DNA from: Herminiimonas fonticola
Lineage (GTDB): Bacteria; Pseudomonadota; Gammaproteobacteria; Burkholderiales; Burkholderiaceae_D
Direction of reading: 5' to 3'
Assembly: GCF_040395855.1 (NCBI RefSeq)
Contig: NZ_JBEBPO010000002.1
Span: forward strand, 2,761 to 66,760
Length of the DNA: 64,000 nucleotides
The notes below the pieces were generated by a model, which saw nothing but the letters and a program-made list of their open reading frames with translations, did no database searches and was not told the DNA's origin. The translations under genes were made by a program, and so were the position numbers. This document shows, piece after piece, positions 1 through 64,000 of the stretch (within the stretch, counting starts at the first letter, position 1; each line of letters begins with the position of its first letter).

Positions 1-126
1 GTTTGTGTGACAGCCTTGTCAGCGTGTGCACTTGCTGCGTACAGACTGAACAATGCGGTGAAAATAAAAACGACATAACGACGCATGCAATTCCCTAACT
101 TGTATTGATAACCTGACGTAAAAACA

Positions 127-852
127 ATGCCCAAGCTGACCTGGCTGTTCGATCTGGATAACACGCTGCATGACGCATCGCATGCGATTTTTCCGGCGAT
201 CAACCTGAACATGAATGCCTACATCGCACAGGTGCTGAACGAGGCTGGTGCGGCTTCGGATGAGGCAGCGGTGAATGCCGCGCGCGTCGCCTACTGGCAG
301 CGTTACGGCGCGACCTTGCTCGGTATGGTAAATCATCATCAGGTGCGGCCTGAAGATTTCTTGCGCGAGGCGCATCGTTTCGACGATCTGGCGGCGATGA
401 TACGTGCCGAACGCGGACTGGGGAAATTGTTGCGCCGCCTGCCGGGGCGAAAAATCCTGCTGACAAATGCGCCACGACGTTATTCGCATCAGGTATTGCG
501 GCATCTGGGTTTGCATAAGCACTTCGCGCAGCATGTACCGATTGAAGCGATGCGCGTGCATGGCCGCTTGCGGCCCAAGCCGTCGAAGCCGATGCTGCGC
601 AAGCTGCTGGCAAAAGAAGGAATAAGGGCAGGGCGATGCGTGCTGGTGGAAGACACGGTGAGTCATTTGAAAGGCGCCAAAGCGCTGGGCCTGGCAACCG
701 TGTGGGTCACGCAATATCTGGCCGCCGATTCGAGCAAAGGCGCATTAACTGGCAACGGCGCAACAGTGGGGCATATAAAACGCCCTATTTATGTCGATGT
801 CAAAGTAAAATCCGTAGGGCAACTATTCAGGCAGTTGCATCGATTGCGCTAG
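127..852 (+). CDS. HAD-superfamily pyrimidine 5'-nucleotidase
   Basis: HAD motif I 'FDLDNTL', 'LLTNA' and 'LVEDT'; immediately upstream of slmA. Confidence 0.85.
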   Translation: MPKLTWLFDLDNTLHDASHAIFPAINLNMNAYIAQVLNEAGAASDEAAVNAARVAYWQRYGATLLGMVNHHQVRPEDFLREAHRFDDLAAMIRAERGLGKLLRRLPGRKILLTNAPRRYSHQVLRHLGLHKHFAQHVPIEAMRVHGRLRPKPSKPMLRKLLAKEGIRAGRCVLVEDTVSHLKGAKALGLATVWVTQYLAADSSKGALTGNGATVGHIKRPIYVDVKVKSVGQLFRQLHRLR

Positions 853-885
853 TCCGATTGTTTACCTACCTATAAATATAAAACC

Positions 886-1461
886 ATGGCGACGACCAAA
901 CCAGGCGAACGCAAGCTGCAGATACTTCAGACACTGGCAACCATGCTGGAGCAGCCCAAGGGAGAAAAAATCACGACCGCAGCGCTGGCTGCGCGCGTGG
1001 AAGTGTCGGAGGCGGCACTGTATCGGCATTTCGCCAGCAAGGCGCAAATGTTTGAAGGCTTGATCGAGTTCATCGAAACCACCGTGTTCGGCCTGATCAA
1101 CAAGATCTCCGAGCAGCAGGAAAACGGTTTGTCGCAGGCGCAGGCAATGATCGTCATGCTGCTCAATTTTGCCGAACGCAATCCCGGCATGACGCGCGTC
1201 ATGATAGGCGATGCGCTGGTCAATGAAGACGAGCGTTTGCAGCTGCGCATGAACCAGTTTATCGACCGTATCGAGCTGGCGCTCAAGCAGGCCTTGCGCG
1301 TGGCGGTCACGCAAGGGCAGGCGAATGAAGCGGAAGTCGCCGCGCGCGCGCATCTGATTACCAGCACGGTGCTGGGGCACTGGCAGCGTTATGCCAAGAC
1401 CGGCTTCAAGCAGAATCCTTCGGCGCATACCGCCGCCCAGATCGCAATACTACTGGCTTGA
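886..1461 (+). CDS. slmA: Nucleoid occlusion factor SlmA (TetR family)
   Basis: 'ERKLQILQTLATMLE..ITTAALAARVEVSEAALYRHFASKAQMFEGLIEFIE' is the SlmA N-terminal HTH. Confidence 0.9.
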   Translation: MATTKPGERKLQILQTLATMLEQPKGEKITTAALAARVEVSEAALYRHFASKAQMFEGLIEFIETTVFGLINKISEQQENGLSQAQAMIVMLLNFAERNPGMTRVMIGDALVNEDERLQLRMNQFIDRIELALKQALRVAVTQGQANEAEVAARAHLITSTVLGHWQRYAKTGFKQNPSAHTAAQIAILLA

Positions 1462-1579
1462 AAATGGCGCAGTCGCTGTCGATTGCCGCCAGCCACTGAG
1501 AGCGGGCCGTTTCCCGCCGGTTGGCGCATCCCGCTTGGTCGTACAATAGCGTCTTGCTCCGCATCGTTTTTCCTGACTT

Positions 1580-3442
1580 ATGTCCCTGTTTGTTCCCGCC
1601 GATTCTTCCAACGATTGCTTTGCGCTGCTCGACGATTGCGACGCCAGCGCAGACCAGCCGCGTTCGCGTCTTTATTCGGCGCATGCAGGCACCTTGTCAT
1701 GCCGGCATGCAGATCAATTGCCGGACTTGCTGCAACAGATGCAGGAGCAGCTGTTGCAAGGCCGCTTTGCCCTTGTGCTGTTTGCCTATGAATTAGGCGC
1801 GGCCCTGCACGATATTGCACCGCACGAACAAGAACTGCAGCAAGCTGATCAGCCGCTGGCTGAAATACTGCTGTTCGATCGTTGCGAAAAACTTTCCGCA
1901 TCGCAGGTGGCAAGCTGGCTGGCGCAGCAGGAGTCGTCGACGCCGGCAGGAATCGCCAATGTGCATGCCGATATCGATCAGACGGCCTTCGATGCCGCAC
2001 TGGCGCGGATACACGATTACATCGCGGCAGGCGATACCTATCAGGTCAATTACACCTACCGTTTGCGCTTCGATGCCTACGGCTCGCTGCATGCACTGTA
2101 TCGCCGCCTGCATGAGCGCCAGCCGGTGCCGTATGGTGCATTGATTGCGTTGCCGGATGGCCGCGCAGTGCTGTCCTTGTCGCCGGAATTATTCGTGCGG
2201 CATGACGATGGCAAGCTGACAGTGAGACCGATGAAGGGCACGGCGGCCGCCAGCGGAAATCTGCAGCAGGATGAAGCGTCTGCACATGCCCTGGCAGCTG
2301 ACCCGAAAAATCGCGCGGAAAACCTGATGATCGTCGATCTCTTGCGTAACGATCTGGGGCGGATCGCCGAAGTCGGTTCAGTGGTCGTCGATAAACTATT
2401 CGATGTGCAGCGTTACAGCAGCGTGCTGCAAATGACCTCGACCGTGCATGCGCAATTGCGCGCCGGCCTGACGCTGCCGCAGATATTCGCGGCGTTGTAC
2501 CCTTGCGGTTCGATTACCGGCGCACCCAAGCACAGGACGATGCAAATCATCCGCGAACTGGAAGCCAGTCCGCGCGGCATTTATACCGGCGCGATAGGCT
2601 GGTTCGATCCGCTGCCGGCAGAACAGGCAATTGGCAATTTTTGTTTGTCGGTGCCTATCCGCACCCTGCAATTGCAGTCGCAGGATAAGCAGAATATTCG
2701 TCGCGGTGAAATGGGCGTGGGCGCCGGCATCGTGCATGACAGCCAGGCGCAGGCAGAGTACGAAGAGTGCCGGCTCAAGGCCAGCTTTTTGACCGGCATG
2801 CGCGGCGAATTTGAATTGTTTGAAACGATATATGCCACGCACGATGAAGGATGCCGTCATCTCGAACGGCACCTGCAGCGTTTGCAGCGATCGGCAGGCT
2901 ATTTCGGTTTTGCCTTCGACGCAAACAAGATCGGAACCTTATTGCGCGATACCTGCGCACAACTGACAGAAAACAGTGCGCATCGCTTGCGCCTGGCCTT
3001 GCAGGCGGATGGCAATTGCACGATACAAACGGCACCGTTGGCGCCACTGCAACTGCCGGTCAAGATTCTGCTGGCAGAAGATCGCACCGATGCCGGCGAT
3101 ATTTTCCTGCGCCACAAAACCACGATCCGAAGCGGATACGACGCTGCATGGCGTGCAGCGGAACAGCAGGGCGCGTTCGACCAATTGTTCTGCAATAGCG
3201 CCGGCCAGTTGAGCGAAGGCGGGCGCAGCAGTGTGTTCGTCAAACTGGATGGCCGCTGGTATACGCCGCCCCTGAGCGTCGGCGTTTTGCCGGGCGTCAT
3301 GCGTGCCGTATTGCTGGATGATCCCGCATGGGATGCGCAGGAAAAGATTCTGACGCTGGATGACTTGCGCGCGGCAGACGAAGTGATCGTCTGCAATGCC
3401 CTGCGTGGCGTATTGCCGGCACGGATCGTCTGGCCCGACTGA
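1580..3442 (+). CDS. pabB: Aminodeoxychorismate synthase component I fused to an ADC lyase/aminotransferase class IV domain
   Basis: Chorismate-binding motifs 'SPELF', 'PMKGT', 'KNRAENLMIVDLLRNDLG', 'GSITGAPK'; C-terminal 'RHKTT..EGGRSSVF..LPGVMR..CNALRG' is PabC-like. Confidence 0.9.
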   Translation: MSLFVPADSSNDCFALLDDCDASADQPRSRLYSAHAGTLSCRHADQLPDLLQQMQEQLLQGRFALVLFAYELGAALHDIAPHEQELQQADQPLAEILLFDRCEKLSASQVASWLAQQESSTPAGIANVHADIDQTAFDAALARIHDYIAAGDTYQVNYTYRLRFDAYGSLHALYRRLHERQPVPYGALIALPDGRAVLSLSPELFVRHDDGKLTVRPMKGTAAASGNLQQDEASAHALAADPKNRAENLMIVDLLRNDLGRIAEVGSVVVDKLFDVQRYSSVLQMTSTVHAQLRAGLTLPQIFAALYPCGSITGAPKHRTMQIIRELEASPRGIYTGAIGWFDPLPAEQAIGNFCLSVPIRTLQLQSQDKQNIRRGEMGVGAGIVHDSQAQAEYEECRLKASFLTGMRGEFELFETIYATHDEGCRHLERHLQRLQRSAGYFGFAFDANKIGTLLRDTCAQLTENSAHRLRLALQADGNCTIQTAPLAPLQLPVKILLAEDRTDAGDIFLRHKTTIRSGYDAAWRAAEQQGAFDQLFCNSAGQLSEGGRSSVFVKLDGRWYTPPLSVGVLPGVMRAVLLDDPAWDAQEKILTLDDLRAADEVIVCNALRGVLPARIVWPD

Positions 3443-3466
3443 GACGAATACATGCCGACAATAGCT

Positions 3467-4753
3467 TTATGCCGGCAATGTGACCCTGAAGCAGCTGCCC
3501 GCTTCATCGCGGGCGACGTACACGACGTCGCCGCCATGCCGGCGCGCGATTTGCCGTACCAGGCTCAAGCCTAGACCAACCCCGCCTTCGCGTTCGCTGG
3601 CACCGGCTACGCGATAAAAGGGTTCGAAAATATTTTCCCGTTCTGCCACCGGCACGCCGGGCCCGCCATCGCACACCTGTAATAGAACAGTGCTGTCCTG
3701 TGCTGTCGCCAGGGTCACGGTAATCGGCGTGTCATTGCCGTAGCGCTTGGCATTTTCCAGCAGATTGCGCACCAGGCGACGCAGCAGCCGTGCATCGCCA
3801 GACAACTCGATGGCCTGTGCATCCAGTTGCGCACCGATGCGCGCGCATTCTTCCGCGACCAGTGCAGTCAGATCTATTGTTTCAAATGTCTGTGCAGTGT
3901 CGGGGGTAGCGTCGAGCCGGCTGGCCAGCAAAATCTCATCGATCAATTGATCCAGTTCGCCGATGTTGCGCTGCAGTTCGCTACGGATTTCCGGTTGCGC
4001 CTGCGGGCCCATCAATTCAATCGCCATGCGTATGCGTGCCAGCGGCGAGCGCAATTCATGCGAGGCATTTGCCAGCAAGGCTTTCTGCGCATCGACCAGC
4101 GCTTCTATGCGTGCCGCCGAACGATTGAAGCTGCTTGCCAGGCGACCTACTTCATCCTGTCCTTCCACTGCAATACGGGTCGACAATTGCCCGGCTCCCA
4201 GCGCTTCGACACTGGTTTGCAGGCGCTCCAGCCGGCGCGTCAGGCGCCGCACAATCGGATACGAGCCTATACCTATCGCCAGCCCGATCAGGATCAGCGT
4301 GGTGAAAAAACTGAAAGGTGGTTTGCGTCGGCCCGGATGCTGGCCGACCAGCCAGCGATCGTCCGGTAATTTGACGGCGAACACCGGCGGCCCGCCGCCC
4401 ATCCAGCCGCTGACGGTTTGCGCTGCATCCAGCGGCGGCAGCTCACGTCCGGCAGTTGCGATTTTTTCACGCTTGGCTGAATACAGCGCCAAGTCGGCGC
4501 GCATGCGCGATTGCCAGCGTGTAAGCGCCTGCTGTTGTTCTTCGTTGCTGGCTTCGGGAGGCGGCAATATATCGGAGGCAATGGCGGCAAACGATTCCAG
4601 GCTGGGGCCGATTTGTCGTGCGTCTGCATTGATGCGCCACGCGGCAGCGAATAGCAGGCCGGCGACAGTCAGGCTGATCAGCATCGCCAGATAAATGCGG
4701 ATATACAAACGGTGCGACCAGTTGAAACGTCCGCGCGTGCTTGATTCAGACAT
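3467..4753 (-). CDS. Sensor histidine kinase (2 TM, HAMP, HisKA, HATPase)
   Basis: H-box 'ASHELRSPLARI', 'NLLENA', 'DGGPG', 'GLGLSL'. Start moved to ATG 4753, which overlaps the RR stop; the ORF track extends to 4903. Confidence 0.9.
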   Translation of the reverse strand: MSESSTRGRFNWSHRLYIRIYLAMLISLTVAGLLFAAAWRINADARQIGPSLESFAAIASDILPPPEASNEEQQQALTRWQSRMRADLALYSAKREKIATAGRELPPLDAAQTVSGWMGGGPPVFAVKLPDDRWLVGQHPGRRKPPFSFFTTLILIGLAIGIGSYPIVRRLTRRLERLQTSVEALGAGQLSTRIAVEGQDEVGRLASSFNRSAARIEALVDAQKALLANASHELRSPLARIRMAIELMGPQAQPEIRSELQRNIGELDQLIDEILLASRLDATPDTAQTFETIDLTALVAEECARIGAQLDAQAIELSGDARLLRRLVRNLLENAKRYGNDTPITVTLATAQDSTVLLQVCDGGPGVPVAERENIFEPFYRVAGASEREGGVGLGLSLVRQIARRHGGDVVYVARDEAGSCFRVTLPA

Positions 4754-5465
4754 CTTGCGCCTTTGCAAATACATAACCGGCACCGCGTACGGTGATGATG
4801 CGTTTGGGTTGTTTAGGATCGTCTTCGATGGCGGCGCGCAGGCGGCCGATGTGCACATCGATGGAACGATCGAAGGCTTCCAGCGGTTCGCCCTTGACGG
4901 CATCCATCAGTTGTTCGCGCGACAGTACGCGTCCGGCGCGCTCGGCCATGGCTGCCAACAGATTGAATTGATAGGAAGTAACCGGCTTGTCCTGATCGTC
5001 GAGGCGAATCACGCGCGCATCGAGGTCGATTTCGAGACGACCGAAGCGCAGCACGTGGCCGTCGGTGGCTGGCGCGCCCTGCTGGCGTCGCAGCACGGCG
5101 CGCAAACGTGCCAGCAATTCGCGCGGCTCGAACGGTTTCGGAATGTAATCGTCGGCGCCGAGCTCAAGTCCGACCACGCGATCCATGGGGTCGCCCTTGG
5201 CGGTCAGCATGACGATGGGCAGGGTATTGAGCGGCGCCGGAAACGTGCGTATCTGGCGGCACACATCAAGCCCGTCTGCATCCGGCAGCATCAGGTCCAG
5301 CAGGACGATGGCGAAAGATGCGCTCGCGCTTGCATGCTGCAACTGCTGCAGTCCCTCGGCGGCGGTGGCGCTGTGTTGCACATCGAAGCCGTTCTGGCCA
5401 AGATAGGTGGCGACCATCGCTGCCAGGCGCTGGTCGTCTTCAATCATGAGTAGGCGTTGATTCAT
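4746..5465 (-). CDS. OmpR-family response regulator
   Basis: 'LLMIEDD', 'LDLMLPD', 'MLTAKGD', 'DDYIPKPF', winged helix 'DRSIDVHIGRLR'; start taken at MNQRLL. Confidence 0.9.
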   Translation of the reverse strand: MNQRLLMIEDDQRLAAMVATYLGQNGFDVQHSATAAEGLQQLQHASASASFAIVLLDLMLPDADGLDVCRQIRTFPAPLNTLPIVMLTAKGDPMDRVVGLELGADDYIPKPFEPRELLARLRAVLRRQQGAPATDGHVLRFGRLEIDLDARVIRLDDQDKPVTSYQFNLLAAMAERAGRVLSREQLMDAVKGEPLEAFDRSIDVHIGRLRAAIEDDPKQPKRIITVRGAGYVFAKAQDV

Positions 5466-5644
5466 CTGTCTAGTGTAATTCCATTTCGCAGGCAAAACGA
5501 CAGGGGCCTGGTGAAACACTGCCGCCATGACTTGCATTGCAGAATAAAAGAGCGGCAATGCATGCGAACGTGCAGCACACTGCCGCGCACAGCATTTGGA
5601 GCGATATAACGACATCGCTTCAAACGCTGCGGCGGCAGAATGTC

Positions 5645-6262
5645 TTACTTCTGCGCTTTTGCTGCTTCAGCTGCGGGCTTGTGCTCATGACCATGATGCG
5701 AGCGTGGGCCGTGATTGAAGCCGTGACCGAAACCACGCTTATGTTTTTTCATTTCTTCCACCGCCTTGACGCGTTGTGCCGGCGTCAGCACTTCTGCTGC
5801 ATCGGCAAATGCCTGCGTTACCCGACGCGAACGCTGGTCGGCCAGTTGCTGCTCAGTCTGGCGCAGTTGCTCAAGCGCCGTGCGATCGATGGTGGCGGCA
5901 GACAACAGCTTGCTGCGTTGTGCATGCAGGTCGCGGCCTTGCTGACGCAAGGGTTGCAGATCGGCGAAGGCAGATTTGGCGATTGCGCCCAACCTGGTTT
6001 TCTGTTCCGCGGTGGCATCCGGCACCAGACGATGCAGCATGCGCTCAAAACGTTTTTCCGCATGTTCCGGATTCATTTGTCCGTGTTTGCCATCGTGGCG
6101 CTCGTGCTTCTCGACCTTGGCCGGTGCGGCCTGATTGTCGGCAGCATAGCTGATGCCGGCCAGCGAGATGGCGCCGACGATGACGGCGCTTGCTCCTGCC
6201 ATCAACAGGCGACGGCTGCGCGAGCCGGATGACGATACGGATTGTGTGGTGTGCTTGTTCAT
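5645..6262 (-). CDS. Spy/CpxP-family periplasmic protein
   Basis: Signal peptide, LTxxQ-like motifs ('ATAEQK', 'VLTPAQR'), His-rich ends; first gene of the Spy-RR-HK unit. Confidence 0.8.
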   Translation of the reverse strand: MNKHTTQSVSSSGSRSRRLLMAGASAVIVGAISLAGISYAADNQAAPAKVEKHERHDGKHGQMNPEHAEKRFERMLHRLVPDATAEQKTRLGAIAKSAFADLQPLRQQGRDLHAQRSKLLSAATIDRTALEQLRQTEQQLADQRSRRVTQAFADAAEVLTPAQRVKAVEEMKKHKRGFGHGFNHGPRSHHGHEHKPAAEAAKAQK

Positions 6263-6344
6263 TGAAACTCCTTTGTTTCGGTTGGTGCCTGTGCAGGCAT
6301 GTTGTTACTTTAGGTGTGCTCTGTTGAGATAGCGCATGCGAGCG

Positions 6345-6359
6345 GTAAAGTTATGTAAA
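6345..6359. promoter_or_regulatory. CpxR-type direct repeat GTAAA-N5-GTAAA
   Basis: Exact match GTAAAGTTATGTAAA, 83 bp upstream of the Spy/CpxP start. Confidence 0.65.
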
Positions 6360-6367
6360 GGACGGGA

Positions 6368-6425
6368 TACGCGTTGTTGGTGCATGGATGGGGGACTGGT
6401 GGTGGATGTGCACCAGTTTGGTTAT
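6368..6425 (+). promoter_or_regulatory. Two NtrC-like enhancer sites
   Basis: TACGCGT-TGT-TGGTGCA (6368-6384, 10/14) and TGCACCA-GTT-TGGTTAT (6409-6425, 11/14) against TGCACCA-N3-TGGTGCA; centres 41 bp apart, upstream of a sigma54 promoter. Confidence 0.55.
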
Positions 6426-6474
6426 CGATACGGTCCGTCGTGACGCAGGCGGAGATGCGTGATGGACAGTTCTC

Positions 6475-6490
6475 TGGCATAGCTTTTGCA
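6475..6490 (+). promoter_or_regulatory. sigma54 (-24/-12) promoter
   Basis: TGGCAT-AGCTT-TTGCA with exact GG-N10-GC spacing, 71 bp upstream of ATG 6562. Confidence 0.75.
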
Positions 6491-6561
6491 CTTGATGAAT
6501 ATCATCGGATCTTGTGCATTGCATGTCGTTGGGCTGTTTCAAAAAATAACAGGGAATAAAA

Positions 6562-7359
6562 ATGAACAGACGTCACTTTCTTCTGGCCGGCGTGGCGGCA
6601 AGCGGAAGTTTTTCCGGTTTTTCCCGTGCCGATTCCTCCATCGTCCATATCAACGACGCGATCAACAAATCCGGTCGCCAGCGCATGCTGTCGCAACGCC
6701 TGGCGAAAAGCTATTTGCAGATTGGTCAGGAAGTAGACCTGGCTCGTTCCAGCAAGATATTCAATGTCTCGCTTGCCTTGTTCGAGCGTCAGTTGGGTGA
6801 ACTGGAAGCGTTTGCACCGACGGCGGAGTGCCGGGCGACGCTAACCGAACTGAGGAAGACATGGGGGCGTTACAAGGGTGCATTGATCAGCAATGCGCCG
6901 AATCGGCTGGATGCCAAGGCGGTGATGGCAATCAGCGAGGAAGTGCTGGCGCTGGCGCATACAGTCACCGTACAACTGGAAAAATCGTCGGGTACTGCCG
7001 CCGCACATCTGGTCAATATTTCCGGACGTCAGCGCATGCTGTCGCAGCGCATGGCAAAGTTTTATCAGGCCATCAATTGGGGCGTGGCATCGCCGGATGC
7101 CTTGATGAATCTGGCCAAGGCGCGCGAGGAATTTCTGCGTGCGATGAAGGAGTTGTCGGATTCGCCAAAAAACACTTCAGCCATCAAGCAGGAAATCACG
7201 CTGGCGCAACAGCAATGGCTCTTCTTTGACCAGGCGCTGAAAAGCAGCGCCGACAGCAATGAGAGCAAGTTTCGCTTCGCCACCAATGTAGCGACCACCA
7301 GCGAAAGAATTCTGGAGACGATGGATAGAATTACAGGGATGTACGAGCAGTTGAGCTAA
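6562..7359 (+). CDS. Tat-exported protein with two PilJ/NarX-type (P-box) sensor domains and no output domain
   Basis: Twin-arginine 'NRRHFL'; internal repeat 'INKSGRQRMLSQRLAK' / 'VNISGRQRMLSQRMAK'; no second TM, HAMP or kinase domain. Confidence 0.8.
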   Translation: MNRRHFLLAGVAASGSFSGFSRADSSIVHINDAINKSGRQRMLSQRLAKSYLQIGQEVDLARSSKIFNVSLALFERQLGELEAFAPTAECRATLTELRKTWGRYKGALISNAPNRLDAKAVMAISEEVLALAHTVTVQLEKSSGTAAAHLVNISGRQRMLSQRMAKFYQAINWGVASPDALMNLAKAREEFLRAMKELSDSPKNTSAIKQEITLAQQQWLFFDQALKSSADSNESKFRFATNVATTSERILETMDRITGMYEQLS

Positions 7360-7386
7360 TGCATGCGCTGATGCGCGGCTTGTTGG

Positions 7387-8139
7387 CTAGTGCGCCTGTC
7401 CGCATACGCTGCAACTGGTATTGCGAGCGATCCTGATGCTGCTCCATTCCATAGCCCGTGCATCCAGCAAAAGCAGGCGTCCGGCCAGCGATTCACCTAT
7501 GCCGGCCACCAGTTTCAATGCTTCCGCTGCCTGCGTGCTGCCGATGATGCCGACCAGCGGTGCGAACACGCCCATGGTGCCGCAATTGACTTCTTCAAAC
7601 TGCTGGTCTTCCGGGAACAGACAGGCATAGCAGGGGGCCTTGTCGTTGCGCGTATCGAACACGCTGACCTGGCCGTCGAACTTGATGGCGGCGCCGGAAA
7701 CCAGCGGTACGCGATTGGCAACGCAGGCGCGATTGATGGCATGACGCGTCGCGAAGTTGTCGCTGCAATCCAGCACGACCGATGCCTGGCTGACCAGTTC
7801 GTTCAGGCGTTCGCCCGTCACGCGTTCCTGCAAGGCGACGACCTTGATGCCGGGATTGATGTCGGCCAGCGTTTTTTGTCCCGATACAACCTTGGCCTGG
7901 CCGACGCGTTCTGTCGTGTGCAGAATTTGCCGCTGCAGGTTGGTCAGATCAACTGTATCGTCATCCACCAGCGTGATGGTGCCGATGCCGGCAGAAGCCA
8001 GGTAAAACGCCGCCGGTGAACCCAGTCCGCCGGCACCGATGATCAATGCATGCGCCGCCAGCAGTTTTTCCTGCCCTTCGATATCTATTTCATCGAGCAG
8101 GATATGGCGTGAATAACGTAGTAATTGCTGATCGTTCAT
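7387..8139 (-). CDS. HesA/MoeB/ThiF-family adenylyltransferase
   Basis: 'RYSRHILL', 'GAGGLGS', 'VDLTNLQRQ', CxxC pairs 'CYAC' and 'CSVC'. Confidence 0.9.
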   Translation of the reverse strand: MNDQQLLRYSRHILLDEIDIEGQEKLLAAHALIIGAGGLGSPAAFYLASAGIGTITLVDDDTVDLTNLQRQILHTTERVGQAKVVSGQKTLADINPGIKVVALQERVTGERLNELVSQASVVLDCSDNFATRHAINRACVANRVPLVSGAAIKFDGQVSVFDTRNDKAPCYACLFPEDQQFEEVNCGTMGVFAPLVGIIGSTQAAEALKLVAGIGESLAGRLLLLDARAMEWSSIRIARNTSCSVCGQAH

Positions 8140-8210
8140 AAATAATCCGGACGTAATTCTTGATGCATTGATTCGTAATGCGTTTTGTGCGGCGACAGTA
8201 TCGCACTTAT

Positions 8211-8240
8211 CAAAAAAGCCGCATCGCTGCGGCTTTTTTG
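8211..8240. terminator. Intrinsic terminator after ctpA
   Basis: CAAAAAAGCCGCA-TCGC-TGCGGCTTTTTTG perfect palindrome. Confidence 0.85.
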
Positions 8241-8253
8241 TGTTTGCCTGCGA

Positions 8254-9708
8254 CTATTTCTTGTCGCCGTTTTTCGGCTGATTGATACCGGCTTCTTTCT
8301 TCACTTCGACTTTCACTTTTGAAAGCACAACCGGCAAACCTTTCAAATGATTCAAGGCCTGCGCCAGCTGGAAATCGTCCTTGCTGCCGAATTCCAGTGG
8401 TTTGCGTTTTTTCTCCAGGGCGGCGATGCGCTGATCTTCTTCCAGTTCATCGAGGCTGGGGCGTGCGCTTTCCGCTTCCTTGTCCTTGTCGTTGGTCAGG
8501 TGCTTTTGCAGATCGGCTTCCCGCAGACGCAGGCTGTTCAAGCCATCGCCTTCGGCGGTTTCATCGACCATCAGATCCGGGACGATGCCCTTGGCCTGAA
8601 TCGAACGGCCGCTAGGTGTGTAATAACGTGCGGTGGTCAGCTTGACAGCGGTATCGGCAGACAGCTGGCGTATGGTTTGTACCGAGCCCTTGCCAAAAGT
8701 TTGCGTGCCCATGATGGTGGCGCGCTTGTAATCCTGCAGTGCGCCGGCCACGATTTCAGAAGCGGAGGCGGAGCCGGAATTGACCAGCACCACCATAGGA
8801 ATCTTCTTGATCGCTTCCGGCAGTTTTGCCAGCGGATCGCCGACAGCACGCGCAGCGTAGAATTCGCGGCGTGCATAGAAGCTGGCTTTGGAATCAGGCA
8901 ATTGACCATTGGTCGAAGTGATGACGACATCTTTCGGCAGGAAGGCCGCCGAGACGCCGATCGCACCTGGCAATACGCCACCCGGATCGTTGCGCAGATC
9001 GAGCACCAGACCTTTCAGTTTCGGGTCTTCGGCGTACAACGCAGCGATTTTTTTCGCCATGTCATCGACCGTCGGCTCCTGGAATTGCGCTATGCGCAAC
9101 CACGCATAGCCCGGCTCTACTACTTTTGCCTTCACGCTTTGTACGCGGATTTCCTGGCGGGTGATTGTGATGACGACGGGTTTGTCCTCATCCTTGCGCG
9201 CAATGGTCAGCGTGATCTTGGTGTTTGGTTCGCCGCGCATTTTCTTGACGGCCTCGTCCAGCGTCATGCCTTTGACCGGTGTCGAATCCAGCCGCGTGAT
9301 CAGATCGCCAGCCTTGATGCCGGCGCGATAGGCGGGTGAATCTTCTATCGGCGAAATGACTTTGACGTAGCCGTCTTCCATCCCGACTTCGATGCCGAGG
9401 CCGACAAACTTGCCTTGCGTGCCTTCACGCAATTCCTTGAATGCTTTTTTATCAAGATAGGCGGAATGCGGGTCGAGCGAGGACACCATGCCGGAAATGG
9501 CTTCCGTCAGCAGTTTCTTGTCTTCTACCGGTTCGACATAATCCGATTTGATGAGACCGAACACATCGGCCAGCTGGCGCAATTCCTCGAGTGGCAATGG
9601 ATTGCCGGCACTTTTCTGCGCCATTGCGTCCAGTTGTGTGCCCATGCCGATCGCACCGGCAATCATGCCCAAACCGATCAGTCCGATATTCTTGAGTTTC
9701 GTTCCCAT
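8254..9708 (-). CDS. ctpA: Carboxyl-terminal processing protease (S41, PDZ)
   Basis: 'SLDPHSAY', 'GLGIEV', 'LDLRNDPGG', 'SASASEIVAGALQD', 'TFGKGSVQ'. Confidence 0.93.
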   Translation of the reverse strand: MGTKLKNIGLIGLGMIAGAIGMGTQLDAMAQKSAGNPLPLEELRQLADVFGLIKSDYVEPVEDKKLLTEAISGMVSSLDPHSAYLDKKAFKELREGTQGKFVGLGIEVGMEDGYVKVISPIEDSPAYRAGIKAGDLITRLDSTPVKGMTLDEAVKKMRGEPNTKITLTIARKDEDKPVVITITRQEIRVQSVKAKVVEPGYAWLRIAQFQEPTVDDMAKKIAALYAEDPKLKGLVLDLRNDPGGVLPGAIGVSAAFLPKDVVITSTNGQLPDSKASFYARREFYAARAVGDPLAKLPEAIKKIPMVVLVNSGSASASEIVAGALQDYKRATIMGTQTFGKGSVQTIRQLSADTAVKLTTARYYTPSGRSIQAKGIVPDLMVDETAEGDGLNSLRLREADLQKHLTNDKDKEAESARPSLDELEEDQRIAALEKKRKPLEFGSKDDFQLAQALNHLKGLPVVLSKVKVEVKKEAGINQPKNGDKK

Positions 9709-9710
9709 GT

Positions 9711-11156
9711 TCACCTAATAGTTACCCAGCCAAGTGGGTCAAACGCGCGACCTTGGTGCCGCATTTCAAAGTATAAACCCGATTGTTCATTGCCGCCGCT
9801 ATTACCTGTGCTGGCAATGACTTCGCCTGATTTGACGGCATCGCCGGCATGTTTCAATACGGATTGATTATTGCCGTAAATCGTCATGTACTGGCTGCCG
9901 TGATCGACGATGATCAGATTGCCGAAACCGCGCAGCCATTCGGCAAAAACAACACGGCCTGCAGCAATGGCTTTGACTTCCGTGCCTTCGTCTGCGCGTA
10001 TGAACAAGCCCTTCCAGCTTGGGCCGTCACCGCGTTTGCTGCCGAATTTGGCAATCAGGTCGCCGCGTATCGGCAGCCGCAAGCGGCCGCGCAATGCAGC
10101 GAAGGCGCCATCCTGGGTGCTGGCATCGGGTGTGAGTTCATTTCTGGCGAGGGTCTTGGATGGCGGTTCGTCGTCTTCAATCGCATTCGGATTGGTGATT
10201 TTTCCGCTCGACGCCTTCTCATCCGGCGTGCCGCGTTTTTTTGCCTGTGCCAGACGTTTTTCACGTTCTTCGCGCGCACGCGCCGCGCGTTCCTGACGGC
10301 GTTTTTCTGCCGCTGCCGCTTCCGCCTTGCGTTGTTCCTGAATCAATACAGCCAGCTTGTCCACCAGGCTGGCGAGACGTCGTTCGTCACGCTCGATATT
10401 GCCGGCTTCCTTGCGCTGCGCGACCAGTTTGTTCGACAGTTGCGCCAGCAGCGTGGCGCGCTGGGCTTTTTCCTTTTGCAGGATGGCGTGCTGGTCGCGC
10501 GCTTCGGCGGCGATTTCATCCAGCTCTTCCTTGGCGTTTTGTACTGCCGCCTGATTGTCTTCGATCTTTGCCAGATTGGTGCGTAGCGCTTCGATCAGCG
10601 CTGCCTGCGCGCGCGAGATGTAGCCCATGTATTGCAGTTCGCGATTGATGCGATTCGGATTGTCGCCGGAGAGCAGCAGCTTGATGCGATCTTCATTGCC
10701 GGCGACATATTGTTCGCGTAGCAATGTGGCGAGCTGGCTTTGCTGCGCTTCGACAATTTTCTGCAGTGCGGCCTGCTGCTGTGATAACTCGTTCAGTTTC
10801 GCCTGGGTTTGCTGCTGTTCTTCGGAGAGATCCCGCAAATTGCGTTGTGCATCCGATATGGCTTCTTCCGATTTGGCGAGTGCGCTGGCGGCGGAGCTTT
10901 TTGCGGTTTCCGTCTTGTCTATGCTGCGTTTGAGCGTCGTCAGTTTTTGCCGCAGATCGGCGCGCTCGCTTTCGGCGATTTTCTTTTGCTTGCTGCGATC
11001 GGTGACTTTTTGCGCCTGCGCCTGTAGCTGCACACCGGCCAGCAGCGCCAGCAAGACGACCGAGCCAATGATGCGCATCGTCGGCCATGCCAGCGGATGT
11101 GGCCGGGCGAGGATGCGCGTGTTGCGTTTGATGCGTGATAAAAATGGAAGTTGCAC
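9711..11156 (-). CDS. envC: Murein hydrolase activator EnvC (coiled coil plus M23 domain)
   Basis: Long coiled coil; 'WKGLFIRA', 'WLRGFGNLIIVDHG', 'LYFEMRHQG'; lies between gpmA and ctpA. Confidence 0.9.
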   Translation of the reverse strand: MQLPFLSRIKRNTRILARPHPLAWPTMRIIGSVVLLALLAGVQLQAQAQKVTDRSKQKKIAESERADLRQKLTTLKRSIDKTETAKSSAASALAKSEEAISDAQRNLRDLSEEQQQTQAKLNELSQQQAALQKIVEAQQSQLATLLREQYVAGNEDRIKLLLSGDNPNRINRELQYMGYISRAQAALIEALRTNLAKIEDNQAAVQNAKEELDEIAAEARDQHAILQKEKAQRATLLAQLSNKLVAQRKEAGNIERDERRLASLVDKLAVLIQEQRKAEAAAAEKRRQERAARAREEREKRLAQAKKRGTPDEKASSGKITNPNAIEDDEPPSKTLARNELTPDASTQDGAFAALRGRLRLPIRGDLIAKFGSKRGDGPSWKGLFIRADEGTEVKAIAAGRVVFAEWLRGFGNLIIVDHGSQYMTIYGNNQSVLKHAGDAVKSGEVIASTGNSGGNEQSGLYFEMRHQGRAFDPLGWVTIR

Positions 11157-11161
11157 GGAGT

Positions 11162-11908
11162 TTATAGCACTGGCCCGTGGCTGGCGGCAGCTTTGACGGC
11201 CGCTGCCAGCGATTCCTGATCACCCAGGTAGTAATGACGAATGGGTTTCAGATTTTCATCCAGTTCATACACGATAGGGCGGCCGTTCGGAATGCTCAGC
11301 GAAACAATATCCTGATCGCTGATGTCGTCGAGAATCTTGATCAGGGCGCGCAGGCTGTTGCCGTGCGCCGAGATGATGATTTGCTTGCCGGCCCGGATGG
11401 ATGGCACGATGGTGTCGTTCCAGTACGGCTCCACGCGCAACAGCGTGTCTTTCAGGCATTCCCCCAGTGGAATTTCTTCGTGCTTCAAGGCGGCGTAACG
11501 CGGATCCTTGTACATGGTGCGTGGATCGTCTTCCGCCAGCAATTTTGGCGGAATGTCGTAGCTGCGACGCCATTGCAATACTTGATCGGCGCCGTATTCC
11601 TGCGCGGTTTCAGCCTTGTTCATGCCTTGCAAGGCGCCGTAATGGCGTTCGTTCAGGTGCCAGTCGCAGACGACGGGTATCCACATCAGATCCATTTCGT
11701 CCAGCGTGATCCACATGGTGCGTATCGCGCGCTTTAATACCGAGGAATAAGCCAGATCGAAGGTAAATCCCGCTTCGCGCAACAGTTTGCCGGCGTGCTT
11801 TGCTTCAGCACAGCCTTTTTCAGTCAAATCGACATCGGCCCAGCCGGTAAAGCGATTATCGAGGTTCCAGGTGGACTCGCCGTGGCGCATCAATACGATT
11901 TTGTACAT
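11162..11908 (-). CDS. gpmA: 2,3-bisphosphoglycerate-dependent phosphoglycerate mutase
   Basis: 'MRHGESTWN', '[11 protein letters not shown]', 'AHGNSLRA'. Confidence 0.95.
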
Positions 11909-12014
11909 GAGTCAGATAGGTAAGTAATGGTTTTTTGATGCAAAATGCCGAATCCGAATTGTATTCGGTCTTCTATTTTATAATGCGAACACTCTTTCAA
12001 CTAATTGGATCACC

Positions 12015-12416
12015 GTGAAATTCATCATTGATAACATTTTTCTCATCGGCATCGTGCTGGTGTCGGGCGGCGCACTGATCGTGCATACCTTGCAACGTAC
12101 CGGTGCAAAAGTGACTGCCTTGCAGGCAACACAGATCATCAATCAGGGAAAAGTTCTGATTCTCGATGTCCGTAACGCCGACGATTTTGCGACCGGACAT
12201 GTCCGCGATGCAAAAAACATCCCGTTGAAAGAATTGAAAACCCGCGTAGGCGAGCTGGAAAAATTCAAGGAGCGGCCGGTGATTGTGGTCTGCACCAAGG
12301 GCTTGCAATCGGCAAAAGCAACCGCACAACTGAAGAAGGCAGGTTACGCCAACGCGGCCAGTTTACTCGGTGGACTGGATGCATGGCAATCGCAAGGCCT
12401 GCCTGTCGTCAAGTAA
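12015..12416 (+). CDS. Rhodanese-like domain protein
   Basis: N-terminal TM, 'LDVRNADDFATGH', 'LLGGLDAW'; conserved position before grxC-secB. Confidence 0.85.
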   Translation: MKFIIDNIFLIGIVLVSGGALIVHTLQRTGAKVTALQATQIINQGKVLILDVRNADDFATGHVRDAKNIPLKELKTRVGELEKFKERPVIVVCTKGLQSAKATAQLKKAGYANAASLLGGLDAWQSQGLPVVK

Positions 12417-12428
12417 GAGAGGATCAAT

Positions 12429-12692
12429 ATGACTGCGCATGTAGTGATGTATAGCACCGGCGTCTGCCCGTATTGCACGATGGCGGAACGCTTGTTGACG
12501 GCCAAGGGGATAGAAACGATTGAAAAAATTCGCATCGATCTCGATCCTGCGCAACGCGCCGCGATGATGCAGAAAACCGGCCGTCGCACCGTACCGCAGA
12601 TTTATGTCGGCGATACGCACGTCGGCGGCTTTGACGATCTGAATGCGCTGGAACGTCTCGGCAAGCTGGATGCCTTGCTGCAAGGCGCCTGA
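12429..12692 (+). CDS. grxC: Glutaredoxin 3
   Basis: 'CPYC', 'TVPQIY', 'GGFDDL'. Confidence 0.95.
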   Translation: MTAHVVMYSTGVCPYCTMAERLLTAKGIETIEKIRIDLDPAQRAAMMQKTGRRTVPQIYVGDTHVGGFDDLNALERLGKLDALLQGA

Positions 12693-12781
12693 AGCGGTGC
12701 GCATCTGCGACATCGCAATGTTCATGCTGTAACCTGCCCGGAGGGTGAGCCCTCCATTTTTAATCTGACTGAAAGTGCTTC

Positions 12782-13276
12782 ATGGCTGACGAAAATCTGC
12801 AACCCGTATTCCAGATCCAACGTGTGTATCTGAAAGATCTGTCGCTGGAACAACCTAATTCCCCGGCAATTTTCCTTGAGCAGGCTGCTCCCGTGATTGA
12901 AGTGGCAGTGGATGTCGGCGCAGAACAGCTGGCTGAAGGCATGTTTGAGTCGACCGTAACGATTACGGTGACGGCCAAAATCAATGACAAGGTCGCCTTC
13001 CTGGTGGAAGCCAAGCAGGCAGGTATTTTTGAGGCGCGCAACATTCCGGACGAACAGCTGGATCCGCTGATCGGCATCGGTTGCCCAAGCACGATTTACC
13101 CTTATCTGCGCGCCAATATCGCGGACGCCATTACACGCGCCGGTTTCCCGCCTGTGCATCTGTCGGAAATCAATTTCGAAGTGTTTTATCAGCAGCGTCT
13201 GGAAGCGTTGGCGCAGCAACACGCTACCAACGGTTCCGGCATCGTGATGCCTGACGGTTCGGCAGCAAAGCACTAA
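12782..13276 (+). CDS. secB: Protein-export chaperone SecB
   Basis: '[19 protein letters not shown]', '[10 protein letters not shown]', 'INFEVFY'. Confidence 0.95.
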
Positions 13277-13342
13277 GTCCTTCCTTGCAGGTGCGTCGTC
13301 CGATGCATCTGCAAGTTCCCGATAATGTGTGAAGGTGATCGC

Positions 13343-13792
13343 ATGAAATGGTCTTCCGCTGTCTTTGCAGCTTTGCTGGCCCCTACGCTGGCCATGAGCG
13401 CGGTGCGCGCGGCCGAGTTCAAGTCGGTGGGTGCCAATCCTGCCGTGCTGTATAACGCACCGTCAGACCGGGGGCGCAAGATATTTGTCGCACCGCGCGG
13501 CATGCCGGTGGAAATCGTGTTGACGCAAAATGGCTGGAGCAAGGTGCGTGATGCCGCCGGCGACTTGTCCTGGATAGAAACCAGCGCGTTGACATCGAAA
13601 CGCACCGTGGTGGCGACGACCGCCAACCTGAAATTGCATGCAGCGGCGGAAGATGCCTCTGCCGTGGTGGCGACGGTTGATAAAGGCGTGCTGCTTGAAT
13701 TGGTGGCGCCGCCAGCTTCGGGTTGGGTCAAGCTGAAGCACAGGGATGGGCCGATCGGCTTTGCAAAAATCGGTGAAGTGTGGGGCGAGTAA
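13343..13792 (+). CDS. Exported tandem SH3-domain protein
   Basis: Signal peptide, two SH3b-like repeats ('GWSKVRDAAGDLSWI', 'GWVKLKHRDGPIGF'). Confidence 0.8.
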   Translation: MKWSSAVFAALLAPTLAMSAVRAAEFKSVGANPAVLYNAPSDRGRKIFVAPRGMPVEIVLTQNGWSKVRDAAGDLSWIETSALTSKRTVVATTANLKLHAAAEDASAVVATVDKGVLLELVAPPASGWVKLKHRDGPIGFAKIGEVWGE

Positions 13793-13962
13793 GGAATAAC
13801 GGCAGAACAACTGCGGAATAGATTGCGTATCGGCGCAAGCTGGAAGTGGCGGCACAGTTTTCATGGATGCCGCGCAGATTCTGTTGACCATCATTGGTGC
13901 GCGACATTCTGACGATGTGCGCTCCTGTTAGTATTCTCACTCTTGTCTATCAAATCCAAAGA

Positions 13963-14958
13963 ATGAATATCACAATACTTGGTGCAGGCGCATGGGGTAC
14001 GGCCTTGGCGATGTCGCTGGCTGACCGGCATGCTGTGATGTTATGGGGGCGCGATGCCGCTGCGATGCGGGATATGCAGCAGCAACGCGAAAATGCCGCC
14101 TATCTGCCCGGTTTCCGTTTGCCGGACAGCCTGTCCCTGAGTGCGGATTTTTCTGCCGCGCTTGCACATGTCGGGACGGATGGCCTGCTGCTGGTGGCAA
14201 CTTCGCTGGCAGGATTGCGCCCGTTGGCCATGCAATTGAAGTCGTATGCGATTCCAAACATCGTCTGGCTGTGCAAGGGCTTCGAGGCGGACACGCATTT
14301 GCTGCCGCATCAGATCGTGCGCGAAGTATTGGGAAGCGATGTTCCTGCCGGCGCCCTGTCGGGCCCGTCTTTTGCGCAAGAGGTTGCGCACGGCCTGCCT
14401 TGTGCATTGGCGATCGCTTCCGATAACGCAGCCTTGCGCGAACTGGTAGTCAGTGCCGTGCATGGGCCGAGCATGCGCATTTATTCAACCGACGATGTGA
14501 TCGGCGTCGAAGTTGGCGGCGCGGTAAAAAACATACTGGCGATTGCCACCGGCATCATCGACGGCCTCAAGCTCGGTTTGAATGCGCGCGCGGCGCTGAT
14601 TACACGCGGCCTGGTGGAAATCACGCGCTTCGGCGTCGCACTTGGCGGACGTACTGAAACCTTTATGGGTCTGGCCGGCATGGGCGATCTGATTCTGACC
14701 TGTACCGGCGACCTGTCACGCAACCGCAAGGTAGGGCTGGGCTTGGCGCAGGGGAAAAAACTGGAGCAGATCGTGACCGAACTGGGTCATGTTGCCGAAG
14801 GCGTGCGTTGCGCACAGGCAGTGCGTGCGCTGGCGACTGAACACGGTATTGATATGCCGATTACGCATGCAGTTGCGGCAGTCTTGTTCGATGGTGATTC
14901 ACCGCTGGAAATGGTCAGCCGCCTGCTCGCGCGCGATGCGCGCAATGAAATGGCCTGA
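13963..14958 (+). CDS. gpsA: NAD(P)H-dependent glycerol-3-phosphate dehydrogenase
   Basis: '[10 protein letters not shown]', 'SGPSFAQE', '[10 protein letters not shown]', '[15 protein letters not shown]'. Confidence 0.95.
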
Positions 14959-15002
14959 AGTCTGTGCGCACAGCATCAAACAGTGCGCGTGCCATGCTGC
15001 AA

Positions 15003-15338
15003 TCAATGCGGCAACAGCAGCAGCGTCAATAAAACCGACGAATCTTCCAGTGCGTGCAAGGCATGCGGTTCGCCGCCTGCCAGGTAAACCAGCTCGCCGG
15101 CGTGCAGGGTTTGCGTGGTTTGGTGCGCTTGCAATTCAACCGCACCTTCCAGGCATTGGATCGTCAACGGGCCGGGAACGGTATGTTCCGGCATGCCTTT
15201 TCCGTGCGGCAGCACCAGACGCATCAACTCAAGTTGCGGTGTTTTGAAAAGCGCATTTGAAACGGAAGCGGTGATTCGTTCGCCTAGTGGCCGGACATCG
15301 ATCAACTGGCCGGATCTTGCGTGCGGTAGAGCCATCAT
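15003..15338 (-). CDS. Cupin-domain protein
   Basis: 'GMPEHTVPGPLTIQCLEG..LHAGELVYLAGGEPHALHA' cupin pattern; GAGGAG RBS. Confidence 0.75.
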   Translation of the reverse strand: MMALPHARSGQLIDVRPLGERITASVSNALFKTPQLELMRLVLPHGKGMPEHTVPGPLTIQCLEGAVELQAHQTTQTLHAGELVYLAGGEPHALHALEDSSVLLTLLLLPH

Positions 15339-15448
15339 CTTCTCCTCAACGTTATTCCAATACCGTCAAACGCATGAAAACCTGCGCTCTGCATTCCTTA
15401 TAGCAAACAAATCGTGCCGGATCAATCCGGGGCCTGCCGGGATGCGTT

Positions 15449-15649
15449 TTATTGTTCGTCAGGTTCGGATAATTTGATTTTCAGCAAACGTTTTTGTCCC
15501 TGGCGCTGGGCTGAAATCGATTTTTGATGTGGTCCGGCAACACGCTGTTTTGCCGCCAGTGCAAGATGATTGCGCGGCTTCAACGCCTGTTGCGAGGGCT
15601 CGATGCGGATGGTGAGTTTTTGCCGTTTGGCGAGCGCTTTATTGGCCAT
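15449..15649 (-). CDS. Small basic hypothetical protein (66 aa)
   Basis: 15 K/R versus 4 D/E, 'KPRNHLALAAKQRVAGPHQKS'; fills the gap downstream of hslU. Confidence 0.6.
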   Translation of the reverse strand: MANKALAKRQKLTIRIEPSQQALKPRNHLALAAKQRVAGPHQKSISAQRQGQKRLLKIKLSEPDEQ

Positions 15650-15719
15650 GATGGTAACGCCGCGCATGCTGCCATGCGCGGCCCCTGTCGATGATGATTA
15701 TCGATCTTACCGCAGGTAA

Positions 15720-17063
15720 TTACAGCACGTAGCGCGACAAATCCTCATCCACCGACAAGGCGCCCAGTCTTTCATTCACATAGGCGGCATCGATGGCGAG
15801 CGTCTGATCCGGGCTTTTGCCGGCGGAAAACGAAATTTCTTCCAGCAGTTTTTCCATCACCGTATATAAACGGCGCGCGCCGATGTTCTCGGTTTTTTCA
15901 TTGACCGAATAGGCGATTTCCGCCATCCGCTGGATGCCATCCTGCGCAAATTCAATGGTAACGCCTTCCGTGGCCAGCAAGGCTTCGTACTGCTTGGTCA
16001 GGCAGGCGTCGGTGCCGGTCAGAATGCGCTCGAAATCGGCGATCGACAGTGATTCCAGTTCGACGCGGATGGGGAAGCGCCCCTGCAATTCCGGTATCAG
16101 ATCCGAAGGCTTGGCGAGATGAAATGCGCCCGATGCGATGAACAGGATGTGATCGGTCTTGATCATGCCGTACTTGGTGTTGACGGTGGTGCCTTCCACC
16201 AGTGGCAGCAGATCGCGCTGCACGCCGGCGCGCGACACTTCGCCACCACCGGTTTCGGAGCGGTTGGCAATCTTGTCGATTTCATCGAGAAAAACGATGC
16301 CGTTCTGTTCCACATTGGCGATGGCTTTTTGCTTGAGTTCGTCTTCGTTGACCAGTTTGCCGGCTTCTTCCTCGATCAATAGCTTCATCGCTTCCCGGAT
16401 CTTGATCTTGCGCGCCTTCTTGCGATTGCTGCTGGCGCCGGAAAACATCGATTTGATCTGTTCGGTCATTTCTTCCATGCCGGGCGGGGCCATGATTTCC
16501 ATCGTCGGCCCGGCTTCGGCCAGTTCGATCTCGATCTCGGTATCGTCCAGTACGCCTTCGCGCAGGCGCTTGCGGAAAGTCTGGCGCGTGGCATTGCCGC
16601 TGCTGTTGTCAGGAACGCTGGTATTCGATGGATGAAAGCCGAAATCGCGTGCCGGCGGCACCAGAATGTCGATCACGCGATCTTCTGCGGCATCTTCGGC
16701 GCGCGCGCGCACCTTGCGCGTCTCGGCTTCGCGCGTCTGCTTGATGCCGATGTCGATCAGGTCGCGAATGATGGTGTCGACGTCGCGGCCGACGTAGCCG
16801 ACCTCGGTGAACTTGGTGGCTTCGATCTTGATGAAAGGCGCGTCTGCCAGCTTGGCCAGGCGGCGCGCGATTTCAGTTTTGCCGACGCCGGTGGGTCCTA
16901 TCATCAGGATGTTTTTCGGCGTGATTTCGTGGCGCAGCGGTTCTGCAACCTGCTGGCGGCGCCAGCGGTTGCGCAGGGCGATGGCGACCGCGCGCTTGGC
17001 ATTGCCCTGGCCGACCACATGTTTATCGAGTTCCGAAACGATTTCCTGGGGTGTCATGTTCAT
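15720..17063 (-). CDS. hslU: ATP-dependent protease ATPase subunit HslU
   Basis: '[13 protein letters not shown]', Walker A 'GPTGVGKT', 'FLDEIDK', 'ENIGARRL'. Confidence 0.97.
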
Positions 17064-17099
17064 AATGATTTTTCGCAAAAGGGGCTGGTGCGCTTGCGC

Positions 17100-17636
17100 T
17101 CAATCCAGCGTTTCTATCGTGTGCGACAGATTGGTGTAGATGCAGAGTTCGCCTGCTATCGTCAGCGATTTCTTGACGATTTCCAGCGGCGACAGCTCGG
17201 TGTTTTCCTGCAAGGCTTTGGCGGCCGATTGCGCATAGGTGCCGCCGGAACCGATGGCGCCTATACCGTCGTTTGGTTCCAGCACATCGCCATTGCCGGT
17301 GATGACCAGCGTGGTTTCATGGTCTGCCACCAGCAGCATGGCTTCCAGCCTGCGCAGCATGCGGTCGGTGCGCCAGTCCTTGGCCAGTTCGACCGAGGCG
17401 CGCATCAGATGACCTTGATGTTTTTCCAGTTTGGATTCAAAGCGTTCCAGCAAGGTGAATGCATCGGCGGTACCGCCGGCAAAACCGACCAGCACCTTGC
17501 CGTTATAGACTTTGCGTACTTTGCGCGCGGTGCCCTTCATGACGATATTACCCAGGGTAACCTGACCGTCGCCGCCGAGCGCAACGACGTTGCCGCGTCG
17601 CACCGAGAGTATCGTGGTGCCGTGAAATTGTTCCAT
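17100..17636 (-). CDS. hslV: ATP-dependent protease peptidase subunit HslV
   Basis: 'TTILSVRR', 'GDGQVTLG', 'GFAGGTADA', 'IGSGG'. Confidence 0.97.
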
Positions 17637-17725
17637 GCTTGCCTCTGAAATAGGAGTGGCTGAGGTGGTGAAAAACAGAATAAAAAGTGAAATCAGGTCG
17701 CGCGAAAAGCACGATATTTCCAGAA

Positions 17726-17753
17726 AAATGGGGACGGACCTTACGATTGCAAG
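17726..17753 (-). promoter_or_regulatory. sigma32 heat-shock promoter of hslVU
   Basis: Minus strand CTTGCAA-N13-CCCCATTT matches CTTGAAA-N13/14-CCCCATNT. Confidence 0.85.
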
Positions 17754-17780
17754 TCGGAATTACGTCCTGATTGCAGAACC

Positions 17781-19214
17781 TCAGTTTTTGCGCGGCACGA
17801 TACGTACGAGTTCGGCGACGCCCATGACATGACAGAGCGCGATGATGAAGTGATTGGCATGGTGCAATTCGATACTTTTTCCGCTGTTGATCAGTGGCGT
17901 CAGACTGCCGAACAGGCGTCCGGCGGCATTGAAATCCATCCGCGTCAGGCGGCTGCAATCGAGTATGACCGGATTGTGCGTGTGTGCATGCACGGCGATG
18001 TTTTGCACCAGCGTATCGGTGCGGGCATCGATGACGACCGGCATCATGAAATGATCGCTGGCCGCGTCGTCCGGTTCGGCAGATTCTTCGGCGGCGGTGA
18101 CGACCTTGTTTTGCGGCGAGACGAAGGATGGTGGCGATACTTCAAAGGTGATGCAGTAATCGATACTGGTTTCTTCAAAATCGGATTCGCGATTCAGCAA
18201 ACGCAAAATTTCCAACAGTAGTAGCCACGGCGCTTCGGTTTCATCGCGGCGGCCGACTTGCAGTATGGAACGGATTTTTTCCGCCAGTTCCGGTGCGCCG
18301 ACCAGAATCAGGTTGTGGCCGGATTTTTGCAGTTTCTGCAATATGCTGAACAGCAGTCCGCAACCTACCGGATCGACCTCGCTGACGCGTGCAAATTCGA
18401 GCTTGATGACATTGCTCATCCCGGCCATATTTTTGATGCGCTCCAGCTGCTTGATGCTGCCTGCATCGAGCTTGCCGGAAAATGCCACGCTCGGCGTGGT
18501 ACTGGCGCGTGGCGCTGCTGCCTGCGCTGCGGGTTCGGCGCTGCTGCCGTCCACCCATGCGGGCGGCGACATTTCAAATTTGTTCGCGTACTCGATCGAT
18601 AGATTCTCGAACGATGTGTGTTGCCCGGTGATCTGGTACAGATCGAACAGCATGCCCCAGACGGTCAGCGGTGTGCTGCCGAGCGCATCTTCTGCAATGG
18701 CGTTCAGCAATATGGGTTCGACCAGATCGGTCTGGCCGTTGGCAAACAGGATGGCGGCTTCTTCAATGACAGGCGCTGCTTCGGAAGCCGAAATGGCAAC
18801 CGGCCTCATCACTGTTTCTGCGCCCAGCAGGAAGGCGGTGCTGGCGCCCATGAGATCGGGCAGCATGGATGGCTGCTCAAGCGGCGGGGTGGCGTCGCTG
18901 TCGGGTTTGGCTTGGATGCGCGTATCCGGTGCGCGGACATTGGTATTGAGGAACTGGCTGGGTGGGCCGGGCAGGGTATTGCCGCTGAAAGGCAGCGGCT
19001 TGACGAATTCGGACGACATTTCAGACTCGATCGCATCGATCTTCATGGCCGTGGCGTGCGCTGCCTGGCGTTGCACTTGCTGCGTTTGTTCGTTTTCGTT
19101 TTTTGCGTTGATGCGGGCTGCGTTGTCGCTGCGTTTTTTTTGCGTAGACTCCTGCTCAGTCGACTTGCGTGCCGGCTGCTGGCCCTTCTTGCCAAATAGC
19201 GAAAAAATCCCCAC
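17781..19214 (-). CDS. Protein with a disordered N-terminus, a helical TPR-like segment and two STAS-like domains
   Basis: 'FSGKLDA..KLEFARVSEVDPVGCG' and 'ILDCSRLTRMDFNAAG' are STAS-like; GTG start at 19214 with AGGA RBS. Confidence 0.7.
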   Translation of the reverse strand: MGIFSLFGKKGQQPARKSTEQESTQKKRSDNAARINAKNENEQTQQVQRQAAHATAMKIDAIESEMSSEFVKPLPFSGNTLPGPPSQFLNTNVRAPDTRIQAKPDSDATPPLEQPSMLPDLMGASTAFLLGAETVMRPVAISASEAAPVIEEAAILFANGQTDLVEPILLNAIAEDALGSTPLTVWGMLFDLYQITGQHTSFENLSIEYANKFEMSPPAWVDGSSAEPAAQAAAPRASTTPSVAFSGKLDAGSIKQLERIKNMAGMSNVIKLEFARVSEVDPVGCGLLFSILQKLQKSGHNLILVGAPELAEKIRSILQVGRRDETEAPWLLLLEILRLLNRESDFEETSIDYCITFEVSPPSFVSPQNKVVTAAEESAEPDDAASDHFMMPVVIDARTDTLVQNIAVHAHTHNPVILDCSRLTRMDFNAAGRLFGSLTPLINSGKSIELHHANHFIIALCHVMGVAELVRIVPRKN

Positions 19215-19410
19215 GTCTATCCTGGTGAACAACGGCTGCACCAGTCAGATATAGACGGGTGCGCCAAGTTTATAAAATGCTGCGCCCGGAGTATTTGTCC
19301 GCGCGCGACCATGCCAAAATTTCCGCTTAAAGGTAACACATGCAGGATGCACAAAGCGACCTGCAGATTCCCGCAGGTCACTAGTGTAGCCAAAAATCAG
19401 GCAACTATCT

Positions 19411-21417
19411 TTAAAAACTTGTACGAACGCCAACGATCAGGTTTCGACCTGGCAGTGGTGCGACTTCACGCAACACCGACGTTGCCAGCCGGATATCTTC
19501 ATTCAGCAGATTTTTGACGATGGCAAACCAGGTAAGCTGGGTCGAGTTGATGTTTTGCGTAAAGGACAAGTTTGCATCGACCTGGGTGTAGGAAGGCGTG
19601 ACGAAGCTTTCAAAGCTGGCCAGCTTGTCTTGCTGTTGCGCGTGCAGGACTTTCACGCCCGAGCGCCAGGGGCCTTGACGATACCCGACTTCGCCACCGA
19701 AACGCGTTGCCGGCTGCAGCGGCAGATTGTCGAGGCCAGTCAATTTGCCGCGCGAGGTATCGGCAAAGCCACGCAAGGACCAGCCTTCACCGCGCAGGTT
19801 GTAGCTGATCTCGGCTTCGGCGCCGCGTATCGTGGCGCTGTTTTGCGACCAGAAGCGTTGGGTGAATTCGCCACCTGGCATGCCATCTTCATCTACAGTG
19901 GTGCCGTCAGTGCGGCCGTAGACGAAGTTCTTCACGCGGTTCTGGAAAATATTGGCTTTCCAGCGGATCAGACCTTCTGTTTTTTGCAGACTCAATTCAA
20001 AGTTGCGTGAAGTTTCCTTGGTCAGATTGGCGTCGCCTCTGTCGAAGGTGGCGGTCGATTCGTGCGGGCCGTTGGAATACAGTTCTTCGATTGCGGGCGC
20101 ACGCTGGGCAATCGCCGCCGTAGCGCCAAAGCCATAGCCGGGCGTGAAGGTCCACAGACCGCCTAGGGAATACGAACCGAGATTGAAGTCACGTTGCGAC
20201 AAACCCGATACTGCATCCGGCTTGCGTTTGACTGATTCTATGCGCGCACCGGCGCTGGCACGGAAAGGGCCGAAATCGCGCTCTTCCACCAGAAAGCCGG
20301 CGATCGAATCAGTCTTGGTGAGCGGTACGGTCTCCGGCCCGCTGCCGTCGGCGGCCAGCGCCGAGAATTCCGAATTTTCAGTTTGCAGGCCGAAGGTGCC
20401 GCGCCATCCGGCCAGCGGTTTGTGCGTCAGTTCCAGCCGGCTTTCCAGTGCATTGTTCTTGAAATTGGTCGCTGGCGTGCCGTCTTGCAGATTTTCCGTG
20501 TGCTTGTAATCGGTATGGCCCAGTTTGAAGCGCAGCGATTCGATATTGCCGAATGGTTCCCTGATCAAACCGTCGAGATCGAAGCGGGTTTGTTTCAGGG
20601 TGATGAAAGAGCGTTCTTCGGTTGGAATGCCGTAGCGATCGTCATTGACGCCGACCGAGGCGCCTATGTGGCCCCAGTCCTGAATGTAGGAGGCGCCGAA
20701 TCCGATGCTGTTGGCGCGCGCAAAGGAATTGGGCAGGCGGCCGGAACCCAGAGCCGGATCGCTCAGGCTGACGTTGCCGGGGATCTTGTAATCGTCGGCA
20801 TCGCGCAGATTGCCGTCGATATGCAGGCCGATGTCACCGGCTGCACCGTCCACCGACAGCGAAGTATTTTTCATGCGGTCGACAGTGCCGTAACGCAGTT
20901 CCGCTTCGCCGGTTGGCTTGGTATTGAGTACGGTGGGAATGCGATCGTTGATGATATTGACCACGCCGCCGATGGCGCCGGAGCCGTACAGCAGAGCTGC
21001 GGGACCGCGCAGGATTTCGATCTGGCGTGCGGTTGATGCTTCGCCTCCGACCGCATGATCGTTGGACAGACTGGATGCATCCATTACCGACATGCCGTTT
21101 TGCAGGATCTTGACGCGCGGGCCTTCCAGACCGCGAATGATGGGACGCGAGGCGCCGGCGCCAAAGGCTGAAGCAGAGACGCCGAGTTCCTGCGAGAGCG
21201 TATCGCCTAGCGAATTGCCGAGTTTTTCACGAAGTTCGTTGCCGTACAAAACCTTGGCGGGCGCGAGAATTTGTGCGCCCTCGTCGTTATTGAATGGCGT
21301 GGATGTGACAACCACGGCAGGCAGGGTTTGTTCTTGCGCTTGCGCAAAGGCGGAATGAGAAAAGGAGGCAAGCGCAGATAGAACGGCGCTTGCCAACAGG
21401 GTGCGTTGGGCGATCAT
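19411..21417 (-). CDS. TonB-dependent receptor, ZnuD-like (probable zinc uptake)
   Basis: Signal peptide, TonB box 'LPAVVVT', plug 'SRPIIRGL..SNDHAV..RGPAALLYGSGA', 'GPHESTATF', C-terminal Phe. Confidence 0.85.
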   Translation of the reverse strand: MIAQRTLLASAVLSALASFSHSAFAQAQEQTLPAVVVTSTPFNNDEGAQILAPAKVLYGNELREKLGNSLGDTLSQELGVSASAFGAGASRPIIRGLEGPRVKILQNGMSVMDASSLSNDHAVGGEASTARQIEILRGPAALLYGSGAIGGVVNIINDRIPTVLNTKPTGEAELRYGTVDRMKNTSLSVDGAAGDIGLHIDGNLRDADDYKIPGNVSLSDPALGSGRLPNSFARANSIGFGASYIQDWGHIGASVGVNDDRYGIPTEERSFITLKQTRFDLDGLIREPFGNIESLRFKLGHTDYKHTENLQDGTPATNFKNNALESRLELTHKPLAGWRGTFGLQTENSEFSALAADGSGPETVPLTKTDSIAGFLVEERDFGPFRASAGARIESVKRKPDAVSGLSQRDFNLGSYSLGGLWTFTPGYGFGATAAIAQRAPAIEELYSNGPHESTATFDRGDANLTKETSRNFELSLQKTEGLIRWKANIFQNRVKNFVYGRTDGTTVDEDGMPGGEFTQRFWSQNSATIRGAEAEISYNLRGEGWSLRGFADTSRGKLTGLDNLPLQPATRFGGEVGYRQGPWRSGVKVLHAQQQDKLASFESFVTPSYTQVDANLSFTQNINSTQLTWFAIVKNLLNEDIRLATSVLREVAPLPGRNLIVGVRTSF

Positions 21418-21501
21418 GAGCTTCCTTGATAAGACGAATGAGAATGGCCGTTGCCGGATCGCAGGGCGATCGGACACGGCAGCACAAACAGGGAAAATCA
21501 G

Positions 21502-21900
21502 TTACGCCGTTGGCGGTGCGCGGGAAGAGAAGTGACAGAGGAAAGGTGCGTCCCATGAAGCATGGGCAGCCCACAGCGCCAGAACTTGCACGCTGGTTTG
21601 CAGAAGGGGAATAAACGGAAGTGCAGGTGCGCTATCCGCCAGCGCCATGCCATCGAACAAGGTACAGGAGTGCAGTTTTTCGCCTGCATATTCGGTAGCG
21701 GAATCAGGCGTTGTACCGGCGGTTGATGCGGAAGATGTTGCACCTATGGTCTGCACTGCATGCTGACGATCTGTTCTGTCGGCATGCTCGATTCGATGCC
21801 GCAATCCCATCCATTGCGCGAACAATACGGCAAGCACCAACAATGCGGCGAAGCAAAGTCGGGTTGTGCTTGGTGTGCGTGATGAAAATGCAGGTTTCAA
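21502..21900 (-). CDS. DUF2946-like small metal-associated membrane protein
   Basis: Hydrophobic N-terminus ending 'RHRIEH', central 'HSCTLFD', C-terminal 'SRAPP'; directly upstream of the receptor; TTG start uncertain. Confidence 0.6.
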   Translation of the reverse strand: MKPAFSSRTPSTTRLCFAALLVLAVLFAQWMGLRHRIEHADRTDRQHAVQTIGATSSASTAGTTPDSATEYAGEKLHSCTLFDGMALADSAPALPFIPLLQTSVQVLALWAAHASWDAPFLCHFSSRAPPTA

Positions 21901-22033
21901 AATTACTCGTTGTTTGTGCGGCGTGCGTGTCTTCAGATCAAAAGACCAGGTCGATCGATATCAGCGACCATTGCCCGGCAAGATGTCTCAGCCCAAGTTT
22001 GTTGTTTCCAAATCGAAGTACAAAATATTGTAT

Positions 22034-22048
22034 TGCAACAGAATTGCA
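22034..22048. promoter_or_regulatory. Zur-like operator
   Basis: TGCAA-CAGAA-TTGCA palindrome upstream of DUF2946-receptor; same pattern as at 24858. Confidence 0.65.
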
Positions 22049-22054
22049 TTCTAC

Positions 22055-22091
22055 AAAAAAACAAAGCGCGCGAATAGGGTGCCGCGCGCTT
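22055..22091 (-). terminator. Intrinsic terminator after dksA
   Basis: Stem AAGCGCGCG/CGCGCGCTT followed by a U-tract on the minus strand. Confidence 0.7.
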
Positions 22092-22128
22092 GTTTGTGAA
22101 CTGCGGTGCAGATTAATTCCGGATGGAA

Positions 22129-23094
22129 TCAATCGCCATACAATTTCTGTTTCAATTCGCGACGCTGCTGCGCTTCCAGTGACAGCGTGGCGGTAGGGCG
22201 TGCCAGCAAACGCGGTACACCGATAGGTTCGCCGGTTTCTTCGCACCAGCCGTAATCGCCGGAGTCTATGCTGGCGATCGATTGCTGTACTTTTTTCAGC
22301 AGCTTGCGTTCGCGATCGCGGGTACGTAATTCCAGCGCGTGCTCTTCTTCAATCGTGGCGCGATCGGCAGGATCGGGCACCAGCACGGTTTCGCGCAAAT
22401 GCTCGGTGGTTTCATCCGCGTTCTTCAACAACTCTTTTTCCAGCTGTTGCAGGCGGTCCTTGAAAAATGCGAGTTGCGCCGGATTCATGTAATCCTTTTC
22501 GCCCATCTTCAGGATTTGCGCTTCGGATAACAGGGTGCCGTCATTAGCGGCGCTCGGGGTTGCTTTGCTTGATTTAGTTGCCACTTCGCGTACTTTCAAA
22601 ACTACAGGTTGTTCAATTTTATCTACTGATCGGGAGGCGGTCTTGTTGCCGCTGCCAGCTCCTGACCGAGATGCGCTTTTATTCGGTGTTGCTGCCGCTG
22701 CTGTTGTTACCTTGCGGGTACTTGCAGCAGCTTCCTTTTTAATTGGTTTTGCGACTGTCTTGCCAACCAGCTTTGCTTTGACTGCGGGTTTCACCACAGG
22801 TTTCGTCGCCGGCTTCACAATTTTTTTTGCGATGGATTTTGCCGCAACCGTTTTTGTTTTGCTGGCGACCTTGTTGGATTTTACCGCAGTCTTGGTCGGT
22901 GTTTTTTTCGCGACTTTGGATGCTGCCTTAAGCGCGGGCTTGGTCGTCTTGGCTACAGCCTTGACGACTTTCCCTGCCGAGGTTTTCGCAGATGATTTCG
23001 CCACTGCTTTGCCGGCAGGTTTTGCACGTGTAACTGCAGTTGCCTTGGAGGCTGTTTTTTTTGTGCTTTTAGATTTTGTGGCAGTTGCGTTCAT
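22129..23094 (-). CDS. dksA: RNA polymerase-binding protein DksA with a long Lys/Ala-rich N-terminal extension
   Basis: 'DYMNPAQLAFF', tip 'DPADRA', 'RDRERKLLKK', 'YGWCEETGEPIG..RLLARPTA'. Confidence 0.92.
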   Translation of the reverse strand: MNATATKSKSTKKTASKATAVTRAKPAGKAVAKSSAKTSAGKVVKAVAKTTKPALKAASKVAKKTPTKTAVKSNKVASKTKTVAAKSIAKKIVKPATKPVVKPAVKAKLVGKTVAKPIKKEAAASTRKVTTAAAATPNKSASRSGAGSGNKTASRSVDKIEQPVVLKVREVATKSSKATPSAANDGTLLSEAQILKMGEKDYMNPAQLAFFKDRLQQLEKELLKNADETTEHLRETVLVPDPADRATIEEEHALELRTRDRERKLLKKVQQSIASIDSGDYGWCEETGEPIGVPRLLARPTATLSLEAQQRRELKQKLYGD

Positions 23095-23207
23095 AGTCCC
23101 TTGTCCTCAATGAACCTTCACACCTCAGATCTTATCGTGCTCCGCGTGCGAATCGCATCTCTCGCATCATCCAGGCCGTTATACCCTGAGCTCAAAACCA
23201 CGGTAGT

Positions 23208-24257
23208 TTATACCAAACATTGTTCCAATCCGAGAATAAAAGTTTCTTTTGGCAGATTCTGTCCAATAAACACCATTTTGCTTGAACGGCTCTCATTTTC
23301 ACCCCATTTGCCGCCTATATCGGATCCCATGATCTGATGCACTCCCTGGAATACAACCTTGCGATCGGCGCCGTCCATCCACAGCACACCTTTGTAACGC
23401 AGCATGCGCGGACCGAATACCTGCACAATGCTGCCAAGGAATTCGTCCAGTTTTTCGGTATTGAACGGGCGCTCGCTCTTGAAGACGAAGGCGGCGATAT
23501 TGTCGCTGTGATGCGAGTGATGGTGGTCATGATTGTGTTCGTGATCATGCGTGCAATGCGCATCGCAAGCATGATCATGATGATCGTGTGCATGCTCTTC
23601 TGCGGCAATGAAGTCGGGATCAATCTCAAGCTTGTCATTCAGGTTGAAACCGCGCAGGTCCAGCACGTCGGCAATTGCCACGCGGCCAAAATCCGTGGTG
23701 CTGACAGGCGCACGTGGATTGATGCGCTTGATGCGTTCGATCAGGATACTCAATTCATCTGTGCTGACCAGATCGGTTTTGGATAGCAGCAATTTGTCGG
23801 CAAAGCCGATCTGACGTTGCGCTTCTTCATAGGTATCCAGCTGGTGCATCGCATGTTTGGCATCGACTACGGTAATGATGGCATCGACCAGATAGTCGGC
23901 GGCGACTTCTTCATCAATGAAGAAGGTTTGTGCCACCGGACCCGGATTGGCAAGGCCGGTGGTTTCGATCACGACATGGTCGAACTGCAGTTCGCCGGCA
24001 TGGCGGCGTTGCGCCAGTGCGGTCAGTGCCACGATCAGGTCGCCGCGCACAGTGCAGCAGATGCAGCCGTTGTTCATCTCGACTATCTGTTCGGTGCCGT
24101 CTTGCACCAGGATTTCGTTATCGATATTTTCCTGGCCGAATTCGTTTTCAATGACTGCGATTTTGAAACCGTGCGGCTCCTGCAAAATGCGGTTGAGCAG
24201 CGTGGTTTTGCCGGCGCCCAGAAAGCCGGTCAGGATGGTGGTGGGGATGAGTGCCAT
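23208..24257 (-). CDS. COG0523/CobW-family G3E metallochaperone GTPase
   Basis: 'GFLGAGKTT', 'ENEFG', 'GCICCTVR', 'IETTGLA', His-rich linker, CobW C-terminal 'LRYKGV'. Confidence 0.92.
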   Translation of the reverse strand: MALIPTTILTGFLGAGKTTLLNRILQEPHGFKIAVIENEFGQENIDNEILVQDGTEQIVEMNNGCICCTVRGDLIVALTALAQRRHAGELQFDHVVIETTGLANPGPVAQTFFIDEEVAADYLVDAIITVVDAKHAMHQLDTYEEAQRQIGFADKLLLSKTDLVSTDELSILIERIKRINPRAPVSTTDFGRVAIADVLDLRGFNLNDKLEIDPDFIAAEEHAHDHHDHACDAHCTHDHEHNHDHHHSHHSDNIAAFVFKSERPFNTEKLDEFLGSIVQVFGPRMLRYKGVLWMDGADRKVVFQGVHQIMGSDIGGKWGENESRSSKMVFIGQNLPKETFILGLEQCLV

Positions 24258-24280
24258 GATGTTTGAATAATGCCTTGAAT

Positions 24281-24814
24281 TTAATGTGCGCAATCGGCAC
24301 ACCATCCCTTGATGGTGAGTTCGATTTCGTGACTTTGAAAACCTTTGCCCAGCGTGGCTTGCAGAACCTTTTGCAATTGCTGGCGCAAGGTGGCGGCCGA
24401 TGGATTGAGTTTCGCCTGGCTGTCGACGGCCAGCAGTTTTTCATCGACGTTATCGATGCAGAAAACCTTGGCGCAACGCGTGCATTTGAAGTGGCCGTGT
24501 TGATGCTGCTGTTGCTGCATCTGGTTTTTGCCGCTGTTTGCCAGATGTTCGGCACCGGCGTTATAGCGGAATACGCGATCGTCGCCGGCGATCTTGTGCG
24601 CCAGTCCGGCATCGGTCAGCGCGTCCAGTGCGCGGTAGAGCGTGACCCTGTCCATATCGACCAGCGTGTCTTGCACGTCCTGATGCGAGAGCGCGTACGG
24701 TGCGCCCAGCAGTGCGGCCAGTACCTTGATGCGGGCAGCGGTGGCGCGCAGCGAAGTGTCGCGCAACTGGCTTTCGGCCAGGGTCGGGTAATCTGGGGTG
24801 GCGGATTTCTTCAT
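24281..24814 (-). CDS. zur: Fur-family regulator, probable Zur
   Basis: 'DRVTLYRALD', 'HQHGHFKCTRC', C-terminal 'WCADC'; heads the COG0523-dksA unit. Confidence 0.75.
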   Translation of the reverse strand: MKKSATPDYPTLAESQLRDTSLRATAARIKVLAALLGAPYALSHQDVQDTLVDMDRVTLYRALDALTDAGLAHKIAGDDRVFRYNAGAEHLANSGKNQMQQQQHQHGHFKCTRCAKVFCIDNVDEKLLAVDSQAKLNPSAATLRQQLQKVLQATLGKGFQSHEIELTIKGWCADCAH

Positions 24815-24857
24815 GATGCTGCAGGTAATGAATAGTGTGTTGATTATGCCGTAAATT

Positions 24858-24872
24858 TGCAATTCAGTTGCA
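24858..24872. promoter_or_regulatory. Zur-like operator (autoregulation)
   Basis: TGCAA-TTCAG-TTGCA inside the larger AATTTGCAA-N5-TTGCAATTT, 44 bp upstream of the zur ATG. Confidence 0.7.
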
Positions 24873-24939
24873 ATTTATCCGTTTGTGCTCATGCTTTCCA
24901 TAGTGCAGGACAAGGAATGCGACGGTAGTGTCGAGGCGG

Positions 24940-25896
24940 TCAGGGTTTCTTTTTGGCGCGCGGATGGGCGGCGTCGTAGACTTGTGCCAGACGCTGAAAG
25001 TCCAGCGAGGTGTAGATCTGTGTGGCAGAGATGGATGCGTGGCCGAGCATTTCCTGTACGGCGCGTAAATCACCGGATGATTGCAGTACATGCGAAGCGA
25101 AGGAGTGGCGCAACACATGTGGATGTACATCCATCGGCAGGCCGACGGCTTGTGCATGCGCTTTCAGGCGCAACTGCAGCACGCGTGCCGAAATACGTGT
25201 GCCGCGCTCACTTAAAAACAGCGGGTGCGGATCGAGCTTGACCAAGGTATCGCGTACCGCCAGCCAGGCCTTGAGTGCATCGATTGCCGGCTGGCCGATG
25301 GGCACGCTGCGCATCTTGCTGCCTTTGCCGGTGACCATCGCTTCATGCGCATCGAAATCTATCCAGCCGGCCGATGTGTAGCGATTTTCCTGTACATATC
25401 TGAGATCCAGACTGACCAGCTCGGATACGCGCAAACCGCTGGAATACAGCAACTCAAACATTGCATGATTGCATAACTGCATGGACGCGTCGGCATTTTT
25501 GCCCGGGCTGGTTTCCGATACCAGGCGCACTGCATCATCGGCCGCCAGTGCTTTCGGCAAGGGTTTGTTGCGCTTGGGCGCCTTGATGCCATCCACCGGA
25601 TTGGAAGCGACGGCATTTTGTTCGGACAGCCAGCTGAAAAAGCCGCGCCAGGCAGAAAGCTTGCGTGCGATCGAACGTGCGTTCAAGCCTTTGGCGTGCA
25701 GTTGTGCTGCAAATTTACGAATCTGGAAATGACTGATGGCGCTGAGCGCTGCATTGCTATCGCTTGCGGTTGCCAGCGCAAGCAGCTCCAGCAGGTCGCG
25801 CCGATAGCTGGTAATCGTGAGGGGCGACAATTGCCGCTGACTGATCAGGTTATCGAGATAACCATCCAGATAAGCGTGATTGCCGGCCAGACTCAC
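24940..25896 (-). CDS. xerC: Tyrosine recombinase XerC
   Basis: 'ELLYSSGLRVSEL', 'GKGSK', 'HPHVLRHSFASH', 'LGHASISATQIY'; follows dapF-DUF484. Confidence 0.92.
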   Translation of the reverse strand: MSLAGNHAYLDGYLDNLISQRQLSPLTITSYRRDLLELLALATASDSNAALSAISHFQIRKFAAQLHAKGLNARSIARKLSAWRGFFSWLSEQNAVASNPVDGIKAPKRNKPLPKALAADDAVRLVSETSPGKNADASMQLCNHAMFELLYSSGLRVSELVSLDLRYVQENRYTSAGWIDFDAHEAMVTGKGSKMRSVPIGQPAIDALKAWLAVRDTLVKLDPHPLFLSERGTRISARVLQLRLKAHAQAVGLPMDVHPHVLRHSFASHVLQSSGDLRAVQEMLGHASISATQIYTSLDFQRLAQVYDAAHPRAKKKP

Positions 25897-25905
25897 GGTG
25901 ACAGT

Positions 25906-26574
25906 TTAGTCGAGCAGACTCGACAGCGCAGCGCTGGCGGTTTGGCCGATATTGCTCAGGAAATCGGTGGCCATATCGGAGGTGAATCGATGTGGATCTG
26001 GCGAGCCCAGCACCAGCAGGCCAAAAGCTTCCGGTGCATCGTCCAGCCGCAAGGGGAGCAAGGCCAGTGATTGTATCGAAGGCGCATCTTCCAGCCATGA
26101 TGCCGCTTCAAAATCGTTGTTGCCGCCACAGAAAGGCGTCGTCAAACCGTTGGAAAAAATACGCGAATCGGCGGAAACCGGTGCAGCAAACCAGGTGTGC
26201 GCAAATTCTTCCGCCACACCCCACAGACGCAGCGTGACGTGCGGCACGGCGAAGGTGGCTTGCAGTCCGGTCGTCAGCGTATGCGGCAAATCCACATCGT
26301 TGCGCGCCAGCAGCAGCGAGCGCGTCCAAGTATGAAACTTGTGCGTGATCTGGTCATTTTCCTGGCCGATGCGAATCAGTTCCGCCAGGCGCAGTTCCAT
26401 GATCTTGAACTTCTCGCGCATCACATCCATTTGCCGTTCCTGCAAGGATAAGGTGCGGCCGCCTAGCGGGCTCGACAGTTTTACCTGTGCCAACACTTCC
26501 GCATGTTCTTCAAAGAAATGCGGGTTGTTCAATAAATAGTCGGCGACGGCGTTGGAGTCCAGTGGAGAAGTCAT
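25906..26574 (-). CDS. DUF484 (YigA-like) GAF-domain protein
   Basis: 'VADYLLNNPHFF', 'SLQERQM', 'GLLVLGSPDPHRF..MATDFL'; lies between dapF and xerC. Confidence 0.85.
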   Translation of the reverse strand: MTSPLDSNAVADYLLNNPHFFEEHAEVLAQVKLSSPLGGRTLSLQERQMDVMREKFKIMELRLAELIRIGQENDQITHKFHTWTRSLLLARNDVDLPHTLTTGLQATFAVPHVTLRLWGVAEEFAHTWFAAPVSADSRIFSNGLTTPFCGGNNDFEAASWLEDAPSIQSLALLPLRLDDAPEAFGLLVLGSPDPHRFTSDMATDFLSNIGQTASAALSSLLD

Positions 26575-26681
26575 GTGGCTAGATAGGATAGAAAAATCGG
26601 TGTAGATGAAAGTGAGGCTGCATGCTGGCTCATGATTCTAACCGACATCCGTGAGGCAGCAAGCAATTCTGCGGTAGTCGA

Positions 26682-27533
26682 TCAAAGTTCGATTTCGCCT
26701 TCGAATACCGTCACAGCCGGGCCGGTCAACAGGACGGGCGCGGTATCGCCTGCCCATGCAATCGACAATTCGCCGCCGCGCGTCTGCACCCTGACGGGGG
26801 ACGCCAGCAAGCCGCGTCGTATGCCGGTGACGACCGCCGCGCAGGCACCAGTGCCGCAGGCCAATGTTTCACCGGCACCGCGCTCGAACACGCGCAACTT
26901 GATCTGGTGCGTATCGATGATTTGCATGAAGCCGGCGTTGACGCGTTTGGGGAAGCGCGGATGATGTTCAATCAACACGCCATCTTCGCGTACCGGCGCA
27001 TGATCTACATCGGCGACTATTTGCACCGCGTGTGGATTGCCCATCGACAAGACGGAAATCCAGTAGGTTTCGCCCTTGATATCCAGCGGCCACAAGGTGT
27101 CTGCACCTTCCGCCTTGCACAACAGATCGCTGGCGTCGAATGGAACATCTTCCGGTGTCAGGATGGGCGCGCCCATATCGACGGTAATCTGGCCATTGGC
27201 TTCGAGTCGCGGCTCGATTACGCCAGACATGGTTTCTACCTTGATGGCCTGCTTGTTCGTGAGTTTTTTATCGGTCACGAATTTGACGAAGGCGCGCGCG
27301 CCATTGCCGCACTGCTCGACTTCGCCGCCGTCGGCGTTATAAATGCGATAGCGAAAATCGACGTCTGCGGCTTGCGGCTTTTCCACTACCAGCATTTGAT
27401 CGGCGCCCACACCAAAGCGCCGGTCTGCCAAATGTTGCCATTGTGCCGGCGTGAAGCTGATGGATTGATTGATGGCATCGATAACGACGAAATCGTTACC
27501 GGCGCCATGCATTTTTGTGAATTTGATTTTCAT
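26682..27533 (-). CDS. dapF: Diaminopimelate epimerase
   Basis: '[11 protein letters not shown]', 'EQCGNGAR', 'MGNPH', '[13 protein letters not shown]'. Confidence 0.97.
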
Positions 27534-27589
27534 GTGGCGATTATATAGCTGCGGCAGCTGGATCTGGAAAGCGGGGTATCCGGCTTGCG

Positions 27590-28489
27590 TCAGTAAGCTG
27601 GCGGCGCTTCATCCGGAGTATTTGCGGCATAGAAGCTGGCTTCGCCGGGCGGACGGGTCTTGAAGCGTTTGTGCGTCCAGAAGTATTCGGCTGGCGCTTC
27701 GCGCGCGCGATCTTCGATGAATGCGTTCATCGTGCGGGTGGCGGCAGTGATGTCGTCCCCGGGAAAATTTTCCCAGGCCGGATAAAATTTGACAGTCCAG
27801 CCGCGATAGCCGGGCAGATAAGTGGCGATGACCGGAATCACCTTGGCCTTGGTGGCAGCAGCGATGCGCGCCGGCGCCGTCAGGGTAGCGGCTGGTACGC
27901 CGAAAAACGGAATGAACTCGGCATCCTTGGCGCCGAAATCCATATCCGGCAGCATGAAGAAGGGCAAGCCGTCGCGCATGGCGCGTATGATCGGTTTGAC
28001 GCCTTCTTCGCGCGCAAACAGTTTGACCGGACGAAAACGCGAACGACCTTTGCGCAGTACCTGATCGAAGACGGGATTGAGTTGCTGCGTGTAGATGGAA
28101 CACAGCGAGGATTCCAGCATCACGGCGACGCCGGCCACATCCAGGCTGACGAAATGCGGGCATAGCAATATGGTCGGGCTGGCCTTGATGGCTTCCACCG
28201 GCACGCCGGGCTCAATGAATATCAGGCGGCGCAGGCGCGCTTCGGAAGCCCACCACAGAATGCCGCGTTCCAGCACGCTGCGCGCATAGTTCTGAAAATG
28301 TTTTTTTGCGACGGCGTGGCGCTGTTCTTCACTCCATTCGGGGAAGCACAGGCGCAGATTGATCAGCGTGATGCGACGGCGCGACTTCTTGTAAACAAAC
28401 AGCAGACTGCCGATACCTTCGCCCAAGCGCGCAAGCAGCGGCAGTGGCAGCCAGTGCAACAGCCACATCAGTATGACCAGCAATCTCAT
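27590..28489 (-). CDS. Lipid A biosynthesis acyltransferase (LpxL/HtrB-like)
   Basis: 'PHFVSLD', 'MLPDMD', 'FFGVPAATL', '[12 protein letters not shown]'; ATG overlaps the upstream TGA. Confidence 0.85.
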
Positions 28490-29370
28490 TGCGCAACCTT
28501 GCCGGCGTCTGAAGGGGCCTGTTCGTTGGGGACTGCGACGCCGGCCGGTATCTTGTAGTGGTTGTAACTCCAGAAATATTGCGCCGGGCACATGCTGATC
28601 AATTGCTCCATGGCGGCATTGATTGCGCGTACCTGTTGTTCCGGTGCCAAGTCATCCGCCATATCGAAAGGCATGAAGTGCAATATGTATCCCTTGCCGC
28701 GCGGCAGTCGTTCGGCGAAGGCAAGTATCATCGTCGCGCCGCTCATCTCCCGCAACTTGGCCGGCAAGGTCATCGTATAGGCAGGCTTGCCAAAGAAATC
28801 GGCCCACACGCCTTCGCCGTTTTGCGGCACCTGATCGGGCAGCAATCCAATTGCGCCGCTTCTTTTCAATACCTTGAACAGAGTGCGCACGCCGCTCAGA
28901 TTGGCCGGCGCCAATGCGAGGTTGTGTCGTGCACGCGCATCTTCGATCAAGGGTTTCAATGCGGCTTGCCGTGGCGGACGGTACAGCACGGTCAGCGGTA
29001 TTTGTGCTGCAGCAGCCTGCGCGGAAATTTCAAAGCAGCCCAAATGCGGCGTCAGGAAGATAATGCCGCGCTTGTCCGTGTGGGCCTGTTGCACCACATC
29101 CCAGTTCTTGATCTGGACGGTTTTTAATACGCGTTCAGGTGGCGCACACCAGACGAAAGGCAGTTCCAGTACATTCTTGCCGGATTCGGCAATGGCGGCC
29201 GACAAATGTTCGCCAAAGCCGGCCTGGCGGATATTTTCCTGCAGGCGCCGGCGATAGGTGGGAGAGGCAAGATAAACCACCCAGCCGAAGGCGCTGCCCA
29301 TTGCATGCAATATTGGCAAAGGCAGGTAAGACAGCAGGCGGAAAAGAAGAACTAGCATTGCGTCGAGCAT
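28486..29370 (-). CDS. Lysophospholipid/lipid A acyltransferase family protein
   Basis: 'TPHLGCFE', 'LLPDQVP', 'FFGKPAYTM', 'YFWSYNHYK'. Confidence 0.85.
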   Translation of the reverse strand: MLDAMLVLLFRLLSYLPLPILHAMGSAFGWVVYLASPTYRRRLQENIRQAGFGEHLSAAIAESGKNVLELPFVWCAPPERVLKTVQIKNWDVVQQAHTDKRGIIFLTPHLGCFEISAQAAAAQIPLTVLYRPPRQAALKPLIEDARARHNLALAPANLSGVRTLFKVLKRSGAIGLLPDQVPQNGEGVWADFFGKPAYTMTLPAKLREMSGATMILAFAERLPRGKGYILHFMPFDMADDLAPEQQVRAINAAMEQLISMCPAQYFWSYNHYKIPAGVAVPNEQAPSDAGKVAQ

Positions 29371-29430
29371 CCTCTTTTTACAAGACTTTGCCGAATTTTT
29401 TCAAGAGGCGTAAAATAGCACAAAGAAGCA

Positions 29431-29485
29431 ACCGCCGAGTTAATGACAACTTGCGAGGCGGTATATAAATTTCGCTAAAGCGTCG
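29431..29485 (+). ncRNA. SAM-II-like riboswitch aptamer upstream of metK
   Basis: P1 ACCGCC/GGCGGU; UUGC pairing with GCUAA; UGAC/GUCG pseudoknot extension; A-rich linker; located in the metK leader. Confidence 0.7.
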
Positions 29486-29537
29486 CAGGTTCACTGAGTT
29501 GACCGCGACATAACCAACTTTAATGAAAGAACCTGCG

Positions 29538-30701
29538 ATGGCTAATGATTTTCTGTTTACCTCCGAATCCGTCTCTGAAGGGCACCCAGACAAGGTCGCC
29601 GATCAAATTTCCGACGCGATCCTTGATGCAATTTTCCAGCAAGATCCAAAGGCACGTGTTGCAGCAGAAACGCTGTGCAACACCGGTCTGGTTGTACTGG
29701 CTGGTGAAATCACCACGTTTGCCAACGTCGATTACATCGAAGTAGCGCGCGACACCATCAAACGCATCGGTTACGACAATGCCGACTACGGCATCGATTA
29801 CAAGAGCTGCTCAGTGCTGGTCGCCTATGACAAGCAATCGCCGGACATCGCACAAGGTGTGGATGAAGGCGCCGGTATCGACCTCGACCAGGGTGCTGGC
29901 GATCAGGGTTTGATGTTCGGTTACGCTTGCGATGAAACACCGGAACTGATGCCGGCTGCGATTCACTACGCGCACCGCATCGTCGAGCGTCAATCGGAAT
30001 TGCGCAAAGACGGTCGTTTGCCTTGGCTGCGTCCGGATGCAAAATCGCAAGTTACCTTGCGTTATGTTGATGGCCGCCCGGTTTCCATCGATACCATTGT
30101 GCTGTCGACGCAACATGCGCCGGAAATGCAACACAAGGACATCGAAGAAGCTGTCATCGAAAGCATTATCAAACCAGTCGTACCGGCTGAATGGCTGAAA
30201 GACACGCGCTTCCTGGTGAACCCGACAGGTCGTTTCGTCATCGGCGGTCCGCAAGGCGATTGCGGTTTGACCGGTCGCAAGATCATTGTTGACACCTACG
30301 GCGGTGCAGCCCCGCATGGCGGCGGCGCATTCTCCGGCAAGGATCCTTCAAAGGTCGATCGTTCCGCTGCTTACGCTGGCCGTTATGTCGCTAAAAACAT
30401 CGTTGCAGCTGGCTTGGCTGAACGCGCACAAATCCAGATTTCGTACGCCATCGGTGTGGCAAAACCGACTTCGGTCATGGTTACGACTTTCGGCACCGGC
30501 AAAATCAGCGATGAAAAAATCGCTCAACTGGTGCTCGAACATTTCGACCTGCGTCCAAAAGGCATCGTGCAAATGCTGGATTTGCTGCGCCCTATCTATC
30601 AAAAAACCGCAGCCTACGGTCACTTCGGTCGCGAAGAGCCGGAATTCACATGGGAACGCACCGATAAGGCCGCAGCATTGCGTGCAGCCGCCGGTCTGTA
30701 A
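29538..30701 (+). CDS. metK: S-adenosylmethionine synthetase
   Basis: '[13 protein letters not shown]', 'GAGDQG', 'GGGAFSGKD'. Confidence 0.98.
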
Positions 30702-30736
30702 TTGGCAGTTTGTAACCAAGTTGTAGTTGTACTTTG

Positions 30737-30780
30737 TGGTCGGATGAAATTCATGCAGAATTCATCCGACCATTTTGTTT
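30737..30780 (+). terminator. Intrinsic terminator after metK
   Basis: 12-bp stem TGGTCGGATGAA/TTCATCCGACCA followed by TTTTGTTT. Confidence 0.8.
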
Positions 30781-30790
30781 TGAGAAGTGA

Positions 30791-31744
30791 ATGTCTATTG
30801 TGAATATCGTCAGTCGCATCGTGTTTCCAGTATTGGTATTGCTTGGCAGCGCCGTGTCGGCAAATGCCGGCACAAGCGTTGCGGTCAAGGTACCTGCAGT
30901 GGCGGCGCCGACCGAACTTGAGAAGTGGTGCCGGCGTCTGGTGGTGCGCTTGCCCGGAATCACGAACCCGATGTGTAAGCGTAGCGAACTGGTGCCGACC
31001 GGCGTCAATTCACTGCAAGGATTTCCCTTGCTGGCGCGGCAGATTCCTGCCGTCAAAAGCGAGGGGCATACTCATCCGCCGCTGCGGGTATTGCTGATGG
31101 GTGGAATTCACGGTGATGAACTGACTTCTGCATCCATTGTGTTTCGCTGGCTGGAGTTGATGCCGACACCGGCTGCGCAGCATTTTGAATGGAGTGTGGT
31201 GCCGGTCGTCAATCCCGATGGTTTGCTGGCGCCGCGTGCCAGACGCATGAATGCGAATGGCGTTGATTTGAATCGCAATTTCCCGACGCCGGGCTGGAAG
31301 CATGATGCGCCGCACTACTGGGCCGTCAGAACCAAAAGTGATCCGCGTCGCTTTCCCGGTCATGCGCCTTTGTCTGAGCCTGAGAGCCGCTGGGTGCATG
31401 ATGAAATGCTGCGTTTTCGGCCTGACGTGATCATTTCCGTGCATGCACCTTTTGGCGTGCTGGATTTTGATGGACCGGCAGAGCCGCCACGTCGCTTCGG
31501 TCGTTTATTGCTTAATCGTGTAGGGGTATATCCCGGCTCTTTGGGCAATTACAGCGGCGTGCATAAAAATGTCCCGGTGATCACGATAGAGTTGCCGAAT
31601 GCGCAAAAAATGCCTTCCGAAGCTGAAGTAAAACGGATATGGCTGGATATGCTGGGTTGGATAAGAGACAACGTTGAGCCGCACACCGAAACTGCCCGCG
31701 TGCATTCGGTATCCATGCCCAATTCCGCACCATTGAAAAAGTAA
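30791..31744 (+). CDS. M14 zinc carboxypeptidase, MpaA-like murein peptide amidase with a signal peptide
   Basis: 'GGIHGDE', 'VNPDG', 'NANGVDLNRNFP', 'SEPE', 'SVHAP', 'YPGSLG', 'TIELP'. Confidence 0.8.
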   Translation: MSIVNIVSRIVFPVLVLLGSAVSANAGTSVAVKVPAVAAPTELEKWCRRLVVRLPGITNPMCKRSELVPTGVNSLQGFPLLARQIPAVKSEGHTHPPLRVLLMGGIHGDELTSASIVFRWLELMPTPAAQHFEWSVVPVVNPDGLLAPRARRMNANGVDLNRNFPTPGWKHDAPHYWAVRTKSDPRRFPGHAPLSEPESRWVHDEMLRFRPDVIISVHAPFGVLDFDGPAEPPRRFGRLLLNRVGVYPGSLGNYSGVHKNVPVITIELPNAQKMPSEAEVKRIWLDMLGWIRDNVEPHTETARVHSVSMPNSAPLKK

Positions 31745-31797
31745 TTTTCATCGAGGTGACATGGCTTCAGGCATGTTTTTCGATTAAAATAGCAGCC

Positions 31798-31880
31798 GCA
31801 TCAAGGAGCGTTGCGATAGGTCGTTCAAATGAATAGACCTACCAGGCTTGATGTAGTCAATACCAGTAACTGCGCTCACG
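31798..31880 (+). ncRNA. SAH riboswitch upstream of ahcY
   Basis: P1 GCAUCAAG/CUUGAUGU, GAGCGUUGC core, P2 UAGGUC/GACCUA, CCAGG, pseudoknot GAGCG/CGCUC. Confidence 0.92.
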
Positions 31881-31908
31881 TTTCTTTTTTTCTAACCGAA
31901 AGGAGGGC

Positions 31909-33351
31909 GTGATGAACGCCGCAGTTATGACCACCTCTACCAAATTCACTGATTACATCATCGCTGATCTTTCCCTGTCCGCCTGGGGCGACAAGGAAAT
32001 CAAGATCGCAGAAACCGAAATGCCTGGCCTGATGGCAATTCGCGAAGAATTCGCCGCTGCGCAACCACTGAAGGGTGCGCGCATCACCGGCTCGATCCAC
32101 ATGACGATTCAAACCGCCGTACTGATCCAGACGCTGGAAGCGCTGGGTGCCAAAGTGCGTTGGGCATCGTGCAACATCTATTCGACACAGGATCACGCTG
32201 CTGCCGCTATCGCTGCTGCCGGCACGCCAGTATTCGCTGTCAAAGGCGAAACACTGGACGATTACTGGGAATACACGCACCGCATTTTTGAATGGCCGAA
32301 CGACGACAAAGGCGCGCCGGTTTACTCGAACATGATTCTGGATGACGGCGGCGACGCAACCTTGCTGCTGCACCTCGGCACACGTGCTGAAAAAGATGCA
32401 TCGGTATTGAACAACCCAGGTTCGGAAGAAGAAATCTGTCTGTTCAACTCGATCAAGAAACATCTGGCAGTGGACGCAACCTGGTATTCGAAACGTTTGC
32501 CGCAAATCCTCGGCGTGACCGAAGAAACCACCACCGGCGTGCATCGTTTGTACCAAATGCACAAGGAAGGCAAGCTGGCTTTCCCTGCGATCAACGTTAA
32601 CGACTCCGTTACCAAATCCAAGTTCGACAATCTGTACGGCTGCCGCGAATCGCTGGTTGACGGCATCAAGCGCGCAACCGACGTCATGATCGCCGGTAAA
32701 GTGGCAGTCATCGCCGGTTACGGTGACGTCGGCAAGGGTTCGGCACAAGCGATGCGTGCCTTGTCGGCACAAGTCTGGGTGACCGAAATCGATCCTATCT
32801 GCGCATTGCAGGCAGCGATGGAAGGTTATCGCGTTGTGACGATGGAATACGCTGCTGCACATGGCGACATTTTCGTTACCTGCACCGGTAACTACCACGT
32901 CATCACGCATGATCACATGGCCAAGATGAAAGATCAGGCGATTGTCTGCAACATCGGTCACTTCGACAATGAAATCGAAGTCGCTGCGTTGAAACAATAC
33001 ACATGGGAAAACATCAAGCCGCAAGTCGATCACATCATCTTCCCTGACGGCAAGCGCATCATCCTGCTGGCCGAAGGTCGTCTGGTCAATCTGGGTTGCG
33101 GCACCGGCCATCCGTCCTACGTGATGAGTTCGTCGTTTGCGAACCAGACGATCGCGCAGATCGAGTTGTATGCAAACACGAAAAATTATCCGGTCGGCGT
33201 CTACACCTTGCCGAAACATCTGGATGAAAAAGTCGCGCGTTTGCAGTTGAAAAAACTCAATGCACAATTGACTACCTTGACGAACGAGCAAGCCGATTAT
33301 ATCGGCGTAGCGCAAACGGGTCCGTACAAGCCAGAGCACTATCGTTACTAA
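31909..33351 (+). CDS. ahcY: Adenosylhomocysteinase
   Basis: '[12 protein letters not shown]', '[10 protein letters not shown]', 'EETTTGV', 'GYGDVGKG', 'EGRLVNLG'. Confidence 0.98.
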
Positions 33352-33473
33352 GCAATTGGCGTGTAACAGCGCTGCAGTATATCGGGCAGGTGTTTGACAG
33401 AAGTAGCCGAGCCGCTTCATCACTGTATCGGTGAAGCGGCGATTTCCTGTAGTTGATTGAGAGGAGAAATCAC

Positions 33474-33818
33474 ATGCGCTTATTGTTAATCTGGGCGATC
33501 AATGCGGCAGCGCTGTTCGCGCTTCCTTACCTGATGACGTCGATCAGGGTAGATAGCGTAGCTACGGCGCTCATTGCAGCGCTGGTGCTGGGGCTGGTCA
33601 ATGCATTGATCCGGCCTGTGCTGGTCTTGCTCACGTTGCCGGTCACCTTGCTGACGCTGGGGCTGTTCATCTTTGTGATCAATGCGCTGATGTTCTGGGG
33701 CGTATCGCAATTGGTGGGTGGCTTCCATGTCGCCGGTTTCTGGTCGGCATTCGGCGGTGCAATCCTGTACAGCATCATTTCGTGGATACTGTCCTCGCTC
33801 TTACTCCAAGAACCATGA
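33474..33818 (+). CDS. Phage-holin-like 4-TM membrane protein (YvlD/DUF360 type)
   Basis: 'LVNALIRPVLVLLTLPVTLLTLGLFIFVINA'; GAGGAG RBS; stop overlaps the metF start. Confidence 0.85.
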   Translation: MRLLLIWAINAAALFALPYLMTSIRVDSVATALIAALVLGLVNALIRPVLVLLTLPVTLLTLGLFIFVINALMFWGVSQLVGGFHVAGFWSAFGGAILYSIISWILSSLLLQEP

Positions 33819-34666
33819 CACAACAAAACTTCAGCATAGAATTTTTCCCGCCCAAGACGCCGCTCGGTGTCGAGAAGCTGCGGGTGACGTGCGCCAAGCT
33901 GGCCGAGCTGAATCCGAAGTATTTCTCGGTCACGTTCGGCGCCGGCGGTTCGACGCAACACGGTACGCTGGATACGGTACTGGAAATCCGCGGTGCCGGT
34001 CACGATGCGGCGCCGCATCTTTCCTGCCTGGGCAGTTCACGTGAAAATCTGCGTGCGATTTTGCAGGAATACAAATCGCACGGGATCAAACGCATCGTCG
34101 CCTTGCGTGGCGATCTGCCCAGCGGTTATGGCGCAATGGATGCTTCGTCCAGCGAATTTCATTACGCCAACGAACTGGTGGAATTCATACGGGCGGAAAC
34201 CGGCGACTGGTTTCATATCGAAGTCGCCGCTTATCCGGAAATGCATCCGCAAGCCAAGTCGCCCAGCGACGATATTGCCAGCTATGCACGCAAGGTAAAG
34301 GCCGGTGCGGATTCAGCCATTACGCAGTATTTCTACAATGCGGATGCCTATTTCCGTTTTGTGGATGATGCGCGCAAGGCAGGTGCAGATGTACCGGTGA
34401 CAGCCGGTGTGATGCCCATCACCAACTATTCGCAGCTGATGCGTTTCTCGGACATGTGCGGCGCGGAAATTCCGCGCTGGATACGCCTGAAACTGGCCAG
34501 TTACAACGACGATACCGATTCTATACGCGCCTTTGGCCTGGATGTGGTGACGGATTTGTGCGAGCGTTTACTGGCTGGTGGTGCGCCCGGCCTGCATTTC
34601 TATACGCTGAATCAGGCGGCAGCCACGCATGCGATCTGGAGCCGTTTGAATCTGTCGCAGAAGTAA
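33815..34666 (+). CDS. metF: 5,10-methylenetetrahydrofolate reductase
   Basis: 'SIEFFPPK', 'SVTFGAGGS', 'ALRGD', 'AAYPE', 'ITQYF', 'HFYTLN'. Confidence 0.96.
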   Translation: MTQQNFSIEFFPPKTPLGVEKLRVTCAKLAELNPKYFSVTFGAGGSTQHGTLDTVLEIRGAGHDAAPHLSCLGSSRENLRAILQEYKSHGIKRIVALRGDLPSGYGAMDASSSEFHYANELVEFIRAETGDWFHIEVAAYPEMHPQAKSPSDDIASYARKVKAGADSAITQYFYNADAYFRFVDDARKAGADVPVTAGVMPITNYSQLMRFSDMCGAEIPRWIRLKLASYNDDTDSIRAFGLDVVTDLCERLLAGGAPGLHFYTLNQAAATHAIWSRLNLSQK

Positions 34667-34690
34667 TCCAGGCGCTGATTTTTGGATTGC

Positions 34691-34717
34691 AAAAAAGCCG
34701 CGTATGCGGCTTTTTTT
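34691..34717. terminator. Bidirectional terminator between metF and ygfA
   Basis: AAAAAAGCCGC-GTAT-GCGGCTTTTTTT between convergent genes. Confidence 0.88.
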
Positions 34718-35276
34718 ATGCGTGATCTTGCGCCAGCGTCATCGATGGCGTCATCACCATATCCAGCGCAACATCGTAGGGATCGGCAGAAAAAACGGTT
34801 TCTGCATTTGCGTAGGCGACGCCTATCGTATGTGGTCGCGGGACTGATGCCAGAGTCCTGTCGTAAAAACCGCCGCCATAACCGAGCCGAAAGCGTTGCG
34901 TGTTAAAACCTACGCAGGGGATGATCAGTGCTTGCGGCTGCAGTTCGACATGTTGATCTGCCGGCACGGCCGCGCCGTATCGATCTTTGATGACGGGGTC
35001 GCCGGGTGTCCACGCACAGAACTTTAAAGGTGCGTTATCACTCACAACCACAGGCAATGCGAGTTGCACGCCCAGTTCAGCGAGTGTTGCATAGGCAGCA
35101 TTCAAATCGGGTTCGCCGCGCATCGGCCAGTAAACGCCAATGACATGGAGGCGTTTAATGGTCCACCATGCCATGATTTTTTCGACAAGTTGCTTATCCC
35201 AAAGCAGACGTTGCTCGGGAGTGACGGCATTGCGTGATGCGAGCAGGGTTTTGCGTAATTCAGTCTTGTTTTGCAT
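34716..35276 (-). CDS. 5-formyltetrahydrofolate cyclo-ligase
   Basis: 'YWPMRGEPD', 'IPCVGF..RLGYGGGFYDRTL', 'YDVALD'. Confidence 0.92.
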   Translation of the reverse strand: MQNKTELRKTLLASRNAVTPEQRLLWDKQLVEKIMAWWTIKRLHVIGVYWPMRGEPDLNAAYATLAELGVQLALPVVVSDNAPLKFCAWTPGDPVIKDRYGAAVPADQHVELQPQALIIPCVGFNTQRFRLGYGGGFYDRTLASVPRPHTIGVAYANAETVFSADPYDVALDMVMTPSMTLAQDHA

Positions 35277-35379
35277 GTATACAGACACGGATGCAGTGGC
35301 GTCGCGTGCTATTCTAGTTATCGTTGCGGTTCAGTATAAGCGCGTCAAAAAGCGGGTCAAAAGAAGGGTTGCCGAATTC

Positions 35380-37329
35380 ATGTTTTCGAATAAATTATTT
35401 TCTCGCATATTGCTGGTCGCGGTATCGGCAGTATTGTTATTGCCGGCGGCACATGCGCAAAAACGGCCTAACGGTTTTGCCAGCGACGATGATGCCTTTC
35501 TGGCATTGCGCGATGCTTCGCGACGCAACGATGCCGCGCGCGCCAGCGACATTGCTGCGAATCTGGGTAATTACCCCATTCCATCCTACGTTGAATATTA
35601 CCAGCTGAAACCGCGTCTGAAGGATGCATCGGCAAGCGAGGTGCTGGCTTTCCTGAATCGCTACAGCGGTAGCGCCATTGCAGATCGCCTGCGCAACGAC
35701 TGGCTGCTCGAACTTGGCAAGCGGCGCGACTGGCTGACTTTCGATGAACAGTATCCGCAATTTCAGTTGAACGACGATACGCAATTGAAATGCTATGCCT
35801 TGATGTCGAAGGCATTAAAAGGCACCAGGGTAGCTGATGAAGCGCGCGCATTGCTGCATGTGCCCAAGGATTTTGGCGAAGGCTGCATGGCGCTGATTAC
35901 AACCCTGATGGAAACCAAACAGTTTGACGAGAATGATCTGTGGGCGCAGATCCGTCTCGCATCGGATACCGGTTCTACCGATTATGTACGCCGCTTTGTA
36001 CCGCTGACCGGCATCGAAGACGGTTCGCTGGTTGCCGCTATGGAAAAACCTGCGTCTATCGTGGCGCGCGGCGTCGGCTTTCGCCGTGTCCGGCACGAGG
36101 TGTATGTGATTGCATTGGGGCGTATCGCCAGAAGCAATCCGGCACAGGCTGCCGATACCCTGTCGAATAACACTTTGCTGTTGAGTAAAAAGCAGGAAGG
36201 ATTCGCCTGGGGACAGATCGCCTATCAGGCGTCGATGAAGCTGGCGCCGGAAGCAACGCAATACTGGCGCAAGGCCGGTAATGCGCCACTGTCGCTGGAA
36301 GCGCATCAATGGAAAATTCGTGCCGCCTTGCGCGCGGGCGACTGGAAACTGGTGAGTGAGGGCATAGAGGCGATGCCGGCATCCTTGCGAGATGATCCAG
36401 CATGGGTTTACTGGCGCGCGCGCGCCTTGCGTGAAGAGGGCAAGGTCGAGGCTGCGAATGCACGCTTCCAGTCGATTGCGCCGCAAACCAGTTTCTACGG
36501 CCAGCTGGCGCTGGAAGAGCTGGGCCAGAAAATCACGATTCCACCGCGTGCCCTGCCTGTCACTGAAGAGGAAATCGCACCAATGACGAGCAACGCCGGT
36601 TTCCGCCGGGCTCTCAAGTTCTTCGATCTGGATCTGCGCTTTGAAGGTTATCGCGAATGGAACTGGGAGTTGCGCAAGATGAATGACCGACAGTTGCTGG
36701 CGGCTGCCGAATTTGCGCGTCGCAGTGATGTACTGGATCGCATGGTCAATACATCAGATCGGACCAAAACCGAGTTCGATTTTACGCAACGTTTCCCTAC
36801 GCCGCATCGCGATATCATGCAGGCAACCACGCAGCGTCAGGGCATGGAAATGGCCTGGGTCTATGGCTTGATTCGCCAGGAATCGCGTTTCATCATGAAT
36901 GCGCGTTCGCATGTGGGCGCTTCGGGCTTGATGCAATTGATGCCGGCGACCGCAAGACATGTCGCCAAGAAAATAGGATTGAGCGATTTTTCGCCAGGCC
37001 GCGTCAATGAAATCGAAACCAATATTCTGCTTGGCACCAGCTATCTGAATATGGTGCTGAACGATCTGGAAGGCTCGCAAACGCTGGCGACTGCCGCCTA
37101 CAATGCGGGGCCTGGACGTCCACGCACCTGGCGCTCGACACTGGCGCAGCCAGTGGAAGGGGCGATCTTTGCCGAGTCGATTCCGTTTTCGGAAACCCGT
37201 GACTACGTGAAAAAAGTATTGTCGAATGCGACCTACTATGCCGCGATGTTTGAAGGCAAGCCGCAATCGCTGAAAGCACGTCTGGGCAATGTGGCGCCGG
37301 CTTCTTTCGTGCCGACGGATTTGCCGTGA
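35380..37329 (+). CDS. slt: Soluble lytic murein transglycosylase (Slt70-like)
   Basis: Signal peptide; 'IRQESRF', 'ASGLMQLMPATA', 'AAYNAGPG', 'ETRDYV'. Confidence 0.92.
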   Translation: MFSNKLFSRILLVAVSAVLLLPAAHAQKRPNGFASDDDAFLALRDASRRNDAARASDIAANLGNYPIPSYVEYYQLKPRLKDASASEVLAFLNRYSGSAIADRLRNDWLLELGKRRDWLTFDEQYPQFQLNDDTQLKCYALMSKALKGTRVADEARALLHVPKDFGEGCMALITTLMETKQFDENDLWAQIRLASDTGSTDYVRRFVPLTGIEDGSLVAAMEKPASIVARGVGFRRVRHEVYVIALGRIARSNPAQAADTLSNNTLLLSKKQEGFAWGQIAYQASMKLAPEATQYWRKAGNAPLSLEAHQWKIRAALRAGDWKLVSEGIEAMPASLRDDPAWVYWRARALREEGKVEAANARFQSIAPQTSFYGQLALEELGQKITIPPRALPVTEEEIAPMTSNAGFRRALKFFDLDLRFEGYREWNWELRKMNDRQLLAAAEFARRSDVLDRMVNTSDRTKTEFDFTQRFPTPHRDIMQATTQRQGMEMAWVYGLIRQESRFIMNARSHVGASGLMQLMPATARHVAKKIGLSDFSPGRVNEIETNILLGTSYLNMVLNDLEGSQTLATAAYNAGPGRPRTWRSTLAQPVEGAIFAESIPFSETRDYVKKVLSNATYYAAMFEGKPQSLKARLGNVAPASFVPTDLP

Positions 37330-37398
37330 TCAGCATGCGTTGATCGTCAGGCGCGTACGCGACGCTGAAACCATCCATATTTTCTCTTGACGGGATTT

Positions 37399-38112
37399 AT
37401 GCAAACTACAGAACTCGATCCAGCGCTGTCGCAAACACTCGACAATACCGGGAAAAACGGCTTGAAACTGGTCATCGCCAACAAGAATTACTCATCCTGG
37501 TCCATGCGCCCGTGGGTGGCGATGACGGCATTCAATATTCCATTCCAGGAAATTTCCCTGCTGCTTGATCGCTCGGATACCGCGCTGCAGATTGCGCATT
37601 ATTCGTCCGCCGGCCGGGTCCCCATCCTGCTCGCAGGTGAAACGACGATCTGGGATTCGCTGGCGATCTGTGAATATCTGGCAGAGCAGTTTCCGGAAAA
37701 GAAAATGTGGCCGGAAGATGTGGCGGCACGCGCACTGGCGCGTTCGATTTGTGCAGAAATGCATTCCGGCTTTACCGGTGTGCGCTCCGCGATGTGGATG
37801 AACATCCGCGCAAGGTTTCCCGGCAAGGGGCGCACGATAGACGCGCAGGCGGATATCGGCCGCATCAGCGAGATATGGGAAACCTGCCTTGCCTTGTCCG
37901 GCCCCAGCGAATTTCTGTTCGGTGAATTCTCGATCGCCGATGCGTATTTTGCACCGGTGGTCATGCGTTTTCGTACCTATGACGTTGTACTGGGCCCGGC
38001 GCTCGATGCCTACGTCGAACGGGTGGCGGCGCATCCGGCGGTGGCGCAATGGATCAGCGGTGCTCTGGCTGAAACCGCGCGTATTGCAAAATACGATGTC
38101 TATCCTGATTGA
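37399..38112 (+). CDS. Glutathione S-transferase family protein
   Basis: 'NKNYSSWSMRPW', 'GRVPIL', 'WDSLAICEYLAE', 'FSIADAYFAPV'. Confidence 0.9.
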   Translation: MQTTELDPALSQTLDNTGKNGLKLVIANKNYSSWSMRPWVAMTAFNIPFQEISLLLDRSDTALQIAHYSSAGRVPILLAGETTIWDSLAICEYLAEQFPEKKMWPEDVAARALARSICAEMHSGFTGVRSAMWMNIRARFPGKGRTIDAQADIGRISEIWETCLALSGPSEFLFGEFSIADAYFAPVVMRFRTYDVVLGPALDAYVERVAAHPAVAQWISGALAETARIAKYDVYPD

Positions 38113-38145
38113 TTCCCGATTGAGCCCGGATCGAATTCTGCTGAA

Positions 38146-39390
38146 ATGAAAACCTATATCGTAGGCGGCGCGGTGCGCGATGAATTGCTGGGTGTGGCGG
38201 TCAAGGATCGCGACTACGTGGTGGTTGGCGCAACGCCCGAACAAATGATCGCGCAGAACTATACGCCGGTCGGCAAGGACTTTCCGGTCTTCCTGCATCC
38301 GGTCACGCATGAAGAATATGCGCTGGCGCGCACCGAACGCAAGACGGCGCCCGGCTACAAGGGTTTCGTGTTTCATACCGATGCCGGCGTTACTCTGGAA
38401 GAGGATTTGATCCGGCGCGACCTGACGGTCAACGCAATGGCCAAGGATACCGATGGCAAAATCATTGACCCCTTCGGCGGCAGGCGCGATCTCGAACAAA
38501 AAATCTTTCGGCATGTATCGTCTGCATTTGCAGAAGATCCGGTGCGCATACTGCGCGTGGCACGCTTTGCCGCACGCTTTCCGCAATTTTCAGTGGCGGC
38601 AGAAACCAATGCATTGATGCAGGCGATGGTTGCCGCAGGCGAGGTCGATGCGCTGGTACCGGAACGTACCTGGCAGGAACTGGCGCGCGGTTTGATGGAA
38701 GTGCAACCGTCGCGCATGTTTGCGGTATTGCGCGATTGCGGTGCCCTGCAAAGAATGCTGCCGGAACTCGATGCCTTGTGGGGTGTGCCGCAGCCGGAAA
38801 AATATCATCCGGAAATCGATACCGGCGTGCACGTGATGATGGTGGTTGATTACGCGGCACAACACAAACTGGCATTGCCGATACGCTGTGCCGCACTATT
38901 GCATGATCTTGGCAAGGGCGTCACGCCGCCGGAAATGTGGCCGCGACATCACGGTCACGAGATGCAGAGTGCGAAGCTGGTAGAGGCGGTGTGCCAGCGC
39001 CTGAAGATTCCCAACGATTGCCGCGATCTGTCTGTCATGACGGCGCGTGAGCACGGCAATATCGGTCGCGCGCTGGAATTGCGCGCGGCAACCATCGTGA
39101 CGCTGTTCGAGCGTTGCGATGCCTTCCGCAAACCGCAACGTTTCATCGACATGTTGCAGGCGTCGGAGTGTGATCATCGCGGACGTACCGGCTTTGCAGA
39201 CAAACCGTTCCCGCAGAATGCGTATATGCAAAAGGCATTGGCTGCTGTGCAAACGGTCAATGGCGGCGAGATTGCAACTCTGATGCAGCAGCGCTGGCCG
39301 GATCAGCCTGCGCGTATTCCGGAGGCGATCCGCGAGGCGCGGGTGAAGGCGGTGGCGCTTGCCATCAATGAAGTGAAAACGTCCGACTAG
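38146..39390 (+). CDS. cca: Multifunctional CCA tRNA nucleotidyltransferase (with HD domain)
   Basis: 'YIVGGAVRD', 'DRDYVVVG', 'RRDLTVNAMA', 'EDPVRILR', 'LLHDLGKG'. Confidence 0.96.
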   Translation: MKTYIVGGAVRDELLGVAVKDRDYVVVGATPEQMIAQNYTPVGKDFPVFLHPVTHEEYALARTERKTAPGYKGFVFHTDAGVTLEEDLIRRDLTVNAMAKDTDGKIIDPFGGRRDLEQKIFRHVSSAFAEDPVRILRVARFAARFPQFSVAAETNALMQAMVAAGEVDALVPERTWQELARGLMEVQPSRMFAVLRDCGALQRMLPELDALWGVPQPEKYHPEIDTGVHVMMVVDYAAQHKLALPIRCAALLHDLGKGVTPPEMWPRHHGHEMQSAKLVEAVCQRLKIPNDCRDLSVMTAREHGNIGRALELRAATIVTLFERCDAFRKPQRFIDMLQASECDHRGRTGFADKPFPQNAYMQKALAAVQTVNGGEIATLMQQRWPDQPARIPEAIREARVKAVALAINEVKTSD

Positions 39391-39437
39391 TTGCCAGTTG
39401 TGTAGCAACTGCGCCGGTTTTTTCTGGCGTATAAGTT

Positions 39438-40571
39438 TTAACGTATGAAGCGCCCGTCTTTACTGATCATCGTCATTTCGACAAATTCACTGCCGGTGTG
39501 ATCGGCAGGCGCATAGCTGATCATCAGGCCGCCCAGATCGAATTTCTGGATAGAGTCCAGTGCACGCACGAAACCCTCGCGCGTCAGATTGCGGCCTGCG
39601 CGTTTCAAGCCCTCGACCAATACCTTGGCTGCGACAAAACCCTCCATCGCAGCGTACGACACGGTGGCATTGTTGGCCTTGGCAAGCGCCATGAACTCCT
39701 TGCCCAGACCGGTAGTCACCGAATTGGGCGCCGGTGTGATTTGCGACACGATCACGCCAGTGCCGGCAGGACCAAGCTCTTGCACGAACGACTGCGAAGA
39801 ATTGTTCGACAGCGTCATGATTTGCACCAGGCTGCCTTTGGCGCGGATTGCCTTGATGATTGCAATGGTATGGGCAGAAGAGCTGACGATGATCAAGGCG
39901 CTCGGATTCGCCTTGACGATGGCATTGGCAGTTACCTCATAATCCGGTTTGACGCGGGGAAAAGAGGCAACAATGGCTGGAATCATGTTGCGCTCATTCA
40001 TTGCGCTGACGAAACCCGCCAGTCCATCCTTGCCAAAGGAATCGTCTACGTGCAGCAGGCCTATGCTGGTGGAACCGATGGTGGCGAAATGCTCGACGCC
40101 TTTCCGTACTTCATCCTGATATTTTGCACGTACGTTGAACAGCAGCGGATTGACGGGCGCATGAAAAACCATCGCACCGGTACTGGGTGCGATCAGCGGG
40201 ATTTTATTGGCGGCCAGAATGGGGGCGATGGCTTCCGTGAGCGGTGTGCCGCGATTCTGGAACAGCGCAAACACGCGCTCCTTCTTGACCAGCAGCTCTG
40301 CATTCGCAGCGGCCAGCTTGGCATCGAACTTGTCGTCCAGTGTGAGCAACTCAATCTTGCGGCCATTGACGCCACCACGACTGTTGACGCTGGCGAGATA
40401 GGCGTTGGCGCCTTCATTCATTTCCTTTACCGGACCGGCGATGGTGCCGGTCAGGCCAACTGTCTGGCCTATCAAAATTCTGGTATCGGTCACGCCGTCA
40501 TCCGCATAAGCGGGGCAGAGAAAATTGACGAAAATCAGGCCGACAATCAACGTGCGCAAAGAATAGAACAT
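39438..40571 (-). CDS. Orphan ABC substrate-binding protein (LIV/PBP1 type)
   Basis: Signal peptide; 'GGVNGRKIELLTLDD', 'NVRAKYQDE', 'MEGFVAAKVLVEGL'. Confidence 0.85.
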   Translation of the reverse strand: MFYSLRTLIVGLIFVNFLCPAYADDGVTDTRILIGQTVGLTGTIAGPVKEMNEGANAYLASVNSRGGVNGRKIELLTLDDKFDAKLAAANAELLVKKERVFALFQNRGTPLTEAIAPILAANKIPLIAPSTGAMVFHAPVNPLLFNVRAKYQDEVRKGVEHFATIGSTSIGLLHVDDSFGKDGLAGFVSAMNERNMIPAIVASFPRVKPDYEVTANAIVKANPSALIIVSSSAHTIAIIKAIRAKGSLVQIMTLSNNSSQSFVQELGPAGTGVIVSQITPAPNSVTTGLGKEFMALAKANNATVSYAAMEGFVAAKVLVEGLKRAGRNLTREGFVRALDSIQKFDLGGLMISYAPADHTGSEFVEMTMISKDGRFIR

Positions 40572-40828
40572 GTGGTGCTCCCCTAAGGCGGCCGTGTGCG
40601 CATGGATGCGCTTGTCGGCTCATTATTTTGTGACGATCGCTCCAGCATGCCATAGACGCGTGGTCTGGCGACTGATTTTTCGATTATTGATAATTTAATA
40701 CGATATTTGTGTCGCTCGTTTCAACGGTGTACGAACACCGGAAGGCAGAGCGATGAAAGACGGAAAAATTGGGGAGGAAGGCAGGGGGAGCGTATTTTCG
40801 GATGGTGGCATGCACGCGCCGCTACGCA

Positions 40829-41113
40829 TCAGGTCATCGGCACATGGCGTCGGGTGGAAAGTGCATACAGGCGCAATTCATGGCGTGTCACGCGGCCATC
40901 GCGATTGGCATCGATTTTTTCAAAATTCTCTACCACGCGAAACATTTTGGCCGCTTTGGCTTGCGACTTGGTGATGCTTTCAATGCTGGAGGTACCTGCA
41001 CTCGGAGCGGAATATCGCGTCGCATCCAGATGTGTTTCTGTTGCCATGGATGGTTGTGAAAATGCAACATTGCCAAGCAGAGCCGTCATTAATACGATTG
41101 ATTTTATATTCAT
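40829..41113 (-). CDS. Small exported EF-hand protein
   Basis: Signal peptide and EF-hand loop 'DANRDGRVTRHE'; AGGGGA RBS upstream. Confidence 0.65.
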   Translation of the reverse strand: MNIKSIVLMTALLGNVAFSQPSMATETHLDATRYSAPSAGTSSIESITKSQAKAAKMFRVVENFEKIDANRDGRVTRHELRLYALSTRRHVPMT

Positions 41114-41349
41114 GATGTTTCCCCTGAGTAGCGCGGCCAGACAGGAATGCGCGCTGACTCGTATTGGAAAGCCATTCGCCAATGTGCACCAATGCATTTA
41201 CGCCTTGTTACATTTAGATGGGGTATTAGTTTCCTTCATAAGCATCAGTAAAAATCGTCGTTGGCGATGATGTCCCTGATGTGTAATCTGAAACGGCTGG
41301 TGGAAAAATTCCAGTCCGGACGCGGAAAAGGATGCAAAGAGGTATTGCC

Positions 41350-41424
41350 GTGGATTTACTTGATACGATTACTGCGGCATTGGTTGCCGCAGTGGTGATT
41401 GCTGCATTGATTTATCGTTTGTAG
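41350..41424 (+). CDS. Candidate 24-aa single-TM micropeptide (MDLLDTITAALVAAVVIAALIYRL)
   Basis: GAGGT RBS 6 nt before GTG; one hydrophobic helix ending in Arg; below the ORF-track cutoff. Confidence 0.4.
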   Translation: MDLLDTITAALVAAVVIAALIYRL

Positions 41425-41454
41425 CGCTACCGTCGTTCTTGCCTGCGCCCGTTT

Positions 41455-42087
41455 TTACAGTTTCGGGATATGCAGGGTCTTGCTGATCATTAATGTGCCG
41501 GACAAGACGAACAGCAAGGCGAATGGGTGCAGTTCCCACGGACCCAGCGTCCAGACGTCGCCGAAAATTGCTGAGCCTATGCGTCCCTGCGATGCCAGCC
41601 ATGCCAATATGCCGGTAATCAGCACGCTGGTTGGAATGGGCGTGCCTTCAAAATACGCCACCTTGTCGGCGCCTTCGGACAGCGCTTCTGCGGTGACGTT
41701 GTAACGTGCCAGACGGCTGACGCCGCAGCAGACGAAATAAATCATCGCCACCCAATCCCAGCCAGCCGTCAGACCGGCGGCGAAGCCCAGCGTGACAGGG
41801 GCGAGGCCGAATGAAATCACATCGGCGAGCGAATCCAGTTCGCGTCCCATTGCCGAATGCTGGCGCCGCCAGCGTGCAATCTTGCCGTCCAGTACATCGA
41901 ATATAAATGCGGCCGGAGCCATTGCCGCTGCCGCGTAAAAATGGGTAAGCGACTGGCTGTTCATATAGAGCATCGCGAAAAATACTGCCGCGACACCGCA
42001 GGCTGCGTTGCCGAGCGTAAAAAAATCAGCGAGGTGAAAGCCGCGCAACATGGAAAAGTGCTTGCGCGGTGCTTTGGGTGAAGGCAT
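41455..42087 (-). CDS. pssA: CDP-alcohol phosphatidyltransferase (phosphatidylserine synthase type)
   Basis: 'DVLDGKIARW..GRELDSLADVISFG', 'RLARYN', 'FEGTPIP'. Confidence 0.85.
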   Translation of the reverse strand: MPSPKAPRKHFSMLRGFHLADFFTLGNAACGVAAVFFAMLYMNSQSLTHFYAAAAMAPAAFIFDVLDGKIARWRRQHSAMGRELDSLADVISFGLAPVTLGFAAGLTAGWDWVAMIYFVCCGVSRLARYNVTAEALSEGADKVAYFEGTPIPTSVLITGILAWLASQGRIGSAIFGDVWTLGPWELHPFALLFVLSGTLMISKTLHIPKL

Positions 42088-42352
42088 TGCGTATCTCTTT
42101 GAAGTTTTTAAATAAATTCATGGCCGAATCGGCGGCAGGATCAGGGCTGCGGGCGCGATGGGCAATATTGGTTGGGCAAGTATGTCATTGAATCAAAAAA
42201 TTGTGCAGGGAAAATAGTCGCGCAGTCTGCCTCTGCATACAAGCTTGTTTTCATGTTCGGGATTGTGTAACTTGAATTTGCATAAGCCGGTTAGCGCACA
42301 TACAAGGCAGAGTTTGCGTTTTAGGCTGATATTTTTTACGCAGGAGAACAAC

Positions 42353-42799
42353 ATGTTATTTGTTCACAGTGCATTTTGTAAGGCATCGCAACGGGCGCTT
42401 GCCTTATCGATTTTTGCTGCCGTCCTGTCCCTGGGTTCGACTACTGTACTGGCAGCCGATACTGCTACCAGTACTTATCAGAAAGAGCGCGCCGCCTGCC
42501 TGAAAGGGCAAACCTATGAGGATCGAGCGACTTGTCTGAGGGAGGCTGGTGCCGCGCTTAACGACGCCAGACGTGGTCGTCTGAATGATAGTTCGACCTC
42601 GTATGAGCAAAACGCGCTCATGCGCTGCAATGCATTGCCGGCGGCAGATCGCGAGGATTGCGCACGTAGGGTGCGCGGCGAAGGCACGGTTTCGGGCAGC
42701 GTGGGAACTGGCGGCATTTATCGTGAAACCACCACGATCATTACTGCTCCGCAACCGGAACCTGCGCAATCTATGCCGGCACCAAGCCCGCGTTATTGA
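42353..42799 (+). CDS. Exported hypothetical protein with two C-x10-C pairs
   Basis: AGGAG RBS, signal peptide, 'CLKGQTYEDRATC' and 'CNALPAADREDC', Pro-rich tail. Confidence 0.7.
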   Translation: MLFVHSAFCKASQRALALSIFAAVLSLGSTTVLAADTATSTYQKERAACLKGQTYEDRATCLREAGAALNDARRGRLNDSSTSYEQNALMRCNALPAADREDCARRVRGEGTVSGSVGTGGIYRETTTIITAPQPEPAQSMPAPSPRY

Positions 42800-42895
42800 T
42801 CGGCAATCTGAGTCGTTGACGGCAGGTTGCGATGTCGACCTGCCGGAGCAGACGCGGGCTTCAAGCCTGGGCGCGTACCGTGCGTGACAGCGATT

Positions 42896-43597
42896 TTATT
42901 CGGCAATGAAATCGGCATATCCGCGCGCGCGCAGCTTGCACGCCGGACAATTGCCGCAGCCATAGCCCCAGTCGTGCAATTCGCCGCGTTCGCCGAGATA
43001 GCAGGTGTGTGTTCCTGTGCGTATCAGATCGAGCAAGGGCGTTCCGCCCAGATCCTGTGCCATTTTCCACGTAGCGGCCTTGTCTATCCACATCAACGGC
43101 GTTTCAATTTTCAGCGTTGTCGCCATGCCGAGATTGAGTGCGGTCTGCAATGCTTTCATCGTGTCGTCGCGACAATCCGGATAACCGGAAAAATCGGTTT
43201 CACACATGCCGCCTACCAGTACATTCAAGCCGCGACGATACGCCACGGTTGCGGCGACTGTCATGAAGAGCAAATTGCGGCCGGGTACGAAAGTATTGGG
43301 CAGGCCGTTTTCCAGCATCGCAATTTCGACATTGCTGGTCAGAGCGGTATCGGAAATTTTTGCGATGAGAGAAAGATCAATCATGTGATCTTCACCCAGT
43401 TTGCTATTCCATTCAGGTGAGAGAGTGCGTATTTTTTCCAGCAAAAATGGACGTACCGCCAATTCGATGGCATGGCGCTGGCCGTAGTCGAAGCCTATGG
43501 TTTCCACTCGCGCATAGTGCGTGAGTGCCCATGCCAGGCAGGTGGTGGAGTCTTGTCCGCCGCTGAAGAGTACCAGCGCGCTATCTGCAGAATTCAT
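42896..43597 (-). CDS. queC: 7-cyano-7-deazaguanine synthase
   Basis: '[11 protein letters not shown]', 'DYGQRH', 'TFVPGRN', 'YPDCR', 'CGNCPAC'. Confidence 0.96.
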
Positions 43598-43665
43598 CTG
43601 TTCCCTGACAATCAAAAATCGGTGGCCGCATTATATGCGTGGAAGCCCTTGCCTGACTCTGTGAC

Positions 43666-44421
43666 TCAGGATTGTGGAGTGATCTTGACGATGGTTTGTT
43701 CGATGAAATCGCCATCCGGTTCGGCAAAACGTATGCGCACCGGATACCATTCTTTGGCAGGTGCAAGCCAGATGTCGATTTTCTGGCCCTTGTCATTGCC
43801 TTTGACGAGCTTGCTGACCTTGATTGTTTTCAGGTTGCCCAAAGCGGTTTTGATGGTTTCCGATTTGCCGACCTTGAACGTCCACTGATCTGCATCTTTT
43901 TGTCCTGCGACCATCATGGAAATACTGACGCCTGTCTTGAATTTTGCCGGTGCGCTGCGTGCCATGGTTGCGAGTTGCCATACGACGCTGTTGCGATCCT
44001 GTTCACCGCCCTTGATGGGGTAGCTGGCTTCGGATGCACTAAAGGTGATGCTGCGGGTTTCGCGATTGAAGGTGGTGGTGGTCGGGGCCTTGCGCAGGCG
44101 TTTCTCGGTGGAGGTGAGAGGAGCGAGGCCGTAGGCATCGATAGCCCCTTCGCTTTTTGCTTCAAGAATTTTCCCCAGCAGCATGGCGCGCGTCTCGGTG
44201 CTGATCGAATAGTGGTCTTTATCCTGGCTCCAATGCAGGATGGAGGTTCCATTCAAGGACAGGCCGCTTTGATGTGCGTTGATGGTGTAGTTCAGATCGG
44301 CGGAGGCAGGCGGATTGGCGGTAAATTTTGCCGGCGCCTGTGCGAAAGCGGCGAGCGACGATGCGCTCGTCATGCCGGCAAGGATCAAGTTGAAAAAAAA
44401 TCGGGAGAAAAAACGGCTCAT
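43666..44421 (-). CDS. DUF3108-domain exported protein
   Basis: Signal peptide; 'SEGAIDAYGLAP', 'GGEQDRNS', 'DIWLAPAKEWYPVRIRF'. Confidence 0.75.
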   Translation of the reverse strand: MSRFFSRFFFNLILAGMTSASSLAAFAQAPAKFTANPPASADLNYTINAHQSGLSLNGTSILHWSQDKDHYSISTETRAMLLGKILEAKSEGAIDAYGLAPLTSTEKRLRKAPTTTTFNRETRSITFSASEASYPIKGGEQDRNSVVWQLATMARSAPAKFKTGVSISMMVAGQKDADQWTFKVGKSETIKTALGNLKTIKVSKLVKGNDKGQKIDIWLAPAKEWYPVRIRFAEPDGDFIEQTIVKITPQS

Positions 44422-44458
44422 TGAATCACCAAAATAATAAGTGGTTGAAAATATCAGA

Positions 44459-45535
44459 CTAATGTACTGCGGAAACGTTCAGGCTGGTCAGCGTCATGTC
44501 GAGGTAATCGCCGTTGGTTTCGGTATAGCGCAAGCGTACCGGATACCAGTTTTGTTCCGGTGCCAGCCAGATATCCAGCTTTTGATCATATGAACCAACA
44601 CGTGGTGCACGTGCAAGATGCCATGCCTGCGTGCTGACGCCATCGACTTTGATTTCTTCCAGGCCGAGCACCAGAATCTGCCAGGTTTCTGCATTGCGGG
44701 TGCCAGCCACGAACAGATCGATGCTGGCCCCGGCGACAAATTTTCCGCTATCTCCGCGCCCTATGCCGGCCAGTTGCCAGATGATGCTGGCGCGGTCCTG
44801 TTCGCCGCCGCTGCGCGGATACGATAGTGTGGAAGATGAAAAGCTGATGGTATTGCGTTCGCGATGGAAGTGCGTATTAGTTTCCGCCTTGCGAAAGCGT
44901 TTTTCGCTATACAACTCGGGAGCTATGCCGGTGTCCTCTATGGCGCCGGTGCTCTGAAAGCTCAAGGCAGTAATGAAAAGCACGCCAAAATCGCCATTCA
45001 CGCTGTATTTGCTGCCATCGGTGTGCCAGCTGATGGTGCCGCTGCCATACATGGGGGCACCTTCCTTCGGCGTTTTTTGCACATCGTATTTCAGCTCGGC
45101 AGAAGGCGGCAGATCGATGTTGTAGCGCACACTGTTTTGTTCTGGATCGGCAACGGGCGTCTCTGTTGCTGCAGAGGTGGCAATGTCGTCGCTGTTGCTT
45201 TCGCTGTCTGGTATATCTGTCGATGTCGTTTCGCTGGCAGCCAATGTCGGTGGCATGTCGAGCGGTATTGCAGGCGGTGGTGAGGGGCGCGGCTTTGGTG
45301 GGCGTGGCTTGTGCCTGACGGGCTTCGGCGCGGCTTTTATCACGGGTTTGGGTGGCGGCGCTGTCAGCGTGGCTATTATCACTGCAGTATCTTCCGGCGG
45401 ATGCGAACCGGGAAAACGAAGCAGTCCGCCTAGCCAACTGATGGCAAGCAGATGCAAGAGCGCCGCCGCGATCAACACGAACAGGCTGCGCGAGTGCCCG
45501 CGTTGGTATTCGGTTGGGGGAGGGGCCATCGTCAT
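44459..45535 (-). CDS. DUF3108-domain protein with an N-terminal TM and a Pro-rich linker
   Basis: 'AALLHLLA' TM, 'PPPKPVIKAAPKP..PKPRPSPPP' linker, C-terminal paralog of the downstream gene ('GGEQDRAS', 'DIWLAPEQNWYPVRLR'). Confidence 0.75.
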   Translation of the reverse strand: MTMAPPPTEYQRGHSRSLFVLIAAALLHLLAISWLGGLLRFPGSHPPEDTAVIIATLTAPPPKPVIKAAPKPVRHKPRPPKPRPSPPPAIPLDMPPTLAASETTSTDIPDSESNSDDIATSAATETPVADPEQNSVRYNIDLPPSAELKYDVQKTPKEGAPMYGSGTISWHTDGSKYSVNGDFGVLFITALSFQSTGAIEDTGIAPELYSEKRFRKAETNTHFHRERNTISFSSSTLSYPRSGGEQDRASIIWQLAGIGRGDSGKFVAGASIDLFVAGTRNAETWQILVLGLEEIKVDGVSTQAWHLARAPRVGSYDQKLDIWLAPEQNWYPVRLRYTETNGDYLDMTLTSLNVSAVH

Positions 45536-45784
45536 GGTGTCAGTGTAAACGCAAGCCAGCGGCTTGGGTGAATGGGCGCAGTGAGTGCCGCATAAGATGC
45601 GTCTTTTGGAAAATCGTATCTTGAATATTCAAGGCAGGAAAATCTTTGTCGCTGCGTTGCAATATGCAGCGTCCGCCGCGTTAGCATGTCGTTTGCGCAT
45701 CACATTCTCTGCTAAGCTGAAAGCAAGCATGATGGCGCTATGCCACGCTTTTTGCAGACTGTCTTTCCATCCTGGAGGTGCCAC

Positions 45785-46342
45785 ATGACCCAGCCCAATA
45801 TGCCCCATCTTCCCGGCTTCGATGCAATGGCCGATACGCTGGAATTCGTCAAGAAAATGTGGGGTGGCGCGCATGCCTCGACAGGAATTCCCGGCATGGT
45901 GATGCCGACTCTTTCACTGGATGAAGTCAACAAGCAGATCGCCGATCTGAAGGCGGTGGAGTCGTGGTTGAGTGTGAATATGAATATGTTGCGCGGCACG
46001 ATACAAGCGCTGGAAGTGCAGGCAGCGACGATCTCGACCTTGCAGGCCATGGGTGCCACAGCGTTTGATGCCAAGACACATGCAAGTCCGGCATCGCATG
46101 CAGCCACAGGGACTGATGATTCTGTACATGCCGCCGGTGCGGCGGATGTGGCGGCGGATTGGTGGAATTCGCTGCAGGAACAATTTAATCAGACTGTGCG
46201 CGGCGTCATGGCGGAAGAGGCTAGGGCAACGCAAGCCGAGCCGGTAATGCGCTCAGGCAAGCCAGCTGCCGCAGCAAAAAAGACTGCCGCCAAATCAGGC
46301 GCAAAGCCGGGCAAAAAACGCGCACCGCCTGCCAAACCGTAA
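45785..46342 (+). CDS. phaM: PhaM-family PHA-granule/nucleoid-associated protein
   Basis: 'TLEFVKKMWG', 'IADLKAVESWL..NMLRGTIQALEVQ', Lys/Ala-rich C-terminus. Confidence 0.8.
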   Translation: MTQPNMPHLPGFDAMADTLEFVKKMWGGAHASTGIPGMVMPTLSLDEVNKQIADLKAVESWLSVNMNMLRGTIQALEVQAATISTLQAMGATAFDAKTHASPASHAATGTDDSVHAAGAADVAADWWNSLQEQFNQTVRGVMAEEARATQAEPVMRSGKPAAAAKKTAAKSGAKPGKKRAPPAKP

Positions 46343-46351
46343 GACGTGCAA

Positions 46352-47692
46352 TCAGGTGAGCGGTTTGCCGGTCGTCGTAGTTGTTGCGGCTACGCGCAAA
46401 TGGCGGGCAATCCAGATGGTGGCGATGCCGCAGGCAACGGCGATATAGCCGACCATGTCGTAATGCACGATTTGCCCGTCCGGCGCACGCGTCATGATCA
46501 TGCCGGCCGCCAGCGTTGCCAGTCCCGAGGACAGCATCTGCACCGAAGAAACCAAACTCATGAAGGTGCCGCGCACATGCGGTGCCGGTACCGCGCTCAC
46601 CATCGCCATGCCCGGCACCATGCGGCCTGGCACGAGAATGAAGAATAGTGTGGAATTGATCAATACCAGCCACCATGCAATCGGCACCAGATGCGTGGTG
46701 ACCAGCAAGGGGATAAAGGATGCCAGCGCCACGCGCTGAAAAACTTTTAGTTTGCCGTGCCGGTCAGACATCCTGCCGATCAATTGCGAAGTGAAAAATG
46801 CTGCTGCGCCGCCGCACAGATAGATCACGGTGATGAATGATTCCGGCAAGCCGACGTTGGTTGTCAGGTACAAGGCGATATACGGAATTACTGTAAAACC
46901 CGCCATCATCAGCAACGCAATAAACGCAAATGCGACAAGATGGCTGGGTTCTTTCGCTACCGCGAAAAGCTGCTGGAAAACATTGCCCACCCGTTTGCTG
47001 TGCAGATGCGCGGTCAGATTGGGTAGCAATTTGTATCCGATGAGCCAGAATCCGGTCGCCAGCAAGACAATGAAGAAGAACGGCGCACGCCAGCCGATAG
47101 TAGAAAAATACGAAGCCAGAAAAAGACCCAGTGGCACGCCTGCCACGGTCGAGATGGAAAACGCCGTCATCACCGTCCCCATCGCCTTGCCGCGTCGCTC
47201 GAATGGAATCACGTCTGCGACCATGGTTTGCACCAGCGCGCCCAGAATGCCGCCGAATGCGCCGGCCAGTGCGCGCGCAATCAACAGCGTGCTGTAATCG
47301 GGCGCCAAGCCGCAACACAGCGTTGCAATGATGAACAGCGCGTATAGCGTGAGCATCAGTTTGCGTCTGTCAAAGCGATCGATATAGGTAGCGGCGAGCA
47401 AGCCGGATGCGGCAGCGGTCAGCGTGTAGGACGACAGCAGTACGCCGAACTGATGCGTATCGATATGCAAGACCCGAATCAGTTGCGGGCCGAGCGGCAT
47501 CATGATCATGAAATCGAGAATATGCGTGAACTGTATGCCGGCAATGGTCAGCAAAAACAGGCGTTCGTTCTTGACGACGGGAGAGGGTGATGCGGAATGC
47601 AAAGATGGTCTGCCGGTTAAGATATTGATGGGTAAATGGATGCTGCTGTTTGATGCGAAAAATCCAGTCGGAATTTTTATGCAATTCGACAA
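46352..47692 (-). CDS. MFS transporter
   Basis: 12-TM pattern, motif A 'ATYIDRFDRRK'; true start probably downstream of 47692. Confidence 0.88.
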   Translation of the reverse strand: MSNCIKIPTGFFASNSSIHLPINILTGRPSLHSASPSPVVKNERLFLLTIAGIQFTHILDFMIMMPLGPQLIRVLHIDTHQFGVLLSSYTLTAAASGLLAATYIDRFDRRKLMLTLYALFIIATLCCGLAPDYSTLLIARALAGAFGGILGALVQTMVADVIPFERRGKAMGTVMTAFSISTVAGVPLGLFLASYFSTIGWRAPFFFIVLLATGFWLIGYKLLPNLTAHLHSKRVGNVFQQLFAVAKEPSHLVAFAFIALLMMAGFTVIPYIALYLTTNVGLPESFITVIYLCGGAAAFFTSQLIGRMSDRHGKLKVFQRVALASFIPLLVTTHLVPIAWWLVLINSTLFFILVPGRMVPGMAMVSAVPAPHVRGTFMSLVSSVQMLSSGLATLAAGMIMTRAPDGQIVHYDMVGYIAVACGIATIWIARHLRVAATTTTTGKPLT

Positions 47693-48020
47693 AGCCGGAT
47701 TGATGCAGCCGTCAGTCTAGCGGGTTTTGGCGACTGGCGTGGGCGGCGGCAATAATGATGGCGCAATGCAAATCTGACATCCCCTATTTCAAGCAAGATT
47801 TCCTTATCCAGAGCGAAATGGCAACACTGCCAGCGGGATATTTTCTTTTCGGAAAACTTTGGCGGCGAGTATCGGTATAGTAGAGACCGTGCCTTGATAT
47901 TTTTTATGCGATCAGGGCACAATTTATTTCCCTGATAACAAACAAGGCGTATCTCATGCAATCGATGGTGACGAAGTTGCTTGGTGCAAGCGTGGCAGAC
48001 GCAATCATTGAGGTGCATGC

Positions 48021-48815
48021 ATGATGTGGTTTCTTGCTTATGTGATGGCCGGTGCGTTTGTCGGCGTATTGGCCGGCTTGCTCGGCATAGGCGGCGGCAT
48101 GACGCTGGTGCCGATTATTGCAGCCTTGTTCGCTGCCCAGCATTTTGCACCGGATCACGTGGTGCACATGGCACTGGCGACATGCATGGCATCCATCGCC
48201 TTTACTTCCGGTTCCAGTGTGCGTGAACACCTCAAATTTGATGGGGTCGATTTCGATATCGTCAAACGCATGACGCCGGGCCTGGTGATTGGCAGTCTGC
48301 TGGCCACTTCGGTTTCGGCCTGGATACCGCAACGCCATCTGGCCTTGAGTTTTGCCGTCATAGTGTTCTTTGGCGCCACGCAAATCATGCTGAATAAAAA
48401 GCCGAAGGCGGCGCGTCCTTTGCCGGCGGCCGGACCGCTGTTCTGTGTCGGCATGGTGATTGGAATTATTGCCGGACTCGTGTCTGCCGGTGGCGCGTTC
48501 CTGACGATTCCCTTCATGCTGTGGTGCGGTGTGCCGATGAAGAAAACCATAGGTACCGGCGCCTTGATGGGAATTCCGCTGGCGGTGGTCGGGACGATCG
48601 GTTACATCATTTCCGGCTGGAACGTGGCGGATTTGCCATCTGACGCAATAGGATTTATTTCCATCACGGCACTGATCGGGATTGTGTGCGGCAGTGTGGT
48701 CACTGCACCGTTTGGCGCACGGCTGGCACATCGATTGCCAGTGCCGATATTGAAGCGCATTTTCGCCTGCCTGCTGTATGTGCTGGCCGCCAAGATGTTA
48801 TGGACTTACTGGTAG
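48021..48815 (+). CDS. Sulfite exporter TauE/SafE family
   Basis: 'GLLGIGGGMTLVP', 'AGGAFLTIPF', 'APFGARLAH'. Confidence 0.88.
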   Translation: MMWFLAYVMAGAFVGVLAGLLGIGGGMTLVPIIAALFAAQHFAPDHVVHMALATCMASIAFTSGSSVREHLKFDGVDFDIVKRMTPGLVIGSLLATSVSAWIPQRHLALSFAVIVFFGATQIMLNKKPKAARPLPAAGPLFCVGMVIGIIAGLVSAGGAFLTIPFMLWCGVPMKKTIGTGALMGIPLAVVGTIGYIISGWNVADLPSDAIGFISITALIGIVCGSVVTAPFGARLAHRLPVPILKRIFACLLYVLAAKMLWTYW

Positions 48816-48864
48816 TGATGCTGATGCACTGACACGATCATTGACCGAGTCAGTGCGAGTGTGG

Positions 48865-49302
48865 TCAGCTCTTGCGTGAAAATTTCTCTGCCAGCTGATT
48901 CAGCTTTTCGGCGCGCAGGCGCTCTGCTTCCTCCAGCTTGCGCTGGCTTTCTTCCGCCTGGCGTTGCGCCTTGCGCTGTTCGGCATTCTTTTTAAAGCGT
49001 TCTTTCAAGGTCGTGGTCGCGTGTGTGCGATGCACATCCGTGACTTCATCGGCGTGCGAACCATCCAGATTGAAGCGTACGGTGGCTTTTTCCATTCCCT
49101 TCAGATAACGCAGGGAATTGGTGTGTATGCCGAGTGCAGTGCGCAAGGCTTTGCGGCTGACTTCTGGGTTTTGTGCAATCAGTTGCTTGTCGATGCCGAT
49201 CGCCAGCGGCTGGAAATCGCCAAACACGGGAAATTTTTCTTGAAGTTCCTTGAGCAGGATGCGCGCGGATTGAAACGGATTAGGGCTTGATTCGGTCGTC
49301 AT
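48865..49302 (-). CDS. ProQ/FinO-family RNA chaperone
   Basis: 'PLAIGIDKQL', 'ALGIHTNSLRYL', 'RFNLDGSHA', basic helical tail. Confidence 0.85.
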   Translation of the reverse strand: MTTESSPNPFQSARILLKELQEKFPVFGDFQPLAIGIDKQLIAQNPEVSRKALRTALGIHTNSLRYLKGMEKATVRFNLDGSHADEVTDVHRTHATTTLKERFKKNAEQRKAQRQAEESQRKLEEAERLRAEKLNQLAEKFSRKS

Positions 49303-49460
49303 GAACAGCAGTCGAGCAATGTGTGAGCTAGGGCCCGCAGGATAGCACGAAGGCGCGGAATTGCCGGCTTTGTACGTTTTTTATCTGTCGGCTAGCCGAA
49401 GAATGTTATTGCAGCGTGTACAGTGTGAGCACGAATTACTTATTTTCCGATGAAATGTAA

Positions 49461-49868
49461 ATGATGGTCGACGAAGGCGAGAAAAATCAGGACGAGCAGC
49501 TTGAACGGCCCTGGATAGTTTTGAAAACCACCTACGATGTGGAAACATGGATCGATCATCAAAATCGCTCTATCCAGCAATTGGGCAAAAACAGCAAGGC
49601 CAGCGGCTGGGGAATTTGCTTCGGTTTGGGCGAAGGTGGCGAGATTTTCATGCATACGACAGCGGAAGGCGATGTGCTGCTGGATGTGACACCGGAAGCA
49701 GCGTGGGTTGCACCATTGATTACAGCGGCGACACAGATCGAGGCACCGAACACGCAAATATGGGCCTTGCCGGGTGACAGGCTGACGCAACTGGTATTCG
49801 GATTAAGCAGTCTGATTGCAACCACCAGGCTGGTGGTCGAACATAATTTCAATGTGCGAAAATATTAG
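49461..49868 (+). CDS. Hypothetical protein (135 aa)
   Basis: Fills the gap between proQ and terC, followed by a strong terminator; no recognisable motif. Confidence 0.65.
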   Translation: MMVDEGEKNQDEQLERPWIVLKTTYDVETWIDHQNRSIQQLGKNSKASGWGICFGLGEGGEIFMHTTAEGDVLLDVTPEAAWVAPLITAATQIEAPNTQIWALPGDRLTQLVFGLSSLIATTRLVVEHNFNVRKY

Positions 49869-49920
49869 GATGACGGAGCCTGGTGCCTGAGCGATTTTCA
49901 GTGCGGGCAGTCAGGAAAAG

Positions 49921-49954
49921 AAAAGGGCGAACCGGTTGTCCGGTTCGCCCTTTT
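49921..49954. terminator. Bidirectional terminator
   Basis: AAAAGGGCGAACCGG-TTGT-CCGGTTCGCCCTTTT between convergent genes. Confidence 0.88.
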
Positions 49955-49995
49955 TGCTACGCAGACAAACGCCAGATGGCGCTCGCCTGCCGGGA

Positions 49996-50709
49996 TTACG
50001 CCGCTGCAGCTTTATGGTGACGCTTACCCAGATAGGTGCCGACGATGACAACGCCGAGTGCGAGTACCAGACCTGGAATGCTCAGATGGGTATTGCCGAA
50101 CAGGTTGAGCTCGTGATGCGGTACGTTGGCTTCGATCCAGGGTACGACCGCGGTATCGGAGAACAGCATTTCGCCAGCCAGATAGCCGAGCAATGCCGCA
50201 CCCAGAGTGATGATGATAGGAAATTTCTCCATCAACTTCAAAACCAGCGTGCTGCCGAACACGATCAATGGAACGCTGATGGCCAAGCCGATAATCAGCA
50301 AGCCAACGTGGCCATCGGCTGCGGCTGCGACGCCGAGTACGTTGTCCAGGCTCATCACCAGATCGGCGATCAGAATGGTTTTGATCGCACCCCACAGATT
50401 CGACGAGCCTTCGATGTTTTCTTCGCCGCCGTCTTCCGCCAGCAATTGCACGCCGATGTAAAACAGCAGAACGCCACCGATGAGCTTCAGGTATGGCAGG
50501 GTCAGCAATTGCAATGCAAAGATGGTCAAAACAATACGCAGGATAATCGCCGCGGCACTACCCCAGATCACAGCCAGTTTCTTTTGTTTGGGTGGCAGGG
50601 ATTTGGCGGCCAGCGCGATGACGACTGCGTTGTCGCCGGAAAGTACGATGTTGATCAGGATGATGTTGCCAAGTGCAGCCCAGAATGCTGCGGTGCTTAT
50701 TACGTCCAT
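49996..50709 (-). CDS. TerC-family (YjbE-type) membrane protein
   Basis: 'LSGDNAVVIALA', 'ADLVMSLDNV', 'GLAISVPLIVFGS'. Confidence 0.9.
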   Translation of the reverse strand: MDVISTAAFWAALGNIILINIVLSGDNAVVIALAAKSLPPKQKKLAVIWGSAAAIILRIVLTIFALQLLTLPYLKLIGGVLLFYIGVQLLAEDGGEENIEGSSNLWGAIKTILIADLVMSLDNVLGVAAAADGHVGLLIIGLAISVPLIVFGSTLVLKLMEKFPIIITLGAALLGYLAGEMLFSDTAVVPWIEANVPHHELNLFGNTHLSIPGLVLALGVVIVGTYLGKRHHKAAAA

Positions 50710-50972
50710 GTCTTCCTCAAGGTTTATTAAGATGATGTGGCGGTCAACGTATGACCATGTTGTTGTCGATTATCAGAAAAATCTGAAAAATCTTTTTTGG
50801 CCACTACGTATTCATATGCGCGACATTGCGTTAAAAACGAAATGTCTGCGGTTCAAGATAAAACAACTCAAAAACCGCTAGAAGGAGTTGAATTGCCTAG
50901 GCAACGCGACTCCACTGCATAGCCGCAGGTTAACGCTGAGGAACTTAATAAGATGTGAGGAATGTGTTACGT

Positions 50973-52217
50973 TTAAGTTAAACTTGTCTTAAAAACAATT
51001 CGGAAATTACTGCCAATTTTTGGATTATTTTCTACGATTAATTTTGCATCGAGGTATTCGCAGATGCGCACGACCAAAGCGAGGCCCAGTCCCGAGCCTG
51101 CAGAACCGACCAGGGGTTTGGATGATTGCTTGTTTTGCAGGCGCGCCTGTATCGATTCCGGCAAGCCGGGGCCGGTATCTTCAACGATCACCGTGTGAGC
51201 CGCGATTCTGACAGTGACGGAGCCTTGCTCGGTGTATTGGCAGGCGTTGCGAATCAGATTGCCGATCGCCGCCGTGAGCAGTTCCCTGCGAGCGGCCACC
51301 ACAAAGTCTTCACCTTCTTCAAAATGCAGCGTGACCGGCTTGCCTTCAACAAAGTGCTGGCAGCGCGCGATTTCGGCATGAATGACGTCCGTAACCGATG
51401 TTTCCGGTCGATTAATCTGGTCGGGTGCGCGTGCCAGTTGCAGCAGTATTTCAACACACTCGTTTGCTTCCTTGGCTGCACGCAGAATGCGGTCTGCCGG
51501 TGCATGCAGTGCCGGTTGCGTGACGGTTTGTTCGAGCAATAGTTCGGCAGCGCCGGTGATGATCGTCAGCGGCGTGCGCAATTCGTGGCTGACATCGCCG
51601 GTAAAAAAGCGTTCGCGCGCCAGGAATTGCTGCAGCTCGGCGGTATGGGCGGCGAAAGCGCGTGCCAGTACACCCAGTTCATCGTGGCTGTTCAGTAGTG
51701 GTAAATCGGCATGGTTGCCTTTCTCGTCGACCGCTGCTGCCAGTTCAATGATCGGATCGACGAAGCCGCGCGCAATAAAGCTGCCGAGAAACAGCGACAG
51801 TGCCACAAAGCCGAGAAAGCCGGCCATGATCATGGCGTAAATCACATGTTCGATATTTTTGTATTCGCTGGCGCGATCGACCACTACATAGATGCCGGCA
51901 TCGTCTTCCCCAACCAGAAGATGAACATTTTTTCCTTCAAAGTTCTTTTTCGCGACGCCCAGCGGCAAGTCGCGCAAGTCGGATGGAATGGCCGTGCTGT
52001 GATAGAAGCTTACATCGTGCGGCATCTCCACCGGCATGCCGTTTGCATGGCGCGGCGAGGCCCAGGCGGCAATGCTGCGTAAATGCTCGTCAACCAGCAA
52101 ATCTTCCGTACCCTCGATGGCAACGGCGGCAACGATGCCAAAGAAAGTGCAGATTGCCAGTGCAAATAAAAGGTAGGCGACGACGATGCGTCGCCGTAGC
52201 GTACTAGAGCGCTTCAT
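50973..52217 (-). CDS. Sensor histidine kinase, ColS-like
   Basis: 2 TM, 'DVSHELRTPL', 'NLIRNA', 'DTGPG', 'GLGLALV'. Confidence 0.88.
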   Translation of the reverse strand: MKRSSTLRRRIVVAYLLFALAICTFFGIVAAVAIEGTEDLLVDEHLRSIAAWASPRHANGMPVEMPHDVSFYHSTAIPSDLRDLPLGVAKKNFEGKNVHLLVGEDDAGIYVVVDRASEYKNIEHVIYAMIMAGFLGFVALSLFLGSFIARGFVDPIIELAAAVDEKGNHADLPLLNSHDELGVLARAFAAHTAELQQFLARERFFTGDVSHELRTPLTIITGAAELLLEQTVTQPALHAPADRILRAAKEANECVEILLQLARAPDQINRPETSVTDVIHAEIARCQHFVEGKPVTLHFEEGEDFVVAARRELLTAAIGNLIRNACQYTEQGSVTVRIAAHTVIVEDTGPGLPESIQARLQNKQSSKPLVGSAGSGLGLALVVRICEYLDAKLIVENNPKIGSNFRIVFKTSLT

Positions 52218-52899
52218 CCGAACCGACCAGGCGGTAGCCTATGCCTTGGACCGTGCGCAGCATGGCAAACGGATACGATTTATCCAGTGCCTGCCGCAGC
52301 GCATGGATGTGCGTGCGCAAGGCATCGCTGTCAGGCGGATGATCGCCCCAGACTTCCAGTTCCAGCGTTTCCCGCGAAACGACCTTGGGCGCTTCCTTCA
52401 TCAGGCAGCCCAGGATCTTGAAGCCGGTCTTGGTCAGCGTGATCGGCATGCCATCGCGTTTGACCTGATACGTCGAAGTATCGAATACCAGATCGCCGAC
52501 GCTGAGGAAATTCGTCCCCTGATTTTTGCCGCGCGCGCGGCGTATCAGGGCTTTCAGGCGGACTTCCACTTCCAGCAGTGAAAATGGTTTGACCAGGTAA
52601 TCATCCGCGCCGCTGTCAAAACCGGCGACTTTGTCGTCCAGCGTATCGCGTGCAGTCAGCATCAGCACGGGCGTATCGTTTTGCAATTCATCGCGCATCT
52701 TGCGACATAGCGTCAGGCCGTCTATGCCTGGCAACTTGATGTCGAGGATGACGGCGTCGTACTCATGTTGTGCTGCCAGTGCAAAGCCTGCATATCCGTT
52801 GGCGGCGCAATCGAGCACGTAGCCGCGCGGCTCAAGAAATGCATACAGGTTTGCGACAATATCGGCATTGTCTTCAATAATCAGAATGCGCATGGTCAT
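52204..52899 (-). CDS. OmpR-family response regulator, ColR-like
   Basis: 'ILIIEDNADIVANL', 'TPVLMLTARDTLDDK', 'DSDALRTHIHALR' resemble Pseudomonas ColR as I recall it. Confidence 0.85.
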   Translation of the reverse strand: MTMRILIIEDNADIVANLYAFLEPRGYVLDCAANGYAGFALAAQHEYDAVILDIKLPGIDGLTLCRKMRDELQNDTPVLMLTARDTLDDKVAGFDSGADDYLVKPFSLLEVEVRLKALIRRARGKNQGTNFLSVGDLVFDTSTYQVKRDGMPITLTKTGFKILGCLMKEAPKVVSRETLELEVWGDHPPDSDALRTHIHALRQALDKSYPFAMLRTVQGIGYRLVGSDEAL

Positions 52900-53165
52900 G
52901 GAGGCGATGGCTCGCCTGTTGCCTCTCTAATGTTTGGTTGCTTCTGGAAAATCACAGCGTTATGTCTGGAGGCCGGCCCTGGTTGGGGCTGGCGGATTAA
53001 ATAAGCACCGTTATTATGCCTGCGCGGCAGCAATGTTGTATTGCCTATCTTGGGCGCGGCGACTTGGTGGGGCCTTGTCCATGCCGGCGCTTGTTGCTCG
53101 CGTCAGGGAGAGCGTATGCATGGCTTGCACGGCATAAATTCGGATTTTCCCTGATAATCGAACCC

Positions 53166-53744
53166 ATGAATGCCGTCCTCGCCGCGCTTGATTTTACCTC
53201 TCCCTCGTCTGAACTGGCGCGCCGCTTGATCGGTGTAACGGTCTTGATTGATGGCGTGGGCGGACGCATAGTCGAAACGGAGGCTTACGATTTCACCGAC
53301 CCGGCGTCGCACTGTTTCAACGGACAGACGCTGCGCAATGGCTCCATGTTCGGTCCTCCTGCGCACGTCTATATTTATCGCTCGTATGGCCTGCACTGGG
53401 GCATGAATTTCGTTTGCTGCGAGGAAGGCCACGGTGCCGGGGTGCTGATACGTGCGCTGGAACCGACGACGGGTATCGATATCATGCGTCAGCGGCGCGG
53501 AATGGATGATGTGCGTTTGCTGTGTTCCGGGCCCGGGCGTTTATGTCAGGCGCTGGGCGTGACGCATCGACTCAATGGGGCATCGCTGGATGCGCCGCCG
53601 TTTCAACTGCTGTTGGCGACAGAGCCGGTATCGGTAGTGAGCGGGCCGCGTATCGGAATCTCGAAAGCAGTCGATGTGCCGTGGCGTTTCGGTTTGGCCG
53701 GGTCGCGCTTTGTGAGCCGGCCGTTCGGCCGCAAGGGGAAATGA
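53166..53744 (+). CDS. mpg: DNA-3-methyladenine glycosylase (MPG/AAG family)
   Basis: 'GRIVETEAY', 'MFGPPAHVYIYRSYGLHW', 'VLIRALEP', 'GPGRLCQALG', 'GPRIGI'. Confidence 0.92.
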   Translation: MNAVLAALDFTSPSSELARRLIGVTVLIDGVGGRIVETEAYDFTDPASHCFNGQTLRNGSMFGPPAHVYIYRSYGLHWGMNFVCCEEGHGAGVLIRALEPTTGIDIMRQRRGMDDVRLLCSGPGRLCQALGVTHRLNGASLDAPPFQLLLATEPVSVVSGPRIGISKAVDVPWRFGLAGSRFVSRPFGRKGK

Positions 53745-53807
53745 AATTGTTATTTGTGCCGCTGCCGGATACCTGTGAGGGTTGAAATCCGGCGTAGGCA
53801 ATAGCGG

Positions 53808-54392
53808 TTATTTATTTTTTGCCAGCGCCTGTTCAAGATCGGCAATCAGCTTTTTATCGCCAGGCGTTATTTTTGACGGATAGCTTGTAATCACTTTTCC
53901 ATCGCGTCCCAGCAGGATTTTGTGAAAATTCCATTGAGGCGGCAGTGCGCCGGCTTTCATCAGGGATTGATAAACGGGATTGCTGTTCGGGCCGATGACA
54001 GAGGATTTGGCAAACATCGGAAATTTCACGCCATAGGTGTTTTTGCAAAACTCGGCGATCTCCTTGTTCGCGCCCGGTTCCTGCTGGCCAAAATCGTTGG
54101 ATGCAAAACCCAGCACGACCAATCCTTGTGGCTGGTATTTGGCATATAGCTGTTCCAAACCTTCGTATTGAACCGTAAAGCCGCAATAGCTGGCAGTGTT
54201 GACCACCAAAACGACTTTGCCCGCATATTGGCAAAGGTTTTGTGGCGCCTCATCCTGCAGGCGCGCGACGACATGATTCAATGTTGCAGGGCAGGCGGCT
54301 GGCGCAGCAGTTTGTGCAGATGCGGTATGTGCAGCGCTGAACAAGATTGCCAGCAGCGTGCTGCACATCAGCGTGAAGAAGGATTTTTTCAT
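53808..54392 (-). CDS. Exported glutathione peroxidase (Cys type)
   Basis: Signal peptide; 'VNTASYCGFT', 'NDFGQQEPG', 'WNFHK'. Confidence 0.9.
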   Translation of the reverse strand: MKKSFFTLMCSTLLAILFSAAHTASAQTAAPAACPATLNHVVARLQDEAPQNLCQYAGKVVLVVNTASYCGFTVQYEGLEQLYAKYQPQGLVVLGFASNDFGQQEPGANKEIAEFCKNTYGVKFPMFAKSSVIGPNSNPVYQSLMKAGALPPQWNFHKILLGRDGKVITSYPSKITPGDKKLIADLEQALAKNK

Positions 54393-54676
54393 CTGATGGT
54401 TGATGTCGTCATGAATGCCCCCATCTTGCATCAAGAGGGGGTTTTTGTCATGGTGCCTATGCAAAACGGATGGCAATTTTTCGTGCCGGGATGAATTATA
54501 TGCAAGGTCGGCGTTTTATATTTTCAGTTTGATTCTTCCTTGCCTTTCATGGTTTGCGTCGTGCGGCTGCGGCATGAAGACTGTTTATTGACCAGCAGAA
54601 AATAAAACCTGCTGCGTTAAACAGGCGCTGTTACCAGGCATGTCATGGTTTTTGACTGGGTAAATGATGAATTTCT

Positions 54677-54685
54677 TGGTAGAAT
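54677..54685 (+). promoter_or_regulatory. Extended -10 element (TGnTAGAAT)
   Basis: TGGTAGAAT 30 bp upstream of ATG 54716. Confidence 0.45.
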
Positions 54686-54715
54686 CAAGCACTTAACTCA
54701 ATTTTTAAGGCGCGT

Positions 54716-55570
54716 ATGTTGTACCCAGAATTGTTTAAATCGTTAGAGCAGGTACGCTGGAACATGGAAAAAGATATTCCATGGGATCAGTTTGACGGCT
54801 CCAAACTCACTGATGAGCAGGCGCAAACCATACGCATGAATGCGATTACGGAATGGTCGGCCTTGCCTGCAACGGAAATGTTCCTGCGTGACAATCGCGG
54901 CGACAGTGATTTCTCTGCATTCATGTCGGTATGGTTTTTTGAAGAACAAAAGCATTCGCTGGTGTTGATGGAATATCTGCGTCGCTTCAAGCCCGAGTTT
55001 GTGCCGACCGAAGAAGAGCTGCACAATGTGCGTTTTGAATTTGATCCTGCTCCTGCGCTGGAAACATTGATGATGCACTTCTGCGGTGAAATCCGCCTGA
55101 ACCACTGGTATCGCTGTGCATCCGAATGGCACACCGAGCCTGTCATCAAACAGATTTACAAAATCATCAGCCAGGATGAAGCGCGCCACGGCGGTGCTTA
55201 TCTGCGCTACATGAAAAAAGCATTGATTGAAGTCGGCGACAGCGCACGTGCTGCCTTTGCCAAGATCGGTGTCTTGATGGCTTCGGCGCGTCGTACTGAA
55301 AAGCCTTTGCATCCAACCAATCTGCATGTGAACCAATCGCTGTTCCCGAACGATACGGTGCAATCGCGTTTGCCCGATCCGGAATGGCTGGAGCGCTGGC
55401 TGGACGGTCAGATCAAGTTTGACGGCGAGTGGGAAAAGAAAGTCGTCGATCGCATTCTGCACAATATGTCGCTGCTGTTCGAGCGTACCTTCGGTTCGGT
55501 GCAGGAATTGAATCGCTACCGCAAGGAAATCGTCACGCGCCTGGCGGCGGCCCAACCGCAAACGGCTTGA
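54716..55570 (+). CDS. Ferritin-like class II di-iron protein (desaturase/oxygenase-like)
   Basis: Ligand pattern E46, E77-x2-H80, E125, E155-x2-H158. Confidence 0.75.
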   Translation: MLYPELFKSLEQVRWNMEKDIPWDQFDGSKLTDEQAQTIRMNAITEWSALPATEMFLRDNRGDSDFSAFMSVWFFEEQKHSLVLMEYLRRFKPEFVPTEEELHNVRFEFDPAPALETLMMHFCGEIRLNHWYRCASEWHTEPVIKQIYKIISQDEARHGGAYLRYMKKALIEVGDSARAAFAKIGVLMASARRTEKPLHPTNLHVNQSLFPNDTVQSRLPDPEWLERWLDGQIKFDGEWEKKVVDRILHNMSLLFERTFGSVQELNRYRKEIVTRLAAAQPQTA

Positions 55571-55585
55571 GTTCACGTATTCGTT

Positions 55586-55615
55586 AAAAAAAGCCGCAAA
55601 TGCTTGCGGCTTTTT
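55586..55615. terminator. Intrinsic terminator after the di-iron gene
   Basis: AAAAAAAGCCGCAA-ATGC-TTGCGGCTTTTT. Confidence 0.85.
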
Positions 55616-55680
55616 ATTTGTCTGCCATCGGATGTTCGATGCAAGATCGCTTCGATATAAGACAGATTGATCAGGAGAAG

Positions 55681-56142
55681 ATGATGCAACGGCGTACTTT
55701 ATTACGTGCTGCAATTGCGCTCGGCGCAATACCTGCAATCGGTTTTGCCAAAACCAGTCAGCCGGTGATCGAGGTTTACAAAACGCCGACTTGCGGCTGC
55801 TGTACGGATTGGCTAGACCATTTGCGGGCCAATGGCTTCAAGGTCAATGCACACAACGTGCAGGATACTGCACCGTACCGTGCAAAATTCGGTGTGCCTG
55901 CATCATTCGGCAGCTGTCATACGGGAATGGTAGGTGGTTATGCGCTGGAAGGTCATGTGCCTGCTAGCGATATCAAGCGCTTGCTGGCAGAAAAACCAAA
56001 GGCCGCAGGTTTGGCTGTGCCGGGCATGCCCATGGGTTCGCCAGGAATGGAAGTGCCGGGCCAGCCTGCCGATGCCTATGATGTGTTGTTGTTCCAGGCG
56101 AATGGAAAATACAAGGTGTATCGGCATTACGCAGCGAAATAA
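55681..56142 (+). CDS. DUF411 (CopG-like) periplasmic copper-binding protein
   Basis: 'RRTLL' Tat-like leader; 'TPTCGCCTDW', 'SCHT', 'EGHVPA', 'PGMPMGSPGME'. Confidence 0.88.
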   Translation: MMQRRTLLRAAIALGAIPAIGFAKTSQPVIEVYKTPTCGCCTDWLDHLRANGFKVNAHNVQDTAPYRAKFGVPASFGSCHTGMVGGYALEGHVPASDIKRLLAEKPKAAGLAVPGMPMGSPGMEVPGQPADAYDVLLFQANGKYKVYRHYAAK

Positions 56143-56144
56143 AT

Positions 56145-56174
56145 AAAAAAGGACGTTTTAAACGCCCTTTTTTT
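56145..56174. terminator. Bidirectional terminator between DUF411 and PCuAC
   Basis: AAAAAAGG-A-CGTTT-T-AAACG-C-CCTTTTTTT. Confidence 0.7.
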
Positions 56175-56197
56175 CATCCGTTATTGTCATCCGGTTT

Positions 56198-56692
56198 TTA
56201 TCGGTGCTGGTGATGTTCGTCGCGCTTTGTTTCGGGCGTGCTGGCTTTGCCTGTCTCCACCGTGACAGTAGTGTTAACTTTTCCTGCCTTCCTGAACGTC
56301 AATACCAGCGGCAGCTTGTCGCCGGCTTTGAGCGGCGCTGTCAAGCCGAGCAACATGATGTGATAGCCGTCGCCCGGCAGCATCGTCACTTTTTCTTGCG
56401 CTTTCAACTCGATGCTGTCCACTTCGCGCATGCGCATCACGTGATCGGCTGTCATGGACATGGTATGGATTTCTGCTGATTTGGCGGCCGGCGATTGCAC
56501 GGCAATCAAGGTATCGCTTTGCTTGCCGGTGTTTTCCATTGTGAAATACGCGCTGCCGCTGGTTTGACCGGCAACTGTGGCGCGCGCATACGGATGGTCA
56601 ATCCGGATATCGCCCGCACGATAATCATGCGCAAGCGCAACGGAACTGAGCAGCAGCGCGAAAGTCGCGAGAAAAAGTGAGCGTAAATTCAT
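56198..56692 (-). CDS. Copper chaperone PCu(A)C
   Basis: Signal peptide; 'EIHTM..VMRM..GYHIML' copper motif; His-rich tail. Confidence 0.9.
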   Translation of the reverse strand: MNLRSLFLATFALLLSSVALAHDYRAGDIRIDHPYARATVAGQTSGSAYFTMENTGKQSDTLIAVQSPAAKSAEIHTMSMTADHVMRMREVDSIELKAQEKVTMLPGDGYHIMLLGLTAPLKAGDKLPLVLTFRKAGKVNTTVTVETGKASTPETKRDEHHQHR

Positions 56693-56789
56693 GGATTCCT
56701 TCGAGTTGCATCTCATCGATGCCGGTGTGAGTGAAAAGAATGCGGCTTGCCGTGGCTCGGCATGACTGTAGCTTAAACCCGGCAAGTAG

Positions 56790-57272
56790 TTACTGTCCGC
56801 CGGCAAAACCGTTTTGCCGCCATGCTTCATAGACCACCACGGCGACGGTATTCGACAGGTTCAGGCTGCGATTGTCGGGCCGCATCGGCAGGCGTATGCG
56901 CTGTGCGGACGGAAAAGATTCGCGTAGTGCCGGAGCGAGTCCTTTGGTTTCGGAGCCGAAGACAAATATATCGCCGGGTTGAAACGCCAGGCCGGCAAAG
57001 GGCGTGGAGCCATGCGTGGTCAGTGCAAACATGCGGGTTGGGTTCAAGGGCTGATCGGCCGGAAACGAGTCGAGAAATGCCTGCCAGTCGCGGTGTACCT
57101 TCATCTGCGCGTAATCGTGATAGTCGAGGCCGGCCCGACGCATCTTGGCATCGTCCAGTGGAAAGCCCAATGGTTCGACCAGATGCAACTGCGCACCTGT
57201 ATTGGCGCACAGGCGGATGATATTGCCGGTATTCGGCGGGATTTCAGGTTCGACCAGTACAACATGAAACAA
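56790..57272 (-). CDS. trmL: tRNA (cytidine/uridine(34)-2'-O)-methyltransferase
   Basis: 'PEIPPNTGNIIRLC', 'RRAGLDYH', 'FGSETKGL', 'RSLNLSN'. Confidence 0.95.
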   Translation of the reverse strand: MFHVVLVEPEIPPNTGNIIRLCANTGAQLHLVEPLGFPLDDAKMRRAGLDYHDYAQMKVHRDWQAFLDSFPADQPLNPTRMFALTTHGSTPFAGLAFQPGDIFVFGSETKGLAPALRESFPSAQRIRLPMRPDNRSLNLSNTVAVVVYEAWRQNGFAGGQ

Positions 57273-57365
57273 GACTATTCTCCTCGGCTGGCGGTGTGCC
57301 AGTGCATTGCGATATCGCAGTATTACGAAAGCAGAGCGCGCATTTTAATCCGATTGCAGGCGACT

Positions 57366-58109
57366 TTACTTCGGCGGTGTGCGCGCGAAGACCAGGTTGG
57401 TGACGCGTACTGCACCATGACGTTTCAGCGTGATGGCAATTTCGTTCAGGGTGACGCCGGTAGTCATCACGTCATCCACGACACCTACATGCCGTCCCCG
57501 TACCAGTAAGTCGGCATTGGCCGGCAAGACAAATGCATGGCGCATGTTGCGATGACGTTCGGCCGGATGCAGCATCGACTGCATCAGCGTGTCGCGCGTA
57601 CGTTCCAGCAATTGCGGTGCCAGCGGTATGGCAATCGCCCGTGCCAAAGGTTTGGCAATTTCCAGCGCCTGATTGAAGCCGCGTTCGCTCAGTCTCTTTT
57701 CTCCCAGCGGTACGGCGGTCAGCAAGGCGGGCATGGCGAAGGCCGGTTCGCGCAATATCGCATCGCGCAGCATGCGCGCAAACAGCGGCGCCAGTGCCAG
57801 CCGGTTGCCGAATTTGAGGGCCAGCACCAGATGATCGACAGGCGCGGCGTAATCGCCGGCCACGATGGTGGCGTCGAAGGCTGGCGGATCGCCAAGACAG
57901 GCGCCGCAACGTTGTATTGGCGCACCGGTATGCGGAAGCGGGGATGCGCATTGCAGGCAGCGCAGCGGAGTCTGATTGAAGAAGCGCTGCTCGCAATCGT
58001 GGCACAGTGACTGTCTGCTATTGAAGCCGCACAATGCGCATGACGATGGAAGGGCGGTCGGCAGGTGCCGAATGAAATGACGAGACCAATCGAAAAAACG
58101 ATGCAGCAT
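57366..58109 (-). CDS. comF: ComF-family phosphoribosyltransferase-like protein
   Basis: N-terminal CxxC zinc fingers, 'RGFNQA', 'VVDDVMTTGVT'. Confidence 0.9.
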   Translation of the reverse strand: MLHRFFDWSRHFIRHLPTALPSSCALCGFNSRQSLCHDCEQRFFNQTPLRCLQCASPLPHTGAPIQRCGACLGDPPAFDATIVAGDYAAPVDHLVLALKFGNRLALAPLFARMLRDAILREPAFAMPALLTAVPLGEKRLSERGFNQALEIAKPLARAIAIPLAPQLLERTRDTLMQSMLHPAERHRNMRHAFVLPANADLLVRGRHVGVVDDVMTTGVTLNEIAITLKRHGAVRVTNLVFARTPPK

Positions 58110-58149
58110 CGCGCAGCTCCGCTCTCATGCGTGTAAACTTGCCTGCATT

Positions 58150-59109
58150 ATGTCATTGAACCCTTCCGATCCTGTGTCTTCCCTTCCTGATTCCAAGCTG
58201 AGTGCGCCCATAGATTTGAACCGTGTACGCAGCCTGTTCGCCAATCCTGCACGCATAAACGAATCGAATTTCCTGCGCCGCGAAGTGGCGACCAGAATGC
58301 ATGAACGCCTGGCATTGGTCAGGATTGCGCCGCAATACGTGCTGGATGCAGGCTGCGGCGAAGGTGCGGATCTGGCAACCTTGCAAAAGCATTTTCCGCA
58401 GGCGACCATGCTGGGCCTCGATGCTGCTCCCGCAATGCTGGCTGCGGCCATGCAAACGCAGATGGCAGCGCTCTCGGCCGTGAATCGCTTGTTGCAGCAA
58501 TGGCTGCCGGCCACGATGGGGAAGGGCAAAAATCCCAATGCCGGTTTGCTGTGCGGTGACTTTGCGCAATTGCCGCTGGGTGTGAATGCGGTTGATCTGG
58601 TGTGGTCGAATCTGGCCTTGCACTGGCATCCGCAACCTGATCGCGTGTTCGCGGAATGGCGTCGCGTATTGCGGCAGGATGGTTTGTTGATGTTTTCCTG
58701 TTTCGGCCCCGATACCTTCAAGGAGTTGCGTGCCGCTTTTGCCGTTGTGGATAGCGCACCACATGCATTGCCCTTTGTTGATATGCATGATTTCGGCGAT
58801 ATGCTGGTCAACGCAGGTTTTTCAACGCCGGTAATGGATATGGAAACGCTGACGGTCACCTATGGTTCAGTTGAAAAATTGATGGATGATGTGCGGGCCT
58901 GGGGCGGCAATCCGCTGGACACTCGACGCCGGGGTTTGCTGGGCCGGGACGCCTGGCAACGCGTGGTGCAGGTGCTGGAGCAAAGCCGCCAGGCGGATGG
59001 AAAAATTCCGCTGACGTTTGAGATTATCTATGGTCATGCCTTCCGCCCGGCACCGAAGACGAGAGCGAACGGTGAATCGATAGTGCGTTTCGATTTACCC
59101 AGAAAATAA
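58150..59109 (+). CDS. bioC: SAM-dependent methyltransferase, BioC-like
   Basis: 'LDAGCGEG', 'DLVWSNLALHW', 'FVDMHDFGDML', 'TFEIIYGHA'; divergent from comF. Confidence 0.75.
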   Translation: MSLNPSDPVSSLPDSKLSAPIDLNRVRSLFANPARINESNFLRREVATRMHERLALVRIAPQYVLDAGCGEGADLATLQKHFPQATMLGLDAAPAMLAAAMQTQMAALSAVNRLLQQWLPATMGKGKNPNAGLLCGDFAQLPLGVNAVDLVWSNLALHWHPQPDRVFAEWRRVLRQDGLLMFSCFGPDTFKELRAAFAVVDSAPHALPFVDMHDFGDMLVNAGFSTPVMDMETLTVTYGSVEKLMDDVRAWGGNPLDTRRRGLLGRDAWQRVVQVLEQSRQADGKIPLTFEIIYGHAFRPAPKTRANGESIVRFDLPRK

Positions 59110-59547
59110 AGATGCTTGCTGAAATGATATCGATTTTTGTGTCGTCTAAGTCACAGATATTTTGTATGACAGACCGCAAAAAGCCGCGCACTTGCTGCAA
59201 TTGATCTGAAGAAGACGGCTGAAAGCCTTGCAGGGCGGGGGTGTTGTCATTTGTTTTTATACTTGATAACACCGCCCTTTCCGACTTATACTTCGACGGT
59301 TTTGCGCGAGCGCGATTTGCGTCAGCGTGCTCGGCCGATGAAGTATCGGCCTTGGCCTTGGATTGATCCGGTTGGTACGGTGCAATCGCTGGGTGGTCAT
59401 GGAATTGTCAGCTGCACGATATGAAGTGGGGTGTCCCCTACGGAATACAAGAGGCGCATGTTCATTCAAAGAACTGCGTGAGGAGCTGGGGCAGTCGGTA
59501 GGCCCGGCGGTTAAACAGAATTCTTAATTTGGGCTTTTGAGGAAATC

Positions 59548-60708
59548 ATGAAACATGCGAAGCGCCTTCAATCTTTGATGCTCGGTGCGTCGCTCCTGAC
59601 GGCAGGTTTGCCGTCTTGGGCGGTGACTGATAGTCCGGGCGGCCCGGCAGTACGCCAGTTGAACTTTCATCAACCTGTGACACAGATCGCTGAACAGATC
59701 TATTCGTTGCATACCCTGATGTTGATCATCTGCCTGGTGATTTTCCTCGCCGTGTTCGGCGTGATGTTCTACTCGATCGTCAAGCACCGCAAATCGCTCG
59801 GACATAAGTCGGCTACTTTTCACGAAAGTACCGCAGTTGAAATCGCATGGACTGTGATCCCGTTTTTGATCGTTATCGGCATGGCGCTACCGGCGACCAA
59901 AACCGTGGTAGCGATGAAGGATACGTCGAATGCCGACATCACCATTAAAGCCACCGGCATGCAATGGAAATGGGGTTACGACTATCTGGCTGGCGAAGGC
60001 GAAGGTATCGGCTTCCTTTCCAATCTGTCTACGCCACGCGAACAAATTACTGACCACACTCAGGCCAAAAACGAAAATTATCTGATTGAAGTCGATAATC
60101 CGGTTGTGGTTCCAGTCAACAAGAAAATCCGTATCGTCCTGACTGCAAACGATGTTATCCACTCGTGGATGATCCCATCGTTCGGCGTCAAGCAGGATGC
60201 AATCCCCGGTTTCGTACGCGATACATGGTTCAAGGCTGAAAAAATCGGCACCTACCGCGGTCAGTGCGCGGAATTGTGCGGCAAGGATCACGCCTTCATG
60301 CCTATCGTAGTCAACGTCGTCAGCGATGAAGACTACAAGGCCTGGGTCGATGGCAAGAAAAAGGAAATGGCTGCCAATGCAGACGATCCTAACAAGACAT
60401 GGACTGTGGATGAGCTGGTTCAACGCGGCGAAAAAGTCTACACATCCAACTGTATCGCCTGCCATCAGGCAAACGGCAAAGGTGTGCCAGGCAGCTTCCC
60501 TGCACTGGACGCTTCGCCTATCGTCACCGGACCGAAAGCGGCCAATATCCATATGGTGATGGAAGGCAAGGGCGCGATGCCATCCTGGAAACCTGTATTG
60601 TCGGATACCGAAATTGCAGCAGTAATTACCTATACGCGTAATCACTGGTCCAACAAGGCTGCAGAAAACATTGTTCAACCGGCTGAAGTGCTGGCTGCGC
60701 GCAAGTAA
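59548..60708 (+). CDS. coxB: Cytochrome c oxidase subunit II with a C-terminal cytochrome c domain
   Basis: CuA 'DVIHSW..GQCAELCGKDHAFM'; heme motif 'CIACH'. Confidence 0.97.
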   Translation: MKHAKRLQSLMLGASLLTAGLPSWAVTDSPGGPAVRQLNFHQPVTQIAEQIYSLHTLMLIICLVIFLAVFGVMFYSIVKHRKSLGHKSATFHESTAVEIAWTVIPFLIVIGMALPATKTVVAMKDTSNADITIKATGMQWKWGYDYLAGEGEGIGFLSNLSTPREQITDHTQAKNENYLIEVDNPVVVPVNKKIRIVLTANDVIHSWMIPSFGVKQDAIPGFVRDTWFKAEKIGTYRGQCAELCGKDHAFMPIVVNVVSDEDYKAWVDGKKKEMAANADDPNKTWTVDELVQRGEKVYTSNCIACHQANGKGVPGSFPALDASPIVTGPKAANIHMVMEGKGAMPSWKPVLSDTEIAAVITYTRNHWSNKAAENIVQPAEVLAARK

Positions 60709-60726
60709 TTGAATCAGGAGATTGAG

Positions 60727-62334
60727 ATGAGCACAACCGCAGTCGATCATTCACACGACGCAGCCCACGATCATTCGCATGACGATCATCACGGCGCACC
60801 GCAAGGCTGGCGTCGTTGGGTATATGCGACGAACCACAAGGATATTGGTACGCTTTATCTGTGGTTCTCTTTCACCATGCTGCTGTCCGGTGGTTTCCTG
60901 GCGATGTTGATTCGCGCAGAACTGTTCCAGCCTGGTTTGCAATTGATGCAGCCTGAATTCTTCAATCAGCTGACCACGATGCACGGCATCATGATGGTGT
61001 TCGGCGCGATCATGCCGGCCTTTGTCGGTTTCGCCAACTGGATGATCCCATTGCAAATCGGCGCGTCGGATATGGCATTTGCGCGGATGAACAACTTCTC
61101 GTTCTGGCTGTTGCCGCCTGCTGCTGTGCTGCTGGTTGCATCATTCTTCGTACCTGGCGGCGCAACAGCTGCCGGCTGGACGCTGTATGCGCCGTTGTCG
61201 ACGCAAATGGGCCCAGGTATGGACATGGCGATTTTTGCCCTGCATATCATGGGTGCATCGTCGATCATGGGCTCGATCAACATTATCGTCACCGTCCTGA
61301 ACATGCGCGCTCCTGGCATGACTCTGATGAAGATGCCGATGTTCTGCTGGACCTGGCTGATTACCGCTTATCTGCTGATCGCTGTGATGCCTGTTCTGGC
61401 CGGCGCAATCACAATGACATTGACCGATCGTCACTTCGGTACCTCGTTCTTTAATGCGGCTGGTGGCGGCGATCCTGTCATGTACCAGCATATCTTCTGG
61501 TTCTTCGGACATCCAGAGGTGTACATCATGATTCTGCCTGCGTTCGGTATCGTGTCGCATATCATCCCGACCTTCGCCCGCAAGCAATTGTTCGGCTATG
61601 CATCGATGGTGTATGCAACCGCTTCGATCGCGATTCTGTCGTTCATGGTGTGGGCGCATCACATGTTCACCACCGGCATGCCGGTGACTGCCCAGCTGTT
61701 CTTCATGTACGCAACGATGCTGATTGCGGTGCCGACCGGCGTGAAGATTTTCAACTGGGTTGCGACGATGTGGAAAGGCTCGATGACATTCGAGACGCCT
61801 ATGCTGTTCGCAATCGGTTTCATCTTCGTGTTTACCATCGGTGGCTTTACCGGCCTGATTCTGGCGGTAACACCGATCGATATCCAGTTGCAGGATACCT
61901 ATTACGTGGTTGCCCACTTCCACTATGTGCTGGTGGCCGGTTCGCTGTTCGCCCTGTTCGCCGGTTTCTACTACTGGGGTCCGAAGTGGACTGGTTTCAT
62001 GTACAACGAAACTCGCGGCAAGATCCATTTCTGGGGTTCGCTGATCCTGTTTAACATCACCTTCTTCCCTATGCACTTCCTGGGATTGGCGGGTATGCCA
62101 CGCCGTTATGCTGATTATCCGGCGCAGTTCACCGATTTCAACGTGATTGCATCCATCGGTGGTCTTGGTTTCGGTTTGATGCAGGTGTATTTCCTGTTCG
62201 CAGTGGTGATTCCATCGATTCGCGGTGGCAAGCCAGCTGCTGACAAGCCTTGGGATGGTGCGGAAGGTCTGGAATGGACTGTGCCTAGTCCAGCGCCGTT
62301 CCACACGTTTGAAATACCACCGACTGTTAAATAA
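60727..62334 (+). CDS. coxA: Cytochrome c oxidase subunit I
   Basis: 'NHKDIGTLY', '[10 protein letters not shown]', 'WAHHMF', 'VAHFHYV', 'GMPRRY'. Confidence 0.98.
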
Positions 62335-62341
62335 ATGGAGT

Positions 62342-62359
62342 GGCGGGCGCAAGCCCGCC
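62342..62359 (+). other. GC-rich GNRA-loop hairpin between coxA and the next ORF
   Basis: GGCGGGC-GCAA-GCCCGCC; only a short U-tract, so possibly an mRNA-stabilising hairpin or partial terminator. Confidence 0.55.
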
Positions 62360-62364
62360 TTCAT

Positions 62365-62469
62365 ATGACGGATCAAAAAAAGCGTAATCTGCGTACCGGC
62401 CTTATTCTGGCTGTCATCGCAGCGGGTTTCATGCTGAGCGTGATCGCGAAGCGCTTGTGGTTTAGTTAG
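62365..62469 (+). CDS. Small cytochrome oxidase-associated membrane peptide (34 aa)
   Basis: MTDQKKRNLRTGLILAVIAAGFMLSVIAKRLWFS between coxA and ctaG; missed by the ORF track. Confidence 0.75.
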   Translation: MTDQKKRNLRTGLILAVIAAGFMLSVIAKRLWFS

Positions 62470-62475
62470 GGCAAG

Positions 62476-63054
62476 ATGGAAAATCAGACAGAATCGACCG
62501 GCAAGTTGAATGGCCGTATGCTCGGCAAGCTGGCCGTGATTGCGGTGATGATGTTTGGTTTCGGTTATTTGCTGGTTCCGATCTACAAACAGATTTGCGA
62601 GCTGACCGGCGTCAATATCCTGACCTCGCAAGAGATGAAGGTAAAGCCGATCGATAATTCGCAAATCGACAAGAGCCGAACCATTACAGTTGAGTTTGAT
62701 GCAAACACGACAGGACCATTTCGGTTTCGTCCGACGGTAAACAGCATGAAAGTGCATCCGGGCGAAATGAGTCAGGTGTTGTACGAAGTAGTGAATACGC
62801 AGACGCGCAGTGTGGAAGCACAGGCAATTCCAAGTTATGCGCCGCAGCAGGCGGCAGCGCATTTCAAAAAAGTGGAATGTTTTTGTTTTCAGCAACAAAC
62901 ACTGGAGCCTAGTCAGGCCAAGCAGATGCCGGTAGTGTTTTATCTGGACCCGGCCTTACCCAAGGATGTAAAGACGATAACCTTGTCCTATACTTTCTTT
63001 GAAATTGCCAAGCCTGAAAAACAGGCGGCGGTGAAGCCGGCAACAGCAGGATGA
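62476..63054 (+). CDS. ctaG: Cytochrome c oxidase assembly protein CtaG/Cox11
   Basis: 'MFGFGYLLVPIYKQIC', 'FKKVECFCF', 'ITLSYTFF'. Confidence 0.95.
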   Translation: MENQTESTGKLNGRMLGKLAVIAVMMFGFGYLLVPIYKQICELTGVNILTSQEMKVKPIDNSQIDKSRTITVEFDANTTGPFRFRPTVNSMKVHPGEMSQVLYEVVNTQTRSVEAQAIPSYAPQQAAAHFKKVECFCFQQQTLEPSQAKQMPVVFYLDPALPKDVKTITLSYTFFEIAKPEKQAAVKPATAG

Positions 63055-63178
63055 TGGGGCATCGGCATAGGGAATAAGCCGAAGTCGAAATGGGTTTTTA
63101 TGGCGGTGCTTGTGACCGTAGGTCGAAGTTGCCGTTGCATCGTAACTAACTACTTGAATTTTGTATTGGGAGATGGAG

Positions 63179-64000
63179 ATGAGTGCTCAACACGCGAATG
63201 CGCCCTATTATTTCGTGCCTGGCCCGTCCAGATGGCCGGCGGCGGCGGGTATGTCACTACTCACACTGATGCTGGGCGCATCTGCCTGGGTCAATGATGC
63301 CAGCTGGGGTTCGTATATTACCTGGGCCGGCCTGCTGGGCTTTCTCGTCGTGCTGTACAAATGGTTTGGCGATGCGATCGGCGAATCCGAAGGCGGCATG
63401 TACAACAAGCGTATCGATGCATCCTACCGCTGGAGCATGAGCTGGTTCATCTTTTCCGAAGTCATGTTCTTTGGAGCATTCTTCGGTGCCTTGTTTTATG
63501 CCCGCAGCATCAGCATGCCGTGGCTAGGCGATCTGGATCACAAGATTCTGTGGCCTGATTTTGCTGCACATTGGGGTAATGTCGGTCCTGCCGGTACGGT
63601 GGAAGCCTTCACGACCATGGGCCCATTCTGGATCCCAACCATCAATACGGCATTGTTGCTGACCTCTGGCGTAACCTTGACACTCTCGCATCACGCCTTG
63701 CGTGAAAATCATCGCGGCAAGACAGCATTCTGGCTGGCTGCAACGGTGCTGCTGGGCGCGATCTTCATGGGTTTTCAGGTGTATGAATACATGCACGCCT
63801 ACAGCGAACTGAACTTGAAGCTGACATCCGGTGTCTATGGTTCGACTTTCTTCCTGCTGACCGGTTTCCATGGTTTCCATGTGACTCTGGGTGCGATCAT
63901 GCTGAGCGTCGTGTTGTACCGTGTCATGAAAGGTCACTTTACTCCTGACAACCATTTCGCATTTGAAGGTGCAGCCTGGTACTGGCACTTTGTCGACGTG
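63179..64000 (+). CDS. coxC: Cytochrome c oxidase subunit III (truncated by the window end)
   Basis: Translated by hand: 'MSAQHANAPYYFVP', 'FIFSEVMFF', 'TGFHGFHV', 'AAWYWHFVDV'. Confidence 0.95.
   Translation, partial: MSAQHANAPYYFVPGPSRWPAAAGMSLLTLMLGASAWVNDASWGSYITWAGLLGFLVVLYKWFGDAIGESEGGMYNKRIDASYRWSMSWFIFSEVMFFGAFFGALFYARSISMPWLGDLDHKILWPDFAAHWGNVGPAGTVEAFTTMGPFWIPTINTALLLTSGVTLTLSHHALRENHRGKTAFWLAATVLLGAIFMGFQVYEYMHAYSELNLKLTSGVYGSTFFLLTGFHGFHVTLGAIMLSVVLYRVMKGHFTPDNHFAFEGAAWYWHFVDV

Follow-up and report, generated by a model that had tools for sequence, protein, structure and literature searches.

How NarX, NarQ, McpN and NasR sense nitrate is well established, and in each of them the four-helix-bundle receptor is coupled to an output domain. 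Soluble receptors are also known: in the periplasm, NrtA binds nitrate and supplies it to a transporter, and NasS is a soluble nitrate receptor that controls a partner. NreA, too, is a soluble nitrate receptor controlling a partner protein (PMC8199190). The sensor domains of NarX and NarQ (PDB 3EZH, 5IJI), whose ligand class is nitrate/nitrite, are four-helix bundles within homodimeric kinases with transmembrane helices, HAMP and kinase modules. McpN (P. aeruginosa PA2788; ligand-binding domain, LBD, PDB 6GCV) has one domain of the Pfam family PilJ (PF13675) per chain and holds nitrate between two subunits; it is anchored in the membrane, and its output goes through a chemoreceptor signalling domain. 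The N-box of McpN reads [IVL]-[ND]-x-A-G-x-Q-R-M-L-[ST]-Q, and nitrate binding requires R61 (PMC6381276). The NIT domain of NasR (PF08376, PDB 4AKK) consists of two four-helix bundles in a single chain, packed like the NarX dimer (PMC12591593, PMC9581486), and requires one Arg per bundle, R50 and R176 (PMC9581486).

We describe here a gene in a 64,000-nt stretch of Herminiimonas fonticola DNA (the window, meaning this whole stretch), whose product, which we call the double-PilJ protein, would present the nitrate-sensor fold in a new form, as a free, exported, single-chain pseudo-dimer without an output domain. The sequence-only reading of the window had known of no characterised example, and the literature that we could search likewise contained nothing on N-box PilJ proteins, whether stand-alone or tandem, its mentions of PF13675 referring to NarX or MCPs.

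Domains, fold and export of the double-PilJ protein

The gene and its product comprise the following features.

6562..7359, + strand: coding sequence of the stand-alone double-PilJ protein, 265 aa (ORF list, Pfam, homologues, AF2)
6551..6555, + strand: ribosome-binding site AGGGA, 6 nt 5' of the ATG (orthologue block ATAAyAAGGAATAAAAATG conserved)
6562..6630, + strand: signal peptide, aa 1-23, MNRRHFLLAGVAASGSFSGFSRA followed by D (twin-arginine motif, no lipobox Cys)
6649..6990, + strand: four-helix bundle 1, PilJ domain 1, aa 30-143 (AF2 helices 30-55, 60-84, 88-109, 115-143)
6661-6696, + strand: N-box of bundle 1, INKSGRQRMLSQ (R41 equivalent to McpN R61)
6997..7347, + strand: four-helix bundle 2, PilJ domain 2, aa 146-262 (AF2 helices 146-173, 180-199, 206-227, 233-262)
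7012-7047, + strand: N-box of bundle 2, VNISGRQRMLSQ (R158 equivalent to McpN R61)

PilJ was the only Pfam domain found in the 265-aa ORF, with 80.7 bits against a cut-off of 26.6 over two stretches, and a genome-wide PilJ profile search picked up both halves separately (45.6 and 42.5 bits). HAMP, HisKA, HATPase and MCPsignal were absent by Pfam, in agreement with the earlier claim that the protein has no HAMP, kinase or MCP part; PF08376 had no match at E<=0.01 in the protein and none in the genome, and NCBIfam has no model for it. The motif N.SGRQRMLSQR, said to occur twice, is indeed present once per half, as INKSGRQRMLSQR at aa 34-46 and VNISGRQRMLSQR at aa 151-163. The two bundles share 32% identity (E 5e-9), and bundle 1 aligns in sequence with the McpN LBD, the best PDB sequence match of the family profile (E 3e-9). 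NarX and NarQ have a homologous P-box/N-box helix, NarQ matching the family profile with E 0.011; however, the double-PilJ protein is without their HAMP and kinase modules.

The AF2 model is confident (pLDDT 91, pTM 0.86) and has eight helices. Each bundle superposes on McpN LBD 6GCV with TMt 0.71-0.73, rmsd 3.0 A and prob 1.00, whereas the best global match of the whole model is the two-bundle single chain of NasR NIT (4AKK_B, TMq 0.57, 268 columns, prob 0.97). The two bundles are thereby predicted to pack like the subunits of a NarX/McpN sensor dimer, and the single-chain pseudo-dimer that had been proposed from the letters is borne out at the level of the model. The protein differs from McpN in having two domains in one chain, and in being predicted to be soluble and without output. 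It differs from NasR in that NasR is cytoplasmic, fused to an ANTAR RNA-binding output and of another Pfam family, whereas the double-PilJ protein is predicted to be exported and has no output part; judged from the model, it would nonetheless be NIT-like in its working though outside PF08376.

Each N-box fits the McpN pattern at 11/12 positions, including the key Arg, the exception being a Ser for Ala. Since this Ser sits at the ligand-contacting Ala59 of McpN in both N-boxes, the strict PROSITE-style pattern fails here. R41 is invariant in our alignment A1 and R158 is at least 90% conserved, and one orthologue (L003) has the N-box INKAGRQRMLSQ. Among 129 stand-alone family representatives, the core G-x-[QL]-R-M occurs twice in 109, while the strict pattern is found in both halves of 45 and in one half of 53. 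Another reading of these data is that the protein binds a different ligand, for instance another small anion, or has a non-sensing periplasmic role, the N-box-like motif being structural. The LBD of the type IV pilus chemoreceptor PilJ (PDB 8WDF, 7ZJR; profile E 1e-4) also has two consecutive PilJ domains per chain; it lacks an N-box and binds no nitrate (PMC6381276). This precedent, the Ala-to-Ser deviation at one contact position and the lack of a nitrate gene next to the double-PilJ gene in the genus speak for such a reading. However, that LBD, which belongs to a protein with a membrane anchor and an MCP output that the double-PilJ protein does not have, is arranged differently from our model (TMq 0.26), family members retain the N-box Arg and the QRMLSQ core in each half, and homologues recur inside nas, nar and nir clusters (next sections). 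We therefore regard a different ligand or role as very unlikely.

The N-terminus reads MNRRHFLL..SRA before the D and contains the motif N-R-R-H-F-L-L; the RR-x-F-L leader motif is kept across the genus in the orthologue comparison, and AF2 pLDDT is below 50 at exactly residues 1-23. However, Pfam TAT_signal reaches only 16.0 bits on this protein against a cut-off of 22.7, TIGR01409 has no match to the protein itself and 23.0 bits (cut-off 16.7) on one orthologue, and more distant homologues have Sec-type signal peptides. The twin-arginine leader seen by the sequence-only reading is thus present and conserved in the genus, but it is specific to the clade and falls below the TAT_signal cut-off. 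As judged from its sequence, the double-PilJ protein is predicted to be soluble and exported to the periplasm, probably via Tat in this clade.

The predicted sigma-54 promoter and its candidate activator sites

Three elements were found upstream of the gene.

6475..6490, + strand: sigma-54 (-24/-12) promoter TGGCATAGCTTTTGCA, GG-N10-GC (exact match to TGGCAY-N5-TTGCW)
6377..6384, + strand: distal activator half-site TTGGTGCA (conserved right half of the 17-mer 6368-6384)
6409..6425, + strand: proximal activator site TGCACCAGTTTGGTTAT, an imperfect NtrC-type dyad (left half GCACCA strong, right half weak, TGG only)

The promoter had been read as having exact spacing, and this holds well: GG-N10-GC is kept in 20/20 orthologous loci 72-95 nt 5' of the ATG, and the search pattern TGG[CT]A-N7-TGC finds it at that distance in 19/20, while the sequence flanking the element has diverged among these loci. 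The genome encodes rpoN (Sigma54_DBD, 223.6 bits on C1), and the predicted transcription start lies near 6501. TGGCAY-N5-TTGCW has 23 exact matches in the 2.55 Mb of the genome and two in the window against 0.40 expected; the other match in the window (57607-57622, - strand) falls within a ComF-like ORF and probably reflects chance.

Upstream of this promoter, TTGGTGC(A/G) is present in 16/20 orthologous loci, 57-110 nt 5' of the -24 TGG, while the left half of the 17-mer 6368-6384 is not kept. The conserved portion of the proximal site is TGCACCAGTTTGG, the orthologues share GCACCAnTTTGG in this site, and the site resembles TGCACATGTTTGGTGCA, the dyad upstream of glnA in the same genome. Among the 20 orthologues, the distance from the proximal site to the promoter clusters at 34, 44-45, 54-56 and 63-68 nt, that is, in helical phase, and the spacer between the distal and the proximal element ranges from about 6 to about 65 nt. 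The two NtrC-like 17-mers of the sequence-only reading are therefore conserved in their TGGTGC and GCACCA halves, but they are really one lone half-site and one imperfect dyad. For the Oxalobacteraceae, the locus may offer a clean case, backed by phylogenetic footprinting, of an NtrC/sigma-54 promoter whose activator sites are helically phased.

We took TGCACC-N5-GGTGCA sites about 60-140 nt upstream of a promoter as the criterion for the NtrC regulon. NtrC is encoded in the genome (TIGR01818, 689.6 bits), and across the genome just three promoters combine a pair of TGGTGC/GCACCA half-sites with a 9/9 sigma-54 core downstream of them, namely, that of the double-PilJ gene and both promoters of a nirB/narK-like divergon. 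Weaker versions of the pairing are found at glnA, which has an 8/9 sigma-54 promoter and a near-perfect dyad, and at the amtB operons. As RpoN and NtrC are both encoded and the pairing is shared with the nirB/narK-like divergon, NtrC is an in silico well-supported candidate for control of the double-PilJ gene. Nitrogen shortage appears to turn the gene on along with those for nitrate assimilation. The protein, for which a scavenging role had been suggested earlier, is best placed in the nitrate-assimilation regulon rather than among general nitrogen scavengers. In this the gene would resemble mcpN, likewise expressed when nitrate or nitrogen is scarce (PMC6381276).

Alternatively, the sigma-54 promoter may be real but be activated by an enhancer-binding protein (bEBP) other than NtrC, in which case the gene would respond to a signal that is not nitrogen limitation. 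The genome encodes six bEBPs, of which C80, C12 and the PilR-like C26 lack an assigned target, and the upstream elements are half-sites of variable spacing rather than two canonical 17-bp dyads. However, the TGGTGCA/TGCACCA half-sites match the dyad upstream of glnA-ntrBC, the canonical NtrC target, and recur at the nirB/narK-like and amtB promoters of this genome. NorR, PrpR and PilR are each known to act on targets of their own through other sites. On inspection by eye for NorR-type sites (GT-N7-AC / GGT-N7-ACC), the nearest candidates had 8-nt spacers. Control by another bEBP is, in our view, distinctly unlikely.

Family spread

The double-PilJ gene is present in 23/24 genomes of the genus. 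We considered whether the ORF might be what is left of a decaying NarX or chemoreceptor gene, as one genus species (G013) retains only a 108-aa fragment. However, in the remaining 22 gene-bearing relatives of the genus the copies are full-length and free of internal stops, and the gene has its own conserved promoter, ribosome-binding site and signal peptide. More than 6,400 homologues of similar length exist. The family counts about 1,800 sequence clusters at 50% identity, and 228 clusters at that identity, mostly of 255-290 aa, have E<=1e-30. The family is thus large and uniform in length; these conservation data rule out the remnant reading, to which we assign a negligible chance.

Among sampled genomes of the family, a NasA-like reductase is encoded in 22/23 of those with the double-PilJ gene, a co-occurrence that is uninformative because NasA is present in 116/151 sampled genomes. 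NarG occurs in 13/23 genomes with the gene versus 19/128 without it.

Gene neighbourhoods and proposed function

Within the genus, the double-PilJ gene lies between a spy/cpxP-like two-component operon and moeB, with no nitrate gene adjoining. Outside the genus, homologues are embedded in nirB-nasA, nas, narGHJI, narK-narXL and nir clusters of various taxa, with the arrangements nirB-pilJ2-nasA (G456), nasT-nrtAB-pilJ2-nasA (G369), narGHJI-pilJ2-ppiC-moaA (G039; NarH 931 bits), narK-narX-narL-porin-pilJ2 (G268) and a nirJ/napC-like cluster (G124; NirJ 626 bits). G039 also has a syntenic copy in the order gpmI-envC-ctpA-pilJ2-ampD-thiF.

On this evidence we consider it fairly probable that the double-PilJ protein is a periplasmic single-chain nitrate/nitrite-binding protein, driven by NtrC and sigma-54 together with nitrate-assimilation genes, which supports import of the oxyanion or reports it. 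Under this proposal, the mature protein would consist of two NarX/McpN-type bundles packed as a sensor dimer, as in NasR NIT, and this packing would bring R41 and R158 together in one binding site for nitrate and possibly nitrite. The sigma-54 promoter would fire upon activation by NtrC from the two upstream sites, and, given such activation, the protein would be made under nitrogen limitation along with the nirB/narK-like genes. Our best guess is that capture or retention of nitrate/nitrite in the periplasm would then support its import for reduction by cytoplasmic Nas or Nar enzymes, and the protein may in addition signal to a membrane partner whether the oxyanion is available. NasR, as a component of nitrate assimilation, would be comparable in this respect, while NrtA, NasS and NreA are functional analogues with known partners and unrelated folds (class II solute-binding, GAF). 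Counting against a role in capture, we know of no precedent for a four-helix-bundle protein as a transport-associated binding protein, and NarK-type MFS carriers are, to our knowledge, not known to require binding proteins. A wider proposal, which we put forward tentatively and hold to be possible but doubtful, is that stand-alone double-PilJ proteins make up a so far unrecognised class of oxyanion-binding proteins of the periplasm, built on the four-helix-bundle fold of sensors and controlled by NtrC in this lineage. As single-chain pseudo-dimers they would bind nitrate/nitrite and pass on either the ion or a signal of it, to NarK-type MFS carriers or to other partners of Nas and Nar in the envelope.

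The bound oxyanion might instead be used purely for signalling, the protein acting as a periplasmic co-sensor in trans that, loaded with nitrate or empty, binds to a membrane transducer and tunes that transducer's output without helping transport. The partner could be NarX, a chemoreceptor, the CpxA-like kinase next door, or the kinase/phosphatase linked to NarK; solute-binding proteins and NreA modulate partners in a like manner. Several observations favour such a co-sensor. Its fold is of the sensor type and not of the transport binding-protein type, and the double-PilJ module is found fused to Crp/Fnr-type transcription factors and can therefore act as a signalling input. In addition, the genome encodes its own NarX (C65) and PilJ-type MCP (C3), narX-narL adjoin the homologue in G268, and the gene diverges from the response regulator/histidine kinase operon throughout the genus. 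However, NarX has a nitrate-binding domain of its own, the linkage to the Cpx-like operon does not extend beyond the genus (e.g., it is missing at the syntenic copy in G039), most of the informative contexts hold enzymes and transporters of nas, nar and nir clusters rather than sensors, and the sequence identifies no partner. We thus judge a co-sensor without any transport function to be rather unlikely.

Establishing the ligand and the partner of the protein would fill a gap in the parts list of nitrate assimilation and respiration in bacteria, and such work would test whether a soluble accessory protein serves MFS nitrate carriers or envelope sensors. If hand-over to NarK is true, transporters thought to work alone would have a binding-protein-like accessory. 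Biosensor design, too, would gain a nitrate-binding scaffold that is compact and monomeric by nature, much like the NitraMeter built on NasR.

A functional link to the Cpx-like operon was considered because the double-PilJ gene is always divergent in the genus from this spy/cpxP-like response regulator and histidine kinase operon, and because the intergenic region contains a perfect GTAAA-N5-GTAAA box. It was rejected, since the box fits the promoter of the minus-strand operon itself and the two loci are not linked beyond the genus.

The double-PilJ protein and its predicted ligand site

Features of the double-PilJ locus (window positions)
3467-4903, minus strand: HAMP histidine kinase, longest ORF
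4746-5615, minus: OmpR-type response regulator
5645-6262, minus: spy/cpxP-like gene, first of the operon flanking the spacer
6263-6561: 299-bp intergenic spacer between this operon and the double-PilJ ORF
6307-6312, minus: conserved TAAAGT hexamer (-10)
6345-6359: perfect CpxR-type direct repeat GTAAA-GTTAT-GTAAA, kept in all aligned orthologous loci
6475-6490, plus: sigma-54 promoter TGGCATAGCTTTTGCA, exact match to TGGCAY-N5-TTGCW
6562-7359, plus: double-PilJ CDS, 265 aa (ORF; Pfam PilJ)

PilJ (PF13675), a NarX/McpN-type sensor domain, is the sole Pfam domain of the protein, matching in two stretches (80.7 bits), and the Pfam search found no HAMP, kinase or MCP domain, which agrees with the sequence-only reading of a protein made of two nitrate-sensor domains only; no NCBIfam model covers it. 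The repeated motif N-x-S-G-R-Q-R-M-L-S-Q-R noted in that reading is indeed present at aa 35-46 and aa 152-163, and the 32% identity between the two halves (E 5e-9) points to an internal duplication.

The N-terminus is MNRRHFLLAGVAASGSFSGFSRA followed by DSS; it contains no cysteine, and the protein is therefore not a lipoprotein. The twin-arginine leader proposed earlier holds in part: the RR-x-F-L motif is present and kept across the genus and in its closest relatives, but the curated Tat models score the protein below threshold (Pfam 16.0 bits, cut-off 22.7), with one orthologue passing the Tat model TIGR01409, and more distant homologues carry ordinary Sec-type leaders. Periplasmic location is thus the predicted feature common to the family, and the Tat route a putative local variation.

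We built an AlphaFold2 model on a 57-sequence alignment (pLDDT 91, pTM 0.86), in which residues 1-23 have pLDDT below 50, fitting a signal peptide, and the remainder folds into eight long helices, four to each of two bundles. In Foldseek searches against the PDB, each bundle matched the nitrate-binding domain of McpN (6GCV; TMt 0.71-0.73, rmsd 3.0 A), and the best whole-chain superposition was with NasR (4AKK; TMq 0.57 over 268 columns, prob 0.97), while the two-domain ligand-binding domain of the PilJ chemoreceptor (8WDF) superposed poorly (TMq 0.26). The family profile matched McpN (3e-9), PilJ (1e-4) and NarQ (0.011) in the PDB, with no solved structure from the double-PilJ family itself. 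In the NasR NIT domain a single chain holds two four-helix bundles, associating like NarX or Tar homodimers (PMC12591593); the domain needs one arginine per bundle, R50 and R176 (PMC9581486).

McpN binds one nitrate on its dimer axis, R61 of each subunit being essential and lying within the N-box [IVL]-[ND]-x-A-G-x-Q-R-M-L-[ST]-Q; PilJ domains without an N-box do not bind nitrate (PMC6381276). Each half of the double-PilJ protein matches this N-box at 11 of 12 positions, Ser replacing Ala; the R61 equivalents are invariant (R41) or at least 90% conserved (R158) in the 57-sequence alignment, and the G-x-[QL]-R-M core occurs twice in 109 of 129 stand-alone representatives, of which 45 have the strict N-box in both halves. 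Because of this match, conservation and doubling, it is reasonable to infer that R41 and R158 form one predicted nitrate/nitrite site within a single-chain pseudo-dimer. A rival is that the ligand is something other than nitrate or nitrite.

The sigma-54 promoter and the candidate activator

The window contains TGGCAY-N5-TTGCW twice, against an expectation of 0.40, and the genome as a whole 23 times. We aligned 20 orthologous upstream regions as a phylogenetic footprint; these loci are related, so that they do not represent 20 independent observations. The -24/-12 element recognized in the sequence-only reading fits the search pattern in 19 of the 20 loci and keeps GG-N10-GC in all 20, lying 72-95 nt from the ATG, and the RBS block is also conserved. 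Two further elements, TTGGTGC(A/G) and GCACCAnTTTGG, are conserved upstream, separated by a spacer of ~6 to ~65 nt, and sequence between the blocks has diverged. Accordingly, of the two 17-mer NtrC-like sites described earlier, conserved upstream elements do exist, but the first (6368-6384) reduces to a half-site and the second (6409-6425) to an imperfect dyad. The proximal GCACC element lies 34, 44-45, 54-56 or 63-68 nt from the -24 TGG in these related loci, in steps of one helical turn, as expected of an activator that has to face the sigma-54 holoenzyme. Past the genus boundary, sigma-54-like elements are still seen in some neighbouring genera but not in more distant ones; such control of the gene would be lineage-specific. 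The second match in the window, TGGCACCGCAATTGCT (57607-57622, minus), sits within a ComF-like ORF (57366-58109, minus) upstream of a trmL-like gene, and is probably a chance match.

The genome encodes RpoN and six sigma-54 activators (bEBPs): NtrC (contig C51, downstream of glnA; TIGR01818, 689.6 bits), NorR, PrpR, a PilR-like protein beside a PilS-like kinase, and two without an assigned target, so the activator might be a bEBP other than NtrC. We searched the genome for TGGTGC[AG] / [CT]GCACCA pairs spaced by up to 90 nt that precede a sigma-54 core. A 9/9 core follows such a pair at three promoters only, that of the double-PilJ gene and both promoters of a divergon on another contig (C143:1-310; cores TGGCATCTGTTTTGCT and TGGCATAACCCTTGCA, one per gene), which drive a narK-like nitrate/nitrite transporter gene and a gene starting MKKMKLVMV, nirB-like by comparison with genome G456, and have the half-sites TGCACCA and TGGTGCA in common. 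The glnA promoter TGGCATGGAATCTGCT (8/9 core) has an upstream dyad, TGCACATGTTTGGTGCA, closely related to the double-PilJ site TGCACCAGTTTGGTTAT, and the amtB operons carry the same half-site and sigma-54 elements. Since these sites are common to the nirB/narK-like divergon, glnA and the amtB operons, the in-silico case for NtrC control is good.

A TorF-type porin-like gene preceding an amtB locus (C5:17450-17650) has a sigma-54-like promoter, TGGCATGAGTCCTGCT, with an NtrC-like dyad, GCACCAATAAAGTGC, ~125 nt upstream. On C143, a PP2C/kinase protein with a C-terminal TM helix follows the narK-like MFS carrier gene; in G456 the two are fused as one 1017-aa product.

On the minus strand of the spacer, the CpxR-type box lies ~33 nt upstream of the TAAAGT hexamer; this is probably the promoter from which the operon of the spy/cpxP-like gene, response regulator and histidine kinase regulates itself. 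In that case two promoters, differing in sigma class, would stand back to back in the spacer. The longest kinase ORF overlaps the response-regulator ORF by ~157 nt; translation of the kinase probably begins at an internal Met close to MSESSTRGRF.

Genomic context and proposed role

Contexts of the double-PilJ gene (pilJ2) in other genomes
G456: nirB-pilJ2-nasA, adjoining a divergent narK-kinase gene; homologue 54% identical
G369: nasT-nrtA-nrtB-pilJ2-nasA-like
G039: narG-narH-(narJ)-narI-pilJ2-ppiC-moaA; NarH 931 bits
G268: narK-narX-narL-porin-pilJ2
G124: cluster with NirJ (626 bits) and NapC/NirT-like cytochromes
G371: NasA/NapA-like molybdoenzyme ~4 kb from pilJ2

Within the genus the gene neighbours the Cpx-like operon and moeB, ctpA, envC and gpmA, and one copy in G039, a distant Burkholderiales genome, also lies in a gpm-envC-ctpA-...-thiF neighbourhood. 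The proposed survey for nas/nar/nir genes found nitrogen-oxyanion loci around the gene in ~6 of the 13 contexts from other genera; by our own estimate, clusters of this kind make up a small part of any genome. Among related, hence not independent, family genomes, NarG occurs in 13/23 with the gene vs 19/128 without it, and a NasA-like enzyme in 22 of the 23. H. fonticola itself encodes NarG (C81), NasA (C108), a narK-like carrier and nrtD-like ATPase (C143), NarX (C65) and a NasT-like ANTAR protein (C28), with no NIT domain in the genome.

The best-supported reading is a predicted periplasmic, single-chain nitrate/nitrite binder belonging, in this lineage, to the NtrC/sigma-54 nitrate-assimilation regulon. 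It would capture or retain the oxyanion for uptake, a role we favour because nitrate reduction by both Nas and Nar is cytoplasmic and because the gene is found together with carriers, a porin and reductases, not with sensors alone. The main rival is a co-sensor, for which speak the sensor fold and the use of the double-PilJ module as input domain in Crp/Fnr fusions. None of the PilJ domain, its ligand chemistry, the promoter type and the pseudo-dimer principle (NIT) is new; we found no description of the secreted, output-less form in the searchable literature, though the form is common.

Distribution and related architectures

More than 6,400 homologues have similar length, named only as 'type IV pili MCP N-terminal domain-containing' or 'NarX-like N-terminal domain-containing' proteins, the top named matches being from Herminiimonas. 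In a library of representatives clustered at 50% identity, 1,818 clusters reach E<=1e-3 and 228 of them E<=1e-30, mostly with 255-290 aa. The gene is present in 23/24 genomes of the genus, 23/151 sampled family genomes (14/64 genera) and 13/400 genomes of the class. In one species of the genus (locus L042, G013:C1, 4938-5264) only a 108-aa fragment (ARQRMLLQRMARFY...) remains, which looks like a lineage-specific loss; the intergenic region and spy-like gene beside it are apparently deleted.

Relatives of the module also form the C-terminal extension of ~500-aa Crp/Fnr fusions (cNMP_binding and HTH_Crp_2; P0167, P0218, P0239), which are candidate one-component nitrate sensors, and proteins of ~760 aa carry up to six PilJ domains (P0122, P0132, P0140), so that the two-bundle unit behaves as a module in its own right. 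We found no paper describing either of these forms. In a gammaproteobacterial genome (locus L046, G386:C25, 5992-8042), a tandem pair of double-PilJ genes, both with Sec-type signal peptides, adjoins an MCP gene.
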